From positions 1-64,000 of the IMG/VR virus record IMGVR_UViG_3300038499_000012: 64,000 bases of DNA; one strand, 5' to 3'. Shown here piece by piece: positions 1 through 64,000 of the stretch. The position numbers and the translations under genes were made by a program. The notes under the pieces were generated by a model. It worked only from the letters and a program-made list of their open reading frames with translations. It was not told the DNA's origin and did not search any database. The stretch is from a virus (Duplodnaviria; Heunggongvirae; Uroviricota; Caudoviricetes). Numbering within the stretch: the stretch's first letter is position 1; each line of letters opens with the position of its first letter.

Positions 1-406
1 TACCCATACAAAGCCCGTAAGGGCAGGTATTGGTCGTTGGAAGACAACTGAACCTACTACCCGTGGCAGGGTAAAAGACATTAGGGATGCTTCCCTAGTC
101 CCTATTCCCTCTGTAGGTCAGTCTCGAAGGGCGTAATTACCTATCTTGCCCGCAAGGGCTGGATAGAGTCCAGAGTTCCATAAGCCTGTAGGAGTTCTGG
201 TTACAAGTTCCATCAGGTTCCCGGCCTAGTCGTGGGAAGGACTTCGATTCCTCCCACGACTAAAGCCGTGGGTTTCTTCTCGTGGAGGATCATGAGGCAA
301 AAGAGTCCATCAAAAAATTGATAGACTATGCCCAAAATCATGGTGATCACCCAAAAACACCTGAAACAGAAATTGAAAATAAAACCACAAACGAAAGGGG
401 CCTCCA
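1..406. other. non-coding structured region (possible ncRNA; may be partial at window edge)
   Basis: No ORF with a ribosome-binding site. GNRA-tetraloop hairpins gcccGTAAgggc (~13-24) and gcccGCAAgggc (~148-159). A 12-bp hairpin with a T-loop-like loop cTTCGAt at ~229-260. Confidence 0.25.
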
Positions 407-1207
407 ATGAAGGGGATCTTGATTAAAGCAGCCAAAAATCTATATGACCTACTTCTGGGTAAGGATCCCGAGGAAGAAAAGACCGTCCAGGAGAAGATTC
501 AAAGTGCTGTACAACGAGAGCTTGAGCTCGCAAACCTCAAGGAGACCACAGCTACCACAGCTATTTCCGCGGCACTGACCTACCGTAAGGAACTGGCCAA
601 ACTTGTTGCTCAGTCTCAAGAACTCCAAGTCCAGGCCCTCAAAGCCCAGAAAGCCGGAGAGGAAGACAAGGCCAAACGAATCCTCGCCCTGAGAATGGCT
701 ATTGATGAAAAGATAGCGGCCCAGACCGACCAATATCAAAAGTCGGATGCCGTAGCCAACAATGCTATCGTGGCTGCTAAAAAACAGTTCAAGAAAGCCC
801 AAGATGCATCCCAAGACCTTCCGAGAAAAATCATGCAGCTTGAAGTTAATAGTATGATGGACAAAGCCATAGCCTTTGAGAAGGACACAGGTTGGAAAAT
901 GTCCGCTCAGGAGAGCTACAAGGCCTTGGCAGATTCCATCGATCTGAAAACTGCACAACTTACAGCCCGAGCTCTGATTGAGGATTCATCTCAATTAGGG
1001 CTGGATGAAGAGGTCGGGAATGTGATAAAAGAAGGGCGATTCGAAGAAGAGTACAAGAAGCTACAGCAGGACTCTGCTATAGTAAGGGATGCCGACTACA
1101 CAGTCGTAGATAATGTGGCTACAACGGCTGCCAAACTTCTGGCCGAGCCGGCTTTTGGTGGTACTGTTCCAGGGCTTGAGGCTACCATTCCAAAGAAACT
1201 TACATGA
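407..1207 (+). CDS. PspA/IM30 (phage-shock protein A)-like coiled-coil protein
   Basis: ORF with RBS aaagggg. N-terminus LLGKDPEEEKTVQEKIQ... and long Q/A/E/K heptad coiled coil resemble E. coli PspA ([20 protein letters not shown]...). Confidence 0.4.
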   Translation: MKGILIKAAKNLYDLLLGKDPEEEKTVQEKIQSAVQRELELANLKETTATTAISAALTYRKELAKLVAQSQELQVQALKAQKAGEEDKAKRILALRMAIDEKIAAQTDQYQKSDAVANNAIVAAKKQFKKAQDASQDLPRKIMQLEVNSMMDKAIAFEKDTGWKMSAQESYKALADSIDLKTAQLTARALIEDSSQLGLDEEVGNVIKEGRFEEEYKKLQQDSAIVRDADYTVVDNVATTAAKLLAEPAFGGTVPGLEATIPKKLT

Positions 1208-1455
1208 GAATCAAACAGGCTATCACAGAGCTACAGAGGGCTCTGAAGAAGGTCGGAAATGTACGGATTCTAGTTGATACAGAGGCTGGAGAGTTCCCCT
1301 GTCACATGGTGGATGTAGACCACTTTACCGGCAGTGATGTATCAGAAAGTGGGGGAAAGGCCTACTGTCTTGTAACGTTAGATCCGGAAGTCATGTGTAT
1401 GGTACATCCTGTGCCTCCTCGGGCACAACCTTCAGTAAGGAAACACAAAGTATGA
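1204..1455 (+). CDS. hypothetical protein
   Basis: ORF whose start overlaps the upstream stop (ATGA). Confidence 0.3.
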   Translation: MRIKQAITELQRALKKVGNVRILVDTEAGEFPCHMVDVDHFTGSDVSESGGKAYCLVTLDPEVMCMVHPVPPRAQPSVRKHKV

Positions 1456-1655
1456 GTATAGAAAGACATCCGAACTTTCATGCATGCCAGTTTGCAGCGG
1501 AAATAACAGCATCTTATTTCGATTGTCTGAGAAATGAGACAGCAAAACAAGAACACCCTGACGTCACGCGGGCCATCGTTGAATTCGTATCATAAATCGA
1601 AGCGAGAGTTGATGAAACAGTGGCCTCTAACACCACAAAAGCTGAGTGAATATTT

Positions 1656-2108
1656 ATGTGCATGTGTTGTTCAGCAAAAGCACGGACTATCAAAAGGGAT
1701 ATCCTCCCAGGCTACAACCTCTTAAGGGCTACTGTAGATGTTGATGCATATTCCTCAGAGCTCTCAGTAATGACTCGTGAGGGCGTTGGACTCTCGTGGC
1801 CCAAGGGATGGTACGCCCTGCAGCGCTGGAATGACCCTGATATCATCTTTGAGCATAAACCAGCACCCGACCCACTTCAATTAGGAAAGCTCAACGCCAA
1901 CACACATCCTAAAGAATTCGAAGCCTGGAAAAAATGGGCAGATAATGCTGAAATTACAGAAAAATCTCTAACGCTCCCTGCCGATGTGGGATACTTTTTC
2001 GTGAGAGCCTGTAAGAAGGCTGGATATCGAAATCGAGACGGAAGATTGTCGTTCTGGTTAGTTGATTACTTGGGACGACAGCTCAAGCGAAAGGCAAGGT
2101 CCGTATGA
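1656..2108 (+). CDS. hypothetical protein
   Basis: 150-aa ORF; true start may lie downstream of the track start. Confidence 0.3.
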   Translation: MCMCCSAKARTIKRDILPGYNLLRATVDVDAYSSELSVMTREGVGLSWPKGWYALQRWNDPDIIFEHKPAPDPLQLGKLNANTHPKEFEAWKKWADNAEITEKSLTLPADVGYFFVRACKKAGYRNRDGRLSFWLVDYLGRQLKRKARSV

Positions 2109-2290
2109 CCCAAAGAGAAATGTTTGAAAAGTCCTTTCAGAGACCATGCAACTATTTTGAACTCTCTGGAGAAAGCCAGTGGGCCATCGATAAAGAATTG
2201 GGAATTCTAGACTGGGATGGAAAAGACCTGTCGAAAGCGGATAAGCTCAGATTCAAGAACCATTACAATAAGGAAAAAAGGCTTAAATGA
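2105..2290 (+). CDS. hypothetical small protein
   Basis: ORF with start overlapping the upstream stop (ATGA). Confidence 0.25.
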   Translation: MTQREMFEKSFQRPCNYFELSGESQWAIDKELGILDWDGKDLSKADKLRFKNHYNKEKRLK

Positions 2291-2631
2291 AAACCCACAA
2301 GCTAAAGACTCTGCCGGAGTATTTCAAAGCCCTCAAGGAAGGCTCCAAACCTTTTGAAATACGCAAAAATGACACGGACTTCCAGGTGGGAGACGAGCTC
2401 ACGCTGGCTGAATGGGACCCCATAGGAAAGAAAGAAACCGGTCACTACGTGGGCTGTCGAGTCACGTACGTCTTGGACAGCTCCTCATTTCCTGAAGGAC
2501 TCAAAGACGGTTACGTAATAATGGGCACCCAAATAAAAGAAGTCTGGATCAACCCCAACCTCGTTCCTTATCCGGAAGTTTTCACCAGGGAGTCTTGGAA
2601 AATGGGTGCCGTGGGCGTGATGGGAGTTTGA
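2287..2631 (+). CDS. ASCH/PUA-like domain protein
   Basis: GxKxxExR motif (GSKPFEIRKND) typical of ASCH domains; size ~110 aa. Confidence 0.45.
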   Translation: MKTHKLKTLPEYFKALKEGSKPFEIRKNDTDFQVGDELTLAEWDPIGKKETGHYVGCRVTYVLDSSSFPEGLKDGYVIMGTQIKEVWINPNLVPYPEVFTRESWKMGAVGVMGV

Positions 2632-2883
2632 ATGGCAGGATTCCTCGATAGCTATGAGTGGGAAGATTGGGACTTAGCCGAGTATGCCCTCGGTGAATCT
2701 TTAGGCATTTTACCTAAGGGCGGTTTTCCTGTAACTCATAATTGGGTAGTAACTACTGATACTCCTATGGGGAGGTTGTTGGGTAAAATGCTTCGTGAAC
2801 TTATTGATATAGGTTATTTAGAAACTGATGTAGATGATGACCTCCGCATCCGAAGATGCTCCAACTGGAAACTATCCCAATGA
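2632..2883 (+). CDS. hypothetical protein
   Basis: ORF immediately following the upstream gene. Confidence 0.3.
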   Translation: MAGFLDSYEWEDWDLAEYALGESLGILPKGGFPVTHNWVVTTDTPMGRLLGKMLRELIDIGYLETDVDDDLRIRRCSNWKLSQ

Positions 2884-3101
2884 AACCTTTCATCCTATTG
2901 GTGGCTACTGTAGATGGATTATATGGGACGGCAACTCAAGAAAAAACAGATTCAAAAGGTTCACGGTGCCAGTAGACCTACTAAACCTACACCGAAAAGG
3001 TTGAACTCTATAGTCACCGTGAAATCAGAAAAAATAACTAAGAATATTTTCGCTATGGCAGACATAGAACATGTGTAACATCCTTGACGTAGCTAACGTC
3101 A

Positions 3102-3392
3102 GTGTGGCGGGATTCCTCGATACAAAAAATGACTATAACAATGAAATCTCTCATCATCCTCATCACCTTCCTGAGCGTAGCGTCCGCAGAGTGCTACCTC
3201 AAAGCAGTCATCACAGCCTCCGGGACCAAAGGACTGTTCAGGACCCCTTACACCGTCGTACGTACCATCCAAGATACCCCCCAACTCCTACAGATAGACG
3301 GCATCAACGCCGGTGCCCGTGGGGATACCGTCACCGTGCATACGGGATGTGGCGGGACGTGTGAAAGAGGATTTTGCTGGGAAATAAAATAG
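3102..3392 (+). CDS. small secreted Cys-containing protein
   Basis: Signal-peptide-like MKSLIILITFLSVASA. Real start probably the internal Met (MTITMKSL). Confidence 0.3.
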   Translation: MWRDSSIQKMTITMKSLIILITFLSVASAECYLKAVITASGTKGLFRTPYTVVRTIQDTPQLLQIDGINAGARGDTVTVHTGCGGTCERGFCWEIK

Positions 3393-3434
3393 ACTTATAC
3401 CGTATGACCCTTCTGAAAGTAAAGGATAGTTAAA

Positions 3435-3740
3435 ATGACCCTGGGACAACGCATGCTTTTAGCTATAGCTAAAGAGCACATCGAACAAAGCAATACATCA
3501 GGAGCTCTGGACATCCTTTCCGCCATCCTTAAAGGAGATGGAGGCCCTTCTTCAGACATCACCGTGTACATCCGTAAGGATCAGGGGGAAATCATTCTGG
3601 GTACTTCTGAAGAAGGTATCCAAGGCAAGTACTTTGGGCCTATGGTGGCTAACTCCTCTCGCTGCGAAGAAGAGTATGAAGTCGTACGTATGGCATCCCC
3701 CATATCCATTCAAATTCAACCACAAATCGTGATAGGATAG
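3435..3740 (+). CDS. hypothetical protein
   Basis: ORF with RBS aaaggatag. Confidence 0.3.
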   Translation: MTLGQRMLLAIAKEHIEQSNTSGALDILSAILKGDGGPSSDITVYIRKDQGEIILGTSEEGIQGKYFGPMVANSSRCEEEYEVVRMASPISIQIQPQIVIG

Positions 3741-3746
3741 ACTACC

Positions 3747-4193
3747 GTGGGCGGAGAAGTACTTCTTGTCTTGGAAAAGGGAGAGGTGCATAAGCTTAGA
3801 AGATTTTTCGACATCAATCCAACAGTCTTCATAGAAGGTGATGATGGTATCTATTCTGTGGAAGCACCTACAAAAGGCGACGGATGTTGGATCGAGTTCA
3901 GAGGAGGAAATAAAGTTCAGGTAGGCTACCAAATATTTGACTTATGCTCAGAATGGGCCTTGGCTGTAGCCTGTGGCATCAGGGATAATTTCAAAGTCTT
4001 AAAAGGTGGTTGGGACTCAGTTGGGTATTGCAAAGATTTTTTCACTACCCATCCATTCAGGGCCAAGATAAGAGTGCTGCAGAGATTCCTGAAAGAAAAA
4101 CCCAATGCCGCTTCATTAGAATCCATAAAAGACTACAGAAAATACAAAAAAATGTATACCAAAAGAGTAGAAGAAATATTCAGAAGCGTATAA
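3747..4193 (+). CDS. hypothetical protein
   Basis: ORF. Confidence 0.3.
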   Translation: MGGEVLLVLEKGEVHKLRRFFDINPTVFIEGDDGIYSVEAPTKGDGCWIEFRGGNKVQVGYQIFDLCSEWALAVACGIRDNFKVLKGGWDSVGYCKDFFTTHPFRAKIRVLQRFLKEKPNAASLESIKDYRKYKKMYTKRVEEIFRSV

Positions 4194-4209
4194 AGAAAGA
4201 GAGTGATCT

Positions 4210-4884
4210 ATGGAACTTATGAAATCCCTGATCTGTGACTGGCATAATGCCTTCTTCACAGCAAATATTGTGTTCTGGATCATTTATCTGTTCATTACAC
4301 TCGTCGGAGGCTCGGACGGGTCAGACGTAAGCCACGATACAGACATGGATGGACACTTATTCTCAGGACACGATGTTCATCACGATGTCAGTCATGACGG
4401 GCACCCCAACATTACCAGTAATTTCCTGAACTTTTTAGGTATCGGACGATGCCCCATGAGTATCGTCTTCATGATCATGGGCATAAGTTTTGGATTCACA
4501 GGACTTGTGTGCAATACCGTCTTTTCATTCTTACGAATCATTCCAGCAGGCCTCTACTTCTTTCTATCCGCAATCATAGCTCTGATAGTATCCATGATCA
4601 TAACCAGCGCCTGCTCCCGGGTCGTAGCCAAGATAATGCCTAAGAAAGGAACCACAGCCATCGAACTCAGTAGTCTTGTAGGCCGATACGGAGAATCCTC
4701 AATCACCATAGACAGTAAAAGCGGCCGTGCTCGCGTCCAGGATCAGTATGGAACACTGCACAACATCTATTGCCGTATATCAAAAGATGATCAACCCATT
4801 CCACCTAACACAGAAATACTGATATTGCTTCGTGATGAAGAAAATGTCTTTGTTGTTACCAAAAAGCCCGGCTATCAAGCATAG
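4210..4884 (+). CDS. NfeD/YqiJ-like inner-membrane protein
   Basis: Multi-TM N-terminus plus OB-fold-like C-terminus. NFLNFLGIGRCPMSIVFMI... and ...GTLHNIYCRISKDD... resemble E. coli YqiJ. Sits directly upstream of the flotillin gene, as in the yqiJK pair. Confidence 0.5.
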   Translation: MELMKSLICDWHNAFFTANIVFWIIYLFITLVGGSDGSDVSHDTDMDGHLFSGHDVHHDVSHDGHPNITSNFLNFLGIGRCPMSIVFMIMGISFGFTGLVCNTVFSFLRIIPAGLYFFLSAIIALIVSMIITSACSRVVAKIMPKKGTTAIELSSLVGRYGESSITIDSKSGRARVQDQYGTLHNIYCRISKDDQPIPPNTEILILLRDEENVFVVTKKPGYQA

Positions 4885-4922
4885 GGCCCCTATATCCACA
4901 TACCACATAAAAGGAGTCTTGG

Positions 4923-6812
4923 ATGAAACTCAAAGTTTCTCTCACACTGATGCTGTTGACAGGTGTCGGAATCATCGCCCTGTCCATATTCGCAATCCCC
5001 GGAAATCTTTCCAAAATTATCTGGTCAGCAGTCGGATTGGGTATCATCGTCATCGCCGGCATAGGTCTTATCATCAGCACCCTCTATGTCAAAGCCAAAG
5101 GTAACCTCGCATATGTGAAAACCGGATCCGGGGGCCTGGAAGTCATCAAAGATAAAGGACGCATCATCATAGGCTTCCTGCATGAGATCATACCCGTGTC
5201 TCTGGAAACCATGAAGATTACCGTAGAACGAACCGGTAAGGAGTCACTGATAACCCTCGATAAGATGCGTGCGGAAGTCACCGCCGAGTTCTACATCCGC
5301 GTTAAAGCCGACGCAGATCAAGGAGATGGCAAGAAACCTATCTACGGAGGCATACAAACCGCAGCGAGAACTCTGGGTGATAAGATAGCATCCCGACGTA
5401 AAAATGATCAAGGAAGCGTCCTGGCAGCACAAACAGAAGCCGTCAAAGAACTCGAGAAGGAAAAGCTCATCGACGCCCTACGCACCGTAGCAGCCAAGAT
5501 CAGCTTGGAAGATCTCAACCTGAAACGCGATGAGTTCAAGAAAGCCGTTATGGAAGTGGTCAAAGATGGCCTCGAACAAAACGGCCTCGAACTGGAAGAC
5601 TGCACAATATCCTCTCTGGATCAGGCCCCCTCGGCCGTTCTGGATCCCAATAACTCCTTCGATGCTCAGGGTCTCAAGAACCTGCAACAAATCATCTCCC
5701 AAGCATCAGTGAAGACCAATGAACTGAGACGGACCGCGGAACTGCAGATCAAAAAGCAAGACGTAGAAACACGTAAAGCCATTCTTGATCAAGAGCAAGA
5801 CCAGAAGTTCAAGGAAGCAGATCAGGCGAAACAAATCCGTGCCTATACCGCCGAACAGAACAGAGTAGGATCCATGGCGGAAATAGCCTCCCAGGAAGAA
5901 GTAGCCAAAAGAGGTATCGCCAAAGACCAAGCCATCGAAACAGAGACCGTCCTTAAAACCCAAAAGGTCCAAATGGCAGTGGTTGAACAGACCAGAGCCG
6001 TTCAGACCGCGACTATTGAACAACAGAAATCCACAGAACTTGCGGACCGGTCAAAACAGATTGCTATAGCCCAAAAAGACGCCGAACGGGCTACGGTAGA
6101 CCAAAAACGTGCAGAGGCCGAAGCCCTAGCCGAAAAAGCCCGCCAAAACATCGAAACGGTCAAAGTCACTGAGACGGCCGAACGTCAGAAAAGTAAGCTC
6201 GTCATCGACAAACAGGCGCAAATCGAGCAATCACGCCAGGAAGAGCAGATGAAGGCCGACGTCAAGGCCTACACAACCGAGAAGGAAGCCCAGGGACGTA
6301 AGCAAGCTGCTGAAGCCGATTATCAAGCCCGGGTCAAAGCTGCTCAGGCCGATAAGGAAGCCGCCATGATGATTGCCGAAGGTTCCCGGGCATCAGCTAT
6401 GGTACCTGTCGAGGTCGCTCAGAAACAGGTTGAAGTCGATACCGCCCGAATAGCCAACGTTCTCAAACCCGAGCTCGAAGCCAAGTCCAATCACCAGAAG
6501 GTGTCAGTGGAATTGGAACTCGGGAAGCTGCAGATCGTGGCTCAACAGACTATTGGTGTCGAGTTCGCCAAAGCTATGGGTAGCATGACCTCCAAGGCCA
6601 ACATGACCATCTTCGGAGATCCCAGTACCCTCGCCACTATGTTTGAAAAGTTCTCCAAGGGCATGGGAATGGGGAAGATGGTAGAGGGCTTCCTACATAA
6701 CCCTGAGGCTGTATCGGCCATTCAGGGGCTCGTAGAGAAGGCTGGAGGAACTGTGGGCGGAATCGTGGACCGTCTCCTTCCCAAAAAGGATCCGACATCT
6801 GATAAGAAGTAG
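4923..6812 (+). CDS. flotillin-like SPFH/band-7 protein (YqiK/FloT-like)
   Basis: N-terminal TM segment, SPFH-like segment (LAYVKTGSGG...IIPVSLETMKITVE), then a very long EA/Q-rich coiled coil typical of flotillins. Confidence 0.6.
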   Translation: MKLKVSLTLMLLTGVGIIALSIFAIPGNLSKIIWSAVGLGIIVIAGIGLIISTLYVKAKGNLAYVKTGSGGLEVIKDKGRIIIGFLHEIIPVSLETMKITVERTGKESLITLDKMRAEVTAEFYIRVKADADQGDGKKPIYGGIQTAARTLGDKIASRRKNDQGSVLAAQTEAVKELEKEKLIDALRTVAAKISLEDLNLKRDEFKKAVMEVVKDGLEQNGLELEDCTISSLDQAPSAVLDPNNSFDAQGLKNLQQIISQASVKTNELRRTAELQIKKQDVETRKAILDQEQDQKFKEADQAKQIRAYTAEQNRVGSMAEIASQEEVAKRGIAKDQAIETETVLKTQKVQMAVVEQTRAVQTATIEQQKSTELADRSKQIAIAQKDAERATVDQKRAEAEALAEKARQNIETVKVTETAERQKSKLVIDKQAQIEQSRQEEQMKADVKAYTTEKEAQGRKQAAEADYQARVKAAQADKEAAMMIAEGSRASAMVPVEVAQKQVEVDTARIANVLKPELEAKSNHQKVSVELELGKLQIVAQQTIGVEFAKAMGSMTSKANMTIFGDPSTLATMFEKFSKGMGMGKMVEGFLHNPEAVSAIQGLVEKAGGTVGGIVDRLLPKKDPTSDKK

Positions 6813-6816
6813 TCGT

Positions 6817-6833
6817 TTCCCCTGTATAATACA
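6817..6833 (+). promoter_or_regulatory. promoter motif ttCCCCtGTATAATAca (member of a recurring CCCCGTATAATAA family)
   Basis: TATAAT at ~6825-6830, only ~6 nt from the ATG at 6837; the transcript could be leaderless. Confidence 0.35.
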
Positions 6834-6836
6834 GAC

Positions 6837-7538
6837 ATGCTCACAAAGATAACGACCTACTGTACCATGGGCTGTACGCACTGCTTGGAAGATGCGACAG
6901 TCCATGGTACGCATATGTCTGAGGAAACCTTCATAGCTGCTCTTGATTTCATCACGAAACACGACCTAAAGTTCATTCTGATCAGCGGAGGAGAACCTAC
7001 CGACCATCCTTTCTATGAGCGTTTCATAGGCCTGATACCTCCTGGAATAAAGGCCATCGTTCTGAGCAACGGCCTGTTCACTCTTGATGAACGGCGTCGT
7101 TTCTTGAACATGCCTGTTGATTATCAGATCATCAATGACCCTGCCTATTACCCAAAGATGGTTCCTCGAATAGAACAGGAAAACGTCCTGTACGATAATA
7201 AGGTCTTTGGAAACATCTACCCATTAGGACGTGCAAAAACTAATGGTCTCGAAGCTACTCGTCAGAGTCCCTCCTGTTACAACTTTAGGGCCCTGGTAAA
7301 GAATAGAAGAGACTTCATTGAGGGACTTTTGACTCTCAGAACTATGGGTAAAATGTGTAGTCCTTCTATTGATGTGGAAGGGAACCTACTTGCCGGGGAA
7401 TGTAGATTCTGTTCCAAGGTCGGGACAGTCTGGGATTCAAATATACGACTCACACAAAACTGCCTAGACCTCAAGTGCAATCGCTGTGGACTGTTCGATA
7501 ATCTCAGCCCAGCACTTAGAGCTCAGCTCAGTTGCTAA
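6837..7538 (+). CDS. radical SAM domain protein
   Basis: CxxxCxxC (CTMGCTHC) near the N-terminus, GGEPT motif, C-terminal Cys cluster. Confidence 0.5.
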   Translation: MLTKITTYCTMGCTHCLEDATVHGTHMSEETFIAALDFITKHDLKFILISGGEPTDHPFYERFIGLIPPGIKAIVLSNGLFTLDERRRFLNMPVDYQIINDPAYYPKMVPRIEQENVLYDNKVFGNIYPLGRAKTNGLEATRQSPSCYNFRALVKNRRDFIEGLLTLRTMGKMCSPSIDVEGNLLAGECRFCSKVGTVWDSNIRLTQNCLDLKCNRCGLFDNLSPALRAQLSC

Positions 7539-7974
7539 AGAAGCGAATGTGAAAGCAAAGCCATTCACGCCATTCACGCACATTAAACATATCTACAATG
7601 GGATTGTTAAGACCATTGAGTATTCCAAGGTTCATAGAAGGCACTCATTGGAAACTCCCCGAGTATTCCTAAAAGAGTTCTGCACCCTACGTCTGTCTCT
7701 ACCACGTAGACTTGGTAACACCACCCTGTGTTGGATGCTAATGGAACGCTATAAGAATGCGTTATGCGTAACATTAAATCAGGACCTGCTCAATCAGATA
7801 CTAGCGGGAAATCCTCGTAAGTACGATGGTGTATACCTAACATGGAATCAGGTTATCAGAGAAACAAGGATGTCTAAATTAGATTTAGTGGTTGTAGATT
7901 GCGCTTCACTTGTGGAGCGCCTGGACGATATCTACGAAAGCACTCAAGCATCTTTCTATGTTTTTATTTCATAG
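7486..7974 (+). CDS. hypothetical protein
   Basis: ORF overlapping the upstream gene end. Confidence 0.25.
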   Translation: MDCSIISAQHLELSSVAKEANVKAKPFTPFTHIKHIYNGIVKTIEYSKVHRRHSLETPRVFLKEFCTLRLSLPRRLGNTTLCWMLMERYKNALCVTLNQDLLNQILAGNPRKYDGVYLTWNQVIRETRMSKLDLVVVDCASLVERLDDIYESTQASFYVFIS

Positions 7975-7984
7975 GAGTACGAAA

Positions 7985-8218
7985 ATGTCAAGAGTATGTC
8001 ACGAGTGCGGATACAACGTCCAAAATCCGTTTCATGCGGTCAGCGGAGTGGTTCGAAATGGTTCCCGCACAGCCTACACGAATATGGAAGTGAGTCTCTG
8101 TGATACAGAATACGGCGTAATCAAACCATTTCTGCTGAATGAAGCCCCCGAAGGAACATGCTTTGGGGTGGATGGAGTGACCGGTTCTCTTGGGGGTTCT
8201 CGAACAGCGTTCAACTGA
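7985..8218 (+). CDS. hypothetical small Cys-containing protein
   Basis: Internal Met MSRVCHECGY preceded by RBS aggagt; the track ORF 7910 probably starts here. Confidence 0.25.
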   Translation: MSRVCHECGYNVQNPFHAVSGVVRNGSRTAYTNMEVSLCDTEYGVIKPFLLNEAPEGTCFGVDGVTGSLGGSRTAFN

Positions 8219-8523
8219 CAGGGGCTTACGAGAAGCACGGTACGTGGCAATACCTCAGCATGGAAGATGCCAAAAAACTACTGCCAAAAACTGCAAGAGA
8301 TTTATTGAACGAGCCGGAATGGTTTGAGAATACAGACAATACCTGGAAGGAAGCCTCTTGGGTCAAATAAAAGAACAACCTGTATGTCTACAGACGAACA
8401 CATATGTGCAAAAATCAAAATATGGGGAAGCCTCTTTTTAATAAAACCAGATAACTACTTGTACGGCACAATAGGATTAGGGGTGGCCTTAGAAGCAGGA
8501 AGATTGGAGCGATAAGGAGATAC

Positions 8524-9402
8524 ATGGAAGCAAAACCTTTTGTGAAATGGGCCGGCGGTAAGGGCAGACTTCTGGAACAATACGACCGATTCTTCCCAAC
8601 AGAACTCAAAAAGGGCACCATAAAAACCTACGTGGAACCCTTCGTAGGAGGAGGAGCCGTCTTCTTTCATATCGTTCAGAAATATCACATTGGAAAGGCT
8701 GTTTTATGTGACATTAATCAGGACCTGTGTAACACCTACAGCATCCTTCAAAGACAGCCCGAACTACTCATCAATATTCTTAAAGATATCCAAGAGGCCT
8801 ATTGGGCCAAAAACGACGCGGCTCGTGTAGCGTATTTCAATCTGATGCGCAGACGGTACAATACGCCATCCGTATCGTATACGGATAGAGCAGCCCTTTT
8901 TGTCTTCCTCAACAAAACCTGTTACAATGGTTTGTATCGAACCAACAGCCGCGGGGAATTCAATGCCCCTATAGGACGGTACGTCCAACCCCGCATACTG
9001 GATGCAACCAACTTTCGATTGGTATGCGAGGTCCTGAAAAAAACCGAGATCTTATGTGGAGACTTCGCAAATGTTTCCCAACACGTAGATGCGGATAGCT
9101 TTGTATACTTTGACCCTCCCTACAGACCCATTAGTAAAACATCTTCCTTTAGCTCTTTCGATAAGGCAGGATTCGGGAATTCTGAGCAGGAGCGGCTGGG
9201 ACAGTTCTTCAGAGACCTGGATCTTACCGGGGCCAAGCTCATGCTCAGCAACTCCAATCCAAAAGTTGTGAATCCTCATGACAATTTCTTTGACCGGCTC
9301 TTCAAGGGCTTCAAAATACGGAAGGTTTTGGCTCATCGATTCATCAACAGTGCCGGCGGAAAACGTGGGAAGATATCGGAGCTCTTAATCACGAATTATT
9401 AG
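8524..9402 (+). CDS. dam: DNA adenine methyltransferase (Dam family, N6-adenine)
   Basis: KWAGGKGRLL, EPFVGGGAVFF and DPPY motifs. Confidence 0.8.
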   Translation: MEAKPFVKWAGGKGRLLEQYDRFFPTELKKGTIKTYVEPFVGGGAVFFHIVQKYHIGKAVLCDINQDLCNTYSILQRQPELLINILKDIQEAYWAKNDAARVAYFNLMRRRYNTPSVSYTDRAALFVFLNKTCYNGLYRTNSRGEFNAPIGRYVQPRILDATNFRLVCEVLKKTEILCGDFANVSQHVDADSFVYFDPPYRPISKTSSFSSFDKAGFGNSEQERLGQFFRDLDLTGAKLMLSNSNPKVVNPHDNFFDRLFKGFKIRKVLAHRFINSAGGKRGKISELLITNY

Positions 9403-9427
9403 CACATCATTCATAAGGAGTATTGGG

Positions 9428-10003
9428 ATGAAGTATCTAGCTATTCTTCTGCTGTCAGTCAGTCTATCGTATGCCGGGCCAGAAGTCACAGTGGATCTAT
9501 CCAAGCTTTCATCAGAGGCCCGGGATGCCGTGCTGAAAACTGTGAACAATCAGCCCAAATCATCTTTTGATTCCCTGGTTGGTAAGGCTGTTACCGACCC
9601 AACAGTGGTAGTTGGATGGGCTAAGGACATAGGTTTGGCGGTAGCCGAGGTCTGCAAAGCCCTCAATGTCCAGGTCAATGAGTTCTCAAAAACTCGAGTA
9701 GGTGTTCTGATTACCGGACTCATCATATGGAAAGTGGCCGGTAAGGACATAATGTCTATTGTCGGATCGTGCGTGATAATGTTGATTTTTCTCCCCATAT
9801 GGCTATGGTCTTACCGTCATTTCCATATGCGAGAACGCATCGTTACAAAAGTTGAGGTACGAGGTAAAAAAGAAGTCCCTATTGAAGTAGGGTATATTTC
9901 CAGGTACGAGTTCAGGTCATCGGATGCTAGAGTAGCATCTGCTTGCGTCCATGTCGGATTATTGTTGGGTCTCATGCTTATTGTCGGTGTCATAGGTTGC
10001 TAA
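9428..10003 (+). CDS. secreted/membrane protein
   Basis: Signal peptide MKYLAILLLSVSLSYAG plus hydrophobic helices. Confidence 0.35.
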   Translation: MKYLAILLLSVSLSYAGPEVTVDLSKLSSEARDAVLKTVNNQPKSSFDSLVGKAVTDPTVVVGWAKDIGLAVAEVCKALNVQVNEFSKTRVGVLITGLIIWKVAGKDIMSIVGSCVIMLIFLPIWLWSYRHFHMRERIVTKVEVRGKKEVPIEVGYISRYEFRSSDARVASACVHVGLLLGLMLIVGVIGC

Positions 10004-10021
10004 AAGGACAAGGAGTATTTC

Positions 10022-10507
10022 TTGATGACTGATACTGTGTCAAAACTCAAGGAATTGTTAGAGGGGCGTAAGGTCTTAGCTGTTAATGAGTCCCCACAAA
10101 GGGACTCTATCTGTGAATTGGTGGTGGAGAACCTGGATAAAGACTGTTCAAGTTTCATCCTATTTGCCACTGATTTGGGATCATGGATAGGGAATGAAAG
10201 GGAGGGGGGTCTATTCAAAAATGTACGGGATCTGTTTGACGAAGTCTTTGAGCACAGTACAAAGACTCACAGTGTGACAGACGAGGATATCTACGAAGCA
10301 CATGAAGACACAATGCAGCGCACGTTAGGATTTCGATGCAAGAAGTGTCAGGAGCTGTTTTTGGTGGGTCTGACGACTGCTAAGGATTCTGAATATGCGG
10401 AGTTCTTCCAGACCCCAGAAGACCGCAGAAAGCTGGCTAAGGTAGTAGGGGATACGTATATCTTGAATGTAGCAACCCTAAAAGAGTGTATGGTCTGGTA
10501 TGAATAA
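10022..10507 (+). CDS. hypothetical protein
   Basis: ORF. Confidence 0.3.
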   Translation: MMTDTVSKLKELLEGRKVLAVNESPQRDSICELVVENLDKDCSSFILFATDLGSWIGNEREGGLFKNVRDLFDEVFEHSTKTHSVTDEDIYEAHEDTMQRTLGFRCKKCQELFLVGLTTAKDSEYAEFFQTPEDRRKLAKVVGDTYILNVATLKECMVWYE

Positions 10508-10979
10508 AGACGAAGTTAAAAGTTTGTTTGAAAGACATACTAAAAAGAACTACAAGAAAAGTGGTACTTTCCTTTATAGGTTCCCTTCTGAAAACGAAAC
10601 AGTTCTGACCATAGTTGCGGGAAAGCTTGAGGCTTTGAAAACTGCGGTATTCGGTGAGTCTGTTGTACTCCGTAATATATCTCTCGGTAGCTCAGCCGAA
10701 ACATACATCATTGATCTAGTAGTTTTTGCAAAAAGATACGACCTGATTGAAAAAAGTGTGACTGTTGACAAAGTCTTATGGAAATATTGCGAAGCAATAG
10801 GCAAAGTTGAAGCCTTCTGTTATCATGGAAAAACGATAGAGTTTGTTGCTCCTTGGGGGGAGAAAATGTTGTGTGAAGACGGGGATTACATAGCCAGGCC
10901 CTTGGGCGGTTCCCCCGAAGATATTTATAGAATTGAAAAGCAAACATTCAATCAGACTTATACGGAGATAGTAACCTAA
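10500..10979 (+). CDS. hypothetical protein
   Basis: ORF overlapping the upstream stop. Confidence 0.3.
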   Translation: MNKDEVKSLFERHTKKNYKKSGTFLYRFPSENETVLTIVAGKLEALKTAVFGESVVLRNISLGSSAETYIIDLVVFAKRYDLIEKSVTVDKVLWKYCEAIGKVEAFCYHGKTIEFVAPWGEKMLCEDGDYIARPLGGSPEDIYRIEKQTFNQTYTEIVT

Positions 10980-11049
10980 AAGGAAATCTGTACCATGGCC
11001 TGCTCAAATATTTACAATTTGAAACTCCACGAGACGATAGAAGTCAATC

Positions 11050-11757
11050 TTGGAATTGCGTATGGTTATGTCATCATTATCAGAGTCCCTGGAGGATGGA
11101 TCTACAAGATGCATGGTTCCGGATGCTTTGTTCCATATACAGAAGCAGACAAAGCACTCATCCAAATCTAAAGACAGGGAAATGTGTATGAATCAGAATC
11201 AACTAAATAGACTTTTGGACAAGCCCTATTGGCCTCCAAATCTCGAAGCCGATCGAATCTACGTCACGACGCACGACGACCACGACGGAGAGCCCTTGAC
11301 TGGCTACCTTTTGATATCTGTAGACCACATGGGAGACGCCTATATTAGCGTACACGGTGAGAGATTACGATTTAGGACGAAGGGCGGAGGTGGCAAATTT
11401 TCAAAGATAAGATCTGCGTTAGTACTACTCGCTGAAGCCATCCGACAAGAAGGTGAAGATCCCTTTCAGGATCGTAAGGACCCTCCCGAGCAGTACGTTG
11501 AGCAGGAAACGAGAATGTGCGAGTATTGCGACAGCTGTCCTTTGCAGTCACCCTGTGCACTTGAGCCGGAGCGTCCGCCTTGTGCCTCCTCCAGATTTGA
11601 GGAAGCTGCCAACGCCAACAGAGATTATACGGCCGCATTAATTGATTTAGAACATTTGGCACAGAATTTTGATGTGTATAAAAAAGCAAACGACTCTCGC
11701 ATTTTGCGTGAGGTTATCCAGCGCCTCGCACAACATTTCGTGACGAGGAAATCATAA
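11050..11757 (+). CDS. hypothetical protein (Cys-rich C-terminal region)
   Basis: ORF; start uncertain (several in-frame Met). Confidence 0.3.
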   Translation: MELRMVMSSLSESLEDGSTRCMVPDALFHIQKQTKHSSKSKDREMCMNQNQLNRLLDKPYWPPNLEADRIYVTTHDDHDGEPLTGYLLISVDHMGDAYISVHGERLRFRTKGGGGKFSKIRSALVLLAEAIRQEGEDPFQDRKDPPEQYVEQETRMCEYCDSCPLQSPCALEPERPPCASSRFEEAANANRDYTAALIDLEHLAQNFDVYKKANDSRILREVIQRLAQHFVTRKS

Positions 11758-11758
11758 A

Positions 11759-12031
11759 ATGGACTACATAGCAAAAATGAAAATTGATGGGACAACCGTC
11801 TGTAAAAAAGTATCCCGGGAAGAGGCATTCAAAATTATTCAGCCCTACCCGCAAGTGATGGTAGATTGTTTCGATGAGCACGGACATTATGGAAGTTTCG
11901 GATGCGTGTTCGCAACACAAGTTCAACTTAACCGTCAAATCGAGTATCACCATGAAGAAAAAACAACCGGCAGAAAAACCATCGGTAAAGAAGAAGATAA
12001 ACTATTACTGGCAGGACCCAGCCCTGGATGA
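11759..12031 (+). CDS. hypothetical protein
   Basis: ORF. Confidence 0.25.
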   Translation: MDYIAKMKIDGTTVCKKVSREEAFKIIQPYPQVMVDCFDEHGHYGSFGCVFATQVQLNRQIEYHHEEKTTGRKTIGKEEDKLLLAGPSPG

Positions 12032-12127
12032 ACTCAAAGACAGGAGAAGATCCGTATCAGATCCTGCTTCTTTTGTCCTGCATAAATCTGTTAGTGCCAG
12101 AAAACATTCTCGGAGCTCGGAGGACTG

Positions 12128-12565
12128 ATGGCCACTTTAATCAATGTTGCAGATATCGTGGAAGAGAACGGCAGGACCAATAGGGAAAACAACCTGGAGG
12201 AAATCCACGATATCCCTATCGGAACCCTTGTTGAGGTGAAATACGATAAGTGGCATTCTGGGGGTGCATGTGAAAAAATTCATGCCCGTTTATGGGTGGT
12301 GAGCCATGACCGGGACTGTGATGGTACTCCGCTCTATTCTCTGAGTCCTCACAAAACCGATACGTTCGAAGGAGCACGAATAGTTCTTCCTTCTGGTTTT
12401 TGGGGTACAGGAACCTTCGACGATCAGAAAACTATCCTAAACCTGAATGTGACCAAAGACATACTCAACAGCATATCGTCAGGATTTGCCAGAGAAGCCC
12501 TGACCCCCGTTGAAGTAACAAAAGAGCTTGAGGACGGTGTAGGCGCTTTGAGGTGGGAGAGTTAA
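12128..12565 (+). CDS. hypothetical protein
   Basis: ORF. Confidence 0.3.
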   Translation: MATLINVADIVEENGRTNRENNLEEIHDIPIGTLVEVKYDKWHSGGACEKIHARLWVVSHDRDCDGTPLYSLSPHKTDTFEGARIVLPSGFWGTGTFDDQKTILNLNVTKDILNSISSGFAREALTPVEVTKELEDGVGALRWES

Positions 12566-12568
12566 ATC

Positions 12569-13144
12569 ATGACCAAAACATTTGCGATAGGTATTGACTG
12601 TGAAACTGGGGGTTTGGACCCCGAGAAACACGCCCTGCTCTCTATTGGCTATGCCTTGGTCGACAAGTCTTTCAGGGTCATTAGCTGTGGAGATTTCTTC
12701 GTTAAAGCTAACCCCAAGCGGGTCATCCCAGCGGCCCTTCAGGTTAACGGCATCGACATGAAGACGCATAATCAAAGAGCTCAGCACAAAAAGACCGTAG
12801 CCCGCGCACTCCAGAACATCATCACACTCCATTTTGGAGACAAGCCAGCCAAAATCTTTGGACAGAACGTACCCTTCGACGTAAGCTTTCTTAATAAACT
12901 CAGCGTAGACACGGGCTATAAATTCAAATTCGATTACGGATACATAGACACACAGGCATTCACCCGGGTCCTTAAAGCTCTAGGGGAGCTACCTGTAGAG
13001 AATTGCAAGCTCACGACCTTGTGTAAGTACTTCAAAATACGAATAGGAAAAGCTCACACAGGACTCTCCGACATTCTCAGGACTGCAGCACTCCTACGCA
13101 AATTCAAAAGGTCTCTGGTTTTAGACCTAAGTCCACTGAGCTAA
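12569..13144 (+). CDS. DnaQ-like 3'-5' exonuclease (DEDD family)
   Basis: Exo I motif IGIDCETGGLDP and the general layout of epsilon-subunit-like exonucleases. Confidence 0.55.
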   Translation: MTKTFAIGIDCETGGLDPEKHALLSIGYALVDKSFRVISCGDFFVKANPKRVIPAALQVNGIDMKTHNQRAQHKKTVARALQNIITLHFGDKPAKIFGQNVPFDVSFLNKLSVDTGYKFKFDYGYIDTQAFTRVLKALGELPVENCKLTTLCKYFKIRIGKAHTGLSDILRTAALLRKFKRSLVLDLSPLS

Positions 13145-13153
13145 GGGGTAAAT

Positions 13154-13618
13154 ATGACTATAACGATTTCTGACAAGACCGCGGATTTCTTGGCTAAGTT
13201 CTCTGCCCTACTAGAGGCTCAAAACAACCAAGGTACTGCATCCCCGTTTTTCTATGTGGTACGAGGTACCAAGAAGATCGCAGCTCCTGCAGGCCAAACC
13301 GGTGACACCCGATACTACTACCAGGATACTTCATTTACCGAGGCGGAGCTAGAAAAGTACTGTCAAGAAAATGGGGAGGACTACGAACACGTTAAGGCTA
13401 CCTGTATCTCTTATGATCTTCAAGAGGTCGACGAGCACGTAAACGTATTCTTTACGATCGAAGGATATCACGAGCATATCAAGCTTAACGGGCATAATTA
13501 CCGGAATTACGAGTCATACGGGTCCTATCTTTTGCATGCTTTTCGGAACCCTGAAATAGCCTCATTGTTAGAGGCCATTAAAGAGGTAGGACGAGAACTC
13601 AAGAATGTAGGATCATGA
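13154..13618 (+). CDS. hypothetical protein
   Basis: ORF. Confidence 0.3.
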   Translation: MTITISDKTADFLAKFSALLEAQNNQGTASPFFYVVRGTKKIAAPAGQTGDTRYYYQDTSFTEAELEKYCQENGEDYEHVKATCISYDLQEVDEHVNVFFTIEGYHEHIKLNGHNYRNYESYGSYLLHAFRNPEIASLLEAIKEVGRELKNVGS

Positions 13619-14025
13619 AGGTATATAACAGACCTCCGGTGTCGTATCAAAGGGCCCTTCAGTGTATCTTACCAGAAATTGATATGGTGTGTAAAAGTAT
13701 GTTGCTGCCTAATCCTCAAATAAAAGCCGTTAGAGACTTTAGATCCTTAGGAGGATATGAACCTGACTCCTACCTAACGCACCCTTTAATTGTAATCAAT
13801 TTGGATCGATTACCCTTCTCACTACTCAAGAAAGGAGTGGACCTTAAAAGAATATTGAGTATGATTGTCTTGCACGAACTAGGACATGCATACCTAGATA
13901 GCCAAGGGGTTCCTTTGCCTCATGACGAAAAGAACATATACCATTTTTGGATAAAGTATTCCGAGACTAACTCAGTAGACCTTACGGTCTTGAAAGCAAA
14001 CATAATTGTTAAACTGTCGTCATAA
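13615..14025 (+). CDS. putative zinc metallopeptidase (HExxH)
   Basis: VLHELGHAYLD motif (ImmA/IrrE- or SprT-like). Confidence 0.3.
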   Translation: MKVYNRPPVSYQRALQCILPEIDMVCKSMLLPNPQIKAVRDFRSLGGYEPDSYLTHPLIVINLDRLPFSLLKKGVDLKRILSMIVLHELGHAYLDSQGVPLPHDEKNIYHFWIKYSETNSVDLTVLKANIIVKLSS

Positions 14026-14039
14026 GAGGTCAAACAGAT

Positions 14040-14312
14040 ATGTGGCCAGACTGCAAACATTGCAATTCCCCTGCCCGTAACAACCCTAAGACATGCCGTG
14101 CCAAAGGCAAAAAATTGGGCACCATGAAGGATTCCACAGGCAAGATCCCTGAGGTGAGTTCCCATATGGAGGCTCTGCAGCTCATCAAACAGGTCAGCGA
14201 GGACAAAAGAAGTCACTTCATGCTAGAAGATCTGTGTGACTGGCTGGAGCTCAAGATAAAAATAATGGGCACTCTTGCCGGCAGGGGTCTTAAATTGAGG
14301 AAGATATGTTAG
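14040..14312 (+). CDS. hypothetical protein
   Basis: ORF. Confidence 0.25.
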   Translation: MWPDCKHCNSPARNNPKTCRAKGKKLGTMKDSTGKIPEVSSHMEALQLIKQVSEDKRSHFMLEDLCDWLELKIKIMGTLAGRGLKLRKIC

Positions 14313-14345
14313 GGGTAGGATAGTCTGGCATACAAATTTCGAATT

Positions 14346-14404
14346 TCCCCCGTATAATAAAAGTGAATGCAGATCTTGACACGAATCCTTTTTAGTGGTA
14401 TATT
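14346..14404 (+). promoter_or_regulatory. tandem promoters upstream of the cas operon
   Basis: A cccccGTATAATAA motif at ~14346-14360. A sigma70-like TTGACA-N17-TATATT at ~14376-14404. Both lie ~70-130 nt upstream of the first cas gene. Confidence 0.35.
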
Positions 14405-14476
14405 AATCTCTGCCAGGCTATATTCGAGGGTAAAATAGACTTAAGGACGCCATATCAGGTAACCCAAGGAGAAGAT

Positions 14477-16342
14477 ATGATACAAAACGAAATCGACTTC
14501 TGCAGAAAAATTGTTGACCTTGCTGATGCAATCAAATTCCATACCTATTCCGTTCCTGCCGTGACCAAATCCAAACTGAATCCCAAGGGTAAAAAGGCAA
14601 AGCAGAAGGTTTTTCCGGCCTACCGTGCAATTCTCCAACCTGATGGACTTACCTTGTTGCCCCAGCAATATCGTAACGAGAACGTCTTAGAACATGCCTA
14701 CGCCCTTCAATACCGAAACTGTCCAGCCGATACCTCAGAATCCCGAGCAATCTACGGCTCAGATATCCGATTGGAAGTTCGAAAGAAGAAAGAGATCTGG
14801 GTCCGAAATCTTGAAACTCCGCTACTCAATAGCATAGTCTCTTCAGAACTCAGGACCATCAAAAATGCCCTAGCTCTGAGTTCTAAACGGATCCTGGAAT
14901 TCTACCAAAAACGAATGGATGAGTTCACCAATAGGGACCAGAACGGCAACACCCTAGACGATAACGAAGACATCGTATGCGGAATCTTCCTACACATAGA
15001 CTGTTCAATCCTTGGTTACGAACATTGGTACGAGATCCCCGGTGTACTTTCCGCTTCAGATACAGCCGAAATCATGAGGATCACCAACGAAGTTGGTGAA
15101 AAGAAGAAAGAGGCCGCATTTTTGGCCGTACCTGGGGAAGAATGCTATTCACTAGTCAAAAGTCTTCTCAATACGGTTGCATCCGGGGATGAGTCCTCAG
15201 ACAACCAGTTTCAGGATTTTGATTTGGCCGCACGACACAAATCATTCTCGTTAACGTCAGACGATAGACGAATCGTCGCTTTCTATTGGTCAAAAACGAT
15301 GAACATGCTCCGTGTTTCTATTCCCAAGACAAAAGGAGAATATTTCTTCAGAGTTGTGCCGTGCGGTGATTTCAGTCCTATGAATGCCCAAATGTTTATT
15401 GATAACCAAAAAGCATTCAGGGGCAAGTTTGATACCCAAGAGAAAGCCGAAAGTGGGGTATCAGAAGAGGACGATAATATCGAAATTATGCCTGACGAGC
15501 CTATTGATGGGTACGATAAAAAGATCTACAACATGGCCCAACAGGCCCCCTCGGGAATCACCTCGTTCGATATAACCCTTATGCACCGGGAATCCCATGG
15601 ACAGACAAATGTCTCAGAACTATCCAGACTCTACAGAAGTTCGTTCTGCCGGCAACTCAAACGTATCGAGGCGGTCTCGGAAGAAGTCACAAAAAAATAC
15701 AAGTGCACTTGGGAACCCCAGATATGGTCCGCACTGAATACCATCTACTCTCGGTGTGAAAAACGATATCTCAATATCATCGGGCAGATTTTTATGAAGT
15801 TATGGTCCGGAAGCTACAGAGGAATAGCTTCCCTTAAAGAACTTTTTATTGACGGAATACAATACAACATTCGCAATTCGGAAGGGCCTGGTGAATACGC
15901 CCTTCGTGTGGCGTACTTATTCTTGAAAAAACTCAACACAACGGAGGAGCAGATGGATGAAAAATCTTACCGTCTAGGAGAACTCTGTGCCGAGTTCTGC
16001 TGGCCCTTGATCTATCAGATCGGAAGTTTTGATAAGCAGTATTCAGGGTACATCACAAGGAAAGTCAAAAGTGTTGATGAGGTCACTGAGTTCATTGTTT
16101 TCTCCGAGGGAAAACTGATCCTGCATGCAGGTGAAATGATGTATGCCACTGGAAAAGGAGGTCAATTTCCTATCGGAGTAGTTCCAGATACAAGCTACTA
16201 CGCACTGGAAGCTCGAAAGCTCATCAAGGAAGGAATCGAAAAGTTTGATGCGCTTTCCTTTGCCGACGGATACTACTTCATGCGTGGTAACAAATTGTAC
16301 ACTTCCAAAAAAGGAGGCCAGAGTGAAGAATCAAGAGGTTAA
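14477..16342 (+). CDS. putative Cas8-like large subunit (divergent; possibly encodes Cas11 from an internal start)
   Basis: First gene of the cas operon, 621 aa, immediately upstream of cas7 with overlap. I see no recognisable motif; the assignment is positional only. Confidence 0.35.
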   Translation: MIQNEIDFCRKIVDLADAIKFHTYSVPAVTKSKLNPKGKKAKQKVFPAYRAILQPDGLTLLPQQYRNENVLEHAYALQYRNCPADTSESRAIYGSDIRLEVRKKKEIWVRNLETPLLNSIVSSELRTIKNALALSSKRILEFYQKRMDEFTNRDQNGNTLDDNEDIVCGIFLHIDCSILGYEHWYEIPGVLSASDTAEIMRITNEVGEKKKEAAFLAVPGEECYSLVKSLLNTVASGDESSDNQFQDFDLAARHKSFSLTSDDRRIVAFYWSKTMNMLRVSIPKTKGEYFFRVVPCGDFSPMNAQMFIDNQKAFRGKFDTQEKAESGVSEEDDNIEIMPDEPIDGYDKKIYNMAQQAPSGITSFDITLMHRESHGQTNVSELSRLYRSSFCRQLKRIEAVSEEVTKKYKCTWEPQIWSALNTIYSRCEKRYLNIIGQIFMKLWSGSYRGIASLKELFIDGIQYNIRNSEGPGEYALRVAYLFLKKLNTTEEQMDEKSYRLGELCAEFCWPLIYQIGSFDKQYSGYITRKVKSVDEVTEFIVFSEGKLILHAGEMMYATGKGGQFPIGVVPDTSYYALEARKLIKEGIEKFDALSFADGYYFMRGNKLYTSKKGGQSEESRG

Positions 16343-17309
16343 GCAGGTCGAGGTCGAGACCAATGGCGTTAAGAGGGCGGATCTTCTGATTCTGTGGACC
16401 AGCAGAAATTGCATCGTGAACGGTGATCCCTGGACAGGAGAGCAGCGCTATGATGAAGCCACAGGCAGACCTCTGTGCTCTGATGTCAGGCTTAAGGCCT
16501 TCGCCAGATGGTATGCAGACCACATACACCTTTTCGAACCCGGCCATCCTGCTCTGGATGTGTTTTTCAAGGATTTCACGCAGAGTGATATAGCTCTAGC
16601 CAGGGCCGAGAAAGAAGGGGCATCAGGAGCTTCCGTTCGGGTGCGTATGCTCAAGGCCAAGTACAAACCGGAAGAGGACTTGAAGACTCTGGTTCTCAAG
16701 TGCCTCGATTCTCGTGGTTTCGGAAACGTCGTCACGGAGAAGAAGACTCCGGTGCATCTCACAGGCCCGATCCAGTTCGAGCAGCTCAATCCGACTCTGC
16801 ATCAAGTGAAGCTGATGGAAAACCAGAATACCTGTCATCTTCCATCAGATATCAAGAACAATGCAGGAGCAATAGCCACCAGCAGCCTGGTTCCCTTCAG
16901 CATCAACCAAGTGGTCGGCGGGGTCTATTCAATCCTCGCTCTCGAAACCGGCCTGACGGAAGATGATGTCATCCTCATTCTTCGGTGCCTGTGGCGGGGA
17001 ATAAACTGTTACAAGAGCCGGAGCAAGATGGGGCAGAATTCAAGACTGATCTTGAAGATCAACTATCAAGATCTGGCAACAGCAACCGCCGATCTGAATA
17101 CCTTGGTCACACTCAAGAATTCAGAAGACAAAGGCCTTCGCAGAATAGACCAAGCCGTATGGGATTTTTCGAGGCTGGACAATCTCATGAAGGACCCCAA
17201 TGTCGTAACGGTTGAGTATCGTGCGGATTCCTTCATGAAGCCGGTACTCCTGGGTGCCATCTCGAAAGATACGGTTTCTAAAATGGTCGAGTTGCAAGGT
17301 CTCTGGTAA
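16323..17309 (+). CDS. cas7: Cas7 (Cascade backbone subunit; DevR/Csd2/Csh2-like N-terminal motif)
   Basis: GTG start 5 nt after aaggagg; track start 16245 is probably too far upstream. N-terminal NGDPwtgeqRyDeaTGrplcSDVrLKafaRwY resembles the NGDPDxxNxPRiDpeTGxGLVTDVCLKRKIRNY motif of I-B/I-C Cas7 and is also similar to CasC. Confidence 0.55.
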   Translation: MKNQEVKQVEVETNGVKRADLLILWTSRNCIVNGDPWTGEQRYDEATGRPLCSDVRLKAFARWYADHIHLFEPGHPALDVFFKDFTQSDIALARAEKEGASGASVRVRMLKAKYKPEEDLKTLVLKCLDSRGFGNVVTEKKTPVHLTGPIQFEQLNPTLHQVKLMENQNTCHLPSDIKNNAGAIATSSLVPFSINQVVGGVYSILALETGLTEDDVILILRCLWRGINCYKSRSKMGQNSRLILKINYQDLATATADLNTLVTLKNSEDKGLRRIDQAVWDFSRLDNLMKDPNVVTVEYRADSFMKPVLLGAISKDTVSKMVELQGLW

Positions 17310-17638
17310 GAAAAGAGAAGGTAAAGACCTTACACGGAAAAACGTGTAGGGTCTTACCAACTCATAGGAGTACTCGGTCAATTACCACCAGCACAAGGCT
17401 GGAGGCTTGTCCTTCCAAATTTCGTCCAGAGAACGATGACTCTAATGAGTCATAACGGAGGACTATAAGCCAATTGACTGTGGCTCATTATCATACAGCA
17501 TGCTGTATGATAATCACTTGTACTCAGAACTCTGTGAGTACTCGCTACAGTTCCTAAGATACATTATGGAAGAGAGCACGAGTCATTACTCGCTTCCTCC
17601 GCCACCACAAGGGTAGCGGTTTCCGCTCGTGAGGTTTT
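17310..17638 (+). other. structured non-coding spacer inside the cas operon (hairpins and a perfect 28-bp palindrome)
   Basis: No ORF. Imperfect ~16-bp hairpin with 6-nt loop (ggtaaagaccttacacg/cgtgtagggtcttacc) at ~17320-17358. atgactcTAATgagtcat at ~17436-17453. Perfect 28-bp palindrome attatcatacagca|tgctgtatgataat at ~17487-17514. gtactcagAACTctgtgagtac at ~17520-17541. Stem ggaag...cgagtCATTactcg...cttcc at ~17568-17610. Confidence 0.5.
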
Positions 17639-18385
17639 ATGAAAGCCGTAACCATACGAATTTCTGGTAGCCGGGCGCATTTCAAGCGGCCAAATACCAA
17701 CAACAATCCATGTACTTATGCCGTTATTCACAAACCAGCGCTTTTTGGAATCATGGGCGCTGTCTGTGGAATTCAGAGGGCAGAAATGGCATCCCTCTAT
17801 CCTAAGCTGTGCAGTGAAAATAAATCTGACGGCATAAAGATGGCCCTTCGAGTTCTAAATCCTATTTCAAAAGAGGCACATGGATTCACAAAACGAAATG
17901 TCACTCCAGTTCCTGAGCGCCAAGGGGATTTGAAGGGCTTTAAGAACAATTCCCGTGGCAGAAGGTTCTGTGAAGTCCTTCGAGATCCTTCTTATGAGGT
18001 CACACTGGGATCTCAGAATCCTCAATTCGTTGAGATATTATCGACCTTCAAAAATCAGATACTAGCCAATAGGTCGATTTATCCACACTACCTCGGCAGT
18101 ATTAACTGCATGTGTCAGCTGGCCTTCATATCGGACTCAGAAGTATCGGAAGAAAAAAACGGTGAGTTCTCTACCCGACACATTGTTACGAAAACAGGCC
18201 ATGAAATTTCTGACACAGGAGATATGGATATTCTGTGTGAGAATATCCCGATCGCAGAAGATGCCAATAGGAGATACACAGCCACTGCCGATGTCTATTG
18301 TTTCTGGGAAGGCCTACTGGACGTAAAAGGTTCTTATCAGACCATTTCCAACCAAACCGGAGATGCCACAGCATGTTTCATCTAA
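17639..18385 (+). CDS. cas5: Cas5
   Basis: N-terminal ISGSRAHFKRP...ALFGIMGAVCGIQR resembles E. coli CasD (LAGPMQAWGQP...LLGLLGACLGIQR) and the AhFrxP signature of Cas5 proteins. Confidence 0.6.
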   Translation: MKAVTIRISGSRAHFKRPNTNNNPCTYAVIHKPALFGIMGAVCGIQRAEMASLYPKLCSENKSDGIKMALRVLNPISKEAHGFTKRNVTPVPERQGDLKGFKNNSRGRRFCEVLRDPSYEVTLGSQNPQFVEILSTFKNQILANRSIYPHYLGSINCMCQLAFISDSEVSEEKNGEFSTRHIVTKTGHEISDTGDMDILCENIPIAEDANRRYTATADVYCFWEGLLDVKGSYQTISNQTGDATACFI

Positions 18386-20961
18386 GCTCCTATACGCTCA
18401 ACTGCATCTCGCACCCAGGCAAAAAACTCCTTCGTCATTCACAAGGTACGACGAAGGGACTCCTTGATCTATTGCCCAAAATAGCACGCCACTTAAAAAA
18501 AGTTGCTGCTGTGGTGGGCAATTTTCATGATACAGGAAAATTCCTTAATCGATATTTTCAGGACAAGCTTAGAGGAATCCTTTATAAAGACAAGTACACA
18601 CATCACTCCTACCTATCCATGATGTCCCTTTTGGGTTTTTTGCTTCCCGGTAATCATCAATACCGCTCCTACAGGGATATGGTAATAGCCCTGATATGCA
18701 TCATTAAACACCACGGAGGCATTCCGAATCTGGATAAACTAATCAACGACAAAGAACTAAAACAAATGCGGGATTACATCACAGAAGTCCAGTCAAAAGG
18801 ACTTCTTCCAGATATAACGGAATTCAGGCATCAAATAGGATTCGATGGAGACACGAAGCCTGTGTCAGAAATCAAGGACAGCTTGATACGATGTATTTTT
18901 TCTAGGGCAGATAAAATAAACAGCATTTTTACTCGAATCAGCGAGGAAGATCGATTGGGATTTTGGCTTGATTTGAGAATGGTGTTCTCCTGCTTGGTGG
19001 CTGCGGACAAGCAGGATGCAGGAGATCACAAACTTGATATAAATGACAAATTCCTTCGAAAGAAATTTCATAAAGGTATTAAGGCTTACATTGATAATCT
19101 TTCTAAAGTAGTAGCGAAAACGGAGAACGCTAGGAAACTGAACCTTATCCGAACCGAGATGAGAAAAGTGGCGGTACAGAACCTGATAGAAGTCGTAGCC
19201 GCCAATCCTGATAGGCGTCTATTTCAGCTCACATACCCGACAGGAGCGGGAAAAACGGTCATTCTGTACTGCTGTGGCTCGGTGATTCAACTGAAGAAAG
19301 GTTCCCGAAGAATAATATATTCCGTACCTTTTCTTTCTATAACGGATCAGGTTGCTACCATCATAGAGGAAATCTTCCCAAACGAGGAAGATAACATTCA
19401 GCGCATTGATTCCAAGGCCCAACCGGATGAAGATTTGGACTATGACCTGACATCAAGCGGTGATGATGTATCACCCTTGATGGAGGCGCTAAAAAAGTTC
19501 ATAAAAAACTTCATAAAGTTTACACTTAAAAAAGATATCAGTGACATCTCCGCAAACAAAATTCTTAAACAAGAACTCCAGGAGATTTGCTTCTCTTACC
19601 CATTGATCACAACTACATTCGTGCAGATGTTCCAAACTCTGACTACAGCCTCCAACCGTGGACTGATGAGATACAACGGGCTCTCTGGGTGTATATTTCT
19701 GATAGATGAAATTCAGGCCCTCCCACCGAGGCTCTACAACTTTTTAGTGGCACTTCTGGATGCCTTCTGCCGGCGCTTTGATAGCTATGCAGTTATATCA
19801 TCCGCAACAATGCCTTATTTCGATATACCGACGAAGTCAAAAGAAGGCCAGAAAATGTTTCCTGGCTACATGCCCCCTATCGAAATAGGAGACATCAGCT
19901 ACTTTGATGACCCCATCTTCAATCGGTATGATATCGTCGGTATAAAGACCAAGATGACCGTCGATAGTATTGCAGAGAAAATCCGCAAAGAGGAAAAATC
20001 CACTCTAGTGATATTGAACACGAAGAAGGATGCCAAAAGAGTCTATAAAAGAGTCAAAAAGACCGGAGAGGATGCAATTCTGCTTACAAGTTTGAATTGT
20101 GACCGGCAGGATATTTTAGACCTGTGTCAAAAAAAGTTAGATAACCATGAGCGCTTCTTTCTCATATCTACAAATCTCATAGAAGCTGGTGTGGATATCG
20201 ACTTCTGCACAGTATATCGAGAAATAGCCCCCCTGCCGAATATCATTCAGAGCGCAGGTCGAGGTAATAGAAATGGCAATCTCTACCCAGATAGAGCAAC
20301 CATTTATGTTTTTGATTTGATCGACGACAAGGGACGATCCCGATCAAAGTGTATATACAATGGCGATGTCGATGGACCATCCTTAGAATATGCTAAAAAA
20401 ATATTCCTTCTATCCGACAGGATTGCCACACCTGAATTAGAACTCCTGTCCCTTCAAAAGGCTTTCTTTATGGAACAGGGAGAAAATCTCTATTTTGGAA
20501 CTTGGGATTTCTCGATGCCTATCGAGGATGAGGAAGAAGATGAAGAAGAATACAAAACAAAACCAAAAAGGATGAACTTCGTAGATCTCATCAATGGATT
20601 CCAGTATGGAGACATTGGAAGATTTAGGCTGATTCCTGAATGCCGCTACGGAGCGCAGGTTCAATTCTATGTTCCAGAATCGGACGAGGATAAGAGATTT
20701 GAGAAGTTGGTGGAGTATCAGGCCGCGATTCAACAATCGGAAGAAGAGGACGTCCCTATTAAGACAAGGCTGGCTAATAAAAGGAAACTCCATCTACACC
20801 TTCGGGAAATGATGCCTCGGGTAGTTCAGATGAATCTTGGCGAAAAGGACCCTCCTCTTTCAGAGTTAGCAGAGTATGAAGGTATGGTGAGCCATTTGTA
20901 TAAACTAAAGCTGAAATACTACAGTAAGGAATACGGTATAACCTGGGAGGAACAACAATGA
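18373..20961 (+). CDS. cas3: Cas3 (HD nuclease + SF2 helicase)
   Basis: HD motif (VVGNFHDTGKF). Walker A YPTGAGKT. DExQ box LIDEIQALP. SAT motif SATMP. Helicase C-terminus QSAGRGNR. Start taken as the Met overlapping the cas5 stop. Confidence 0.8.
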   Translation: MFHLSSYTLNCISHPGKKLLRHSQGTTKGLLDLLPKIARHLKKVAAVVGNFHDTGKFLNRYFQDKLRGILYKDKYTHHSYLSMMSLLGFLLPGNHQYRSYRDMVIALICIIKHHGGIPNLDKLINDKELKQMRDYITEVQSKGLLPDITEFRHQIGFDGDTKPVSEIKDSLIRCIFSRADKINSIFTRISEEDRLGFWLDLRMVFSCLVAADKQDAGDHKLDINDKFLRKKFHKGIKAYIDNLSKVVAKTENARKLNLIRTEMRKVAVQNLIEVVAANPDRRLFQLTYPTGAGKTVILYCCGSVIQLKKGSRRIIYSVPFLSITDQVATIIEEIFPNEEDNIQRIDSKAQPDEDLDYDLTSSGDDVSPLMEALKKFIKNFIKFTLKKDISDISANKILKQELQEICFSYPLITTTFVQMFQTLTTASNRGLMRYNGLSGCIFLIDEIQALPPRLYNFLVALLDAFCRRFDSYAVISSATMPYFDIPTKSKEGQKMFPGYMPPIEIGDISYFDDPIFNRYDIVGIKTKMTVDSIAEKIRKEEKSTLVILNTKKDAKRVYKRVKKTGEDAILLTSLNCDRQDILDLCQKKLDNHERFFLISTNLIEAGVDIDFCTVYREIAPLPNIIQSAGRGNRNGNLYPDRATIYVFDLIDDKGRSRSKCIYNGDVDGPSLEYAKKIFLLSDRIATPELELLSLQKAFFMEQGENLYFGTWDFSMPIEDEEEDEEEYKTKPKRMNFVDLINGFQYGDIGRFRLIPECRYGAQVQFYVPESDEDKRFEKLVEYQAAIQQSEEEDVPIKTRLANKRKLHLHLREMMPRVVQMNLGEKDPPLSELAEYEGMVSHLYKLKLKYYSKEYGITWEEQQ

Positions 20962-21482
20962 AAGCATTTATTGTCGAGGGCGTCACATTAGGAGAAGACA
21001 GTTATACCAAGCATCAGCAGATTGCCGACCTGATTGATAGCAAAAATACTCGATTCCATGAAAGAGAAGACGGTTCCATCGTTCTTCTCTCAGAAACAAT
21101 GCCTGAGGGATCCAAATACACGGCCGTTGGAATGTCTTATTCTAAGGGTGAGATTCTTTCTTTCTCTATCAGAGCTTGTGTCTCAAAACGGTCAGGGGAT
21201 AAAGAAATTCCAATAACCAATATGACAGAGATAGTCAATTGGATAACCAGAAAGGCCAGAGAAAATGGTTTTGTTATCAACTTTTTTGACAATATTGAAG
21301 GCCCTTGTGTCAGAGATGTGACCAAGCCTGGATTTGTTTTCAAAATCAGTACCGTAGATTTTGCCGGCAACCTTACAGTCCTTGACAAGGACTTATTCGA
21401 CCGGGCCTTGAGAACCGGCATTGGAAGAAAAAAAGCTTTTGGCTGTGGAGTTCTCTGTGTTACGCGTAGTACAGATGTTTGA
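20958..21482 (+). CDS. cas6e: Cas6e (CasE) crRNA endoribonuclease
   Basis: C-terminal G-rich loop GIGRKKAFGCGVLCV matches E. coli CasE GIGPAKSMGCGLLSL. ~175-200 aa. ATGA overlap with cas3. Confidence 0.65.
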   Translation: MKAFIVEGVTLGEDSYTKHQQIADLIDSKNTRFHEREDGSIVLLSETMPEGSKYTAVGMSYSKGEILSFSIRACVSKRSGDKEIPITNMTEIVNWITRKARENGFVINFFDNIEGPCVRDVTKPGFVFKISTVDFAGNLTVLDKDLFDRALRTGIGRKKAFGCGVLCVTRSTDV

Positions 21483-21638
21483 TTTCCCGCCCACGCGGGA
21501 GTTTAATAATGAGACGCACTACTGTGCAGGAAGATCTTTCCCGCGTGACGCGGGAGTTGAATGTATAGAGTGTCGAGAACAGATGCAGCGTCATGATCTT
21601 TCCCGCATCACGCGGGGGTTGAATTAAGAGATTATTAA
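21483..21638 (+). CRISPR. mini CRISPR array (3 repeat-like units, 2 spacers) between cas6e and cas1
   Basis: Units tttcccgcccacgcgggagtttaat, ctttcccgcgtgacgcgggagttgaat and ctttcccgcatcacgcgggggttgaat, separated by spacers of ~28 and ~35 nt. Confidence 0.6.
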
Positions 21639-22508
21639 ATGATCTACACAGATTTAAGTGGCCGCCTACCTTTTGTCTATGTAGAAATGGGAAAGCTTAG
21701 GGTATCAGGAGCTTCCCTTGTTTTTGTCAGTGAATCCTCTGTGATTGCTATCCCCGTAGGTAGGATAGCTGCCGTATTCCTTGGACCTGGAATTTCTGTT
21801 ACGGACAGGGCTGTTCATTTGGCCGCTACTGCCGGAAGTATGCTTCTATGGGTAGGTGAGGGAATTACCAAGTGCTACGCAGTGTTACCTACACACCATC
21901 AATCCTCAAAGAATCTTTTATCCCAAATTGAGCTCCTCACCAAACATAAGACTAAAATCTTAAAACGATACACACTGCTTAGGTTTGGAAAAAAACTGCT
22001 GGCTTGGGAACGGCTTAATGAAAATAAGATACGAGGGATAGAGGGCAGCTTCATGAGAAAGGTATATGTAGAATGTGCTAAAAAATTCGGTATTCCCTAC
22101 GGAGGTCGATCCAAAGAGGGGTCCTGGGAAAACAATTCGGTCTATAATAAAGCCATCTCTATATGTAATTCTTACTTATACGGCATGGCTACAGCGGTTT
22201 TGATTGCCTTGGGTTACTCCCCAGCTCTTGGAATTCTACATAATGGAGACTCCTTCTCATTGTCCTTTGATATTGCCGACCTTTATAAACACAAGTTTTC
22301 GATACCTTTGGCATTTGAAGCGTCAAAAAAAGTCTTGGGATCGGATAACATCAGAATAGAAAAAGAAATCAGGATCATGGCTTTAGAAAAAATGAAGGGC
22401 ACTAATTTCGTTAAAGCTATGGTAGAAGATATTCAGGAAATATTCGATGACGGTATTCATCACGAAAAGAATATCAACGAGGACGAGGCGACTTCTGTCA
22501 GCTTATAA
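21639..22508 (+). CDS. cas1: Cas1 (type I-E-like integrase)
   Basis: VGRIAAVFLGPGISVTDRAVHLAATAGSMLLWVGEG aligns closely with E. coli YgbT VGSVACIMLEPGTRVSHAAVRLAAQVGTLLVWVGEA. GIEGSFMRKVY and YGMATAVLIALGYSPALGILHNG are also conserved. Confidence 0.85.
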   Translation: MIYTDLSGRLPFVYVEMGKLRVSGASLVFVSESSVIAIPVGRIAAVFLGPGISVTDRAVHLAATAGSMLLWVGEGITKCYAVLPTHHQSSKNLLSQIELLTKHKTKILKRYTLLRFGKKLLAWERLNENKIRGIEGSFMRKVYVECAKKFGIPYGGRSKEGSWENNSVYNKAISICNSYLYGMATAVLIALGYSPALGILHNGDSFSLSFDIADLYKHKFSIPLAFEASKKVLGSDNIRIEKEIRIMALEKMKGTNFVKAMVEDIQEIFDDGIHHEKNINEDEATSVSL

Positions 22509-22734
22509 TGCTGAGGTATCTTTAGGGGTTTACGTAGGATACCACAACGAAGGCGTGTATATGCGTATTCTTAAATGGTTGAGAAAAAATATAAAGGGGA
22601 ATGAAAAAATACTTATATTGCGTCCGGATAAATCCTGGATTGGCTTCTCAGATGAGTATTTTAATTGGGAATCTCAAGCGGTGTACTTAGATGGTGTTAA
22701 GTTATATAAACCTCTTCATTATTCTTCCGAATAA
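22447..22734 (+). CDS. cas2: Cas2 (type I-E-like)
   Basis: MTVFITKRISTRTRRLLSAYNAEVSLGVYVG aligns with E. coli YgbF ...[22 protein letters not shown]. Overlaps the cas1 3' end. Confidence 0.65.
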   Translation: MTVFITKRISTRTRRLLSAYNAEVSLGVYVGYHNEGVYMRILKWLRKNIKGNEKILILRPDKSWIGFSDEYFNWESQAVYLDGVKLYKPLHYSSE

Positions 22735-22797
22735 CCCATGTTTTAGTGCCCGTTCTTTGAAATAACACATTGATGTAAAAGGACATACCCTTTAAGG

Positions 22798-25700
22798 GTC
22801 TTTCCCGCGTCACGCGGGGGTTGAATATTACATTGTCGGGGTATTCGGGGTAGTCGGATGTCTTTCCCGCGTCACGCGGGGGTTGAATGAGTATGCCCCT
22901 TATACCGTAGGAGGAGACCGGTCTTTCCCGCGTCACGCGGGGGTTGAATTGGACTACGTATACGATACCTGTAGGTCTGTCTGGTCTTTCCCGCGTCACG
23001 CGGGGGTTGAATTCCGGTAGATTTGAGATCGTGTATTAGTTGGGGGTCTTTCCCGCGTCACGCGGGGGTTGAATCCCGAGTCCCTGTCTGTCGTAATATT
23101 GTGATCCGTCTTTCCCGCGTCACGCGGGGGTTGAATTATGGGAATAGGTGGGCCATCTATAGTAGTCTGGTCTTTCCCGCGTCACGCGGGGGTTGAATAA
23201 GAACTCTATAGCAGCGTAAGGAACTTTTGTTTTGTCTTTCCCGCGTCACGCGGGGGTTGAATTATCTACCCGACCGGGAATTCTTCCTCGGTCAGGTCTT
23301 TCCCGCGTCACGCGGGGGTTGAATCTTATCAAGTATGTACACAGGGTATGTTGTGGAGTCTTTCCCGCGTCACGCGGGGGTTGAATAATCGTCTGACCGT
23401 GCACGGACGCCCTCGGTTTGGTCTTTCCCGCGTCACGCGGGGGTTGAATGCCTGTGCACGTTATGGATGCAGACTGAGCGGCGTCTTTCCCGCGTCACGC
23501 GGGGGTTGAATATACTCCATGATCGCAGAGTGCATAGCACTGTTGTCTTTCCCGCGTCACGCGGGGGTTGAATCCACTAAATTGATCTATGATCACAGGG
23601 GGAAGTCTTTCCCGCGTCACGCGGGGGTTGAATGCCTGTGCACGTTATGGATGCAGACTGAGCGGCGTCTTTCCCGCGTCACGCGGGGGTTGAATGATGT
23701 GGATTTGAAGAAACTCGATATACCCGATTGTCTTTCCCGCGTCACGCGGGGGTTGAATCATCTTGTCCCCGTTTTTTGTACCGTCATAGTTGTCTTTCCC
23801 GCGTGACGCGGGAGTTGAATCATGGTAACGTCACGTCCAGACCGTGTCGCAGCGTCTTTCCCGCGTGACGCGGGAGTTGAATTCCCCGTGTGGTCAAAGT
23901 GGCTGGTAAAGTTGTCTGTCTTTCCCGCGTGACGCGGGAGTTGAATACAATCAGCTCAGTTCCGAACCGGCAGACGATCGTCTTTCCCGCGTGACGCGGG
24001 AATTGAATTTCCCGAAGTAGTTGGACAGAACTTCGTCCATGGTCTTTCCCGCGTGACGCGGGAGTTGAATATTCCCCCAATCCTCCGTTGTCCAACCCAG
24101 TTTGAGTCTTTCCCGCGTGACGCGGGAGTTGAATCCTACTTCAAACACGGACTTTTCAGCTGGTGGTCTTTCCCGCGTCACGCGGGGGTTGAATATGGAC
24201 GAGGCCTATGTTGATATCTTCAGCAGGTCTTTCCCGCGTGACGCGGGAGTTGAATCATTTCTCCGATACGCCTATGGTCAGATTTATTGTCTTTCCCGCC
24301 TACGCGGGAGTTGAATTGTTTACGATTTAAGAAAAGAGGGCTATTTGGAACATGTCTTTCCCGCCCACGCGGGAGTTGAATACCAAGACACGAATAGAAA
24401 TGGTGTTTCAGTCTTTCCCGCGTGACGCGGGAGTTGAATACTCTCGATTCGTGGTTTTATGCCAGACTATCTGGTCTTTCCCGCGTCACGCGGGGGTTGA
24501 ATCTATTATTCGTTGCTCTCGCAGGAAAGTCTTTCCCGCATCACGCGGGAGTTGAATGTGGTCAAGCGGGTTCTCACCGGATTCTGCGTCGTCTTTCCCG
24601 CCCACGCGGGAGTTGAATCAGCGGAATGCTAACCGGGGCAATATCCATTCCGTCTTTCCCGCGTGACGCGGGAGTTGAATAATCGGCTGTGTAGGAGGGA
24701 GGAGAGTGTGAAGTCTTTCCCGCATCACGCGGGAGTTGAATCCTGTACGATGAGTTCTTCTCCAAGGCGAAGTCTTTCCCGCGTCACGCGGGAGTTGAAT
24801 CTCATCAACAGCGTCAACACGTACCATCAACAGCGTCAACACGTACCGTGGAACGTCTTTCCCGCCCACGCGGGAGTTGAATTGGGGGTATCTATCAACG
24901 GGTCCCCCGTTTTGTTGTCTTTCCCACGTGACGCGGGAGTTGAATTATCATCTGCTTGTATGCCTCAAGGCAGACCTGGTCTTTCCCGCGTAGGCGGGAG
25001 TTGAATAATCCACTACGCAGACGAGATCATTAGTGATAGTGTCTTTCCCGCCTACGCGGGAGTTGAATACCGCCATCATCCGACGCCCGAACCTAGTGGT
25101 GTCTTTCCCGCGTGACGCGGGAGTTGAATTAAACACGGATCTTCGGCGACGACATTACCCAGTCTTTCCCGCACCACGCGGGAGTTGAATATTTCGAACC
25201 TACCTAGGGATAGTAATGAGGTGGTCTTTCCCGCCAACGCGGGAGTTGAATTCTCGAGGCGCTCTTGAAGGTTGTCAACCCGCAGTCTTTCCCGCATCAC
25301 GCGGGAGTTGAATAGGCATCCGAATAACGAAACCAGAAACGTTCTGTCTTTCCCGCCTACGCGGGAGTTGAATTAACCGATTGACTTGTCAAGTGCTAGT
25401 AGTGATGTCTTTCCCGCCTACGCGGGAGTTGAATTACACTCCATATGATCCGGAACCAATCCAGAAGAGTCTTTCCCGCCTACGCGGGAGTTGAATCATA
25501 TCTCCATAAACATTCGTCAAGAAGTTTGGTGGTCTTTCCCGCACTACGCGGGAGTTGAATCATCATGTCGTTCTCGCCAAGGAATGAACGGAATCTTTCC
25601 CGCACCACGCGGGAGTTGAATTGTAGGCCGTCCTACGCGGTTTGGTGGGCACTGCGTCTTTCCCGCCCACGCGGGAGTTGAATAGGCATCCGAATAACGA

Positions 25701-26369
25701 AACCAGAAACGTTCTGTCTTTCCCGCGTCACGCGGGAGTTGAATACAATGTCATCTCAGGGTGGTGTACTGGCGAATCTGTCTTTCCCGCGTGACGCGGG
25801 AGTTGAATCCTTCTGGACATACATGCAGAGACCCAACAAAGGGGTCTTTCCCGCGTGACGCGGGAGTTGAATCCCGTACCCTCGTTCCACGCTATTGACA
25901 CGCCGGTCTTTCCCGCGTGACGCGGGAGTTGAATTTCCTCGGTCGGGAACGTCGTTTCCAGGTCGTCAAGGTCTTTCCCGCCTACGCGGGAGTTGAATAC
26001 GACTATGGGAAGCAAATCAAGGATGTCGTAATCTTTCCCGCATCACGCGGGAGTTGAATGTGGTAGGACCCTGTATCTCAGGCTGTATCTTAGGCCGAGA
26101 AGTCTTTCCCGCCCACGCGGGAGTTGAATCACCGGCGTACAGATGGGTGCTGCCATGCAGCAGTCTTTCCCGCGTAGGCGGGAGTTAAATTATTCGTTTG
26201 TGGACCATGCCTTGACCTAGTCTTTCCCGCGTCACGCGGGAGTTGAATAGCTGCCGCTTCTTTTGCAGCTCTCACCGTCGGTCTTTCCCGCCCACGCGGG
26301 AGTTGAATCACACCCTGCTGGAAGAACGTATGGTCCGTCACTGTCTTTCCCGCGTAGGCGGGAGTTGAA
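22798..26369 (+). CRISPR. CRISPR array, 58 repeats (28-29 nt) and 57 spacers (mostly 32-33 nt); leader on the cas2 side
   Basis: Consensus GTCTTTCCCGCGTCACGCGGGGGTTGAAT with hairpin cccgcg/cgcggg followed by an 8-nt handle (I-E style). Repeats 1-16 are identical; repeats 17-58 carry ...GCGGGAGTTGAAT with many loop variants (TGAC, CTAC, CCAC, ATCAC, ACCAC, CAAC, GTAGG). Degenerate repeat remnants extend to ~26500. Confidence 0.95.
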
Positions 26370-26563
26370 TAGTTGAATAGTTGAATCTAAGAGTAATGGA
26401 AGAATTATTTTGTAGTTACTTTTCCCATCTACATAGAATGGGAGTTAAATAGGCTATATTCGAGGGATCAAATTTCCCGCGTAAGCGGGAGCATTTTATT
26501 ATGTTTTTTGGATACGGGTGTATAATAAGAACGGGTATAAGGAGTATTTCCCGCGTCAAACGG

Positions 26564-26929
26564 ATGTATCATGAAAGCATACACCATCACACACAATCCC
26601 CGAACGACCCTGATAAAGGGGGCAGTATGGACGATAGTAGCTCTGGGACTACTATTCATACTCTCAGTAGTCCTGATCATCCTATCCGTGTCTTGTACCA
26701 CACAGACCAGACACTACTCTTGGAAGTCGAAATGTGTACGACCGGTGCCAACATACACCGGGTCAATCAAATCCGAGCCGTCTACTATAACCTCATAGAC
26801 CTCATCAACCGGTCCCAGCCCAATGAGAAAACCACCCTTATGGAAGGATACCTTCATCATGTTGAACAACTGTTTCAATCGTTTGTGGCCACGGGCATCA
26901 TCAAGCGACTCCCCCATATTGACCTCTGA
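26564..26929 (+). CDS. hypothetical protein
   Basis: Internal Met of track ORF 26501, downstream of a GTATAATAA motif at ~26515-26529 and aaggagt; the alternative-frame 75-aa membrane ORF 26571..26798 is also possible. Confidence 0.2.
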   Translation: MYHESIHHHTQSPNDPDKGGSMDDSSSGTTIHTLSSPDHPIRVLYHTDQTLLLEVEMCTTGANIHRVNQIRAVYYNLIDLINRSQPNEKTTLMEGYLHHVEQLFQSFVATGIIKRLPHIDL

Positions 26930-27464
26930 TGCCACAACCATTATCAGCCCTACCTACACAGCCATCTCCACGGTTACAGTAGGCCTGGACTACCAACTGT
27001 CCCCAAACTTCACCTTCGGAATGCTCACCAAAACCGAACATAGGGAATTCCTCGAGCTCAACCGAAAAGAAGGGGCCCAAAAACTCACAAACCTCGCCAG
27101 ACTGTGTAACGAGATTCTGGAACCCGTCAGAACCTTCATGGGCTCAGCACTCATTACCTCCGCATTCCGCTGCCCAGCCCTCAATACGGACATCGGAGGG
27201 GCCAAGAACTCTCAACACGTTCAGGCCGAGGCCGCGGACATGGAATTCACCGGAGCTACGGAAGGGGCCCCTCTGAGAGAGGCATTCAACAAAATAGCGT
27301 TCACATCAACCATTCAATACTCGCAGATCATACTCGAATTCGGGCAATGGATCCATCTTGGCCTTATAAATGAAATCCTGTACCCGGGAAGGAAATTGCA
27401 GAAGCTCATAGCTTCAACCGTGAATGGAAAAACTGTGTACACTGCAGTGACAAAATCCATCTAA
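26823..27464 (+). CDS. peptidase M15-family (VanY/L-Ala-D-Glu peptidase-like) cell-wall hydrolase, candidate endolysin
   Basis: LSPNFTFGML... and ITSAFRCPALNTDIGGAKNSQHVQAEAADM match the Peptidase_M15 signature (ITSGYRxxxxNxxxGGxxxSxHxxGxAxD). True start probably downstream of the track start. Confidence 0.5.
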   Translation: MRKPPLWKDTFIMLNNCFNRLWPRASSSDSPILTSDATTIISPTYTAISTVTVGLDYQLSPNFTFGMLTKTEHREFLELNRKEGAQKLTNLARLCNEILEPVRTFMGSALITSAFRCPALNTDIGGAKNSQHVQAEAADMEFTGATEGAPLREAFNKIAFTSTIQYSQIILEFGQWIHLGLINEILYPGRKLQKLIASTVNGKTVYTAVTKSI

Positions 27465-27480
27465 AAGTTTATTCCTGGAC

Positions 27481-27500
27481 GATTCCCCCGTATAATAAGT
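27481..27500 (+). promoter_or_regulatory. promoter motif gattCCCCCGTATAATAAgt
   Basis: TATAAT ~21 nt upstream of the ATG at 27518; same motif family as 6817, 14346, 26515 and 49088. Confidence 0.35.
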
Positions 27501-27517
27501 GTGAAAGGAAACCTAAT

Positions 27518-27940
27518 ATGAAATATTTACTTGTTTTGGTGGGGATTGGGCTTCTTCACTTGGCTTGTGGTGATGCGGGGAATCCTGTAACAGGCACCAA
27601 AGACACTCTATACGTCAGGGATACCCTGATCATAAGGGATTCTTTGACTATTCGTGATTCTATGACCATAAAAGACACATTGGTGATTAAAGACACTCTG
27701 GTCAAAAAGGATACCATAAGCAGACGGGATACGCTAATTACCAGAGATACGATGTTCCGCAAAGACACCATATTCAGCAAAGATACGGTGTTCAGCAAAG
27801 ACACGGTATTCAGTAAGGACACCTTAATCCGAAGACACCCTGGTAAGAAAAGATACCCTAATCCGAAGGGATACATTGGTAAGGAGAGACACCCTAATCC
27901 GAAGAGATACATTGGTTTACATAGATTCTGTTTTGATTAG
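27518..27940 (+). CDS. lipoprotein with hexapeptide (K/R)DT(L/V)x(I/V) tandem repeats
   Basis: Signal peptide and lipobox LLHLAC. About 17 tandem 18-bp DNA repeats encode RDTLII/RDSLTI/KDTLVI... Confidence 0.4.
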   Translation: MKYLLVLVGIGLLHLACGDAGNPVTGTKDTLYVRDTLIIRDSLTIRDSMTIKDTLVIKDTLVKKDTISRRDTLITRDTMFRKDTIFSKDTVFSKDTVFSKDTLIRRHPGKKRYPNPKGYIGKERHPNPKRYIGLHRFCFD

Positions 27941-29297
27941 GCAGACTTGGTCCAAACTTGTTGATAGCATAAAAACCGCTTCTTATTTGATAGGTCTAAG
28001 AACAAACAATGAAGTTATCCTTATAGGAAGTGCTTCCGCGATAAACTCGACGACTCTTATTACCAATGCTCATGTATGGATGGGTGTTTTGAGTTCTTAC
28101 ATCCTTTTTAAACAGCAGGGAACGGTGGTCATTCCTATTGCGGTCCGAAATGGAAGTACATCAACAGGAACTAATGCCTATGCTTTAGACATAGGTGGTT
28201 TTCATGCGGATTACTCAAGAACTACCGTCTTCACTCCTGACATCGGATTTTTCAAATTAAACCAACCCCTACTCTCAACCAGTATTCTTGTACCGATAAA
28301 TGACACCATCCGGAATATCAGAACAGGCCAAGAAGTCGGTACTATAGGATATCCAGGAGAAACTTCTGACCGAGTTAATTACGTAGCTTACGCTACTTTC
28401 AAAAATGGTACTATATCCGCATTGACGCCTTTTGATACTTACCTAACAGCCAATACGTTTAATACCTTGGTGGTACAACATAATTTCAATACAACTGGAG
28501 GAACGTCAGGAAGTCCTATTTTTGATAACAAAGGACGCCTGATTGCCATCAATAATAGCGGAGCTGTTACCAATGTGTGGAACGATGCAACAGGCTCTTT
28601 CACATCTATCCCCACGGGGTCTATCGGGTATGGAATACGATCTGATGTTGTGAATGATATGTTCACGAGCGGCAGGTACGTGCTTGATACCATATCTACG
28701 TGGTACATTCCGAATCTCTATTCATTTTACCCGGGTAGTCGAATATGTCTTCGTAATGGAACACGATCGGTCTACATGAACACGACCATGTCTGTTGCTC
28801 AGGCATCAGCAAACGTGCTTTTTTCTAAGGCTGCACCTGATTATGTCTATTCAGATGGATCCCTGTTCTACACGGATAACGCTTCGTATGAAATACAGCT
28901 GATAAAAGGTGCATCTCTTCCTGATCATGTTTGGTCTATATTAATCATGGCTCCTGTAAGTACCATATACCAACCATCTTTCCGGGACTATTGGGGCATC
29001 ACCATAGGAACATCAAGGTCGTTCATTCTTGAATCTTATGGATATGGTTACACAAATGCTTTTTCGATCGACAGCTCAGTGTATTACTATAACTACTCTA
29101 CTAAGGGTATTGGTTTTGGATTCAAACAGAACGAATCAGACTGGAATTGTGATGCCATACAAATAGCAGTACCAGGTACTTTGGGGAAAACGACAGCCGG
29201 AACTTCTCATGAAATATTCGCAAATCCATCAATCAGACGTATTTCACCAAAAACGGTTGAAAAATATCCATTACCAATCAAAGTCATAACTAAATGA
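27876..29297 (+). CDS. trypsin-like (S1) serine protease domain protein
   Basis: TNAHVW (His), GGTSGSPIFD (Ser, GDSGSP-like) and ...INNSGAV. The N-terminus overlaps the upstream repeat region in another frame, so the start is uncertain. Confidence 0.4.
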   Translation: MVRRDTLIRRDTLVYIDSVLIRQTWSKLVDSIKTASYLIGLRTNNEVILIGSASAINSTTLITNAHVWMGVLSSYILFKQQGTVVIPIAVRNGSTSTGTNAYALDIGGFHADYSRTTVFTPDIGFFKLNQPLLSTSILVPINDTIRNIRTGQEVGTIGYPGETSDRVNYVAYATFKNGTISALTPFDTYLTANTFNTLVVQHNFNTTGGTSGSPIFDNKGRLIAINNSGAVTNVWNDATGSFTSIPTGSIGYGIRSDVVNDMFTSGRYVLDTISTWYIPNLYSFYPGSRICLRNGTRSVYMNTTMSVAQASANVLFSKAAPDYVYSDGSLFYTDNASYEIQLIKGASLPDHVWSILIMAPVSTIYQPSFRDYWGITIGTSRSFILESYGYGYTNAFSIDSSVYYYNYSTKGIGFGFKQNESDWNCDAIQIAVPGTLGKTTAGTSHEIFANPSIRRISPKTVEKYPLPIKVITK

Positions 29298-29944
29298 AAA
29301 ACTACCTCAAAGGACATCCGTTCCAGGAAGTCCTCCGCTTGCATAGGTCAGGAAAAACCACTAAACAAATGGCCACACTATTTCATTGCACCAGCCACAA
29401 TATCACCTACTGCCTACGGAAGCATGGCATACACCAGAACAAGGGCAAGAAACGACATCCGGCCTACGATGAAGTAGTCGAACTCCTGAAACATCATGTA
29501 CTTGTAGATGATATCGTTTCTAAGACCGGGGTCAAAAGAAACTACGTTAGAGACACGGCACGTCAAATCGGTGTCCGCCCTTTATACAAGCTGAGACACG
29601 ACAAACGGCTGGATGATGTTGAATGGCTCCGGAAGGTATATCTCAAGCAGAACAAGTCTAAAGAGCATATCTCTCGAATAACCAACACTAATCTGGCCAC
29701 CGTGATCAGGCAGATGAAGAAACTGAAGCTGCCGGCCAGATTCAAGTCCAGGGCGGATTACTCGTTCAGACCGCGGAGATACCCACAACTCAGAGACAAA
29801 AAGTACATGGTGGATCAGATGAAATCCGGGAAATCCATGCGGGAAATCGCTCTAGAAATAGGATGTTGTGAGAACTCTATCATCCGGGCACGAGTGAAAC
29901 TTGGGCTTATCAAAGAAGCTCCATGGACCCTAAGGATTTCCTGA
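29294..29944 (+). CDS. putative DNA-binding protein with repeated helix-turn-helix units
   Basis: Repeated basic HTH-like segments (TTKQMATLFHCTSHNITYCLRKHG..., NYVRDTARQIG, NLATVIRQMKKL, SMREIALEIGCCENSIIRAR). Confidence 0.3.
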   Translation: MKNYLKGHPFQEVLRLHRSGKTTKQMATLFHCTSHNITYCLRKHGIHQNKGKKRHPAYDEVVELLKHHVLVDDIVSKTGVKRNYVRDTARQIGVRPLYKLRHDKRLDDVEWLRKVYLKQNKSKEHISRITNTNLATVIRQMKKLKLPARFKSRADYSFRPRRYPQLRDKKYMVDQMKSGKSMREIALEIGCCENSIIRARVKLGLIKEAPWTLRIS

Positions 29945-30119
29945 CGGGAATTCATATGCACGGATGCACAGCAAACGAAAACGAGGATTAAAGCCCAGGT
30001 ACAACCTCCAGCAATGCGTTGGTCGGTCGGTGTGAGAATCTACACATTGCGGTAGAGGACTACCGGCGTAACGATCTGAAAACCTGGGCTATAAATAAAG
30101 GGATGGAAAGTGGGATCGT

Positions 30120-30323
30120 ATGAAACTGTCAAAGCGTAAACTTAAAGAATTACAAATACTTTCAACCGGCCACGACGCTCTACAGCACTGTGGGTATGAC
30201 TTTGTTGATAACCATCCCGAAGAATGGAGTAATTCCGATAAACAAATCTACGATTTAGTCAACGAAGTTGAAAAAAGGATGTTGACTGGTTTTTTAGAAG
30301 TACTCGGCGTGACTGTTGAATAA
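30120..30323 (+). CDS. hypothetical small protein
   Basis: ORF. Confidence 0.25.
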   Translation: MKLSKRKLKELQILSTGHDALQHCGYDFVDNHPEEWSNSDKQIYDLVNEVEKRMLTGFLEVLGVTVE

Positions 30324-30335
30324 GGAGATTCGTAA

Positions 30336-30809
30336 ATGCCCTGGGTAAAAAATATCAATCCTACACAAGAAGTTCTTGATGAACTCATGCATGAGTGTCT
30401 GAAGCAATCCAATAAACCGTGCCATGACTGTGGGGTATTACCAGGCCAAGCACACATCGGAGGCTGTGATACGGCTCGGTGTCTCGTTTGCGGTAATCAA
30501 TGGCTATCTTGTGGATGTAAAAAAGGTGAAGGGGATATATGGACAGGACTATGGCCAGGAACTATATCCTGCTATGAGTATGGATTAGTAAGTCATTGGG
30601 AGGGGGAATGTCCTATCAAAGGTTGGGGGAAGAACCAACCAACATTTGATTATAATGCAGAAGCTTTGCTTCGCCTGTATAAAGGCCACAAAAAGGTGTG
30701 CTCTTTTAAAGAGTTCTTGTCAAGAAACAACATGCTTGAAAAATATGCCCAGCTTCGACAGACAACTAAAAAGGACGGGAATAATGGAAGTATCTATTGG
30801 AATGACTGA
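30336..30809 (+). CDS. Cys-rich (zinc-binding?) protein
   Basis: CHDCG...CDTARCLVCGNQWLSCGC cysteine clusters; RBS aaggag. Confidence 0.3.
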   Translation: MPWVKNINPTQEVLDELMHECLKQSNKPCHDCGVLPGQAHIGGCDTARCLVCGNQWLSCGCKKGEGDIWTGLWPGTISCYEYGLVSHWEGECPIKGWGKNQPTFDYNAEALLRLYKGHKKVCSFKEFLSRNNMLEKYAQLRQTTKKDGNNGSIYWND

Positions 30810-31083
30810 GAATGAAGTGGAAAAGCTTGCAAGCGTGCACACCAGTCATGCTATCAATGCCTACATGGAAAATTCGCCCGACTTTGAGGATAGTGAGGCT
30901 CTTACGTCCATAGTCTTAGAATCTATGCGGCTTTTGGGCACCATACTTGTTAAACGTCATTGTGAAGAAATCCTGAAAGTGCAGGAACTCTATTTCGACC
31001 ACACTCGAAAGGTGAACGAGACAACAATCGACATACTCAAAAATCTCGTGATCGGAAGAATAAAGCCTTCCGAGAAAATTTGA
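30784..31083 (+). CDS. hypothetical protein
   Basis: Internal Met (MEVSIG) of track ORF 30646; the upstream part overlaps the preceding gene. Confidence 0.25.
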   Translation: MEVSIGMTENEVEKLASVHTSHAINAYMENSPDFEDSEALTSIVLESMRLLGTILVKRHCEEILKVQELYFDHTRKVNETTIDILKNLVIGRIKPSEKI

Positions 31084-31304
31084 CCATCCAAAGGGAGACC
31101 TTTATGGACGAACAGGATACCTTCCCCATTGATGATGAACTCTTCGGAAAAAGCTCTTTTGAGGACATGGTCGAGGAGTCCGAAAAAGCCTCACTTCCTC
31201 CAGAGGATTTTCGTGAAAGCTCTTTTGAGGACATGGTAGAGGAGTCCGAAAAGGCCTCACTTCCTCCCGAGGAAATGCCTGATTGCCGCAAAGAAGAAGA
31301 TTAA
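31080..31304 (+). CDS. small acidic protein with 21-aa tandem duplication
   Basis: SSFEDMVEESEKASLPPE appears twice, from a 63-bp tandem DNA repeat at ~31153-31278. Confidence 0.3.
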   Translation: MTIQRETFMDEQDTFPIDDELFGKSSFEDMVEESEKASLPPEDFRESSFEDMVEESEKASLPPEEMPDCRKEED

Positions 31305-31341
31305 AGTCTCTTACTCCACCCTCATAAAAGGAGTCCCTTCA

Positions 31342-31908
31342 ATGGCTGATCACAAGGTCATAGACTATTCGAAGATTGCCGAGTTCCTGAAAGAAAATCC
31401 TGATGCACCCTTCAGTGAATTCCAGGATAAATGTCCCGTGGATATCACGGACGTGACCTACTATAAGTACCGAAAATTGTCCCGCGCCGGAAAATGGAAT
31501 TGGGTCACCCCGATGTCAAAAACCGAGCGTGTTCAAACAAAACGACTGGCAAGAGATCTATTCGGAAAACCCGGCAAGAAGCCTGAAAAGGATCATGACA
31601 AGATTGTGGCCTATATTCAGGCCAATCCCGACGCGACCTACGAAGAGTTCAGGAAAGATACGACCTTTAAGCTGTCGTCGGGTCACTACTACAAGGTCCG
31701 AAAACAACAGACAGGAAGAACTTCCAAGTACTCACCTCGTAAGAGTCTCTACATGAGTCTTTTCAGGCATCCCACTGCCAGTATGTCTCAAGAGTCCAAA
31801 GACCTCCTGAAGAGCTTCGTAGACACGTTGAATGGCAGTAAACGGGCCAAGCTGGAAATCGTCGAGTACATATCACCGGCCATGCTTGAGGTCCGCGAGG
31901 TAAGATAA
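31342..31908 (+). CDS. hypothetical protein with two ~45-aa internal repeats
   Basis: DYSKIAEFLKENPDAPFSEFQDK...YYKYRKL versus DHDKIVAYIQANPDATYEEFRKD...YYKVRKQ. Confidence 0.3.
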   Translation: MADHKVIDYSKIAEFLKENPDAPFSEFQDKCPVDITDVTYYKYRKLSRAGKWNWVTPMSKTERVQTKRLARDLFGKPGKKPEKDHDKIVAYIQANPDATYEEFRKDTTFKLSSGHYYKVRKQQTGRTSKYSPRKSLYMSLFRHPTASMSQESKDLLKSFVDTLNGSKRAKLEIVEYISPAMLEVREVR

Positions 31909-31936
31909 CATACCACATAGAAAGGTTGGTGTCGGG

Positions 31937-32344
31937 ATGAACAAAAACCTACAGTTAGACGCCCTCCGGAATGAGAGGAACTGGATTGTTGAGGAAAGGA
32001 CCGGAGGAACCATTTCAATGACCAAGGCCATCAATGGTCGGGCAGTCCATGTGAGTCTCATCCGACAGCCGGGCAAGAAGAAGTATGAGCTACGATTTCC
32101 GTCATACATCTTCCAGTCGACAATCTCTCACTTCGGGCCGGCCAGTGATGAGGTCCGTCTCTGCAGGAATAAGCAACTGTTGTTCACGCTCATCAAGGCT
32201 TTGAAACGGTCAGCAGCATGGCCTCTTATTGATAACCAGCGTTTCCTGGTCATCAACAATTCCAACCCCAGGTCCAACAAGGCTATCCTGAAGAAGCAGC
32301 TTGAGGATATTGTGAACTACGATCCCAACAAGAAGGATATTTGA
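31937..32344 (+). CDS. hypothetical protein
   Basis: ORF. Confidence 0.3.
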   Translation: MNKNLQLDALRNERNWIVEERTGGTISMTKAINGRAVHVSLIRQPGKKKYELRFPSYIFQSTISHFGPASDEVRLCRNKQLLFTLIKALKRSAAWPLIDNQRFLVINNSNPRSNKAILKKQLEDIVNYDPNKKDI

Positions 32345-32785
32345 GTGGTCAAAAACTACACCTCTACAGTACCGGCAAACCGTTCGGTCCAGCACATAGA
32401 GGACCGGTTGGTTAAGCATAATGCCAAAAACATCCTGAAACTCTACGAGGACCAGTGTCTGGTAGGTGTGGCATTCATCATCCCAAACAACGGCAAAGAT
32501 ATCCCATTCAAGTTGCCGGCCCGTATCGACCGTGTGGAAGCCCGTCTTCGGAGTGTCATAAAAAGGCCTCGGAAGGGCACCTTAGGTAAGCTTAAGGAGC
32601 AAGCTGCTCGTACGGCATGGAAACTTCTGGCGGACTGGGTGGACATTCAGCTATCGTTGGTAGAGCTGGACCAGGTTGAGATGCTTGAAATTTTCATGCC
32701 CTACATATACGACTCTGAGAAGGATAAGACCTTTTTTGAGCGCATGAAGGACAGTGGATTCAAGCTTCTTGAACACAAGGGATGA
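32345..32785 (+). CDS. hypothetical protein
   Basis: ORF. Confidence 0.3.
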   Translation: MVKNYTSTVPANRSVQHIEDRLVKHNAKNILKLYEDQCLVGVAFIIPNNGKDIPFKLPARIDRVEARLRSVIKRPRKGTLGKLKEQAARTAWKLLADWVDIQLSLVELDQVEMLEIFMPYIYDSEKDKTFFERMKDSGFKLLEHKG

Positions 32786-33075
32786 CCATGAACAGATTTT
32801 TTGGTGTACTTCTTATTGTGTTTATTTTTGTGAGTGCTGGTGTTGGAATCTCTTACGGAATGATATGGATTGAAAACAACAGGGAAATTTCCCCTACTGA
32901 CTACCGCATGCTCGTTAGATATGAAGAGCCTGAGCTACAATTAATGATTCAGAACTTCATGGAAGACAACAAAATGACTCAGGGCGAGTTCATGAAAGTC
33001 ATTCGCAGGTCGAATAAGATTAGGGAATCAAAGGTGAATGTCGATAGCATCAAGCAGCTACTTCGAGGGCCTTGA
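32782..33075 (+). CDS. small membrane protein
   Basis: N-terminal TM helix FFGVLLIVFIFVSAGVGISYGMIWI. Confidence 0.3.
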   Translation: MTMNRFFGVLLIVFIFVSAGVGISYGMIWIENNREISPTDYRMLVRYEEPELQLMIQNFMEDNKMTQGEFMKVIRRSNKIRESKVNVDSIKQLLRGP

Positions 33076-33442
33076 AGCGGGTCACTACTCGAAGGGCTGC
33101 TTTCTTGTCGGGCTTGTTTTCAGGACTCTTTTTCCAGAAGGGATTATCAGTAAGGGCGTGTTCCTTTTGATGTTCCCCCTTCTTTTTGAAGAGTTCTAGG
33201 TTGGAGAGGGCATTATTGGCCTGATTACCGTCTTTGTGATGCACCTCTTCGTCTTTTCGCAGATAACGTCCTAATTTCAATTCCATAAGGGCAACATGAT
33301 GGTAGATATACTTAAGCTTTCTATCTTTGAGCTCCATTCCATGTGGATGAGGCGGATCAGTAACGCAGTACTTGTAGCCATTTCCCGATGCATCTACGAT
33401 GCTGCCTGGAACTATTTTGAATAACGGTTTCTTTTTGGCCAT
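33050..33442 (-). CDS. HNH homing endonuclease
   Basis: HHKDGNQANNALSNLEL HNH motif; free-standing 130-aa gene on the opposite strand to its neighbours. Confidence 0.7.
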   Translation of the reverse strand: MAKKKPLFKIVPGSIVDASGNGYKYCVTDPPHPHGMELKDRKLKYIYHHVALMELKLGRYLRKDEEVHHKDGNQANNALSNLELFKKKGEHQKEHALTDNPFWKKSPENKPDKKAALRVVTRFKALEVAA

Positions 33443-33475
33443 ACTTCAGATTGTATATCGAAAGATTATTACAGC

Positions 33476-33727
33476 ATGTATCCTAACGAATTTTGTGCTG
33501 ATTGCACGTACCAATTATGCGATAAGTGCGTGTGTTTTGAAGATTTTTACAAAAAAAGGAAATGGGATTGGGTAGATTGGTATTCACCCTCTCTCTATCC
33601 AAAAAAACCGAAATTTGAATATGTTCCCCCTTCTGAGCCAGAACAAAAGTTGGAATTAGAATACAACCTCTCTCATTCTAAATCGGAACTCACACCAATC
33701 CCTAAACGAAAGGTCCTGTGGAAATGA
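33476..33727 (+). CDS. hypothetical Cys-containing small protein
   Basis: ORF. Confidence 0.25.
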   Translation: MYPNEFCADCTYQLCDKCVCFEDFYKKRKWDWVDWYSPSLYPKKPKFEYVPPSEPEQKLELEYNLSHSKSELTPIPKRKVLWK

Positions 33728-34197
33728 CCACTATCGCTGTATCTTGTATAATTTCACTGTGTCTGGCAATCATCCTAGAGTTTATGGGTATGTGGTACCA
33801 AAAGCGTAGGATAGCCGAGCTCACAATACAGCTGGCAGATACGGCAAAAGTTGCCTCCCCCAAACAGGTGGCCCAACAGAAAGAGGAGGATGCCGGCAAA
33901 ACCGATAGCAATGAGCTCTACGGGGGTCTCGTACTCAAAACTACAAGTACCTGGTCCGGTCGGTCGACTGAGAAATATACCCTTACCGATAAAATGCCTG
34001 TGTTTGGGTCTATTTCTGAAGCGGCGGCATTTGGAGCCGGGATGTTGTCCAAAATGGAAGACCTATCAGTCGCGAACATATCTCCGTATGGGTATGTGAC
34101 TTCAACGGCCAACTACGTAGGATTGAAAATCATCGTTGGTAACATTATTGAGCAGATCAACGGACTGAACCAGAAAGGAGACGCACAAGCACAATAG
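33718..34197 (+). CDS. membrane-anchored hypothetical protein
   Basis: N-terminal TM helix. Confidence 0.3.
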   Translation: MEMTTIAVSCIISLCLAIILEFMGMWYQKRRIAELTIQLADTAKVASPKQVAQQKEEDAGKTDSNELYGGLVLKTTSTWSGRSTEKYTLTDKMPVFGSISEAAAFGAGMLSKMEDLSVANISPYGYVTSTANYVGLKIIVGNIIEQINGLNQKGDAQAQ

Positions 34198-34560
34198 AGG
34201 CATGGCAATACGCTTGCCGGAAGCGAAGCAAAAGAACCCATGTACCTCAACCTATGCTTCGAAATAGGGGTGTGGGAGCGGTGCTTCTAGTAGAAGTATT
34301 AGAATTTCGACTATCAGATGGATGTGTGGAGAGAATCATTCTCCTGCAACTTGAGGTGTGACCTCTTCTGAGGAGCACCAAGTGGAGTAAAATCTGCACC
34401 CAACAAGCCAAGTAATAATTAATGCGTAAGTGCTGTGCGCTAGTTAGATTAATTTTGCATCCAGCGGCCATCCATACGTTGATTATTCTAAAACCAATAT
34501 CTGAAGCGATTTTTTTAAAGATGTCCTCTGTTGTGCTTTTGCGACTCCTAGAAAGGTTCT

Positions 34561-34758
34561 ATGTTAGTACTATGTGACATGTGTGGCAAACCTTTGAAGG
34601 ATCTACCGTTACCTATCCCTATGAAGCATCGAGGGAAACTATATCGGTTGACTTTTCAAGTTCGTACCGGAAAAGGTAGATGGCAACATCTTTGGAAGAA
34701 CTCGGACTGTTGTTGTACTTGCTTGAAAAAATACAGGGATCGGTTAGTGCATGACTGA
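34561..34758 (+). CDS. small Cys-rich protein
   Basis: CDMCG...CCCTC cysteine motifs. Confidence 0.25.
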   Translation: MLVLCDMCGKPLKDLPLPIPMKHRGKLYRLTFQVRTGKGRWQHLWKNSDCCCTCLKKYRDRLVHD

Positions 34759-35545
34759 TCAATTCATCACAGGAGACTGTAGGAATGTCCTACCACAGCT
34801 TCCCGAAGAGTCCGTGGACTTAGTAGTCACTTCCCCGCCCTATAATCAGGATGTGGCGTATGAAGACCACATGGATGCTCTTTCCCATTCAGAATACATA
34901 GCATGGCTGAAAGACATCTTTTTCAAGATACACAGAGTCTTGAAGTTTGGTGGAAGGGTATGCATCAATGTAGGCGATGGAAACAATGGGGCTATACCTA
35001 CTCATTCCGACATCATTCAGTTCATGCAAGACCTGAGCTACATACCGATGACGACCATCATATGGGACAAAAAGAACTGTTCTAGCCGCACGAGCTGGGG
35101 GTCTTTTAAGTCTCCTTCCTGCCCATCTTTCCCTACTCCTTTTGAATACATATTGGTTTTTGCGAAGGGATCCAGGAAACTTCAGACTCCTGGGGAAACA
35201 GACCTGACCAAGGAAGAGTTCATAGAATGGTCCTTACCAATATGGTTCGTGCAGGCTAAGGATTACATGACTACGACCGCTTTGATAAACCGCGGGGTGC
35301 ATCCTGCTCCCTATCCTGAAGAAATACCCAAACGATGCATAAAGATGTTCTCTTGGAAGGATGCGGTGGTATTGGATCCCTTTGCGGGGTATGGGACTAC
35401 GGCCGTTGCCTGTAAGAAGTATGATCGACGATACATCTGCATTGAGCTTTCTGAGACGTATGCAGAAAAAGCACTTAAGCGTCTTGAAAATCTATCCGTA
35501 ATGGATTCTCTATTCGGGGAAGAAGATCTCGATGGCAAAATCTGA
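34751..35545 (+). CDS. DNA methyltransferase (N6-adenine/N4-cytosine, beta-class with SPPY motif)
   Basis: VVTSPPYNQ motif IV and C-terminal VLDPFAGYGTTAVA motif I (N6_N4_Mtase architecture). Confidence 0.75.
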   Translation: MTDQFITGDCRNVLPQLPEESVDLVVTSPPYNQDVAYEDHMDALSHSEYIAWLKDIFFKIHRVLKFGGRVCINVGDGNNGAIPTHSDIIQFMQDLSYIPMTTIIWDKKNCSSRTSWGSFKSPSCPSFPTPFEYILVFAKGSRKLQTPGETDLTKEEFIEWSLPIWFVQAKDYMTTTALINRGVHPAPYPEEIPKRCIKMFSWKDAVVLDPFAGYGTTAVACKKYDRRYICIELSETYAEKALKRLENLSVMDSLFGEEDLDGKI

Positions 35546-35643
35546 TCGTATTCAAGTCTTTCTGAAGAAGGCCAAGACTGAGATGTACATAGTTCTTGGT
35601 GATTGTGAGCCGGATGATTTGACGGATTCTGAAAAGTTGATAT

Positions 35644-36219
35644 TTGAAATCTTGTCGAGGGATTCTGATGTCGAATCTAAGAGTAAACTACATAGGTAAG
35701 CGTCTGCACGCACAGGGGCCTGGTACTAGATATACGATATGGGTTCAGGGCTGCAGCATACATTGTCCGGACTGCATGAATACCGATACCTGGGACCCGT
35801 CCGGAGGTAAGGACTACGATGTCCAGGAGCTTGCTGATGACATCCTTTCAACTAATTGGATCGACGGGGTAACCATTACCGGCGGAGAGCCTCTAGACCA
35901 ACTGGAAGCTGTTAGTGAGCTGTGCAGTCTAATATTTGATAAGGTATGCGTATTCCTGACTACCGGATATAAATTTTCGGAATCGTGTATCAGTGTTGGT
36001 GCACTGCGAATCTGCTCAATAATGCCTGTATTGGATATTTTATGTGTAGGTCCTTTCGAAGCTGTTAAGGTGTGTACGGATGGGTGGAGAGGATCATCCA
36101 ACCAAGCAGTGATGTTTTTGACCGATCGTGGTAAGAGTCAGAAAGATTTTCAAATTATCTCAAAAGAAATGATTGTATCTGCAGATGGTCAAGTTATTAA
36201 AACAGGATTTCATTTATGA
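35644..36219 (+). CDS. nrdG: anaerobic ribonucleotide reductase-activating protein NrdG-like (radical SAM)
   Basis: GPGTRYTIWVQGCSIHCPDCMNTDTW, TITGGEPL and WRGSSNQAVMFL parallel E. coli NrdG. Probable start is the Met at ~35668. Confidence 0.65.
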   Translation: MKSCRGILMSNLRVNYIGKRLHAQGPGTRYTIWVQGCSIHCPDCMNTDTWDPSGGKDYDVQELADDILSTNWIDGVTITGGEPLDQLEAVSELCSLIFDKVCVFLTTGYKFSESCISVGALRICSIMPVLDILCVGPFEAVKVCTDGWRGSSNQAVMFLTDRGKSQKDFQIISKEMIVSADGQVIKTGFHL

Positions 36220-36373
36220 TTAGAAAGAAAATAACAAAGACACCGGCTGCCAGATTTTGTGGGAATTGTGGTCGAATGGATATTGTAGGGAAAGACGATC
36301 CTTGCCCTAAAATACGTGCCTGTATTCTTTATGTAAAACCTGGCCAAGAGCTTAAATATTGGATTCCAAAATC

Positions 36374-36658
36374 ATGAAGAATGTGACCAAAAAAGAACTT
36401 GCCAGAGATATGGCTGATAGCGACCTGTCAATTCCTATTAATCAGGCTGTAGCTACAGAGATGATTGATGAGTTGATAAATATTATTCTGAATAAGTACA
36501 GGAAGGGCCGGCGTATCGAACTGAGAGGCTTTGGAACGTTTTACCCATACAAAAGAAGCGCTCGGGCCATCAGTAGTCCCGTAACGGGTGTCATAAGGAA
36601 AGTCAAAGCCTGTACCATGCTCAAATTCAGGGCTTCGAAGGATACTCAACGACCATGA
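36374..36658 (+). CDS. HU/IHF-family DNA-binding protein
   Basis: LRGFGTFYPYKRSARAISSPVTGV..KVKACTMLKFRAS matches the bacterial DNA-binding protein signature. Start at the Met with RBS. Confidence 0.6.
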   Translation: MKNVTKKELARDMADSDLSIPINQAVATEMIDELINIILNKYRKGRRIELRGFGTFYPYKRSARAISSPVTGVIRKVKACTMLKFRASKDTQRP

Positions 36659-37039
36659 AAGACGGACACGGACATACTCGTGGAGTGTATCTATGTGTTG
36701 GGAAAAAGTGCCCCAACTTTCCGTGTATTACATATTGCGGTACTCTAAGTGACTGGTGCAAGTATTACCCCGGGTATGGGTACTGCAACAGCAAAAAGTT
36801 TGGAAAACCACTTAACGGTTAGCGTTTACGATTTCGCATGTAGGGGCTATTGTCGATATATCCCAATTCTCGGTTGGTTTTGATCATCCGCAGCAGACTA
36901 ACCATAAAACGCACCACAAGAATCATAATCACGACAGCAAAAAAAATACTGACAATAAGGTTGAGCATGGGCGGGCCTCCAAGTGATCAAAAGAAATTGG
37001 ATCTATTTATATTGGAGAGTATCCATGCAAAACGAGCGG

Positions 37040-38170
37040 TTAAGCGACATTAAGAGTCATCGCACCGCCTGAGTGTATCAAATCATGGCTCGAGTCCATG
37101 TCGGATCTGCTCAATACTGCTACTGCATTATTCGTGTCATAGACTTTCACAACAGTCTTCTGCCACGTCCCGTCACGAGCTCCAGAAGGCCAGGATACTG
37201 AGGCGGTATAGTTAGGAGCCGTGTGGACAACCCGTTTGTTTTGACGGCCATCCTGATGCGTGTAGAACACTACGGCCCTGCTGATTTCCGATGTTGTATC
37301 AAAATAAGTGTCGGCACCCTTATTCTGTATAGTTTCTACTAAATATTCTGGATAGGCATGACTGATAACGGAGGATCCATCGGAAGCGGAAGTAGTATCG
37401 TAGTAGTTTGAGCTTCCGGGCATAAAGCCACTGCCTATCCTTGAACGAGGATTACCCCAAAGATCATTCTCGTAGTTCGTGTAGGGGGCGGTACCATTTT
37501 TTACTGAACTGTCAAGACCACCTAAAAATCTGTCTATCCTCCAAGATTCTTTTGAGGCGTTCCAGGCAGGAAGGGTTGTTGTCCAGTCTTTTGCACAATC
37601 TGTAACAGTTCCTGGTGCAAAATCTCCGCGAAAAGCACACTTCGTGTACTCTCCAGAAGGAGGGCCAGAATAATTGTTATAATCAAAAAGGGTGTCTTTT
37701 GCACGAAAAACTGCGCCACATCCAGCTATTATAAAATCTTCAGTTAATAATATAGAACCTTCAATATTTAGGTTTTGATAAATAGGGAATTGTGGTAGAA
37801 CCGGATATATGCGAAGGACACTGTTACGAATTATAGCAGGAGTAACAGATGTAAATATTGTGTTGTTCTCTACCGAAATAATTGCACCCTCTAAATAACA
37901 ACGGTATAATAAAAAATTTGAACAATCCTGAGCTCTTAATCTCCACGGACCATTAATTTCGGGAAGCCAGCTCGTAAGAGTCATGTCTGTTATAAAAGGA
38001 GATCCCAAATACACATTTCTTGAAGTATCCAATTGTCCTTTGATATGAAAAACATCTCCAGGAGTCACATACATATAGGAAAGAGCAAAAAACTGATCCG
38101 CCCCATAAGGAGTGCTGTCAGTCCCTAATCCATATTCTGATTTTTCAAGATTTACATAGTAATCGGCCAT
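37040..38170 (-). CDS. putative tail fibre/tailspike-like structural protein
   Basis: First gene of the minus-strand structural cluster; S/T/N/G-rich, beta-rich composition. Confidence 0.3.
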   Translation of the reverse strand: MADYYVNLEKSEYGLGTDSTPYGADQFFALSYMYVTPGDVFHIKGQLDTSRNVYLGSPFITDMTLTSWLPEINGPWRLRAQDCSNFLLYRCYLEGAIISVENNTIFTSVTPAIIRNSVLRIYPVLPQFPIYQNLNIEGSILLTEDFIIAGCGAVFRAKDTLFDYNNYSGPPSGEYTKCAFRGDFAPGTVTDCAKDWTTTLPAWNASKESWRIDRFLGGLDSSVKNGTAPYTNYENDLWGNPRSRIGSGFMPGSSNYYDTTSASDGSSVISHAYPEYLVETIQNKGADTYFDTTSEISRAVVFYTHQDGRQNKRVVHTAPNYTASVSWPSGARDGTWQKTVVKVYDTNNAVAVLSRSDMDSSHDLIHSGGAMTLNVA

Positions 38171-38171
38171 T

Positions 38172-38693
38172 TCAATTTCCTTCGCTAACAGTATGATCGG
38201 TCAGATATCCTATTTTCAAATCAAGTTTCTTAAAATCCGCACATACTCCCAAGCAGTTACATCCACAGTCATTGTGAAATTTAATGTTCCGCAGACTGGA
38301 ATTCCTAATCAAAATACAGGCAATATCAACATGCATCATATGATCAACAACCTTCAGTTGATAATCCCTAGTCCAACAGCACACCGCTCCATGATCTTGA
38401 TTCACCGACAGAAACTGGATCATCCTCTGAACGGTATCTGATTTTAGGATGACATCCCGATTCATCATCAAAAAGTATTCATCATCAGGCCAGTTCTTCA
38501 GCGCACAATCCCTGAGAATATTCCGACACTCTGTTATCGATAGAAGACCCTTAGTCTGATCAGGCTGACTCGGATCATCTCTTTGAGGCCTGGATACACA
38601 AACCGGCTCCAGTGGCACTGTTTGATTTGCCAGCCCATACAGAACCTTTCTGTGGAGCTCCATGCCATCCTTTAGCGGGATGAGTGCTTTCAC
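38172..38693 (-). CDS. hypothetical protein
   Basis: ORF inside the tail-fibre cluster. Confidence 0.3.
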   Translation of the reverse strand: MKALIPLKDGMELHRKVLYGLANQTVPLEPVCVSRPQRDDPSQPDQTKGLLSITECRNILRDCALKNWPDDEYFLMMNRDVILKSDTVQRMIQFLSVNQDHGAVCCWTRDYQLKVVDHMMHVDIACILIRNSSLRNIKFHNDCGCNCLGVCADFKKLDLKIGYLTDHTVSEGN

Positions 38694-41080
38694 AGGTGGC
38701 CACCGCCATATTTCAAGAGGATTCGAGCTACCTTCCCATTATTAGCCGGCACGAAATATGCGTACTTATCATCTATGAATCCTCCGCTGAATGAAGTAGA
38801 TCCAAGCAATCTGGCATAAATACTTCCAAATTGCACACAGGCGTAAACATCTCCGTTAGGAGCTGCGGCCATACTGCTCCACAGTCGGGACGTCTGTCCC
38901 AATGGAAGGAAATCTCCTACGCCAATCGTCTGCTTATAAATATCTCCATTCTCAACACAGGCGTAAACATCTCCGTTAAAAACTGCAGCCATGCCGTGCC
39001 AGTATCTGGCTGTCAGTCCCAATGTAAGGAAATCTCCTACACCACCCGCCTGCTTGTAAATGTTTCCAGGGCCATACACACAGGCATAGACATCGCCATT
39101 AGGAGCTGCGGCCATGCCCCTCCAATTTCTGGACGACTGTCCTAATGCAAGGAAATCTCCTACGCCCCCCGTCTGCTTATAAATGTCTCCACCTTGCACG
39201 CTGGCATAGACATTACCATTAGGAGCTGCGGCCATGCAACTCCAATTTTGACTCCCTTGTCCTAATGCAAGGAAATCTCCTACACCCCCCGTCTGCTTGT
39301 AAATGTCTCCACCATACACACAGGCATAGACATTACCATTAGGAGCTGCGGCCATGCCCCTCCAATTTTGACTCCCTTGTCCTAATGCAAGGAAATTTTC
39401 TATGCCTCCCGTTTGCTTGTAAATGTCTCCAGGACCATATACACAGGCATAGACATCACCATTGGGAGCTGCGGTCATGCCCATCCAGTATCTGGACGTC
39501 TGCCCTAATGTAAGAAAAGCACTCGCATCTGTAGAGGCAATCATATACGGAAAAAGATTCAGCACGCTCACTGTAGTGAAATCATACAAATCCACCCGAG
39601 CTAACTTGCATCCTGATCCACCTTTGTTTGGTACCAAATATCCGTACCGACCATCAGTGAATCCACCCTCAAATCCTACCAAGCTTGCATCCGTATTTGC
39701 CAAATTAAGGTATGAAACAGAGGTGAAATCCGTCAGATTAATCCTAGTGAAGTAACCATGATAGGCTGTTCCATCTAAAGTATGAGGTACAAGATATGCA
39801 CAGCTTCCATCCGTGAATCCTCCGCTGAATCCTTTTAGATTGGCGTTGTAGTCCGTTAGATTCAGAATACCAATGCCGGCAGCAGCGAAATTGGTAAGAT
39901 CTACTCGTACAAACTTTCCGAATGCAGCACCGTTGTTGTAAGGAACATAGTACCCGTATTTTCCGTCTGTGAATCCACCTCTGAAACCCTTCAGGCTTGA
40001 ATCAGTAAGGGCCAGATCCAATACAGTTGCTGTAGAAAAATTACCAAGATCTATCCGTCCTATATGTCCTGAAGTACTTCTATCTGGTACGTAATATCCA
40101 TAGGCACCATCCGTGAATCCTCCCCAGAATCCATATAGTTCTGAATCACTGGCTGGCATATTAAGAGACATTACTGTAGTGAAATCTGAAAGATCTATTC
40201 TACATGCTCTACCTGACGTATCACTACCATTTGGAACACAATACCCATATCTTCCATCCGTGAATCCTCCCCTGAATTTTCTTAAATCTGCGTGTGTTGA
40301 TGTCAAATTCAAAATACGTACAGAGGAATCATAAGGGTCTACCCTAGCTATTTTTCCATAATTGGTATTAGGAACAAAATAAGAATATCTTCCGTCAGAA
40401 AATCCTCCACTAAATCCAGTCAGGTCTGTATCCGCATCCGACAGATTTATAACGGTTGGCCTACCTAATGCATAGTAAGGAGAGTATCCACGAAGTCCGG
40501 TGTACCCCTGTACTCCTGTCTGACCTACGAGTCCCGTCTGTCCTATAAGTCCTGTTTGACCCTGAACTCCTGTTTGGCCTTGTACACCAGTCTGCCCTTG
40601 TACTCCTGTCTGCCCTATGAGTCCCGTCTGCCCCTGTATTCCTGTCTGCCCTATGAGTCCCGTCTGTCCTTGTACACCAGTCTGTCCCTGTACTCCTGTC
40701 TGACCTATGAGTCCCGTCTGCCCTGTGAGTCCCGTCTGTCCTGTGAGTCCTGTTTGACCCTGAACTCCTGTTTGGCCTTGAGTACCGCCGCTCGTTATCA
40801 TCGCAACCCAATTGGCGTTATTTGTACCATCAATAAGCTGCCAGATAACGTTATCATCAATCTGATATAGGGCCATGCCTTCGACACGAAAGGCATCAGG
40901 AAAACTGGATCGATCGACAGCGGAAGAGACGGTTCTCCATCCTCCAGGATAAGACATAGTACCGTCTACTTGGGCATTACCAGTAACATGAAGTCTTTGG
41001 AGAGTGTAGCTATCCGAGGCGTCCAATTTGGTATGATCAATAGCTCCGTCTGCTATCCATCGGCCTAATATCTGAGACAT
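38690..41080 (-). CDS. tail fibre protein with collagen-like GQTG repeats and ~47-aa tandem repeat modules
   Basis: Conserved N-terminus RWIADGAIDHTKLD. About 35 G-X-Y triplets (GQTGVQGQTGLTGQTG...). Repeats of ...DLxDFtTVxxLNLxxxDxxLxGFxGGFTDGxYGYxVP and NGDVYACVxGGDIYKQTGG. Confidence 0.55.
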   Translation of the reverse strand: MSQILGRWIADGAIDHTKLDASDSYTLQRLHVTGNAQVDGTMSYPGGWRTVSSAVDRSSFPDAFRVEGMALYQIDDNVIWQLIDGTNNANWVAMITSGGTQGQTGVQGQTGLTGQTGLTGQTGLIGQTGVQGQTGVQGQTGLIGQTGIQGQTGLIGQTGVQGQTGVQGQTGVQGQTGLIGQTGLVGQTGVQGYTGLRGYSPYYALGRPTVINLSDADTDLTGFSGGFSDGRYSYFVPNTNYGKIARVDPYDSSVRILNLTSTHADLRKFRGGFTDGRYGYCVPNGSDTSGRACRIDLSDFTTVMSLNMPASDSELYGFWGGFTDGAYGYYVPDRSTSGHIGRIDLGNFSTATVLDLALTDSSLKGFRGGFTDGKYGYYVPYNNGAAFGKFVRVDLTNFAAAGIGILNLTDYNANLKGFSGGFTDGSCAYLVPHTLDGTAYHGYFTRINLTDFTSVSYLNLANTDASLVGFEGGFTDGRYGYLVPNKGGSGCKLARVDLYDFTTVSVLNLFPYMIASTDASAFLTLGQTSRYWMGMTAAPNGDVYACVYGPGDIYKQTGGIENFLALGQGSQNWRGMAAAPNGNVYACVYGGDIYKQTGGVGDFLALGQGSQNWSCMAAAPNGNVYASVQGGDIYKQTGGVGDFLALGQSSRNWRGMAAAPNGDVYACVYGPGNIYKQAGGVGDFLTLGLTARYWHGMAAVFNGDVYACVENGDIYKQTIGVGDFLPLGQTSRLWSSMAAAPNGDVYACVQFGSIYARLLGSTSFSGGFIDDKYAYFVPANNGKVARILLKYGGGHL

Positions 41081-41095
41081 TGCGAATGTTCCTGA

Positions 41096-42781
41096 TTAAA
41101 GGTTTCCACTGAACTTTAGGGGGAATTTTACAACTTTCCCATTCACAGGACTGCCATACGGAACAAGATATCCGTACTTACCGTCTGTGAATCCATACTC
41201 AAAGTATTTCAAACTAGCATCACCAAAAAAACTCACCAAATCTAAAGTTCTCACACAATCAGATGTTGCTGTAAATATGGTTAAATCTATTCTAGCCAGT
41301 ACGCTATTTTCATAGGGAACAAGATACGCATATCTTCCATCAGTGAATCCACCATGAAATCCTGTTAAACTTGCATTAACAGTAGCAAGATTTATGGACG
41401 TTATGCCTGATACTGAAAAATTATTAAGATCTATCCGAGTAAAAAATTGATTAATAAAATACCCGTATTTTCCATCTGTGAATCCACCGTAAAAACCACC
41501 TGTTCCAATATTCAATCTTGTTATAGTAGAAAAATCGTCGAGGCTAACACGTGCTACTTCATCAGAAAAACCACCGCTGGGTCCATAATCATTGTACGGA
41601 ACAAGATATCCGTATTTACCATCAGTAAATCCTCCCTTATACGCAATAGCCGAACCGGGTGATCCTGGGGAAATTTGTAAAGAGCTTACTGTTGTAAAAT
41701 TATCTAAATCAGCTCGATAAAGGTTTTTTGCGTTAGAGGAGTCCCAACTAGGAATAAAATACCCGTAATTACCAGCTACAAATCCTCCACAAAATCCATA
41801 TTCACCTAGATCAAGAGAAGTTACCGTTGAAAAATCCGATAAATTCACACAAGCTACAGTGTGTCCTGGATCTGTGTATCCGGACACTCCTCGAGGAACA
41901 AAATATCCATATTTACCATCTGTGAATCCACCATTAAACCCTGTTAGAGTGGTGCTGATTGCCAATAAATCTAAAGTTGCCACAGAAGAATCTCTAGGGT
42001 CATAACGAGCAATTTTTCCGTCTAAAGGAGGGATAGAATTATTTCCTCGATACGGGACAAAATAACAATATTTTCCATCACTGAAACCTCCACAAAATCC
42101 AACTAAATCAGCAGCAGTAGTTTCCAAATTTAACAAGGTAGGTTTTCCAAGCCCGTAATAAGGAACATCTTGAGTTCCCTGAAGACCTGTCTGTCCCTGA
42201 ATCCCTATTAGGCCTTGTATTCCTGTAGAACCATATAGTCCTGTCTGACCCTGAACTCCTGTCTGACCCTGAACTCCCGTCTGACCTTGGACTCCCGTCT
42301 GACCCTGGACTCCGGTACGGCCCTGTAAGCCTGTGGGGCCTTGCAGACCTGTCTGATACTGGATACCCGTCTGACCCTGAATTCCTGTCTGCCCCTGGAC
42401 TCCTGTATGGCCTTGTAATCCTGTAGGACCGTACAGACCCGTTTGTCCTTGTACTCCAGTAGATCCTATGACACCTAATGTTCCCGCGGCTACTATTTCT
42501 ATCGCCGTCCATTTTGAGTTATCGGTGCCATCATAAAGCTGCCACGTGACATTAGTATCTTTCTGAAAAAGAACCATGCCTTCAATACGCATGGCATCAG
42601 GAAAGCTTGAACGATCGCTTTCAGAAGCTACCGATACCCAGCCTCCAGGCATGGACACGGTACCATCAACTTGTAGACTCTCAGCGCGGAATCCGGACAT
42701 GACGTATGAACTGTCAGAGCTATCGAGCTTCACGGCAGTTATATCGTTATCTGCAATCCATCTGCGTTCTATTTTAGGCAT
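41096..42781 (-). CDS. tail fibre protein paralog (collagen-like repeats)
   Basis: N-terminus RRWIADNDITAVKLD...SVASESDRSSFPDAMRIEGM is homologous to the 38690 protein; GxY repeats; GGFTDGKYGYxVP modules. Confidence 0.55.
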   Translation of the reverse strand: MPKIERRWIADNDITAVKLDSSDSSYVMSGFRAESLQVDGTVSMPGGWVSVASESDRSSFPDAMRIEGMVLFQKDTNVTWQLYDGTDNSKWTAIEIVAAGTLGVIGSTGVQGQTGLYGPTGLQGHTGVQGQTGIQGQTGIQYQTGLQGPTGLQGRTGVQGQTGVQGQTGVQGQTGVQGQTGLYGSTGIQGLIGIQGQTGLQGTQDVPYYGLGKPTLLNLETTAADLVGFCGGFSDGKYCYFVPYRGNNSIPPLDGKIARYDPRDSSVATLDLLAISTTLTGFNGGFTDGKYGYFVPRGVSGYTDPGHTVACVNLSDFSTVTSLDLGEYGFCGGFVAGNYGYFIPSWDSSNAKNLYRADLDNFTTVSSLQISPGSPGSAIAYKGGFTDGKYGYLVPYNDYGPSGGFSDEVARVSLDDFSTITRLNIGTGGFYGGFTDGKYGYFINQFFTRIDLNNFSVSGITSINLATVNASLTGFHGGFTDGRYAYLVPYENSVLARIDLTIFTATSDCVRTLDLVSFFGDASLKYFEYGFTDGKYGYLVPYGSPVNGKVVKFPLKFSGNL

Positions 42782-42808
42782 TCCTGCTCAATCCGTGCTA
42801 AAAGATTA

Positions 42809-43993
42809 TTAACCCAATGCACTTCTGTATCCAGTAGCAACTATGCGTGCTATTTTTCCAATGTTGCTACCACCTACTCCTGTGCGGGCCGTTCGGAAGC
42901 TCTGAATGTATGCATACGTTTTATCCAAGAAACCCCCTCGGCAAGAAACTATTTGTGCATCATAAGTACGCAAATCAAGTATTTCGACGCCAGAGGGTGT
43001 AAAATTGTTCAAATCAATTCTGACCATTTTACCATAGCTATCCGGTGTTATATAGGCATAACGTCCATCACAAAAACCGTTGTTAAACCCTACCAATTCT
43101 GCATCTATGGCCCCTAAGTCAAGAACAGTGACTCCACTGGCAGTGAAATTATTTATGTCAATACGGGCTAACTTACCTGTTAGAGTTATAGCATCTGCTT
43201 TGGTGGCTGGAACCACGTACACATAACGGAAATCAGTGAAAGGTCTTCCAAAATTAGCCATATCAGCATCAACCGTTGTAAGATCGATATAACTAAAATG
43301 ATTAATGTCAAAATTCAGTGTATCAAAACGAACTATCTTTCCATCTGATCTAGCTGCTGAACAGATATATCCATAACGCCCATCTAAACACAGCCCCTTG
43401 AAAAGGGAATACGTCTGGGGTGGAGGTAGAGGGACATTTGTTACGGTTATTGCAGTAACACCCCCCGCTGCAAAATTATTTGTATCAACTCTAATAATTG
43501 TTGACGATGAAAATGGACAAAGATAAAGATACCTACTATCAAGGGCACACCCATTAAATGACTTGTAATTTGCATTTATTGCAGCAAGATCTAGTACTGT
43601 TACTCCTCCTGTTGTAAAATCGATCATGTCAAATCTTACAAGATAACCATGTATAACGTCACCCCCGTGAGGAGCTGCATAGCCATAGCGCCCATCGGTA
43701 ACACCATCAAGATACCATATATAAGCAGGGTTGATCGTAGTAAGATCAATAGAGGTTACTGTAGAAAAATCACGTAAATCAATACGAGCTATTTTTCCAT
43801 GGCATACACCAGCAATAGCTGCTGGAATGAAATAACCATATTGACCATCTGTGAAACATCCATTGAATCCTGTTAAAGTAGCATCACCCGCTGCTAAATT
43901 TGCGATACGAGGTCTTCCCAAAGGATACCACACATCCGATTTACCAATAAAGGCCCGTCCCGTCTCTGTATCCACTTGTCCTAATAATGACAT
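42809..43993 (-). CDS. tail fibre-associated repeat protein
   Basis: The same ~47-aa GF(N/S)GxFTDG(Q/R)YGY module is repeated about 7 times. Confidence 0.4.
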   Translation of the reverse strand: MSLLGQVDTETGRAFIGKSDVWYPLGRPRIANLAAGDATLTGFNGCFTDGQYGYFIPAAIAGVCHGKIARIDLRDFSTVTSIDLTTINPAYIWYLDGVTDGRYGYAAPHGGDVIHGYLVRFDMIDFTTGGVTVLDLAAINANYKSFNGCALDSRYLYLCPFSSSTIIRVDTNNFAAGGVTAITVTNVPLPPPQTYSLFKGLCLDGRYGYICSAARSDGKIVRFDTLNFDINHFSYIDLTTVDADMANFGRPFTDFRYVYVVPATKADAITLTGKLARIDINNFTASGVTVLDLGAIDAELVGFNNGFCDGRYAYITPDSYGKMVRIDLNNFTPSGVEILDLRTYDAQIVSCRGGFLDKTYAYIQSFRTARTGVGGSNIGKIARIVATGYRSALG

Positions 43994-44002
43994 ATCTTCT
44001 CC

Positions 44003-45112
44003 TTAGTAACCATCGGTACTCATGAGATTTGATCCAATTTTCATTATGTTACCACTACAGCCAACAGCACGCTTCTCATACGGATATAAAGCAAAAGCTT
44101 CTTCCGGTGTTGAAGATCCCAACCAAACAACACATCCTTTGTATATCCCTAATAATCCAGTTGCTCCCCATTGAGCAGATATATGAGGTAACCGAAAATT
44201 TGCGGAAGAAGGAAAAACAGCAATTTCAACGGCAGTTGTTCCATTATATTCAAGAATTTTGTATAGGGGTACTGAAACGCTGCCTTCGCTGGATATGATG
44301 TAAAGATTACCGTCATTCCATTGACCTGCCCAAAAGCAATAACTGGATGCAAATGAAGTACCTGTGACCAGTGTTGTATAGGAGGAAGAATCTATCCATC
44401 GGATAACTGTGGCAGGAACTGCCGCAGTCCCAACCCATTTTCCTGTGAATGTATACAATACACCATTATAAGAACAATGACGGCAGTACATAGCTTGCGT
44501 AAACGTAGGCGGGTTGTACACAGGCCCCCGGTCAAATACAAAAACGCTTACTCCGTCCCACCTATAAATATTCTGCTTAGTTGCAGCGTACAGGGTACCT
44601 GCATTAACAAAAAGCTGCATGACTTGTGTTCCTGCAACACCAGATCCTGATATAGCCATACTTGCAACAATTGACCAAGCACTCTCACCATCCCATCGAA
44701 GAAGATATGAAGTTGTCCCAACTGCTGCTACACCTACAGCAAAAATGGTACCTGAAAAGACAACGGGAGGACATGAGAAATTGAGGATACTACTTACTTG
44801 GGGGGCTACGATTATAAAGGCACTACCATCCCACTTGTAAAGTACACCACCTATCCCCGCAACTGTGTATAGCTCATTATTCAGCACAACCGGATGGTTA
44901 TATGAAAAAGCACTCGTACCTTGACCTCCGGTGTAAAACGGATCGGCCAATGCAGTCCATGTACCTGTTAGATCGTCGCAACTTATTACAGCGGAACGTG
45001 TTAAAGGAGCTGTGGCATACGTACCTGCATATATCCTGTTGTTCCAAAGAACACAGCTTGTTATGCTCTCCTGTACGGCATAACCGCTGGCATAATTTCT
45101 TAAATAAAACAT
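44003..45112 (-). CDS. putative structural protein (beta-propeller-like)
   Basis: Y/G/T-rich repeats (LYxxxG...W); within the tail cluster. Confidence 0.3.
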   Translation of the reverse strand: MFYLRNYASGYAVQESITSCVLWNNRIYAGTYATAPLTRSAVISCDDLTGTWTALADPFYTGGQGTSAFSYNHPVVLNNELYTVAGIGGVLYKWDGSAFIIVAPQVSSILNFSCPPVVFSGTIFAVGVAAVGTTSYLLRWDGESAWSIVASMAISGSGVAGTQVMQLFVNAGTLYAATKQNIYRWDGVSVFVFDRGPVYNPPTFTQAMYCRHCSYNGVLYTFTGKWVGTAAVPATVIRWIDSSSYTTLVTGTSFASSYCFWAGQWNDGNLYIISSEGSVSVPLYKILEYNGTTAVEIAVFPSSANFRLPHISAQWGATGLLGIYKGCVVWLGSSTPEEAFALYPYEKRAVGCSGNIMKIGSNLMSTDGY

Positions 45113-45113
45113 A

Positions 45114-45812
45114 CTACCATGTTCTTTCGTGTACAGATCTTACCCAGGTATTCGTTGCTACGCAATCATACAAATAACCTGTGGTAGAGTCGTAATACCG
45201 CTGACCTTTGACACCCGTTCCTGTTGGAGTAGGTATCGATAAAACATATTGTTCAACAATAGCTATATTAGAATCTTTTAATAACAGTCCTGTAGAATCT
45301 GTAAATGCTGCAAGATGATCTGCTACAGATACAGCAGGATCCTTAACTACAGCCCCTTTGGTACCTACATAACGATACCCGGAAATTTTGAAGGGCTTGG
45401 ATAATGACGACGTACTGCCCGAAAATATCAAAACACCAGTCTGATAATTGAAAAACCATCCGCACGGATCCGTTGAAAAAATCTCCACATTAGTATTTTG
45501 ATACACGCGAATAATGTAGTCCGATCCATATTTTGGAGGAACCCAATCCTTTAACCTACTCCCAGAATATGCATAGTAACACTGCTGACTTCCAACCGAA
45601 GTATCCTCAGTCATTGTGAACAGCACCCGCTGCTCCGCTACACCATTCGATACGGCAAGTGCCGCTGAAGATGGTATTGAAGAAGTCCACACATCTTGAA
45701 GACTCTTATTGATTAAGTCATCCGCTTCTTCATTGTAATACTGTTTTGAAGATGAGGTGACCCGCCTATCAATAAGAGTCTTAAATGATAAATCCGCTTG
45801 CGTCCAAGACAT
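45114..45812 (-). CDS. putative tail fibre component
   Basis: ORF within the cluster; stop/start junctions with its neighbours. Confidence 0.3.
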   Translation of the reverse strand: MSWTQADLSFKTLIDRRVTSSSKQYYNEEADDLINKSLQDVWTSSIPSSAALAVSNGVAEQRVLFTMTEDTSVGSQQCYYAYSGSRLKDWVPPKYGSDYIIRVYQNTNVEIFSTDPCGWFFNYQTGVLIFSGSTSSLSKPFKISGYRYVGTKGAVVKDPAVSVADHLAAFTDSTGLLLKDSNIAIVEQYVLSIPTPTGTGVKGQRYYDSTTGYLYDCVATNTWVRSVHERTW

Positions 45813-45821
45813 GATGATTCC

Positions 45822-47933
45822 TTATATTACTAAACCGGTGATGACCATCCTGGAAGCCCGAGCAGCAGATCCGTTCTTCAACGTGACTTTTATATATACA
45901 TACCCGTTTGAGTCTGATGAAGTAGATGTGCCAAACGTAAGATTCAGAGTAGTGCCACTGGACGTTCCAAGCCGACACCCATTACTATCCCCAAAGTCAC
46001 GGCCGGCATCCATCCATCCCGTAGGAGCAAAAGAAGGTGTAACAGAGGGCAAACGCACCTCAAGATTCAAATTACCAGCCCCATCCGCGGAAATGTCCGT
46101 GTAATTTATCCCTGTGAACACTATACGCATATTGGAATAGGCTGATCCAATATTTACTCCCCATACAATAACCTGCTCCCCAGTGAATCCCGTATAATCC
46201 GCCGTCTGTGTAGGCAAATACCCCGACGTGAAATTCAAACTCGGATAAGTCCAATAAGTGTCATACAGCTGTCCATCGCCATTAGTGAGAAGACTGCTCG
46301 ATGTCCAATTACCCGTAAGAGCGCTGGTCTTATCGTCAAAATTCCGGGTCAGAGGTATTCGGTAGTTCTCATCAAACATCGTAATGTCACCACTGGTGCT
46401 GTACGAGGTTGAATAAGTATTCACCAACCGATTCTGAGATGCAGACGTACTGGTCGCAGAAGTCCCACTAGGCTTGGTGGCTGTTATCGTGAGCCGGGCA
46501 TTGGAGCTATACACATTCGAAGCATTCAAAGAATCCAAGCCAGTCCTATCCAAAACATAGGCCTGGTCATAAGCAAACACCGCTCCGCCAATACTAAGAT
46601 TGGCAGCAGTTAGACCGGACATGGAATAGGAAATAGGATTGGTAGGACGGATACACTGATTCGCAAGATTAGCTATGATAGCATGAAGGTTAAAAGTATC
46701 ACCATTGTAGTAGTACCTGACACCAGATAGGTACCTGCTGCTGCCCAAAGTGTTCTGAGTAACAGTCGCATCATCGGTGAACACAGGCGTAAGATTGCTG
46801 TTATCATACCAGAATTTAGTACTGCCGGTCTGCTGTGTCGTATCCCCCACCACGTACATCATTGAGTGATAACTGTATCCAGGACTAGATTGGGTATAGT
46901 TTATACGTGCGTTGGCCTTACGCCACACAGTGTTGTATGTGTCTAAAGCCGAGATAGTGACCGTACCTGTGGTTCCTGTACCAGAAGAAGTGTCCCTGGA
47001 AGAACCTACCGCCCCATCCGAAAAATGTACCACAGATCCTACGTCACCACCAAAAGTCGATCCAGCCTTGAATGATGTAGAAGTGCTTGGAGACGTAAGA
47101 ACGTATGCGTTAATAATCACATAATCTGTTATTGAATCTCCAGCTACTTTACCATCCTGATACCAAGAACTATTTAATCCTGTGGGAAGGATTGCGGTAT
47201 ACTTAGTAACCCCACTGAGTGTCAGAGTACCAGATAGGGCACTAGGGGGCGTGGGAGCTATTGCCAATAGCAGATCATTAATGGAATCGATGGCGTCTGC
47301 GGTATACGTGCTTGCTGTGAATGGGAAAATGCCGCTATAAGTAGCATCTGAGGGCCATCCAAGAGGTATGGCATTTGCTTCATTGGCTCCTGTTATTCCC
47401 TGTATCCCTGTTTGTCCATGCAAACCAGTCTGGCCTAAAACACCGGTCTGTCCTTGAATACCGGTATCGCCTTGGAATCCAGTATCGCCCTGATACCCTA
47501 TTTCTCCTTCAGCTCCTGTTGGTCCTTGTATGCCCGTCTCGCCCTGAATGCCTGTTTGACCAAGAACTCCTGTTTCGCCCTGAATGCCCGTCTCGCCCTG
47601 AACTCCTGTCTGACCCTGAACTCCCGTCTGACCCTGAACTCCCGTCTCGCCTTGGACACCTGTTTGGCCCTGAATTCCGGTGGGGCCCTCAACTCCTGTA
47701 GAACCTAATGGACCTGTTTCTCCTAAAACCCCTGTCTGCCCTTGGATTCCTGTGGGGCCTTGAAAACCGGTTGGACCCTGCAAACCTGTAGTTCCCTGTG
47801 CTCCTGTGCCACCCTTTACCGCAACATTAACGGCATCTTTGATGGTGCTATGGGCATCGAAGGGTATATCTTGGGCCCTGAGTGCGTCGGGGTCGTTCCA
47901 ATCAAGTTCTATCCATTTTCGTTTGGTTTTCAT
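45822..47933 (-). CDS. tail fibre protein with collagen-like triple-helix region
   Basis: About 50 GxY triplets (GTGAQGTTGLQGPTGFQGPTGIQGQTG...) followed by a large S/T-rich C-terminal domain. Confidence 0.5.
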   Translation of the reverse strand: MKTKRKWIELDWNDPDALRAQDIPFDAHSTIKDAVNVAVKGGTGAQGTTGLQGPTGFQGPTGIQGQTGVLGETGPLGSTGVEGPTGIQGQTGVQGETGVQGQTGVQGQTGVQGETGIQGETGVLGQTGIQGETGIQGPTGAEGEIGYQGDTGFQGDTGIQGQTGVLGQTGLHGQTGIQGITGANEANAIPLGWPSDATYSGIFPFTASTYTADAIDSINDLLLAIAPTPPSALSGTLTLSGVTKYTAILPTGLNSSWYQDGKVAGDSITDYVIINAYVLTSPSTSTSFKAGSTFGGDVGSVVHFSDGAVGSSRDTSSGTGTTGTVTISALDTYNTVWRKANARINYTQSSPGYSYHSMMYVVGDTTQQTGSTKFWYDNSNLTPVFTDDATVTQNTLGSSRYLSGVRYYYNGDTFNLHAIIANLANQCIRPTNPISYSMSGLTAANLSIGGAVFAYDQAYVLDRTGLDSLNASNVYSSNARLTITATKPSGTSATSTSASQNRLVNTYSTSYSTSGDITMFDENYRIPLTRNFDDKTSALTGNWTSSSLLTNGDGQLYDTYWTYPSLNFTSGYLPTQTADYTGFTGEQVIVWGVNIGSAYSNMRIVFTGINYTDISADGAGNLNLEVRLPSVTPSFAPTGWMDAGRDFGDSNGCRLGTSSGTTLNLTFGTSTSSDSNGYVYIKVTLKNGSAARASRMVITGLVI

Positions 47934-48108
47934 GCCCGCAAGACCAATATTAGAGTGGGGATGCCCAAGTGACGGAATATGTGTAGGGTATTAGTAGATT
48001 ATGATGGTCGAAGAACTGTTTCCGTTGCTTTTCAAACTTCCTCAAAGGTATTTTTGTTGGTATAGATTGTTTGTAGGTACTCCACCCAATCCTTAGCAGG
48101 AGTGAGTC

Positions 48109-48567
48109 ATGAACGATTCCCCAGAGGAATTTCCTGTTTCTGTTGAACAGCCTAAAGAAGACCCGCCTAGTACTCTCAGACAGCCTAGTTCCCTAAGAGA
48201 AGTGAATCTTCTTCTTAAAAGCCACCTTCCTCCGTCATCTCCTTTAATCCCAAAACCATCTAGACCTTACGTGAAGTGTTCCTTTTTTCTCACCAAAGAG
48301 GACGGGTCAGACGTACAAATTTTTAATGCCCGACTTATGGAAATGCCCAGGAAGAATGACGTCTTCTTGATCGATAACACCACCTTCGAAGTCGTTAGCT
48401 TCACCAGAATTCTGGCTTTCGCCAATGAGGAACAGGACTATGTAAAAGAGGTGAAGGTGGATGTCTTGGTACGAAAACGTCCTGTCTTCCATCACGGAAA
48501 CGATCAGGAAGAGGATCAAGACCCTTCTGAAGAGCGTAGACCCTTTCAAAGACGTTATTCAAGGTGA
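48109..48567 (+). CDS. hypothetical protein
   Basis: ORF. Confidence 0.3.
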   Translation: MNDSPEEFPVSVEQPKEDPPSTLRQPSSLREVNLLLKSHLPPSSPLIPKPSRPYVKCSFFLTKEDGSDVQIFNARLMEMPRKNDVFLIDNTTFEVVSFTRILAFANEEQDYVKEVKVDVLVRKRPVFHHGNDQEEDQDPSEERRPFQRRYSR

Positions 48568-49014
48568 GCAGTAGTAGTACCCACTAGCCGGGTCCGTTCT
48601 GATAGACACAGATACGGGTTTCTGGAATTGATACCAGGAACCCTTCGTATTCAGCTTAAAATAGTGAATCCAGTACGTTTTCTTGATCACTACCACATCA
48701 CTGACCTTGGTATAGTAAGTCTCGACAACGATTCGGTACTCCTCTAGGCTGTCAGGTTTGAAGACCAGAAAACCATAGTCTGGTACATAAATACTACGAC
48801 CTGAGACCTTAAACTCAAAATCACAGTACCTTGGTGCTCTACTATAATCGATTATTTCGTATTCGAATTTTGAACCTCGAACAGTCTGGTTGTATTCCAG
48901 CTGCTGTTTTGAATAGTCTTTCACCACTGAAGACAGCAACCGTATGAAATCGTAATTCCCATCCTGAGCCAGGCATAGAATAGGCATAATCAACAGTGTT
49001 TTCAGCCACTTCAT
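48559..49014 (-). CDS. secreted protein
   Basis: Signal peptide MKWLKTLLIMPILCLAQD. Confidence 0.35.
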   Translation of the reverse strand: MKWLKTLLIMPILCLAQDGNYDFIRLLSSVVKDYSKQQLEYNQTVRGSKFEYEIIDYSRAPRYCDFEFKVSGRSIYVPDYGFLVFKPDSLEEYRIVVETYYTKVSDVVVIKKTYWIHYFKLNTKGSWYQFQKPVSVSIRTDPASGYYYCSP

Positions 49015-49087
49015 AGTAACCTCCTTTTTTTAGTTATGCGATTAAATTAGGAGCTTATTACAGAAGGTTTATATTTGCTGGGATTGG

Positions 49088-49100
49088 GCGTATAATAAGT
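49088..49100 (+). promoter_or_regulatory. promoter motif gggcGTATAATAAgt
   Basis: Same family as the other four copies; ~20 nt upstream of the ATG at 49118. Confidence 0.3.
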
Positions 49101-49117
49101 ACAGGAAGGAGCAACTT

Positions 49118-49351
49118 ATGGTCAGATTACCGAACAATAAGGTCAACATTACCTGGGAACAGCTGAAAGCCGCTACGGGTATGTCTGAGACCTTTTACAT
49201 TGAATTGAGTGAGTGCGAGAGGTACCACGACCTGAACGAGAGCTACAAGAAAACACGGGAACCGTACACGAAACCTGAATGCAGGACGATTAGTTTTCGG
49301 AAGGAACTCCATGAAACTGGCAACGGAAGCGGAAACGACCACTGTTTCTGA
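49118..49351 (+). CDS. hypothetical protein
   Basis: ORF with RBS aggaaggag. Confidence 0.3.
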   Translation: MVRLPNNKVNITWEQLKAATGMSETFYIELSECERYHDLNESYKKTREPYTKPECRTISFRKELHETGNGSGNDHCF

Positions 49352-51212
49352 AGAAGTTCCATCCTACTCCTTTGGCATCCGTAGCCTCGATATGGGTTTG
49401 GTCATCGAGGTCCTACGGTCCAAAATGTACACCAATCCCATACGCATCATCTGCCAGGAAATAGCTGCAAACGCCCGGGATGCAAATCGAGAAGCGGGCA
49501 ATAAGAACAGTCCGATCAAAATCCGTTTTGACCAAAACTTTTTCAACAACAAGGGCTGCAGCATAGTCATAGAAGATGATGGTCCTGGTATCAGCCCTGA
49601 ACGCATGACCGAAATCTTTATCAACTACGGAGCATCAACAAAGCGCCATACCAACACTCAGACCGGAGGATTCGGACTCGGATGTAAGACCCCCTTCGCC
49701 TACACGGACACTTTCACTATCCTGACGAAAGTCGATGGAGTCAAATACACCTATCAGGCTGTAATTGAGAAGAACCGTACCGGAAAGATTTATCTGTTAT
49801 TTCAAGAACCCACTTCCGATCCAAACGGCACCGCCATCATCATTCCAGTTGGAGAGTACGAAAAAAATACCTTCATCAAAGAATGCCATAGGGCTACCCT
49901 TTTCTGGAATCCCAGGCCGGTATTAGATCCAGCTTTTATTACGCCTTTGCCGGCCCTGAAAAAGCATGAGGACAGTTTCATCATAGACACGGGATTCTGT
50001 GGTCTCTACGCCGCGGGTATATACGCTCTTGTGGACGACATACCCTACTTTTTCAACAACAATGATAGCTTCAATAAAATCGCTATTTTTCTCCGATTCA
50101 AGACAGGGGAACTGTCCATATCAGCTAATCGGGAAACGCTGCACATGGACAACGAGACGGAAGAGAAGATCACAAAACGATATAAGAGTTTTGTTGCATC
50201 TTACACAAAAGCTGTTTTCGAAGAGATAGACAAGGCCCCGACATATTATCACGCGGCAATCTTGTATAGTGCTTGTTCCGACAACCCTATAGTGATGGAA
50301 TGCTGTGAAGATCCCAAATGGAATGGCATCCCAATCAAAACTGATTTCAATGATCTTTTTCATTTCTTAAGATTGAAGAAAGGGACACACTTAGAATCCG
50401 TTTATCAAATACCAGCCGATTTTTTGGTTGTTCCTAAGTATATCAATGATGCCAAGTCTTTTCACAAAGCTCGGTTCAATGAAGCCGCGCTTAAACATCC
50501 AGATTCAAAACCATATCTGATATACGCAACGGGTGGTAGTGAAGAAGAAAAAGAAAAGTCCCTTATTGCTCTCCTCAATACATGCGGCAAAACAGAGTTT
50601 CTGTCTTCGATACGCATCCAAAAAAAGTCTTGTTCTATCAGAGAAAAACGAAATACTCTCGTATATCACTGTTCTACTGGATGGCACAGCAGAAATCCGA
50701 TATCTCCACAACGTATAGACTCCACCGCAAAAGGGTACTATATTCCATTCAAGTTCAAAAGAGATCTGACCCAGGAACAGATGTATTGGGGCAGGAATAT
50801 TTCCGCCATATCGAAAGAGAACGTATATTTCGTCAAAGGGCACTCAATAACGGCGTATCCAAACCTCCTACCGTTGTCGGTTGCGGAGAAGAAATATGAA
50901 GAGCAATTCAAAAATCAAGCCCGTTCAGGTGTATTCAAGAAACATGGACTTGACTTAAAACTACTCAGGAAATTGAATTTTCCTAAAGAAATAAAGAAAC
51001 TGATAGGCCCGGATGTTGCGGATGACTTCGTCATAAACGAAAAAATGCTTGCTAAGTACATAACCGAACAAGAAAAGATCGAGATAAAAGGTATTTTGAC
51101 GACATATCCTTTGCTGACTTATTACAATGGCCCTCATACGGAAGAATTCAATAAATACATACAGGTAAACTACCGCCAGGACAAGCCGGCGGCTTTAGAC
51201 CTGAATCCCTGA
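49311..51212 (+). CDS. GHKL-superfamily (histidine kinase-like) ATPase domain protein
   Basis: N-box EIAANARDA, G1 box IEDDGPGISPERMTEIF and G2 box GGFGLGCK; no HisKA/DHp region. Confidence 0.5.
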   Translation: MKLATEAETTTVSEEVPSYSFGIRSLDMGLVIEVLRSKMYTNPIRIICQEIAANARDANREAGNKNSPIKIRFDQNFFNNKGCSIVIEDDGPGISPERMTEIFINYGASTKRHTNTQTGGFGLGCKTPFAYTDTFTILTKVDGVKYTYQAVIEKNRTGKIYLLFQEPTSDPNGTAIIIPVGEYEKNTFIKECHRATLFWNPRPVLDPAFITPLPALKKHEDSFIIDTGFCGLYAAGIYALVDDIPYFFNNNDSFNKIAIFLRFKTGELSISANRETLHMDNETEEKITKRYKSFVASYTKAVFEEIDKAPTYYHAAILYSACSDNPIVMECCEDPKWNGIPIKTDFNDLFHFLRLKKGTHLESVYQIPADFLVVPKYINDAKSFHKARFNEAALKHPDSKPYLIYATGGSEEEKEKSLIALLNTCGKTEFLSSIRIQKKSCSIREKRNTLVYHCSTGWHSRNPISPQRIDSTAKGYYIPFKFKRDLTQEQMYWGRNISAISKENVYFVKGHSITAYPNLLPLSVAEKKYEEQFKNQARSGVFKKHGLDLKLLRKLNFPKEIKKLIGPDVADDFVINEKMLAKYITEQEKIEIKGILTTYPLLTYYNGPHTEEFNKYIQVNYRQDKPAALDLNP

Positions 51213-52410
51213 GCAAGTAACGCTATGACGCGATACAACCTCAAGTCCATAACCCGATCTTTCTTGGGTGTTTACAGACCCCATCCTGCGAAAGCCTTGC
51301 TCTCGCAGGATATATCGTCCCCGTATATTCTTAGAAGCCGTCAGGTCTGCATCTCCTCTGTAGCCGCAGGCCATACATCGGAATTGCAAACCAATACGGT
51401 TCCCCTTAGCAATATGGCCACATTTCGGACACGTCTGAGATGTGTAGGCCGGGTCTACTGTCTCAGTCTTTATGCCTTTCTCGGCAAGCTTATAGCCCGC
51501 CTTGAACTGCAAAGAAGAATACGGCCACCGACAAACCTTCTCTCTAAGGTCCTTGCCCTTTTTCAGAGAAGCTTCTCGGATATTGCTAAGGTCTTCGAAC
51601 ACGACCACCCGAGCATTAGACTTAACGGCGTACTGAGTCAAGGCCTTAGAGGCAACATGCATAAGCTGTTCCGTAATGGCCCTTTCGCGGTGTGCCAATC
51701 GCTGAAGAAGGCGATGGGCCGACCGGGTACCTACGGCTTGAATCTTACTCCGTCGAGTCCTGATACATTTTCTCTGGTGGTTAAGTTTTCCGCCCGAAAA
51801 GAAGAAGGCTTTATTATTGGAGGAGTTCGAGGCAACAAGCATACGCTTGATGCCAGAATCCACTCCAATGATACAGCCCTGTTGAGCAGGTTCAGGGATG
51901 TCTTTTTCGTAGCTCAGAAGCAGGTACAGTTTATTTTTGACTTGTTTAAGTTTCGAGTCCTTCCACGTATTTGTCGGAGCTATGCTCGGGTGATACAAGG
52001 AAATGCGTTCACCCCAAAGGGTGACACCTTTCCCCGACTTGTTGAAGTCCCGTTTCCATACCAGAGGGATCACGGCGTTCTTAAAGACTGCCAGTTTCCA
52101 TCTTTTGTTGGACTTGGCCGTGTTATATGTAGCTGCAATTTGCTTGCAGATACTGCAGGCAAGTTGCGAAGGAAGTTGGAACTTATCACGAAGGACGGGG
52201 TAATGGGCTTTGGCGATGCGATTCGAGTTCAGCTCTTTGGAGTTGAAGACGATAGGCGAGAGCCAGTTAAGGGCCTGGATATAATTTTGGATTATTGTTG
52301 GGGCCTTAGAGGAGCCATTAATTTTGATTTTAGTAGTTCTGATAGTTTTCACGGTAGTAGGTCCTATGTACTACCGTAGTGAATATCGAAAGATTATTAC
52401 GGTATCCGCT
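51050..52410 (-). mobile_element. IS605-family tnpB-only element (IS1341-like); ends approximate
   Basis: TnpB ORF. Subterminal hairpin cggtagta...tactaccg (~52352-52376) at the tnpB 5' end. TTAC next to the 18-bp motif at ~52383-52400. Confidence 0.35.
51195..52352 (-). CDS. tnpB: TnpB (IS200/IS605-family OrfB, RuvC-like RNA-guided nuclease)
   Basis: RuvC-I GVDSGIKRMLV, RuvC-II VVFEDLSNI, zinc finger CPKCGH...CMACG, RuvC-III DADLTASKNI; GTG start. Confidence 0.8.
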   Translation of the reverse strand: MKTIRTTKIKINGSSKAPTIIQNYIQALNWLSPIVFNSKELNSNRIAKAHYPVLRDKFQLPSQLACSICKQIAATYNTAKSNKRWKLAVFKNAVIPLVWKRDFNKSGKGVTLWGERISLYHPSIAPTNTWKDSKLKQVKNKLYLLLSYEKDIPEPAQQGCIIGVDSGIKRMLVASNSSNNKAFFFSGGKLNHQRKCIRTRRSKIQAVGTRSAHRLLQRLAHRERAITEQLMHVASKALTQYAVKSNARVVVFEDLSNIREASLKKGKDLREKVCRWPYSSLQFKAGYKLAEKGIKTETVDPAYTSQTCPKCGHIAKGNRIGLQFRCMACGYRGDADLTASKNIRGRYILREQGFRRMGSVNTQERSGYGLEVVSRHSVTCSGIQV

Positions 52411-52437
52411 CGTGTCACAATCATAAAAGGAGTGATT

Positions 52438-53523
52438 ATGGACTTGGGATGGATCATCACAAAACAGCATGTCATCGTCGCCCACAACGGTGTTCCGCAG
52501 GCGTTTCCCAAAACAGCTTCCATCTATTCACAGATCATGAAGTTTATCCGGAAAAAGGATAAACAAGGACTCATAGGTCTTCTGCATCCTGAGAAAGCTG
52601 TGGAGCATTTTTCCAATGGACAGCTGGAGATGACCGGTAATCAAATCAAGAAAAAGGACACTGGAGAAGCGATCGATGGAATTTTGGCGCAAAAAGTATT
52701 CGGATTCATAAACAATGGACACCCATATACTCCTTACAAGAAATTCCTGAAGAATCTGGAATCCAATCCCAATAAGGATTCCAGAGATCAGTTGCTCATT
52801 TTCCTGAAGCACAATAATTTCCCCATAACCCCTGATGGGTGTTTCCTAGCCTATAAGTACGTGACGGAATCCAACGGTAAGTTGATGGACTCGTACTCGA
52901 AGACCTTCAACAACAATCCTGGTCAAATCGTCGCCATGGATCGCAAGGATTGTGATCCTGACCGGACTGTTACCTGTAGTAAGGGACTCCATGTCGCGGC
53001 ATATGCTTATGCTAAGGATTGTGGTGGGGGTTCCACAGTCATTCAGGTCAAAGTGAACCCCAAGGATGTTGTGGCAGTTCCTGAAGACCACAACAACCAA
53101 AAAATAAGGGTATGCAGGTATGAAGTTCTAAAAGCCGGGGCGGGAGAGGTAACGGCGGACTACAGCCGAATTTCAAAGCAGGAAATACCGTCACAAGTAC
53201 AGCAGGACGATAAGATCAATTTCAACACCATGTCCGGACAGGCCATCATTGATTACGTGAAGGAGAAGACTGGCCATGTCATCCCAGTGACTCCCAAGAG
53301 CAAGAAAAGCGTCATCAAGCATGCCCTGAAGGCTTTGGGTATGGCTTCCAAAGTATCGACGAAAGACACCATTGACCTCAAAGGTAAGTCAGGGAAAGAG
53401 ATAGTGGATCTTGTCTTCGCACAAACAGGAGCCAAAATTACCTGTTCCGTTAAGAGCAAAAAAACCGTACTGAAACAGGCCTGGAGCTTCCTCGTAAACC
53501 ACGGCCTTAAAGTAGCAACCTGA
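52438..53523 (+). CDS. hypothetical protein with C-terminal ~40-aa tandem repeats
   Basis: Start at MDLGW with RBS aaaaggagtg. Repeats SGQAIIDYVKEKTGHVIPVTPKSKKSVIKHALKALG and SGKEIVDLVFAQTGAKITCSVKSKKTVLKQAWSFLVNHG. Confidence 0.35.
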   Translation: MDLGWIITKQHVIVAHNGVPQAFPKTASIYSQIMKFIRKKDKQGLIGLLHPEKAVEHFSNGQLEMTGNQIKKKDTGEAIDGILAQKVFGFINNGHPYTPYKKFLKNLESNPNKDSRDQLLIFLKHNNFPITPDGCFLAYKYVTESNGKLMDSYSKTFNNNPGQIVAMDRKDCDPDRTVTCSKGLHVAAYAYAKDCGGGSTVIQVKVNPKDVVAVPEDHNNQKIRVCRYEVLKAGAGEVTADYSRISKQEIPSQVQQDDKINFNTMSGQAIIDYVKEKTGHVIPVTPKSKKSVIKHALKALGMASKVSTKDTIDLKGKSGKEIVDLVFAQTGAKITCSVKSKKTVLKQAWSFLVNHGLKVAT

Positions 53524-53534
53524 AGGAGATAGGC

Positions 53535-53801
53535 ATGAGCTCAATAACCATCAAGAATGCCACGGTATGGCTGACGACTGTGACTCTGACAGAACTAATG
53601 GATGCCTGTGAGGATGCCAAAGAGAAAGGCCTGACTCAGGTAACCATCAGGTCGGAATTCGTTCCCATCGAGTTCGTAGTGGACTTAAAACCTGAGACAG
53701 AATCCCTGGGATATCAAATGGTCATACCGGAAAAGTCTTCTGAGGATAACGGCGGTAGGGTCATTGAATTCAAAAAACCGACAAGGCCATCAGCAGCATG
53801 A
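53535..53801 (+). CDS. hypothetical protein
   Basis: ORF with RBS aaggag. Confidence 0.3.
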   Translation: MSSITIKNATVWLTTVTLTELMDACEDAKEKGLTQVTIRSEFVPIEFVVDLKPETESLGYQMVIPEKSSEDNGGRVIEFKKPTRPSAA

Positions 53802-54235
53802 TCATAAAGGACTTCGAGCATGGTGGATTTCCAATCAACAAACGGAATCCTGTCCTATGCTTTTTTACAGGGGATGGAATACAGCCCACGGCCGTTTTCA
53901 TTGCCTATGATCGAACAACCTTAAAAACCATACTCACGAGTAGAGTTATCGTGAAATGCCTGGGTATTTGGCCGGGAAAAATGAACACAGACTGCTACCC
54001 TCTGAATATTGAAGAATACAAAGATATCCCGACACCCCCTTCAATAAACAGAGACATAGACAACGCAATCAGCATCGTACTAACATATGGCAAGAAACAG
54101 AAGTTATCCGGAGTACGTTACAGCATCCCAAAAGAGGAAGGGGAAGGCTTTGTAGAAATTGTTTCCAAAGACCCTGATCTCGCAGAGTATGTCACCAAAG
54201 TAGGGCTCAAACACAGCTCAATAATCGAGGAGTGA
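53798..54235 (+). CDS. hypothetical protein
   Basis: ORF overlapping the upstream stop. Confidence 0.3.
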   Translation: MIIKDFEHGGFPINKRNPVLCFFTGDGIQPTAVFIAYDRTTLKTILTSRVIVKCLGIWPGKMNTDCYPLNIEEYKDIPTPPSINRDIDNAISIVLTYGKKQKLSGVRYSIPKEEGEGFVEIVSKDPDLAEYVTKVGLKHSSIIEE

Positions 54236-54312
54236 CCGTCAACGTGAAAAAAGTGGATATCTCCCAGCATCGGAAGATTTTCAAGACTAACCGTTAAACA
54301 AAAGTTGATCAC

Positions 54313-54582
54313 ATGAGAATATCTTCGGCACGTGCAGATTCTTTAGCACAGGCTGTGGCATACATACAAGATGGCGAAATAAGTCGCCCAATTCGCATGA
54401 TTAACGAGGTAATCAAACAATTACGTGATAGTGACGACCCCAAATTGCCACCGTTTGATGGTGTGTGGAATCATGTAAAGCAGAAGTTGTGGATCGAAGG
54501 TAGACCTGAGATCAATCTTGGAACGTCTGCAAGCTGCAAAGAAACTTACGATTACATTGCAAAAATAGGGGCATATCCGTGA
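54313..54582 (+). CDS. hypothetical protein
   Basis: ORF. Confidence 0.3.
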   Translation: MRISSARADSLAQAVAYIQDGEISRPIRMINEVIKQLRDSDDPKLPPFDGVWNHVKQKLWIEGRPEINLGTSASCKETYDYIAKIGAYP

Positions 54583-54935
54583 GATATCCAGACAGGGAAC
54601 CTAGGAAGATAAGTTCAGTTAACGTGGGTAAGTTTATTGATCATGAGGCTGTTCCTCAAGAAGATGGCAGAATAGCAGTCTTTAAATTCACGAGACTGAC
54701 GAAGAACAGTTTGGGGAATATGCGAAGATGCTTGTAGCATCCGAGAAAGATGTAGATTCCTTTTCAAATGAGATACCCCCATACGAGGCCATTAGTGCGG
54801 GTGAGAAGCTACATGCGTATAAGTATGGCGGAATCTTGTCCATGCGAATGGGATGGTATATCACTCCTAAAGTAGAACCAAATAGAGTTTTAAGGTCGAA
54901 GCAAATAGCCATGAGCTAAGATAGGATACCCAACG

Positions 54936-55253
54936 ATGCTTATGAAACTTCATATAGAACTCGATACCGTAGCCGTAGTGAAGAAAGAAGACCTATTATA
55001 CAGTCCTGACGGGACCTTACTGGGAGTCCAACCCCCTTTTGCATCACGTATCTTGCGTGAGACTGTGGGAAATGTCCCGGATACAGACATAAGAGTAAGC
55101 CTTGAGGAAATCAAGGGAGAGAAAGACCTTCCACAGGATTGGGAAATGAACTGCATCCCTTTCTTTGAAGAAGAGGACCGTACCATACGAGATATCCTTG
55201 AACAGAAACACATAGATGAAACCCATATACTTTGTGACCGCCATAGCGTCTAA
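54936..55253 (+). CDS. hypothetical protein
   Basis: ORF. Confidence 0.3.
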   Translation: MLMKLHIELDTVAVVKKEDLLYSPDGTLLGVQPPFASRILRETVGNVPDTDIRVSLEEIKGEKDLPQDWEMNCIPFFEEEDRTIRDILEQKHIDETHILCDRHSV

Positions 55254-55500
55254 TGAACGTGCATACAGGAGCAGGTGCTGGGCATGGTACCCTAATATGT
55301 TAGGGGCATCCAAAGCTGCCCTACGTAACGACAGCGATATGCACGAGCAGTCCTACGACTATCTTGTGATAGAAAAGATGTCGTCTGGTGTGATGCAGAT
55401 AGCCGAACAGGTCCAATGGTATCGCTGGGTGAAAGGAAAGTGGAAGGATTGTAGTGTCCCCAAGTTTGCTAAAGGTATCGTCAACTGGTGCGTGGGGTAG
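55216..55500 (+). CDS. hypothetical protein
   Basis: ORF. Confidence 0.3.
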   Translation: MKPIYFVTAIASNERAYRSRCWAWYPNMLGASKAALRNDSDMHEQSYDYLVIEKMSSGVMQIAEQVQWYRWVKGKWKDCSVPKFAKGIVNWCVG

Positions 55501-55730
55501 AAATGAAAGAACGTATGCCATTCGTTATCCAAGGAAATTTCAGGAAAGAATTTCTGGAGAGTATGGGCTATAAGCCGTTCGTTCCAGCACCGATTGAAAT
55601 AAGTAAAGACCCTGTCATGCCGATAATGCATATCGTTGAAGGATTATTTCCTAAATGCAAATATTTTAACGATAAAAACATAGATGCTACCACACAGAAT
55701 CAAACCTTAAATAAAGTGGGACACCTATGA
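55488..55730 (+). CDS. hypothetical protein
   Basis: ORF. Confidence 0.3.
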   Translation: MRGVEMKERMPFVIQGNFRKEFLESMGYKPFVPAPIEISKDPVMPIMHIVEGLFPKCKYFNDKNIDATTQNQTLNKVGHL

Positions 55731-56179
55731 CGAGCCCATGGTTAGACTCTTTGTTTGATGGGATAGAATTAGACATCTCTGACAAAAAACGAGCAATAGA
55801 CCTGATAAAGAAAGCCCTTAGCTCACTGAGCCCCCTAGAACTGGAAGAGCTGCATGCATTGCAGCCAAGTATCATGGTGGAAGTTACTCGTAGTTCGGAT
55901 GCGGTTGTTAGAGGAAAGAATAGAGAGGAATACCCGACCTTCGTAGTTGTAGGTAGTAATAACGGGACGGCTCTCTGTTTGGGCCCCTGTCCTGACCCTG
56001 ACCCATCAAGAAAAGAACAGCCTTATTACTGGAGAGATGCAGGTCAGTGGGGTACCTACGCCAAAAAAGTAGAAGGCCAACTCCTGATAGATTATCCAGA
56101 GATGCCTCATCTACACAACACTCCTCTGATTGAGATCAGCCAAAAAGAATGGCGAAAGAGCAACGACAGGTATCTATAA
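55727..56179 (+). CDS. hypothetical protein
   Basis: ORF. Confidence 0.3.
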   Translation: MTSPWLDSLFDGIELDISDKKRAIDLIKKALSSLSPLELEELHALQPSIMVEVTRSSDAVVRGKNREEYPTFVVVGSNNGTALCLGPCPDPDPSRKEQPYYWRDAGQWGTYAKKVEGQLLIDYPEMPHLHNTPLIEISQKEWRKSNDRYL

Positions 56180-56385
56180 ACCTTTCTTGACTAGACTGCA
56201 ATGAAGAGTTTGAAATGGCAACATTTTCCCTTATTCTTCTCTGCGGAGTGTTGCTGCTTTTTAGAGCAATAAAACTATTCAATGACGTCAGAATATTTAT
56301 TGGCATGGTCACTCTTGTTGTAAGCTTATTTTGCTTCTGGTGTTGCTTATACCTTCTGACCCACTGATGCCCTAACGCAAAAAAT

Positions 56386-56412
56386 AAAGGGACCGATATT
56401 TCTACCGGTCCC
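56386..56412. terminator. bidirectional intrinsic terminator-like hairpin
   Basis: gggaccg-atatttcta-cggtccc stem-loop with T/A-rich flanks, between convergent gene sets. Confidence 0.35.
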
Positions 56413-56438
56413 TTCTCTTCGTTCTCAACCTCAATTCA

Positions 56439-56606
56439 TCAATTTTTACAAGGACGAGGACGACCCTTCGGCTTGATGATGAACTGCTCCCACATCTTCA
56501 CTACTACTTCAAAAATGAATAGATTGTGGGACCTGGCATATTCCTCAATCTGCTTATAGACCGACTGAGGAACGCCTATGGGTTGTTTAGGCTCAGCTCT
56601 TGGCAT
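56439..56606 (-). CDS. small ribbon-helix-helix-like protein (not in the ORF track, 55 aa)
   Basis: ATG 3 nt after the Ro60 stop, using caggagtaagt as RBS. MPRAEPKQPIGVPQSVYKQIEEYARS resembles Arc/CopG-type RHH. Confidence 0.25.
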   Translation of the reverse strand: MPRAEPKQPIGVPQSVYKQIEEYARSHNLFIFEVVVKMWEQFIIKPKGRPRPCKN

Positions 56607-56608
56607 AC

Positions 56609-58075
56609 TTACTCCTGTTCTGCCACAACCTGCCCGGTAGGAACGCCTTCTTCGAATATCCGGATGTAGTCCAGAACAGCCTCAGACCACCCATTGATAT
56701 GCACCCACTTCGTACCGTAAGCAACACCACAGTCGTAGGTGTTAACATTGACGATGTAGTTGTGCGTTCCAAAAGCATTGGCCTTGTCCGGCGATTGACG
56801 ACTTGAAATGTCACAATCCTGCTCATCGGTGAATACAATGATCCGATCAGCAGTCTTTTCCTTATCATGCACGAAATTCATCACCTGAGTGAGGAAGATA
56901 CCCCCACCACCCAGAGGACCCGTCAAAGCGTAGATGACATCAGACAGGGCAAACCCTCTACGAGACGGTACCAACTGAGTCTTGTGAATCCTCGTACTAT
57001 CACAGCCGGCAGTAGCATAGATAACCGGGTCTTCACAAAGCTCCCTGGCAATCATTGCCAATGCACAGCCAGCTCGAGCTCGGTCCATCTCGGACTTTTT
57101 GGATACCTGAGCGTGATACATGCTCCCCGATACATCGACGATAAGGATCGTCTTGCCATTGAGCTTAGGCTTACCCTCCATAGTCTTCATGAACGCCACT
57201 TCAAGATCCGGCTCGAACTTTGGAGCATGAATAGCCGCGGCAATGTAACGAAACGGCAGCACCTGGGTGCTCTTCATGTCCCGTACAGCCTGTGACACCA
57301 GCTTAGGAGTCACTTCAGCCTGAGTCATGTTACGAAGATTCCGAATCAATGCCAAATCACCCAGCTTCTTCTCCTTCAGAAGCCGTTCCCAAGAGTCCTT
57401 GTTGTTACCCTTGGCGGAAATCTCAACTTCCCAAGTATCAGGAGTCTTCAAGGTGCCGGTGATAAGCTTCTTGAATAGGTCGCTACCAGGATCCTGAGGA
57501 AGAGACGCACCTGCCTTTCTAGCTTTCCTGGTAAATCCTGCCACACCAGTCTTCGGCTTCGCATGACTCAGAAACAGGACATCACGAAGTTTGACATCCT
57601 TATCTTGATTGTACTTGGACAGGGCATATTCCGAGAACTTGTTGAATGCCGCAGCCAAGCCCTTTTTGACCTGAGAAGATACAGACTGGTTCTTATCATC
57701 AGACCAATAGATGGACATGAACTCAGAGAGCTCATCAGGACGCTGAATAACCTGTTCAAGCGTACGGGAAACAAGATGCTTATGGGTGGAAAGACGGGCC
57801 ATTTCCCGAACGAGAAGCAGAGGGACATGCCTCAACTTCATCAGAGTTCGGGCTTCAAGGGCGATTTCAGCGACCTTATTGGCCGGCAATTGAGGAATGA
57901 GATCCTTAATCCGTTGGGCAATAGAAACCCCGGACTCGTAGTGGGTATCTTCCCACAACAGACAGCTCATCACTGCCCTGCGAAGAAGTTCCTCGGCATT
58001 GGTGATCTTTTTGGTGATCGCACCCTCATGAGTGTGGGCAGGAGTCGGGGGAGTCTTTTTGTTGATCGATGCCAT
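56609..58075 (-). CDS. rsr: Ro60-like ribonucleoprotein (TROVE + vWA domains)
   Basis: DVLFLSHAKPKTG matches the Ro60 DLLRLSHxKP TROVE signature. vWA MIDAS ILIVDVSGSMYH. Start set at MASINKK (RBS aggaga) rather than track start 58138. Confidence 0.6.
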   Translation of the reverse strand: MASINKKTPPTPAHTHEGAITKKITNAEELLRRAVMSCLLWEDTHYESGVSIAQRIKDLIPQLPANKVAEIALEARTLMKLRHVPLLLVREMARLSTHKHLVSRTLEQVIQRPDELSEFMSIYWSDDKNQSVSSQVKKGLAAAFNKFSEYALSKYNQDKDVKLRDVLFLSHAKPKTGVAGFTRKARKAGASLPQDPGSDLFKKLITGTLKTPDTWEVEISAKGNNKDSWERLLKEKKLGDLALIRNLRNMTQAEVTPKLVSQAVRDMKSTQVLPFRYIAAAIHAPKFEPDLEVAFMKTMEGKPKLNGKTILIVDVSGSMYHAQVSKKSEMDRARAGCALAMIARELCEDPVIYATAGCDSTRIHKTQLVPSRRGFALSDVIYALTGPLGGGGIFLTQVMNFVHDKEKTADRIIVFTDEQDCDISSRQSPDKANAFGTHNYIVNVNTYDCGVAYGTKWVHINGWSEAVLDYIRIFEEGVPTGQVVAEQE

Positions 58076-58279
58076 TGGACACTCTCCTATGTTATTTAGG
58101 ATAGGATGGGGAACAAACGGGCAGGGGTCTTTCCACATTATCAGTATGAAGTATCCCTACTCCTACGCCACCACCCTAATACTCGACAGCCTCAAAAAAT
58201 AAAGGACAGGGAACAAACAACAAGAGTTTTTTTCGATGATTGAAGTAGCCCTTGTCAACGCCACTGTCCTATTTTATCT

Positions 58280-58440
58280 GGCGGGGAACAAACGAATCGG
58301 GGCTTTTTTTCTGTTGCTCTACCAACTGAGCTACCGCCCCGTAAATGTGGAGCGGGTAGGACTCGGACCTACGACCCACAGTTTGATATGAAGGATCCCA
58401 ACTCTACGCCACCGCCCGTAATGGTTTCAACCCACGCATC
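58280..58440 (-). ncRNA. candidate Y RNA-like ncRNA with permuted tRNA-like module (T-arm, closed acceptor hairpin, D-arm)
   Basis: On the minus strand: T-arm-like gtagg-TCCGAGT-cctac, then ccgctcc-A-catttac-ggggcgg (a 7-bp acceptor-like hairpin closed by a loop), then TA-gctc-AGTTGGTAG-gagc, a canonical D-arm (~58313-58376). Lies ~180 nt upstream of rsr on the same strand. Confidence 0.4.
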
Positions 58441-58614
58441 AATACAGGATGCGACACAAATTAAAGGATCTCAGGAACAGACGAACCAGGACTGCCCTTT
58501 CGGGCGTTCCATGTAATGAAGTATCCCGATTCTAACGCCATGAGATCCATTTCCGAAGTGCACCTTAAATATACGACCACAAAATTGAAAAGTCAAATAT
58601 TTTTTAATTTATTT

Positions 58615-58800
58615 TTAGAGGCCCCATCTAGAGGCTGCGTCCTCAAGCCCTTTCTCGGCCGGTTCCACAGGCTGAGTATATTTACACTTAGGAAAATTTG
58701 TACACCCAAGAAAATACTCTTTGGTAAGTTTATTCTGCCTCTTGACTAGCTTACCATCACACCTGGCGCAGTCCCATATGGTGATGTCTTCGTCCTGCAC
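58615..58800 (-). CDS. topoisomerase-type C4 zinc-ribbon protein
   Basis: CARCDGKLVKR...FLGCTNFPKCKYT (zf-C4_Topoisom-like). Confidence 0.45.
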   Translation of the reverse strand: MQDEDITIWDCARCDGKLVKRQNKLTKEYFLGCTNFPKCKYTQPVEPAEKGLEDAASRWGL

Positions 58801-58803
58801 GCT

Positions 58804-59523
58804 CTACCACCAATTTTTGAGGTATAGATACAAAGCGGTTTCAGACGTTTTCACGAATGAAAACTGGTCAAGCTTATCCGACAAAAACAGATAGAACTCT
58901 TTATCATGATCCCGGTATTTTGACCAATCAAAACCCATAGCCATAACCTTATCCATAAATATCCGTGACAACAACATGGACCCACTTCCCACAGTCCCTT
59001 TCTTAAAATCGCAGTTGGTCATAACACTACCCAATCTGTTTTCATGAATCATTAAAAGCGGACACAATACCCCATCAATTCCGTCTTTCAAATAACGTGT
59101 CATAACTTTCAGACAATCCGGCATGAGTACGTCATCCGAATCAAACATTTTCACATACTCAGACTTACCCTTCCACTCAAAAATCCATTGCCGAGCGTTA
59201 CCCGCATGCCCCGTATAAGCACCCAGATGTCTGACCAGCACACCCTTCTTACAATACTCTACAGAGGCTTTAGGCCCATATTCGGAAGGAATCCTGCTAT
59301 CCTCAGGCGTATACCAATACTTCTCTATCATAGACTCGAGCTGTAAATGATTATCCTCTACCCAAAGTACGATTCTTTTGGGCTCATAAGTCTGATAGAA
59401 AGCACAACACAGGGCAATCTGCAGGCGCATGAAATGATTAGATACAGTAGGAACAAATAGATCAATCAATGGGTTTTCTGACATAAATACCATAGTTGAA
59501 GGTGGAGCTGTGATAAGAAACAA
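58804..59523 (-). CDS. putative glycosyltransferase (GT-A-like)
   Basis: DSDD (DxD-like) motif; weak. Confidence 0.25.
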   Translation of the reverse strand: MFLITAPPSTMVFMSENPLIDLFVPTVSNHFMRLQIALCCAFYQTYEPKRIVLWVEDNHLQLESMIEKYWYTPEDSRIPSEYGPKASVEYCKKGVLVRHLGAYTGHAGNARQWIFEWKGKSEYVKMFDSDDVLMPDCLKVMTRYLKDGIDGVLCPLLMIHENRLGSVMTNCDFKKGTVGSGSMLLSRIFMDKVMAMGFDWSKYRDHDKEFYLFLSDKLDQFSFVKTSETALYLYLKNWW

Positions 59524-59980
59524 ATAAAGACTTCAATACAGGATATCGCTCCAGCATTATCTGAGGAGTCAGGTCATCCTGAACATGACACTCATTATCA
59601 GGACCTTTTTGAGGAAGCTCATAGGGCACTGCAACAATCAGCTCTGAACACTTTGGCAGGATCCGTTCAAGAAGTGCCTGTGCCCTGATTATGGATATGT
59701 GCTCAAGCACATCGCCCATAATGATCAAATCGTAATATTTGAATTCAAAAGTACAGATATCTGCTATGAATATCTTTCGATACTTATTTTCAAGATTATA
59801 CTCCCGCACATATGAACCCCAGATTTCACAGGCATCCATATTCAGATAAGGGGGTCTGAGAAGCTTTGAATAGGCCCCCTTACCTGGCCCCACATCCAAT
59901 ATTTGTATACTCGTATCAGGAAACCGGGTTGTGATGTACTCCAGAGTCTCTTGCTTGAAAACATGCGTGCTGTCAGGCAT
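59462..59980 (-). CDS. class I SAM-dependent methyltransferase
   Basis: Motif I ILDVGPGKGAY and motif ~IV IIMGDVLEHI. Confidence 0.5.
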   Translation of the reverse strand: MPDSTHVFKQETLEYITTRFPDTSIQILDVGPGKGAYSKLLRPPYLNMDACEIWGSYVREYNLENKYRKIFIADICTFEFKYYDLIIMGDVLEHISIIRAQALLERILPKCSELIVAVPYELPQKGPDNECHVQDDLTPQIMLERYPVLKSLFVSYHSSTFNYGIYVRKPID

Positions 59981-59982
59981 CT

Positions 59983-61752
59983 TTATCCCGCCATCTCTTT
60001 CCCGTAGACATTAAAATACGTACGTCTAAACAAATCACTCGGATAGGTATCCCGCTTTTCCCCCCTATAAGATCGAGACCTTGCATAACTGATGTTTAGG
60101 TACAATTTTGCGCGGGTCATCGATACGTAGTATAGCCTTTCCTCCTCCTTCAAATCCTCGGAAAGTTTATGGGGCCACACTTCGTGCTCAACACCCACTA
60201 CAAATACCCTATCAAACTCCAAGCCCTTACTAGCATGGGCTGTCATGAGCTGTACCCCGTGCCCCGAGTCTTTCTCCAGGAAACTACTACCCAATATCAA
60301 AGACTCGATAGAATCAAAACCTGAGGCAACATCCAATAAGGCATCCACCATGGCTATATCCGAATCCTTATCCAATGAAGCCTTATAAGCTGTACGTTGC
60401 AAGATAACGTTCAAAGCATCTAACGGACTAATACCCTTAGTATCATCAAGAGCTTTCAATAACGCTTTTATGGCCGGCATCTCCTCCGCCACGGAATCTA
60501 CATAAGGCCGACCTTCATGTAGCAGACGTTCAATTTTGGCGTCCCCAAAGCCCCTTTTAGGGACATTGATTATTCTGGCAAGACTCTCAACATCCTCCCT
60601 ATTGTTCCCTGCCTTAAGGAATGCCAAAAGATCCTTCACGACCCGACGTTTGAAAAACGGAACGTCCCCAACAACCTTATAGGGTATCTGGTGTCTGCTG
60701 AATGCTTTCTCGAATTCCAGGGATCGGGTATTCACTCGGTATAGGACTGCGAAGTTCTCGTAGTCATTCATCTGTTTGATGGCCAGAGCTACACGCTCAG
60801 CTTCTTCTTCCGTACTCATAAATTGGGTAAGGGACACCTTACCTGAAATGGAGGACTTGGCAACCATCGGTTTGCCGTATTGTAGAAAGTTGTTGGCTTG
60901 AGTAATGATTTCAGGGCATGACCGGTAGTTGTATGTAAGAGAACAGTCAGAAGGAGAATGCTTGTTTATGAAATCCTGAATGTTCTGAGGACGGGCCCCT
61001 CGGAATCGGTAAATGGATTGGTTGAGATCTCCAACGAGAAACAATGTCTTAGTAGCTGTTGGGTCATAAAGGAGCATGACAATATCAAACTGGACCTGAG
61101 AGGTGTCCTGCACTTCATCTACCAGAATATGTTTCCAGAGCTCTGTATAATGCTTTCTGCAGTCATCATACTCGAGGCATTCCAAAGCGAATAGAAGCAG
61201 GTCATCAAAATCACAGGCATTGTTCCTTTTTAGGATCTCCTCATACTGTTCATAGACCATCGCCTCAACCTCATCCAAGGCCGGTTCCTGCGTTCCTGAA
61301 GACTTGTACCGACTGATAGCCCTCAAGATGTCGTAGGGGCTTTCCTTGCGATTACGGGCCTTTAGGATGGTTTTTACGACGGTTACCTGATCTGAGTCGT
61401 CATAAATTGTGAAAGGTACTTTCAAACGGGTGTATTGAGCATACTCACGGATGATGCGTACGCACATGCTGTGGATGGTGCTGATCTGCATTCCGGTGAT
61501 ATCATGCTCTTTTTTGATCCTGGACTTCATCTCGTCCGCGGCTTTATTCGTAAAAGTGATGGCACATATGCTGCTTGGAGGCACCCCAGAGTCTAATAGG
61601 TGATATATCTTCGCCACGAGACATCGAGTCTTACCACTACCAGCTGAGGCGTGAACTATCGTAGGGGAGGGGGCAAGAATTGCTGCTTCTTGCTCATCGT
61701 TCAGTCCGTACTTCATTCCGAAAAAATTCCTCGTTGTTTCAGACGTGGGCAC
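59983..61752 (-). CDS. UvrD/Rep/PcrA-like superfamily I DNA helicase
   Basis: Walker A ASAGSGKT, motif Ia ITFTNKAADEM, DExx ILVDEVQD, motif III LVGDLNQSIY; ~590 aa. Confidence 0.8.
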   Translation of the reverse strand: MPTSETTRNFFGMKYGLNDEQEAAILAPSPTIVHASAGSGKTRCLVAKIYHLLDSGVPPSSICAITFTNKAADEMKSRIKKEHDITGMQISTIHSMCVRIIREYAQYTRLKVPFTIYDDSDQVTVVKTILKARNRKESPYDILRAISRYKSSGTQEPALDEVEAMVYEQYEEILKRNNACDFDDLLLFALECLEYDDCRKHYTELWKHILVDEVQDTSQVQFDIVMLLYDPTATKTLFLVGDLNQSIYRFRGARPQNIQDFINKHSPSDCSLTYNYRSCPEIITQANNFLQYGKPMVAKSSISGKVSLTQFMSTEEEAERVALAIKQMNDYENFAVLYRVNTRSLEFEKAFSRHQIPYKVVGDVPFFKRRVVKDLLAFLKAGNNREDVESLARIINVPKRGFGDAKIERLLHEGRPYVDSVAEEMPAIKALLKALDDTKGISPLDALNVILQRTAYKASLDKDSDIAMVDALLDVASGFDSIESLILGSSFLEKDSGHGVQLMTAHASKGLEFDRVFVVGVEHEVWPHKLSEDLKEEERLYYVSMTRAKLYLNISYARSRSYRGEKRDTYPSDLFRRTYFNVYGKEMAG

Positions 61753-61932
61753 CAGATAGGAATAGGATTTTCACCCCCTACATCAGGGACCTTCTTATAG
61801 CCTTCCATGGCTCCACAGGCTGCCCCAGTTCCATCCAATTTACCTGGATACCCATCTGCACAGTCCCTACAATCATCGATTAACAGCTGACGCTTATGTT
61901 TGGGATTGATTACCGGTCCAAACAACCAGTAT

Positions 61933-62100
61933 CTACGTCTCACTTTTAGGTTTCCTTTTTTGAGCTAAACGTCTACGCCAATATATAAGATCTTTAACCT
62001 TGTTGGCATACCCATTTTTAGGCTGTTGACCACTCTGGATGCTTTTGATTTCTTCCGTTAAGGCATCGATCTTGGAGATGATTTGGTTTCGATTTTTCAT
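61933..62100 (-). CDS. small basic protein (55 aa)
   Basis: ATG just downstream of the terminator hairpin (MKNRNQIISKIDALTEEIK...). Replaces the composite track ORF 61933..62382. Confidence 0.3.
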   Translation of the reverse strand: MKNRNQIISKIDALTEEIKSIQSGQQPKNGYANKVKDLIYWRRRLAQKRKPKSET

Positions 62101-62106
62101 AAATAA

Positions 62107-62137
62107 GGGAGGGCCTTTGTTGAGTTCAGGCCCTCCC
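62107..62137 (-). terminator. intrinsic terminator hairpin
   Basis: gggagggcc-N13-ggccctccc followed by a T-rich run on the minus strand. Confidence 0.45.
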
Positions 62138-62171
62138 TTATGATACGAAAGATAACGGATAAGATAAAGTT

Positions 62172-62321
62172 CTATTTCACAATAGGAAACAACTCCGCAA
62201 TTGCTGACTTGATTTCTTCCTCGGGCCATCCTCTTTTTTTGAGCAGGGCTTTGAACTTTCTCTTCAATGGATCGGACTTCTTTCGCGTAGACTTTTTCAA
62301 TGGAACGGACTTCCTGGGCAT
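62172..62321 (-). CDS. small Lys/Arg-rich protein (49 aa)
   Basis: RBS caaggagtaaagATG. MPRKSVPLKKSTRKKSDPLKRK with an internal duplication. Confidence 0.3.
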   Translation of the reverse strand: MPRKSVPLKKSTRKKSDPLKRKFKALLKKRGWPEEEIKSAIAELFPIVK

Positions 62322-62346
62322 CTTTACTCCTTGTGACAGGCAAAAT

Positions 62347-62377
62347 CTTCTGCTCTAGCCAAACTGAGCTACACCCC
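62347..62377 (-). ncRNA. tRNA 5'-half-like fragment (acceptor + D-arm + partial anticodon stem)
   Basis: Minus strand GGGGTGT-A-GCTC-AGTTTGGCTA-GAGC-A-GAAG... with no matching 3' half nearby. Confidence 0.3.
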
Positions 62378-62555
62378 ATCAAAATACATCAGCACGCAGT
62401 GTTATCAATATACATGAAGGAAGCCTAAAGCTGCTTATTGAGCAGCACGTCCAGGTTCTCGACTTCTGGGACGGTGTCAGAGATGAACACACCTTAAGTC
62501 ATTGAGTCCTTCTTTATAAAATGCTTTTTGAACTGGAAGCAAGTATATTTAGAAT

Positions 62556-63431
62556 ATGCCAAAATACATAAAAGTACGGTGTTCTTTGTGTAAGTTACCC
62601 TTTGAGAAATCTTCACAAAGATATAATGAAGCAATAAAAAAGGGTTCTAAACTATTTTGTTCCTCCAAATGTCGTATAACTGACAGGACTACCTCTAAGG
62701 ATCTGACTTGTGACCTGTGCGGTAAAAAGTTCGTAAGGCAGAAGTACGCTATTAGGGATGGTCATAACTTTTGTAGTCAGTCCTGCTCTGCTCGGTATAC
62801 AAATAAAGGCAGGGCCATGAAAGAGTCTACCAAAATTAAAATATCCTCTAGACTATCTGGTGTTAAAAGAACGGAAGAGCAGAAAAAACAGACTCAACAA
62901 AGAATAATGCTGTCTGGCCACTTTTCAGGAAAATTGTTCACAGGGATACGTATCTCAAATTGTGTTGTTTGTGGTAAACTCTTTTGTTCTCGTGCTGCTG
63001 AAAAGAGAAAGACATGTTCTAAAGATTGTAAAACGATATCAAGCACTAAACTGAGGACATATCAGAATGGTTCTAGAAAGGCTGTTTGGTTTTTTAATCC
63101 ATTTCAAAATAAAAAAGTTTTATTGGAGTCCTCTTGGGAGGTTAAAACAGCAGAAATGCTCTGTGCTTATAATATAGAATGGACTCGACCTGAACCAATG
63201 AGTTGGATAGATATTAACAACAAGAGGCATCTGTATTTTCCTGACTTTTATCTACCAAAGTATGATACATATTTAGACCCCAAAAATCCTTTTTGTATGA
63301 ATAGAGACAAAGAAAAACTCGCCTATTTTAAAAACAGAATAAATTTGATTTATGGTGATATGACGATAATCAATCAGTATATAGAGAATATAACTCGGAG
63401 TGACAGGACTCGAACCTGCATTTCCCGTTAG
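62556..63431 (+). CDS. Cys-rich zinc-ribbon repeat protein with possible PD-(D/E)xK nuclease C-terminus
   Basis: Repeated CxxC...CxxC pairs. C-terminal YFPDFYLP...YLDPK resembles a PD...(D/E)xK core. The 3' end overlaps the tRNA on the opposite strand. Confidence 0.3.
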   Translation: MPKYIKVRCSLCKLPFEKSSQRYNEAIKKGSKLFCSSKCRITDRTTSKDLTCDLCGKKFVRQKYAIRDGHNFCSQSCSARYTNKGRAMKESTKIKISSRLSGVKRTEEQKKQTQQRIMLSGHFSGKLFTGIRISNCVVCGKLFCSRAAEKRKTCSKDCKTISSTKLRTYQNGSRKAVWFFNPFQNKKVLLESSWEVKTAEMLCAYNIEWTRPEPMSWIDINNKRHLYFPDFYLPKYDTYLDPKNPFCMNRDKEKLAYFKNRINLIYGDMTIINQYIENITRSDRTRTCISR

Positions 63432-63476
63432 GGACCTGAACCCAAATCAGGTGGGTAGCCATTACCCTACACTCCG
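63395..63476 (-). tRNA. tRNA (type II-like long variable arm; isotype uncertain, anticodon loop TTTGGGT)
   Basis: Cloverleaf: acceptor CGGAGTG/CACTCCG, D-arm GGGT-AATGGCT-ACCC, anticodon stem CCTGA/TCAGG, variable hairpin TCCC-TAAC-GGGA, T-arm GCAGG-TTCGAGT-CCTGT, discriminator A, no encoded CCA. Confidence 0.55.
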
Positions 63477-63578
63477 TATTCAACAAAAATCATGGAACCT
63501 AAAGCTCTATCTATCACTTAATGTTTTTAAAAAAAAATAGTAGGGCACGTGCTCTAGCCAGACTGCGCTACTCTCCGT

Positions 63579-64000
63579 TTAGATTCCGTACTTGATCAGA
63601 TACTCGTTCGATACCGCCTTAAAACTGGTCTTTCTATCCTTACCTTTCATCCTAAACACAATACCTTCACGTAGCACATTAGTATTCAGAGGACAAGGTC
63701 CGTCCGCCATTTTCAAAATATCTTCAAGAGTATGTCCGAGCACCAGGTCTCTGTACAGGATAGGTACCGTCTTGAGACCTAACTTTGTACAGAACTCTTC
63801 CATTTCCTCCAACTCAAGATATCGGGACTTCTCAATATCGAACACATAAAAAATGTAGACATCCTGTCCCTTGAGTTTGTGCCGATTGTCGTTGATACCT
63901 TCACCTACGCATTCCCCTTGTATAGCATACCCCTCAGGAAGTTTGTTCCGAAGGTCATACTTGTTAGCAACTTTCCAGAAGGAGTTCTTTTCAGTCTCTT
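63579..64000 (-). CDS. ATP-dependent RNA ligase-like protein (C-terminal part; 5' end beyond window)
   Basis: Frame is open to the window edge. EGYAIQGECVGEGI (nucleotidyltransferase motif IV EGxV-like) and REGIVFRMKG (motif V-like), Rnl2/DRB0094-type. Confidence 0.45.
   Translation of the reverse strand, partial: ETEKNSFWKVANKYDLRNKLPEGYAIQGECVGEGINDNRHKLKGQDVYIFYVFDIEKSRYLELEEMEEFCTKLGLKTVPILYRDLVLGHTLEDILKMADGPCPLNTNVLREGIVFRMKGKDRKTSFKAVSNEYLIKYGI

What the first reader, a model, noticed from the sequence alone, without database searches (positions are those of the whole stretch)
58100..58560. Candidate Y RNA: permuted tRNA-like module and repeated motifs upstream of a Ro60 (TROVE-vWA) gene
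About 180 nt upstream of rsr on the same strand is a sequence matching tRNA T-arm, acceptor and D-arm elements in circularly permuted order. The order is T-arm, acceptor 3' strand, 8-nt loop, acceptor 5' strand (7 bp including a G-U), then a canonical D-arm GCTC-AGTTGGTAG-GAGC, with no anticodon arm. Bacterial Y RNAs (YrlA type) that tether Ro60 have this architecture, with the Ro-binding stem replacing the anticodon stem, and are encoded next to rsr. Three copies of a ~27-nt motif lie at ~58145-58175, ~58386-58415 and ~58515-58544. Three GGGGAACAAAC(n)GGGG elements lie between them. These are consistent with tandem modules or processing sites. A phage-encoded Ro60/Y RNA RNP could influence RNA decay or tRNA surveillance during infection.
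Basis: partly seen in the sequence, partly recalled or inferred. Interest (0 to 1): 0.7.

Follow-up and report, generated by a model that had tools for sequence, protein, structure and literature searches.

The report
Four tandem phage Y RNAs
The stretch upstream of this phage's Ro60 gene encodes four small Y RNAs in a row, one with a rearranged tRNA-like domain; this RNA-protein partnership is already known in bacteria and some phages, so it is a good new example, not a new kind of system.

Summary
On the minus strand, between a sigma-70-like promoter (58596-58568) and the Ro60/TROVE-vWA gene (58075-56609), lie four tandem Y RNA modules, not one.

They are M1 58549-58465, M2 58420-58276, M3 58272-58201 and M4 58179-58101. 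Each has the same layout:
- a closing stem, a bulged U and a GG/CC pair;
- a conserved internal loop (5' YGWW, 3' NYUUGUU);
- a second stem, then UACUUC.

There are four copies of each, not three.

M2 alone carries the T arm, 7-bp acceptor hairpin and D arm of the YrlA type. Its Rfam YrlA score is 38.1 bits, E 1.3e-6, below the gathering score of 69.

A covariance model built only from other loci finds exactly these four sites in the 64 kb (E 8e-15 to 3e-8). It also finds 175 sites next to Ro60 genes elsewhere, all on the gene's strand. Compensatory changes support the stems.

Phage Ro60 with upstream Y RNAs is published (mycobacteriophages, CcrColossus, Thermus phage phiLo). Verdict: new member of a known kind, moderate interest.

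The parts
58568..58596 (-). Sigma-70-like promoter TTGACT-17 nt-TATATT, about 20 nt upstream of the first module
   Evidence: Best promoter-like site in 56300-59000, 10 of 12 matches. The same TTGAYT-17-TATATT sits just before the first module in relatives L008 and L010, read from the sequences printed. This is a consensus match only; no transcript data.
58465..58549 (-). Y RNA module M1 (85 nt, short type). Closing stem GGAUCUCA/UGAGAUCC, bulged U, GG/CC, second stem, then an apical pair of hairpins including CGCCCGAAAGGGC.
   Evidence: R1 covariance model 42.5 bits, E 1.6e-8. Folds at -35.5 kcal/mol, z -4.1. The apical GCCC-GAAA-GGGC hairpin is conserved in modules of L007, L025 and L089.
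58276..58420 (-). Y RNA module M2 (145 nt, YrlA type). Closing stem GGCGG/CCGCC, bulged U, GG/CC, GGCGUAG motif, second stem GAGUUGGG/CCCGAUUC, and a large internal loop (UCCUUCAUAUCAAA / AAAAAAAG) that encloses the tRNA-like domain.
   Evidence: R1 41.6 bits, E 2.6e-8 with default filters. With filters off it splits into two weak halves because of the 80-nt insert. RNAalifold on 16 YrlA-type modules including this one recovers all stems.
58311..58381 (-). tRNA-like domain of M2. In order: 4-bp CUGU/ACAG stem (anticodon-stem equivalent), variable loop GGGUC, T arm, 7-bp acceptor hairpin with 8-nt loop, UA, D arm.
   Evidence: Rfam YrlA RF02553 38.1 bits, E 1.3e-6, model positions 23-87. No tRNA called. 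87% identical over 70 nt to an unannotated element of Klebsiella phage KP13-26.
58201..58272 (-). Y RNA module M3 (72 nt, short type). Closing stem AGGACAG/CUGUCCU, second stem UGACAAGGG/CUCUUGUUG, A-rich apical loop, followed by UUUAUUUUUU.
   Evidence: R1 67.2 bits, E 8.3e-15. MFE fold shows the same stems.
58101..58179 (-). Y RNA module M4 (79 nt, short type). Closing stem UAGGGUGG/CCAUCCUA. It ends 26 nt before the rsr start codon.
   Evidence: R1 54.6 bits, E 1.3e-11. The apical sequence ACUG.UAAUGU.GGAAAG is shared with a module in L013.
56609..58075 (-). rsr: Ro60 orthologue, 488 aa, TROVE + vWA with MIDAS motif DVSGS; RBS AGGAGAG at 58088-58082
   Evidence: Pfam TROVE E 1.7e-15 and a weak vWA_Ro60 match. 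Best solved relative is Thermus phage phiLo Ro60, 9L5Y/9KOP, E 5.5e-26 over residues 11-477. 7966 homologues at E <= 1e-20. The same 488-aa gene is recorded on the source contig.
56439..56606 (-). Conserved 55-aa ORF immediately after rsr, probably in the same operon
   Evidence: Homologues at 38-53% identity sit directly after rsr in L007, L008 and L010, and one gene further downstream in L011. L012 has one too (read). No Pfam match.
56386..56415 (-). Intrinsic-terminator-like hairpin (13-bp stem plus U run) that would close the operon
   Evidence: Terminator scan.

Best explanation
The 58600-58100 minus-strand region is a polycistronic Y RNA array at the head of a phage rsr operon. The order is promoter, M1, M2 (YrlA type), M3, M4, rsr, a 55-aa ORF, then a terminator.

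Each module folds into the Y RNA layout: a closing stem made by its own 5' and 3' ends, then a bulged U and two G-C pairs. Next comes a conserved asymmetric internal loop (5' YGWW, a variant of the published GNCGAAN0-1G Rsr-binding motif; 3' NYUUGUU). A second stem follows, and then a variable apical part that begins with UACUUC.

The conserved helix and loop are the docking site for the phage Ro60 ring. The apical parts act as adaptors: a permuted tRNA-like domain in M2, a GAAA-capped hairpin in M1, and A-rich loops in M3 and M4.

By analogy with D. radiodurans, S. Typhimurium and Thermus phage phiLo, the adaptors would tether Ro60 to host enzymes such as PNPase, or gate its cavity. This would redirect decay of structured RNA during infection. 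M2's 7-bp acceptor hairpin also makes it a candidate RNase P / CCA-adding substrate, as shown for M. smegmatis YrlA.

Shown here: sequence, structure, covariation, synteny and strand bias. Inferred: transcription, processing into separate RNAs, Ro60 binding, and the effector and its role in infection.
For: 1. Independent model. R1 was built from 34 modules of other loci only. It finds exactly four hits in 64 kb, both strands searched, all contiguous on the rsr strand, E 8.3e-15 to 2.6e-8.

2. Association with Ro60 genes. R1 finds 175 hits in 86 Ro60 loci, every one on the Ro60 strand and nearly all upstream of the gene. Modules per locus: 14 loci with 1, 18 with 2, 25 with 3, 5 with 4 and 6 with 5.

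3. Covariation on 92 modules.
- 87.3% of cells are paired, against 58.1% in shuffles.
- Covariation score 0.787 against 0.225, reached by 0 of 500 shuffles; slid registers give at most 0.197.
- All 9 pairs of the second stem, which was not used to select the modules, show changes on both sides.
- The first G of GG pairs with the last C of CC as GC in 83 modules and AU in 9, with none unpaired.

4. RNAalifold on 16 YrlA-type modules including M2 recovers the closing stem, GG/CC, the second stem, the T arm and the acceptor stem. 20 of 25 pairs carry compensatory changes.

5. Rfam YrlA partial match, E 1.3e-6.

6. The adjacent gene is a full-length Ro60.

7. R1 also hits CcrColossus, a phage cited as having Y RNA-like ncRNAs (PMC12135203, which cites PMC4201824).

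8. Published precedent.
- YrlA occurs near and on the same strand as rsr in 254 bacteria and 22 phages, and the GNCGAAN0-1G and YUAY motifs were defined there (PMC4201824).
- M. smegmatis YrlA and YrlB are processed from one precursor upstream of rsr (PMC4201824).
- phiLo Ro60 binds two upstream Yrl RNAs and host PNPase (PMC12135203).
Against: - There is no expression data. The contig is an uncultured metagenome assembly (ENA ERZ1744398 NODE_3).
- The Rfam YrlA score of 38.1 is below the gathering score of 69, and only the tRNA-like core aligns.
- The 5' motif is GGCGUAG or GGCGUUAG, not the literal GNCGAA.
- M2's T loop is UCCGAGU, with C at the position of psi55.
- Single-sequence folding z-scores for M2, M3 and M4 are modest: -1.6, -2.3 and -1.7.
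- M2's R1 hit relies on local-end treatment of the 80-nt insert and falls apart with filters off.
- Selection of modules for the covariation count required at least 5 closing-stem pairs, so closing-stem pairing is partly built in.
- No terminator or processing signal between modules was demonstrated.
- The PNPase-tether role is purely by analogy.
Confidence: 0.85

Rival explanations
1. The four modules are not independent stable ncRNAs. They are a structured 5' leader of the rsr mRNA: Ro60-binding sites through which the protein autoregulates its own message by translation or stability feedback.
For: One promoter-like site lies upstream of M1, and no canonical terminator was predicted between M1 and rsr. 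M4 ends only 26 nt before the start codon. All modules are co-oriented with rsr.
Against: In several relatives the same modules lie downstream of rsr: L021 3101, L062 2504, L084 2983 and 3143, L095 3936 and 4119. A leader cannot explain those. In every organism tested experimentally, the upstream modules are processed into stable Ro60-bound RNAs (PMC4201824). M3 is followed by a U run that could end a transcript. The two readings are not exclusive.
Confidence: 0.08
2. The tRNA-like element is a decayed or rearranged tRNA pseudogene, and the repeats around it are unrelated.
For: It has tRNA-type T and D arms. It gives weak hits to tmRNA models. ARAGORN calls no tRNA there.
Against: The same permuted T-acceptor-D order recurs with compensatory changes in 15 other Ro60 loci. 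The element is embedded precisely between the two strands of a conserved, covarying Ro60-binding helix. It is 87% conserved in an unrelated Klebsiella phage.
Confidence: 0.02
3. The repeats act at the DNA level, as operators or iterons for a regulator such as the neighbouring 55-aa protein, and not as RNA.
For: There are four direct repeats of two motifs in an intergenic region next to a promoter. A small conserved ORF of unknown function is linked to the locus.
Against: The variable segments between the conserved motifs change in a base-pair-preserving way, including G-U pairs: 571 cells changed on both sides against 198 in shuffles. That is selection on RNA, not on DNA. All 175 hits in other loci are strand-specific.
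Confidence: 0.02

Closest known systems
YrlA (Y RNA-like A; Rfam RF02553; Chen et al. 2014, PMC4201824)
   Same: M2 is encoded just upstream of rsr on the same strand. Its 5' and 3' ends form a long stem with a conserved 5' motif. It has a T arm, acceptor-like hairpin and D arm in the permuted order, with the Ro-binding stem in place of the anticodon arm. G15/C48, U8/A14, G19/C56 and U54/A58 partners are present. The 7-bp acceptor stem matches M. smegmatis YrlA, which is cleaved by RNase P.
   Different: It scores 38.1 bits against the gathering score of 69, and the Rfam model's stem regions do not align. The motif is GGCGUAG rather than GNCGAA. UCCUUC replaces the usual YUAC-UUC. The T loop has C at position 55. 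It is one of four modules in a phage array.
YrlB / Yrn2-type short bacterial Y RNAs (PMC4201824)
   Same: M1, M3 and M4 are 72-85-nt stem / internal-loop / stem hairpins that carry the Rsr-binding motif. They lie between YrlA and rsr or beside it, apparently from the same precursor, as in M. smegmatis.
   Different: There are three of them, each with its own apical sequence that is conserved in other loci. No sequence similarity to Salmonella YrlB was tested.
Thermus phage phiLo Ro60 with Yrl1/Yrl2 (PMC12135203; PDB 9KOP, 9L5Y)
   Same: A phage-encoded Ro60 with Y RNA-like genes directly upstream. It is the closest solved structure to the window protein (E 5.5e-26). Its stem-bulge-stem RNAs carry a CGAA-type motif.
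   Different: phiLo has two modules and no tRNA-like domain is reported (the term does not occur in the paper). The window has four, including a YrlA type. The proteins are only distantly related. PNPase binding is shown for phiLo and untested here.
Metazoan Y RNAs
   Same: They share the overall logic: the 5' and 3' ends pair, a bulged conserved helix binds Ro60, a variable loop recruits partners, and there are several paralogous Y RNAs per genome.
   Different: No sequence homology. Metazoan Y RNAs are Pol III transcripts from separate genes, whereas these form a tandem array co-transcribed with rsr. Metazoan Y RNAs have no tRNA-like domain.

Membership tests
YrlA-type bacterial/phage Y RNA (Chen et al. 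2014 criteria) | Encoded within about 2 kb of a Ro60 orthologue on the same strand | tested here: met
   M2 lies at 58420-58276 and rsr at 58075-56609, both on the minus strand.
YrlA-type bacterial/phage Y RNA (Chen et al. 2014 criteria) | tRNA-like domain: T stem-loop, acceptor-like stem-loop and D stem-loop in that order | tested here: met
   Direct reading of 58381-58311. Rfam YrlA alignment of model positions 23-87. Consensus fold with 15 relatives.
YrlA-type bacterial/phage Y RNA (Chen et al. 2014 criteria) | GNCGAAN0-1G motif near the 5' end | tested here: inconclusive
   The window has GGCGUAG (M2), GGCGUAGG (M4), GGCGUUAG (M1) and GGCGUUG (M3), so the literal AA is not present. In 92 aligned modules from Ro60 loci the same two columns alternate between AA, UA, UU and CA. 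This is a common variant of the motif.
YrlA-type bacterial/phage Y RNA (Chen et al. 2014 criteria) | 5' and 3' ends pair to form a long stem interrupted by an internal loop | tested here: met
   MFE folds, covariation count, R1 alignments.
YrlA-type bacterial/phage Y RNA (Chen et al. 2014 criteria) | Stable RNA bound and stabilised by Rsr; tRNA-type modifications; RNase P / CCA processing | not testable with these tools
   Needs RNA and protein experiments.
Rfam RF02553 (YrlA) as curated | Bit score at or above the gathering score of 69 | tested here: not met
   38.1 bits. Twelve YrlA hits in relatives were also all below 69, best 61.1. The curated model appears too narrow for this clade, so I do not file M2 under RF02553 as such.
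Short Y RNA (YrlB / Yrn2 / phiLo Yrl type) for M1, M3 and M4 | Stem-bulge-stem hairpin with the Ro60-binding motif, next to rsr | tested here: met
   R1 hits at 42.5, 67.2 and 54.6 bits; folds.
Canonical tRNA gene or pseudogene | Cloverleaf order acceptor-D-anticodon-T with an anticodon arm | tested here: not met
   ARAGORN and the Rfam tRNA model find nothing at 58276-58420. The order is T-acceptor-D and there is no anticodon arm.
Ro60 / TROVE protein (partner gene) | TROVE (HEAT-repeat ring) domain followed by a vWA domain with a MIDAS DxSxS motif | tested here: met
   Pfam TROVE E 1.7e-15. vWA_Ro60 scores 22.3 bits, below its cut-off of 27.7. D314, S316 and S318 are invariant in 26 homologues. 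End-to-end alignment to phiLo Ro60.

The most novel reading that the evidence does not exclude
The four modules are not redundant copies. They would be a set of distinct adaptors, each with its own apical element conserved independently in distant phage or bacterial Ro60 loci: M1's GCCC-GAAA-GGGC hairpin in L007, L025 and L089; M4's loop in L013; M2's tRNA-like domain. One phage Ro60 ring could then be directed to several host partners.

The tRNA-like domain in particular could be a decoy or substrate for tRNA-processing enzymes or tRNA-targeting defence enzymes. One observation hints at this. The closest relatives (L007, L011, L012) carry the same domain in un-permuted tRNA order, with free acceptor ends and the Ro-binding helix capped in the anticodon position.
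Probability: 0.15. Interest if true: 0.65.

Novelty: new member of a known kind. Interest (0 to 1): 0.35.

Why it matters
It adds a clean, well-delimited example of a phage rsr operon with a four-member Y RNA array and exact module boundaries. It also yields a covariance model (R1) for the Ro60-binding core. R1 detects Y RNAs that the curated Rfam YrlA model misses, including unannotated ones in CcrColossus, a Xanthomonas phage and a crAss-like phage.

The conserved 3' strand (YUUGUUCC), the bulged U and the covarying G-C/A-U pair give concrete targets for mutagenesis of the Ro60-Y RNA interface.

What phage Ro60 does is still open. Published proposals are PNPase hijacking (phiLo) and a role as a counter to the ppl defence system (Bas63 gp130). 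Arrays like this one offer several natural adaptor variants with which to test those ideas.

None of this changes the current picture of Y RNAs. It extends it.

Tried and rejected
- Rfam at gathering threshold over the whole window found only tRNA-Pro. The YrlA signal appears only in an E-value search of the region.
- A megablast of the locus against 50,697 phage records found only a 70-nt match to Klebsiella phage KP13-26. The protein upstream of that match is not a clear Ro60 (BLASTP E 0.054) but a DUF2828/DUF7788 vWA protein. R1 finds no module there, so it gave no comparative help for the flanks.
- IMG/VR gave only four distant loci, at most 46% identity.
- Comparative power came from exact-protein look-ups and one metagenome scan.
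- I considered pairing of the loop bases Y-G with the G of UUGUUCC. Column 54 A variants occur together with C at column 14 (for example L010_777), so I did not include that pair.
- R1 with filters off splits M2 into two halves of about 11 bits each. I rely on the default-filter hit plus direct reading and for M2.
- A regex search of the window for a tRNA-order (un-permuted) Y RNA, as seen in relatives, found none.
- The Annual Review on bacterial Ro60 (PMC10870794) is not held. So I could not check whether arrays of four or five modules, or the 3' motif, are already described there.
- Single-sequence folding z-scores are weak for M2-M4 and were not used as the main evidence.

Full report
**Observation**

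- T arm: GUAGG-UCCGAGU-CCUAC (58372-58356).
- Acceptor 3' strand: CCGCUCC.
- 8-nt loop: ACAUUUAC.
- Acceptor 5' strand: GGGGCGG, giving 7 bp with one U-G.
- UA, then the D arm GCUC-AGUUGGUA-GAGC (58331-58316).
- There is no anticodon arm.

ARAGORN and Rfam at gathering threshold see no tRNA there. An E-value search gives a partial YrlA (RF02553) match at 58380-58310. It scores 38.1 bits, E 1.3e-6, over model positions 23-87 of 114, below the gathering score of 69.

The repeat families are real, but each has four copies, not three.

The neighbouring ORF is a Ro60 orthologue. It has a Pfam TROVE match at E 1.7e-15 and a weak vWA_Ro60 match. It aligns end to end with the solved Thermus phage phiLo Ro60. 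Its likely start is ATG 58075, behind the RBS AGGAGAG; the 488-aa gene recorded for the source contig starts there too.

**Origin and context**

The window is part of a 79.9-kb metagenome contig, ENA ERZ1744398 NODE_3. It carries collagen-like tail-fibre proteins, an RIIA homologue and helicases, so it is phage-like.

No sequenced phage is close at the DNA level. Ro60 homologues occur in 91 phage records, all below 60% identity. Metagenomic homologues reach 70%.

**Anatomy**

Each module has this layout:
- a closing stem of 5-8 bp in the window (up to 10 in relatives), formed by its own 5' and 3' ends;
- a bulged U;
- two pairs, GG with CC;
- an asymmetric internal loop, 5' YGWW(N) and 3' NYUUGUU;
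- a second stem of about 9 bp;
- then (U/A)UACUUC and a variable apical part, often closed on the 3' side by an A-rich run.

The window has four such modules: M1 58549-58465, M2 58420-58276, M3 58272-58201 and M4 58179-58101. Only M2 carries the tRNA-like domain (58381-58311). That domain is joined through a 4-bp CUGU/ACAG stem, and large unpaired strands separate this stem from the second stem (UCCUUCAUAUCAAA on the 5' side, AAAAAAAG on the 3' side).

MFE folding of each module, and of the whole 488-nt leader, reproduces the four units.

**Is it more than chance?**

I built a covariance model, R1, from 34 short modules taken only from other loci. On the whole 64-kb window, both strands, it returns exactly four hits, the four modules. 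Scores are 67.2, 54.6, 42.5 and 41.6 bits, with E from 8.3e-15 to 2.6e-8.

On 86 other loci (85 Ro60 loci plus the KP13-26 locus L001, which gave no hit) it returns 175 hits. Every hit is on the Ro60 strand and nearly all are upstream of the gene. Sixty-eight loci have at least one hit: 14 have one, 18 two, 25 three, 5 four and 6 five. These are lower bounds, because the flanks were cut.

On an alignment of 92 modules, the proposed structure is well supported.
- 87.3% of cells are paired, against 58.1% in shuffles.
- The covariation score is 0.787 against 0.225, reached by 0 of 500 shuffles; slid registers reach at most 0.197.
- The second stem was not used to select the modules, and all nine of its pairs show changes on both sides.
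- The first G of GG pairs with the last C of CC as G-C 83 times and A-U 9 times, and is never unpaired.

Closing-stem pairing was partly built in, because I required at least 5 closing-stem pairs when selecting modules.

RNAalifold on 16 YrlA-type modules, including M2, independently recovers the closing stem, GG/CC, the second stem, the T arm and the acceptor stem. Twenty of 25 pairs carry compensatory changes.

**Transcription unit**

The best promoter-like site in the region is TTGACT-17-TATATT (58596-58568). The same TTGAYT-17-TATATT lies just upstream of the first module in L008 and L010 (sequences).

No canonical terminator was found between M1 and rsr. M3 is followed by UUUAUUUUUU.

A conserved 55-aa ORF follows rsr directly, here and in L007, L008, L010 and L012, and one gene further downstream in L011. 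It is followed by a strong terminator-like hairpin at 56415-56386.

The likely unit is therefore promoter, M1-M4, rsr, the 55-aa ORF, terminator. All of this is inferred from sequence.

**Mechanism**

The layout is that of bacterial Y RNAs.

Chen et al. 2014 (PMC4201824) defined YrlA by several features:
- proximity to rsr on the same strand;
- a 5' GNCGAAN0-1G motif thought to contact Rsr;
- a conserved YUAY;
- the T / acceptor-like / D domain.

They found YrlA in 254 bacteria and 22 phages. They showed that M. smegmatis YrlA and YrlB are cut from one precursor upstream of rsr. [quoted passage not shown]

The window's GGCGUAG and GGCGUUAG are variants of that motif. In the 92-module alignment these columns alternate between AA, UA, UU and CA. 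UACUUC contains the YUAY.

For Thermus phage phiLo, Ro60 binds two upstream Yrl RNAs and forms a ternary complex with host PNPase (PMC12135203).

I therefore take the conserved helix and loop as the Ro60 docking site and the apical parts as adaptors. I put about 0.85 on 'four Ro60-binding Y RNAs'. I put much less, about 0.4, on PNPase being the effector.

A preprint reports that a Ro60-like protein of phage Bas63 counters the ppl defence system (PMC11482910). A counter-defence role is therefore also plausible.

**Rivals**

Three alternatives were considered.
- A pure rsr leader with autoregulatory Ro60 sites is possible as an added function. It cannot explain modules that lie downstream of rsr in L021, L062, L084 and L095.
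- A decayed tRNA pseudogene is contradicted by the recurrence of the permuted order with compensatory changes.
- DNA-level repeats are contradicted by strand-specific covariation that tolerates G-U pairs.

**Comparison and novelty**

This works like, and by architecture belongs to, the bacterial/phage Y RNA class: YrlA type for M2, and short YrlB/Yrl type for M1, M3 and M4.

It does not reach Rfam's YrlA gathering score. Neither did any of 12 YrlA hits in relatives (best 61.1 bits). The curated model is therefore narrow, and this does not make the RNA foreign to the class.

R1 also finds unannotated modules in CcrColossus (three), Xanthomonas phage MET23-P3 (two) and the crAss-like phage cr112_1 (two).

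Four modules is at the high end of what the relatives show, but it is not exceptional.

The apical parts of M1 and M4 are each conserved in other loci. This suggests distinct, maintained subtypes.

This is a new member of a known kind, of moderate interest.

**Limits**

- There are no expression or binding data.
- The covariation controls do not fully account for phylogeny.
- M2's model hit depends on how the 80-nt insert is treated.
- The main review of the field was not available.

Noticed in passing
L007 4161-4296; L011 2049-2183; L012 about 1749-1880 (relatives with 70%, 62% and 63% Ro60 identity): The same tRNA-like domain occurs in un-permuted tRNA order. The order is acceptor 5' strand, D arm, then the Ro-binding module inverted (3' motif, short capped stem, 5' motif), T arm, acceptor 3' strand. 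The Rfam tRNA model hits the L007 and L011 elements as about 135-nt 'tRNAs' (50-51 bits). This is a circular permutation of the YrlA layout found in the window. In L007 and L012 the element lies downstream of rsr and the small ORF. I did not find this described in the papers I could read.
   Followed up: partly
L003 2785-2900: A third topology: D arm, anticodon-like hairpin and T arm, enclosed by the Ro-binding helix at the acceptor position. This resembles the arrangement described for D. radiodurans Yrn1. The Rfam tRNA model matches positions 5-66 at 43 bits.
   Followed up: no
L001 3990-4237 (Klebsiella phage KP13-26, OP617743.1, about 71971-72218): There are two unannotated YrlA-like tRNA-like modules (40.1 and 32.5 bits, both below the gathering score). 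They lie directly downstream of a 476-aa DUF2828/DUF7788 vWA protein, at the head of the phage's tRNA cluster. They lack the R1-type Ro-binding helix. The first is 87% identical to the window's tRNA-like domain. This fits the speculation about Bas63 gp130, a Ro60-like counter to the ppl defence (PMC11482910). It may be a parallel RNP built on a different protein family.
   Followed up: partly
window 56439-56606 (-): A 55-aa ORF (MPR..EPKQPIGVPQSVYKQIEEYA..LFIFEVVVKMWEQF) follows rsr immediately. It is conserved at 38-53% identity directly after rsr in L007, L008, L010 and L012, and one gene further downstream in L011. It has no Pfam match. Its pattern looks like a small ribbon-helix-helix protein, but that is my impression and was not tested.
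   Followed up: partly
window 63395-63476 (-): A tRNA-Pro (UGG) carries a 12-nt insertion in the variable region (54.3 bits). It overlaps the 3' end of the plus-strand ORF 62556-63431.
   Followed up: no
window 58189-58203 and 58608-58622: A 15-nt inverted repeat, 93% complementary, lies 404 nt apart. One arm is at the U run after M3 and the other just upstream of the promoter. It is A/T-rich and may be chance.
   Followed up: no
L022 2919-3123 and 817-899: Next to a Ro60 gene with five Y RNA modules there is a sub-threshold archaeal RNase P RNA match (42.5 bits against 84) just downstream of rsr. There is also a tRNA-Sec-like match (43.5 bits against 47) upstream.
   Followed up: no
L092 759-1958; L094 1477-1922; L095 3936-4199: R1 modules are present but not annotated in the public records of Caulobacter phage CcrColossus (3), Xanthomonas phage MET23-P3 (2) and crAss-like phage cr112_1 (2). 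In cr112_1 they lie downstream of rsr and an HNH gene.
   Followed up: partly
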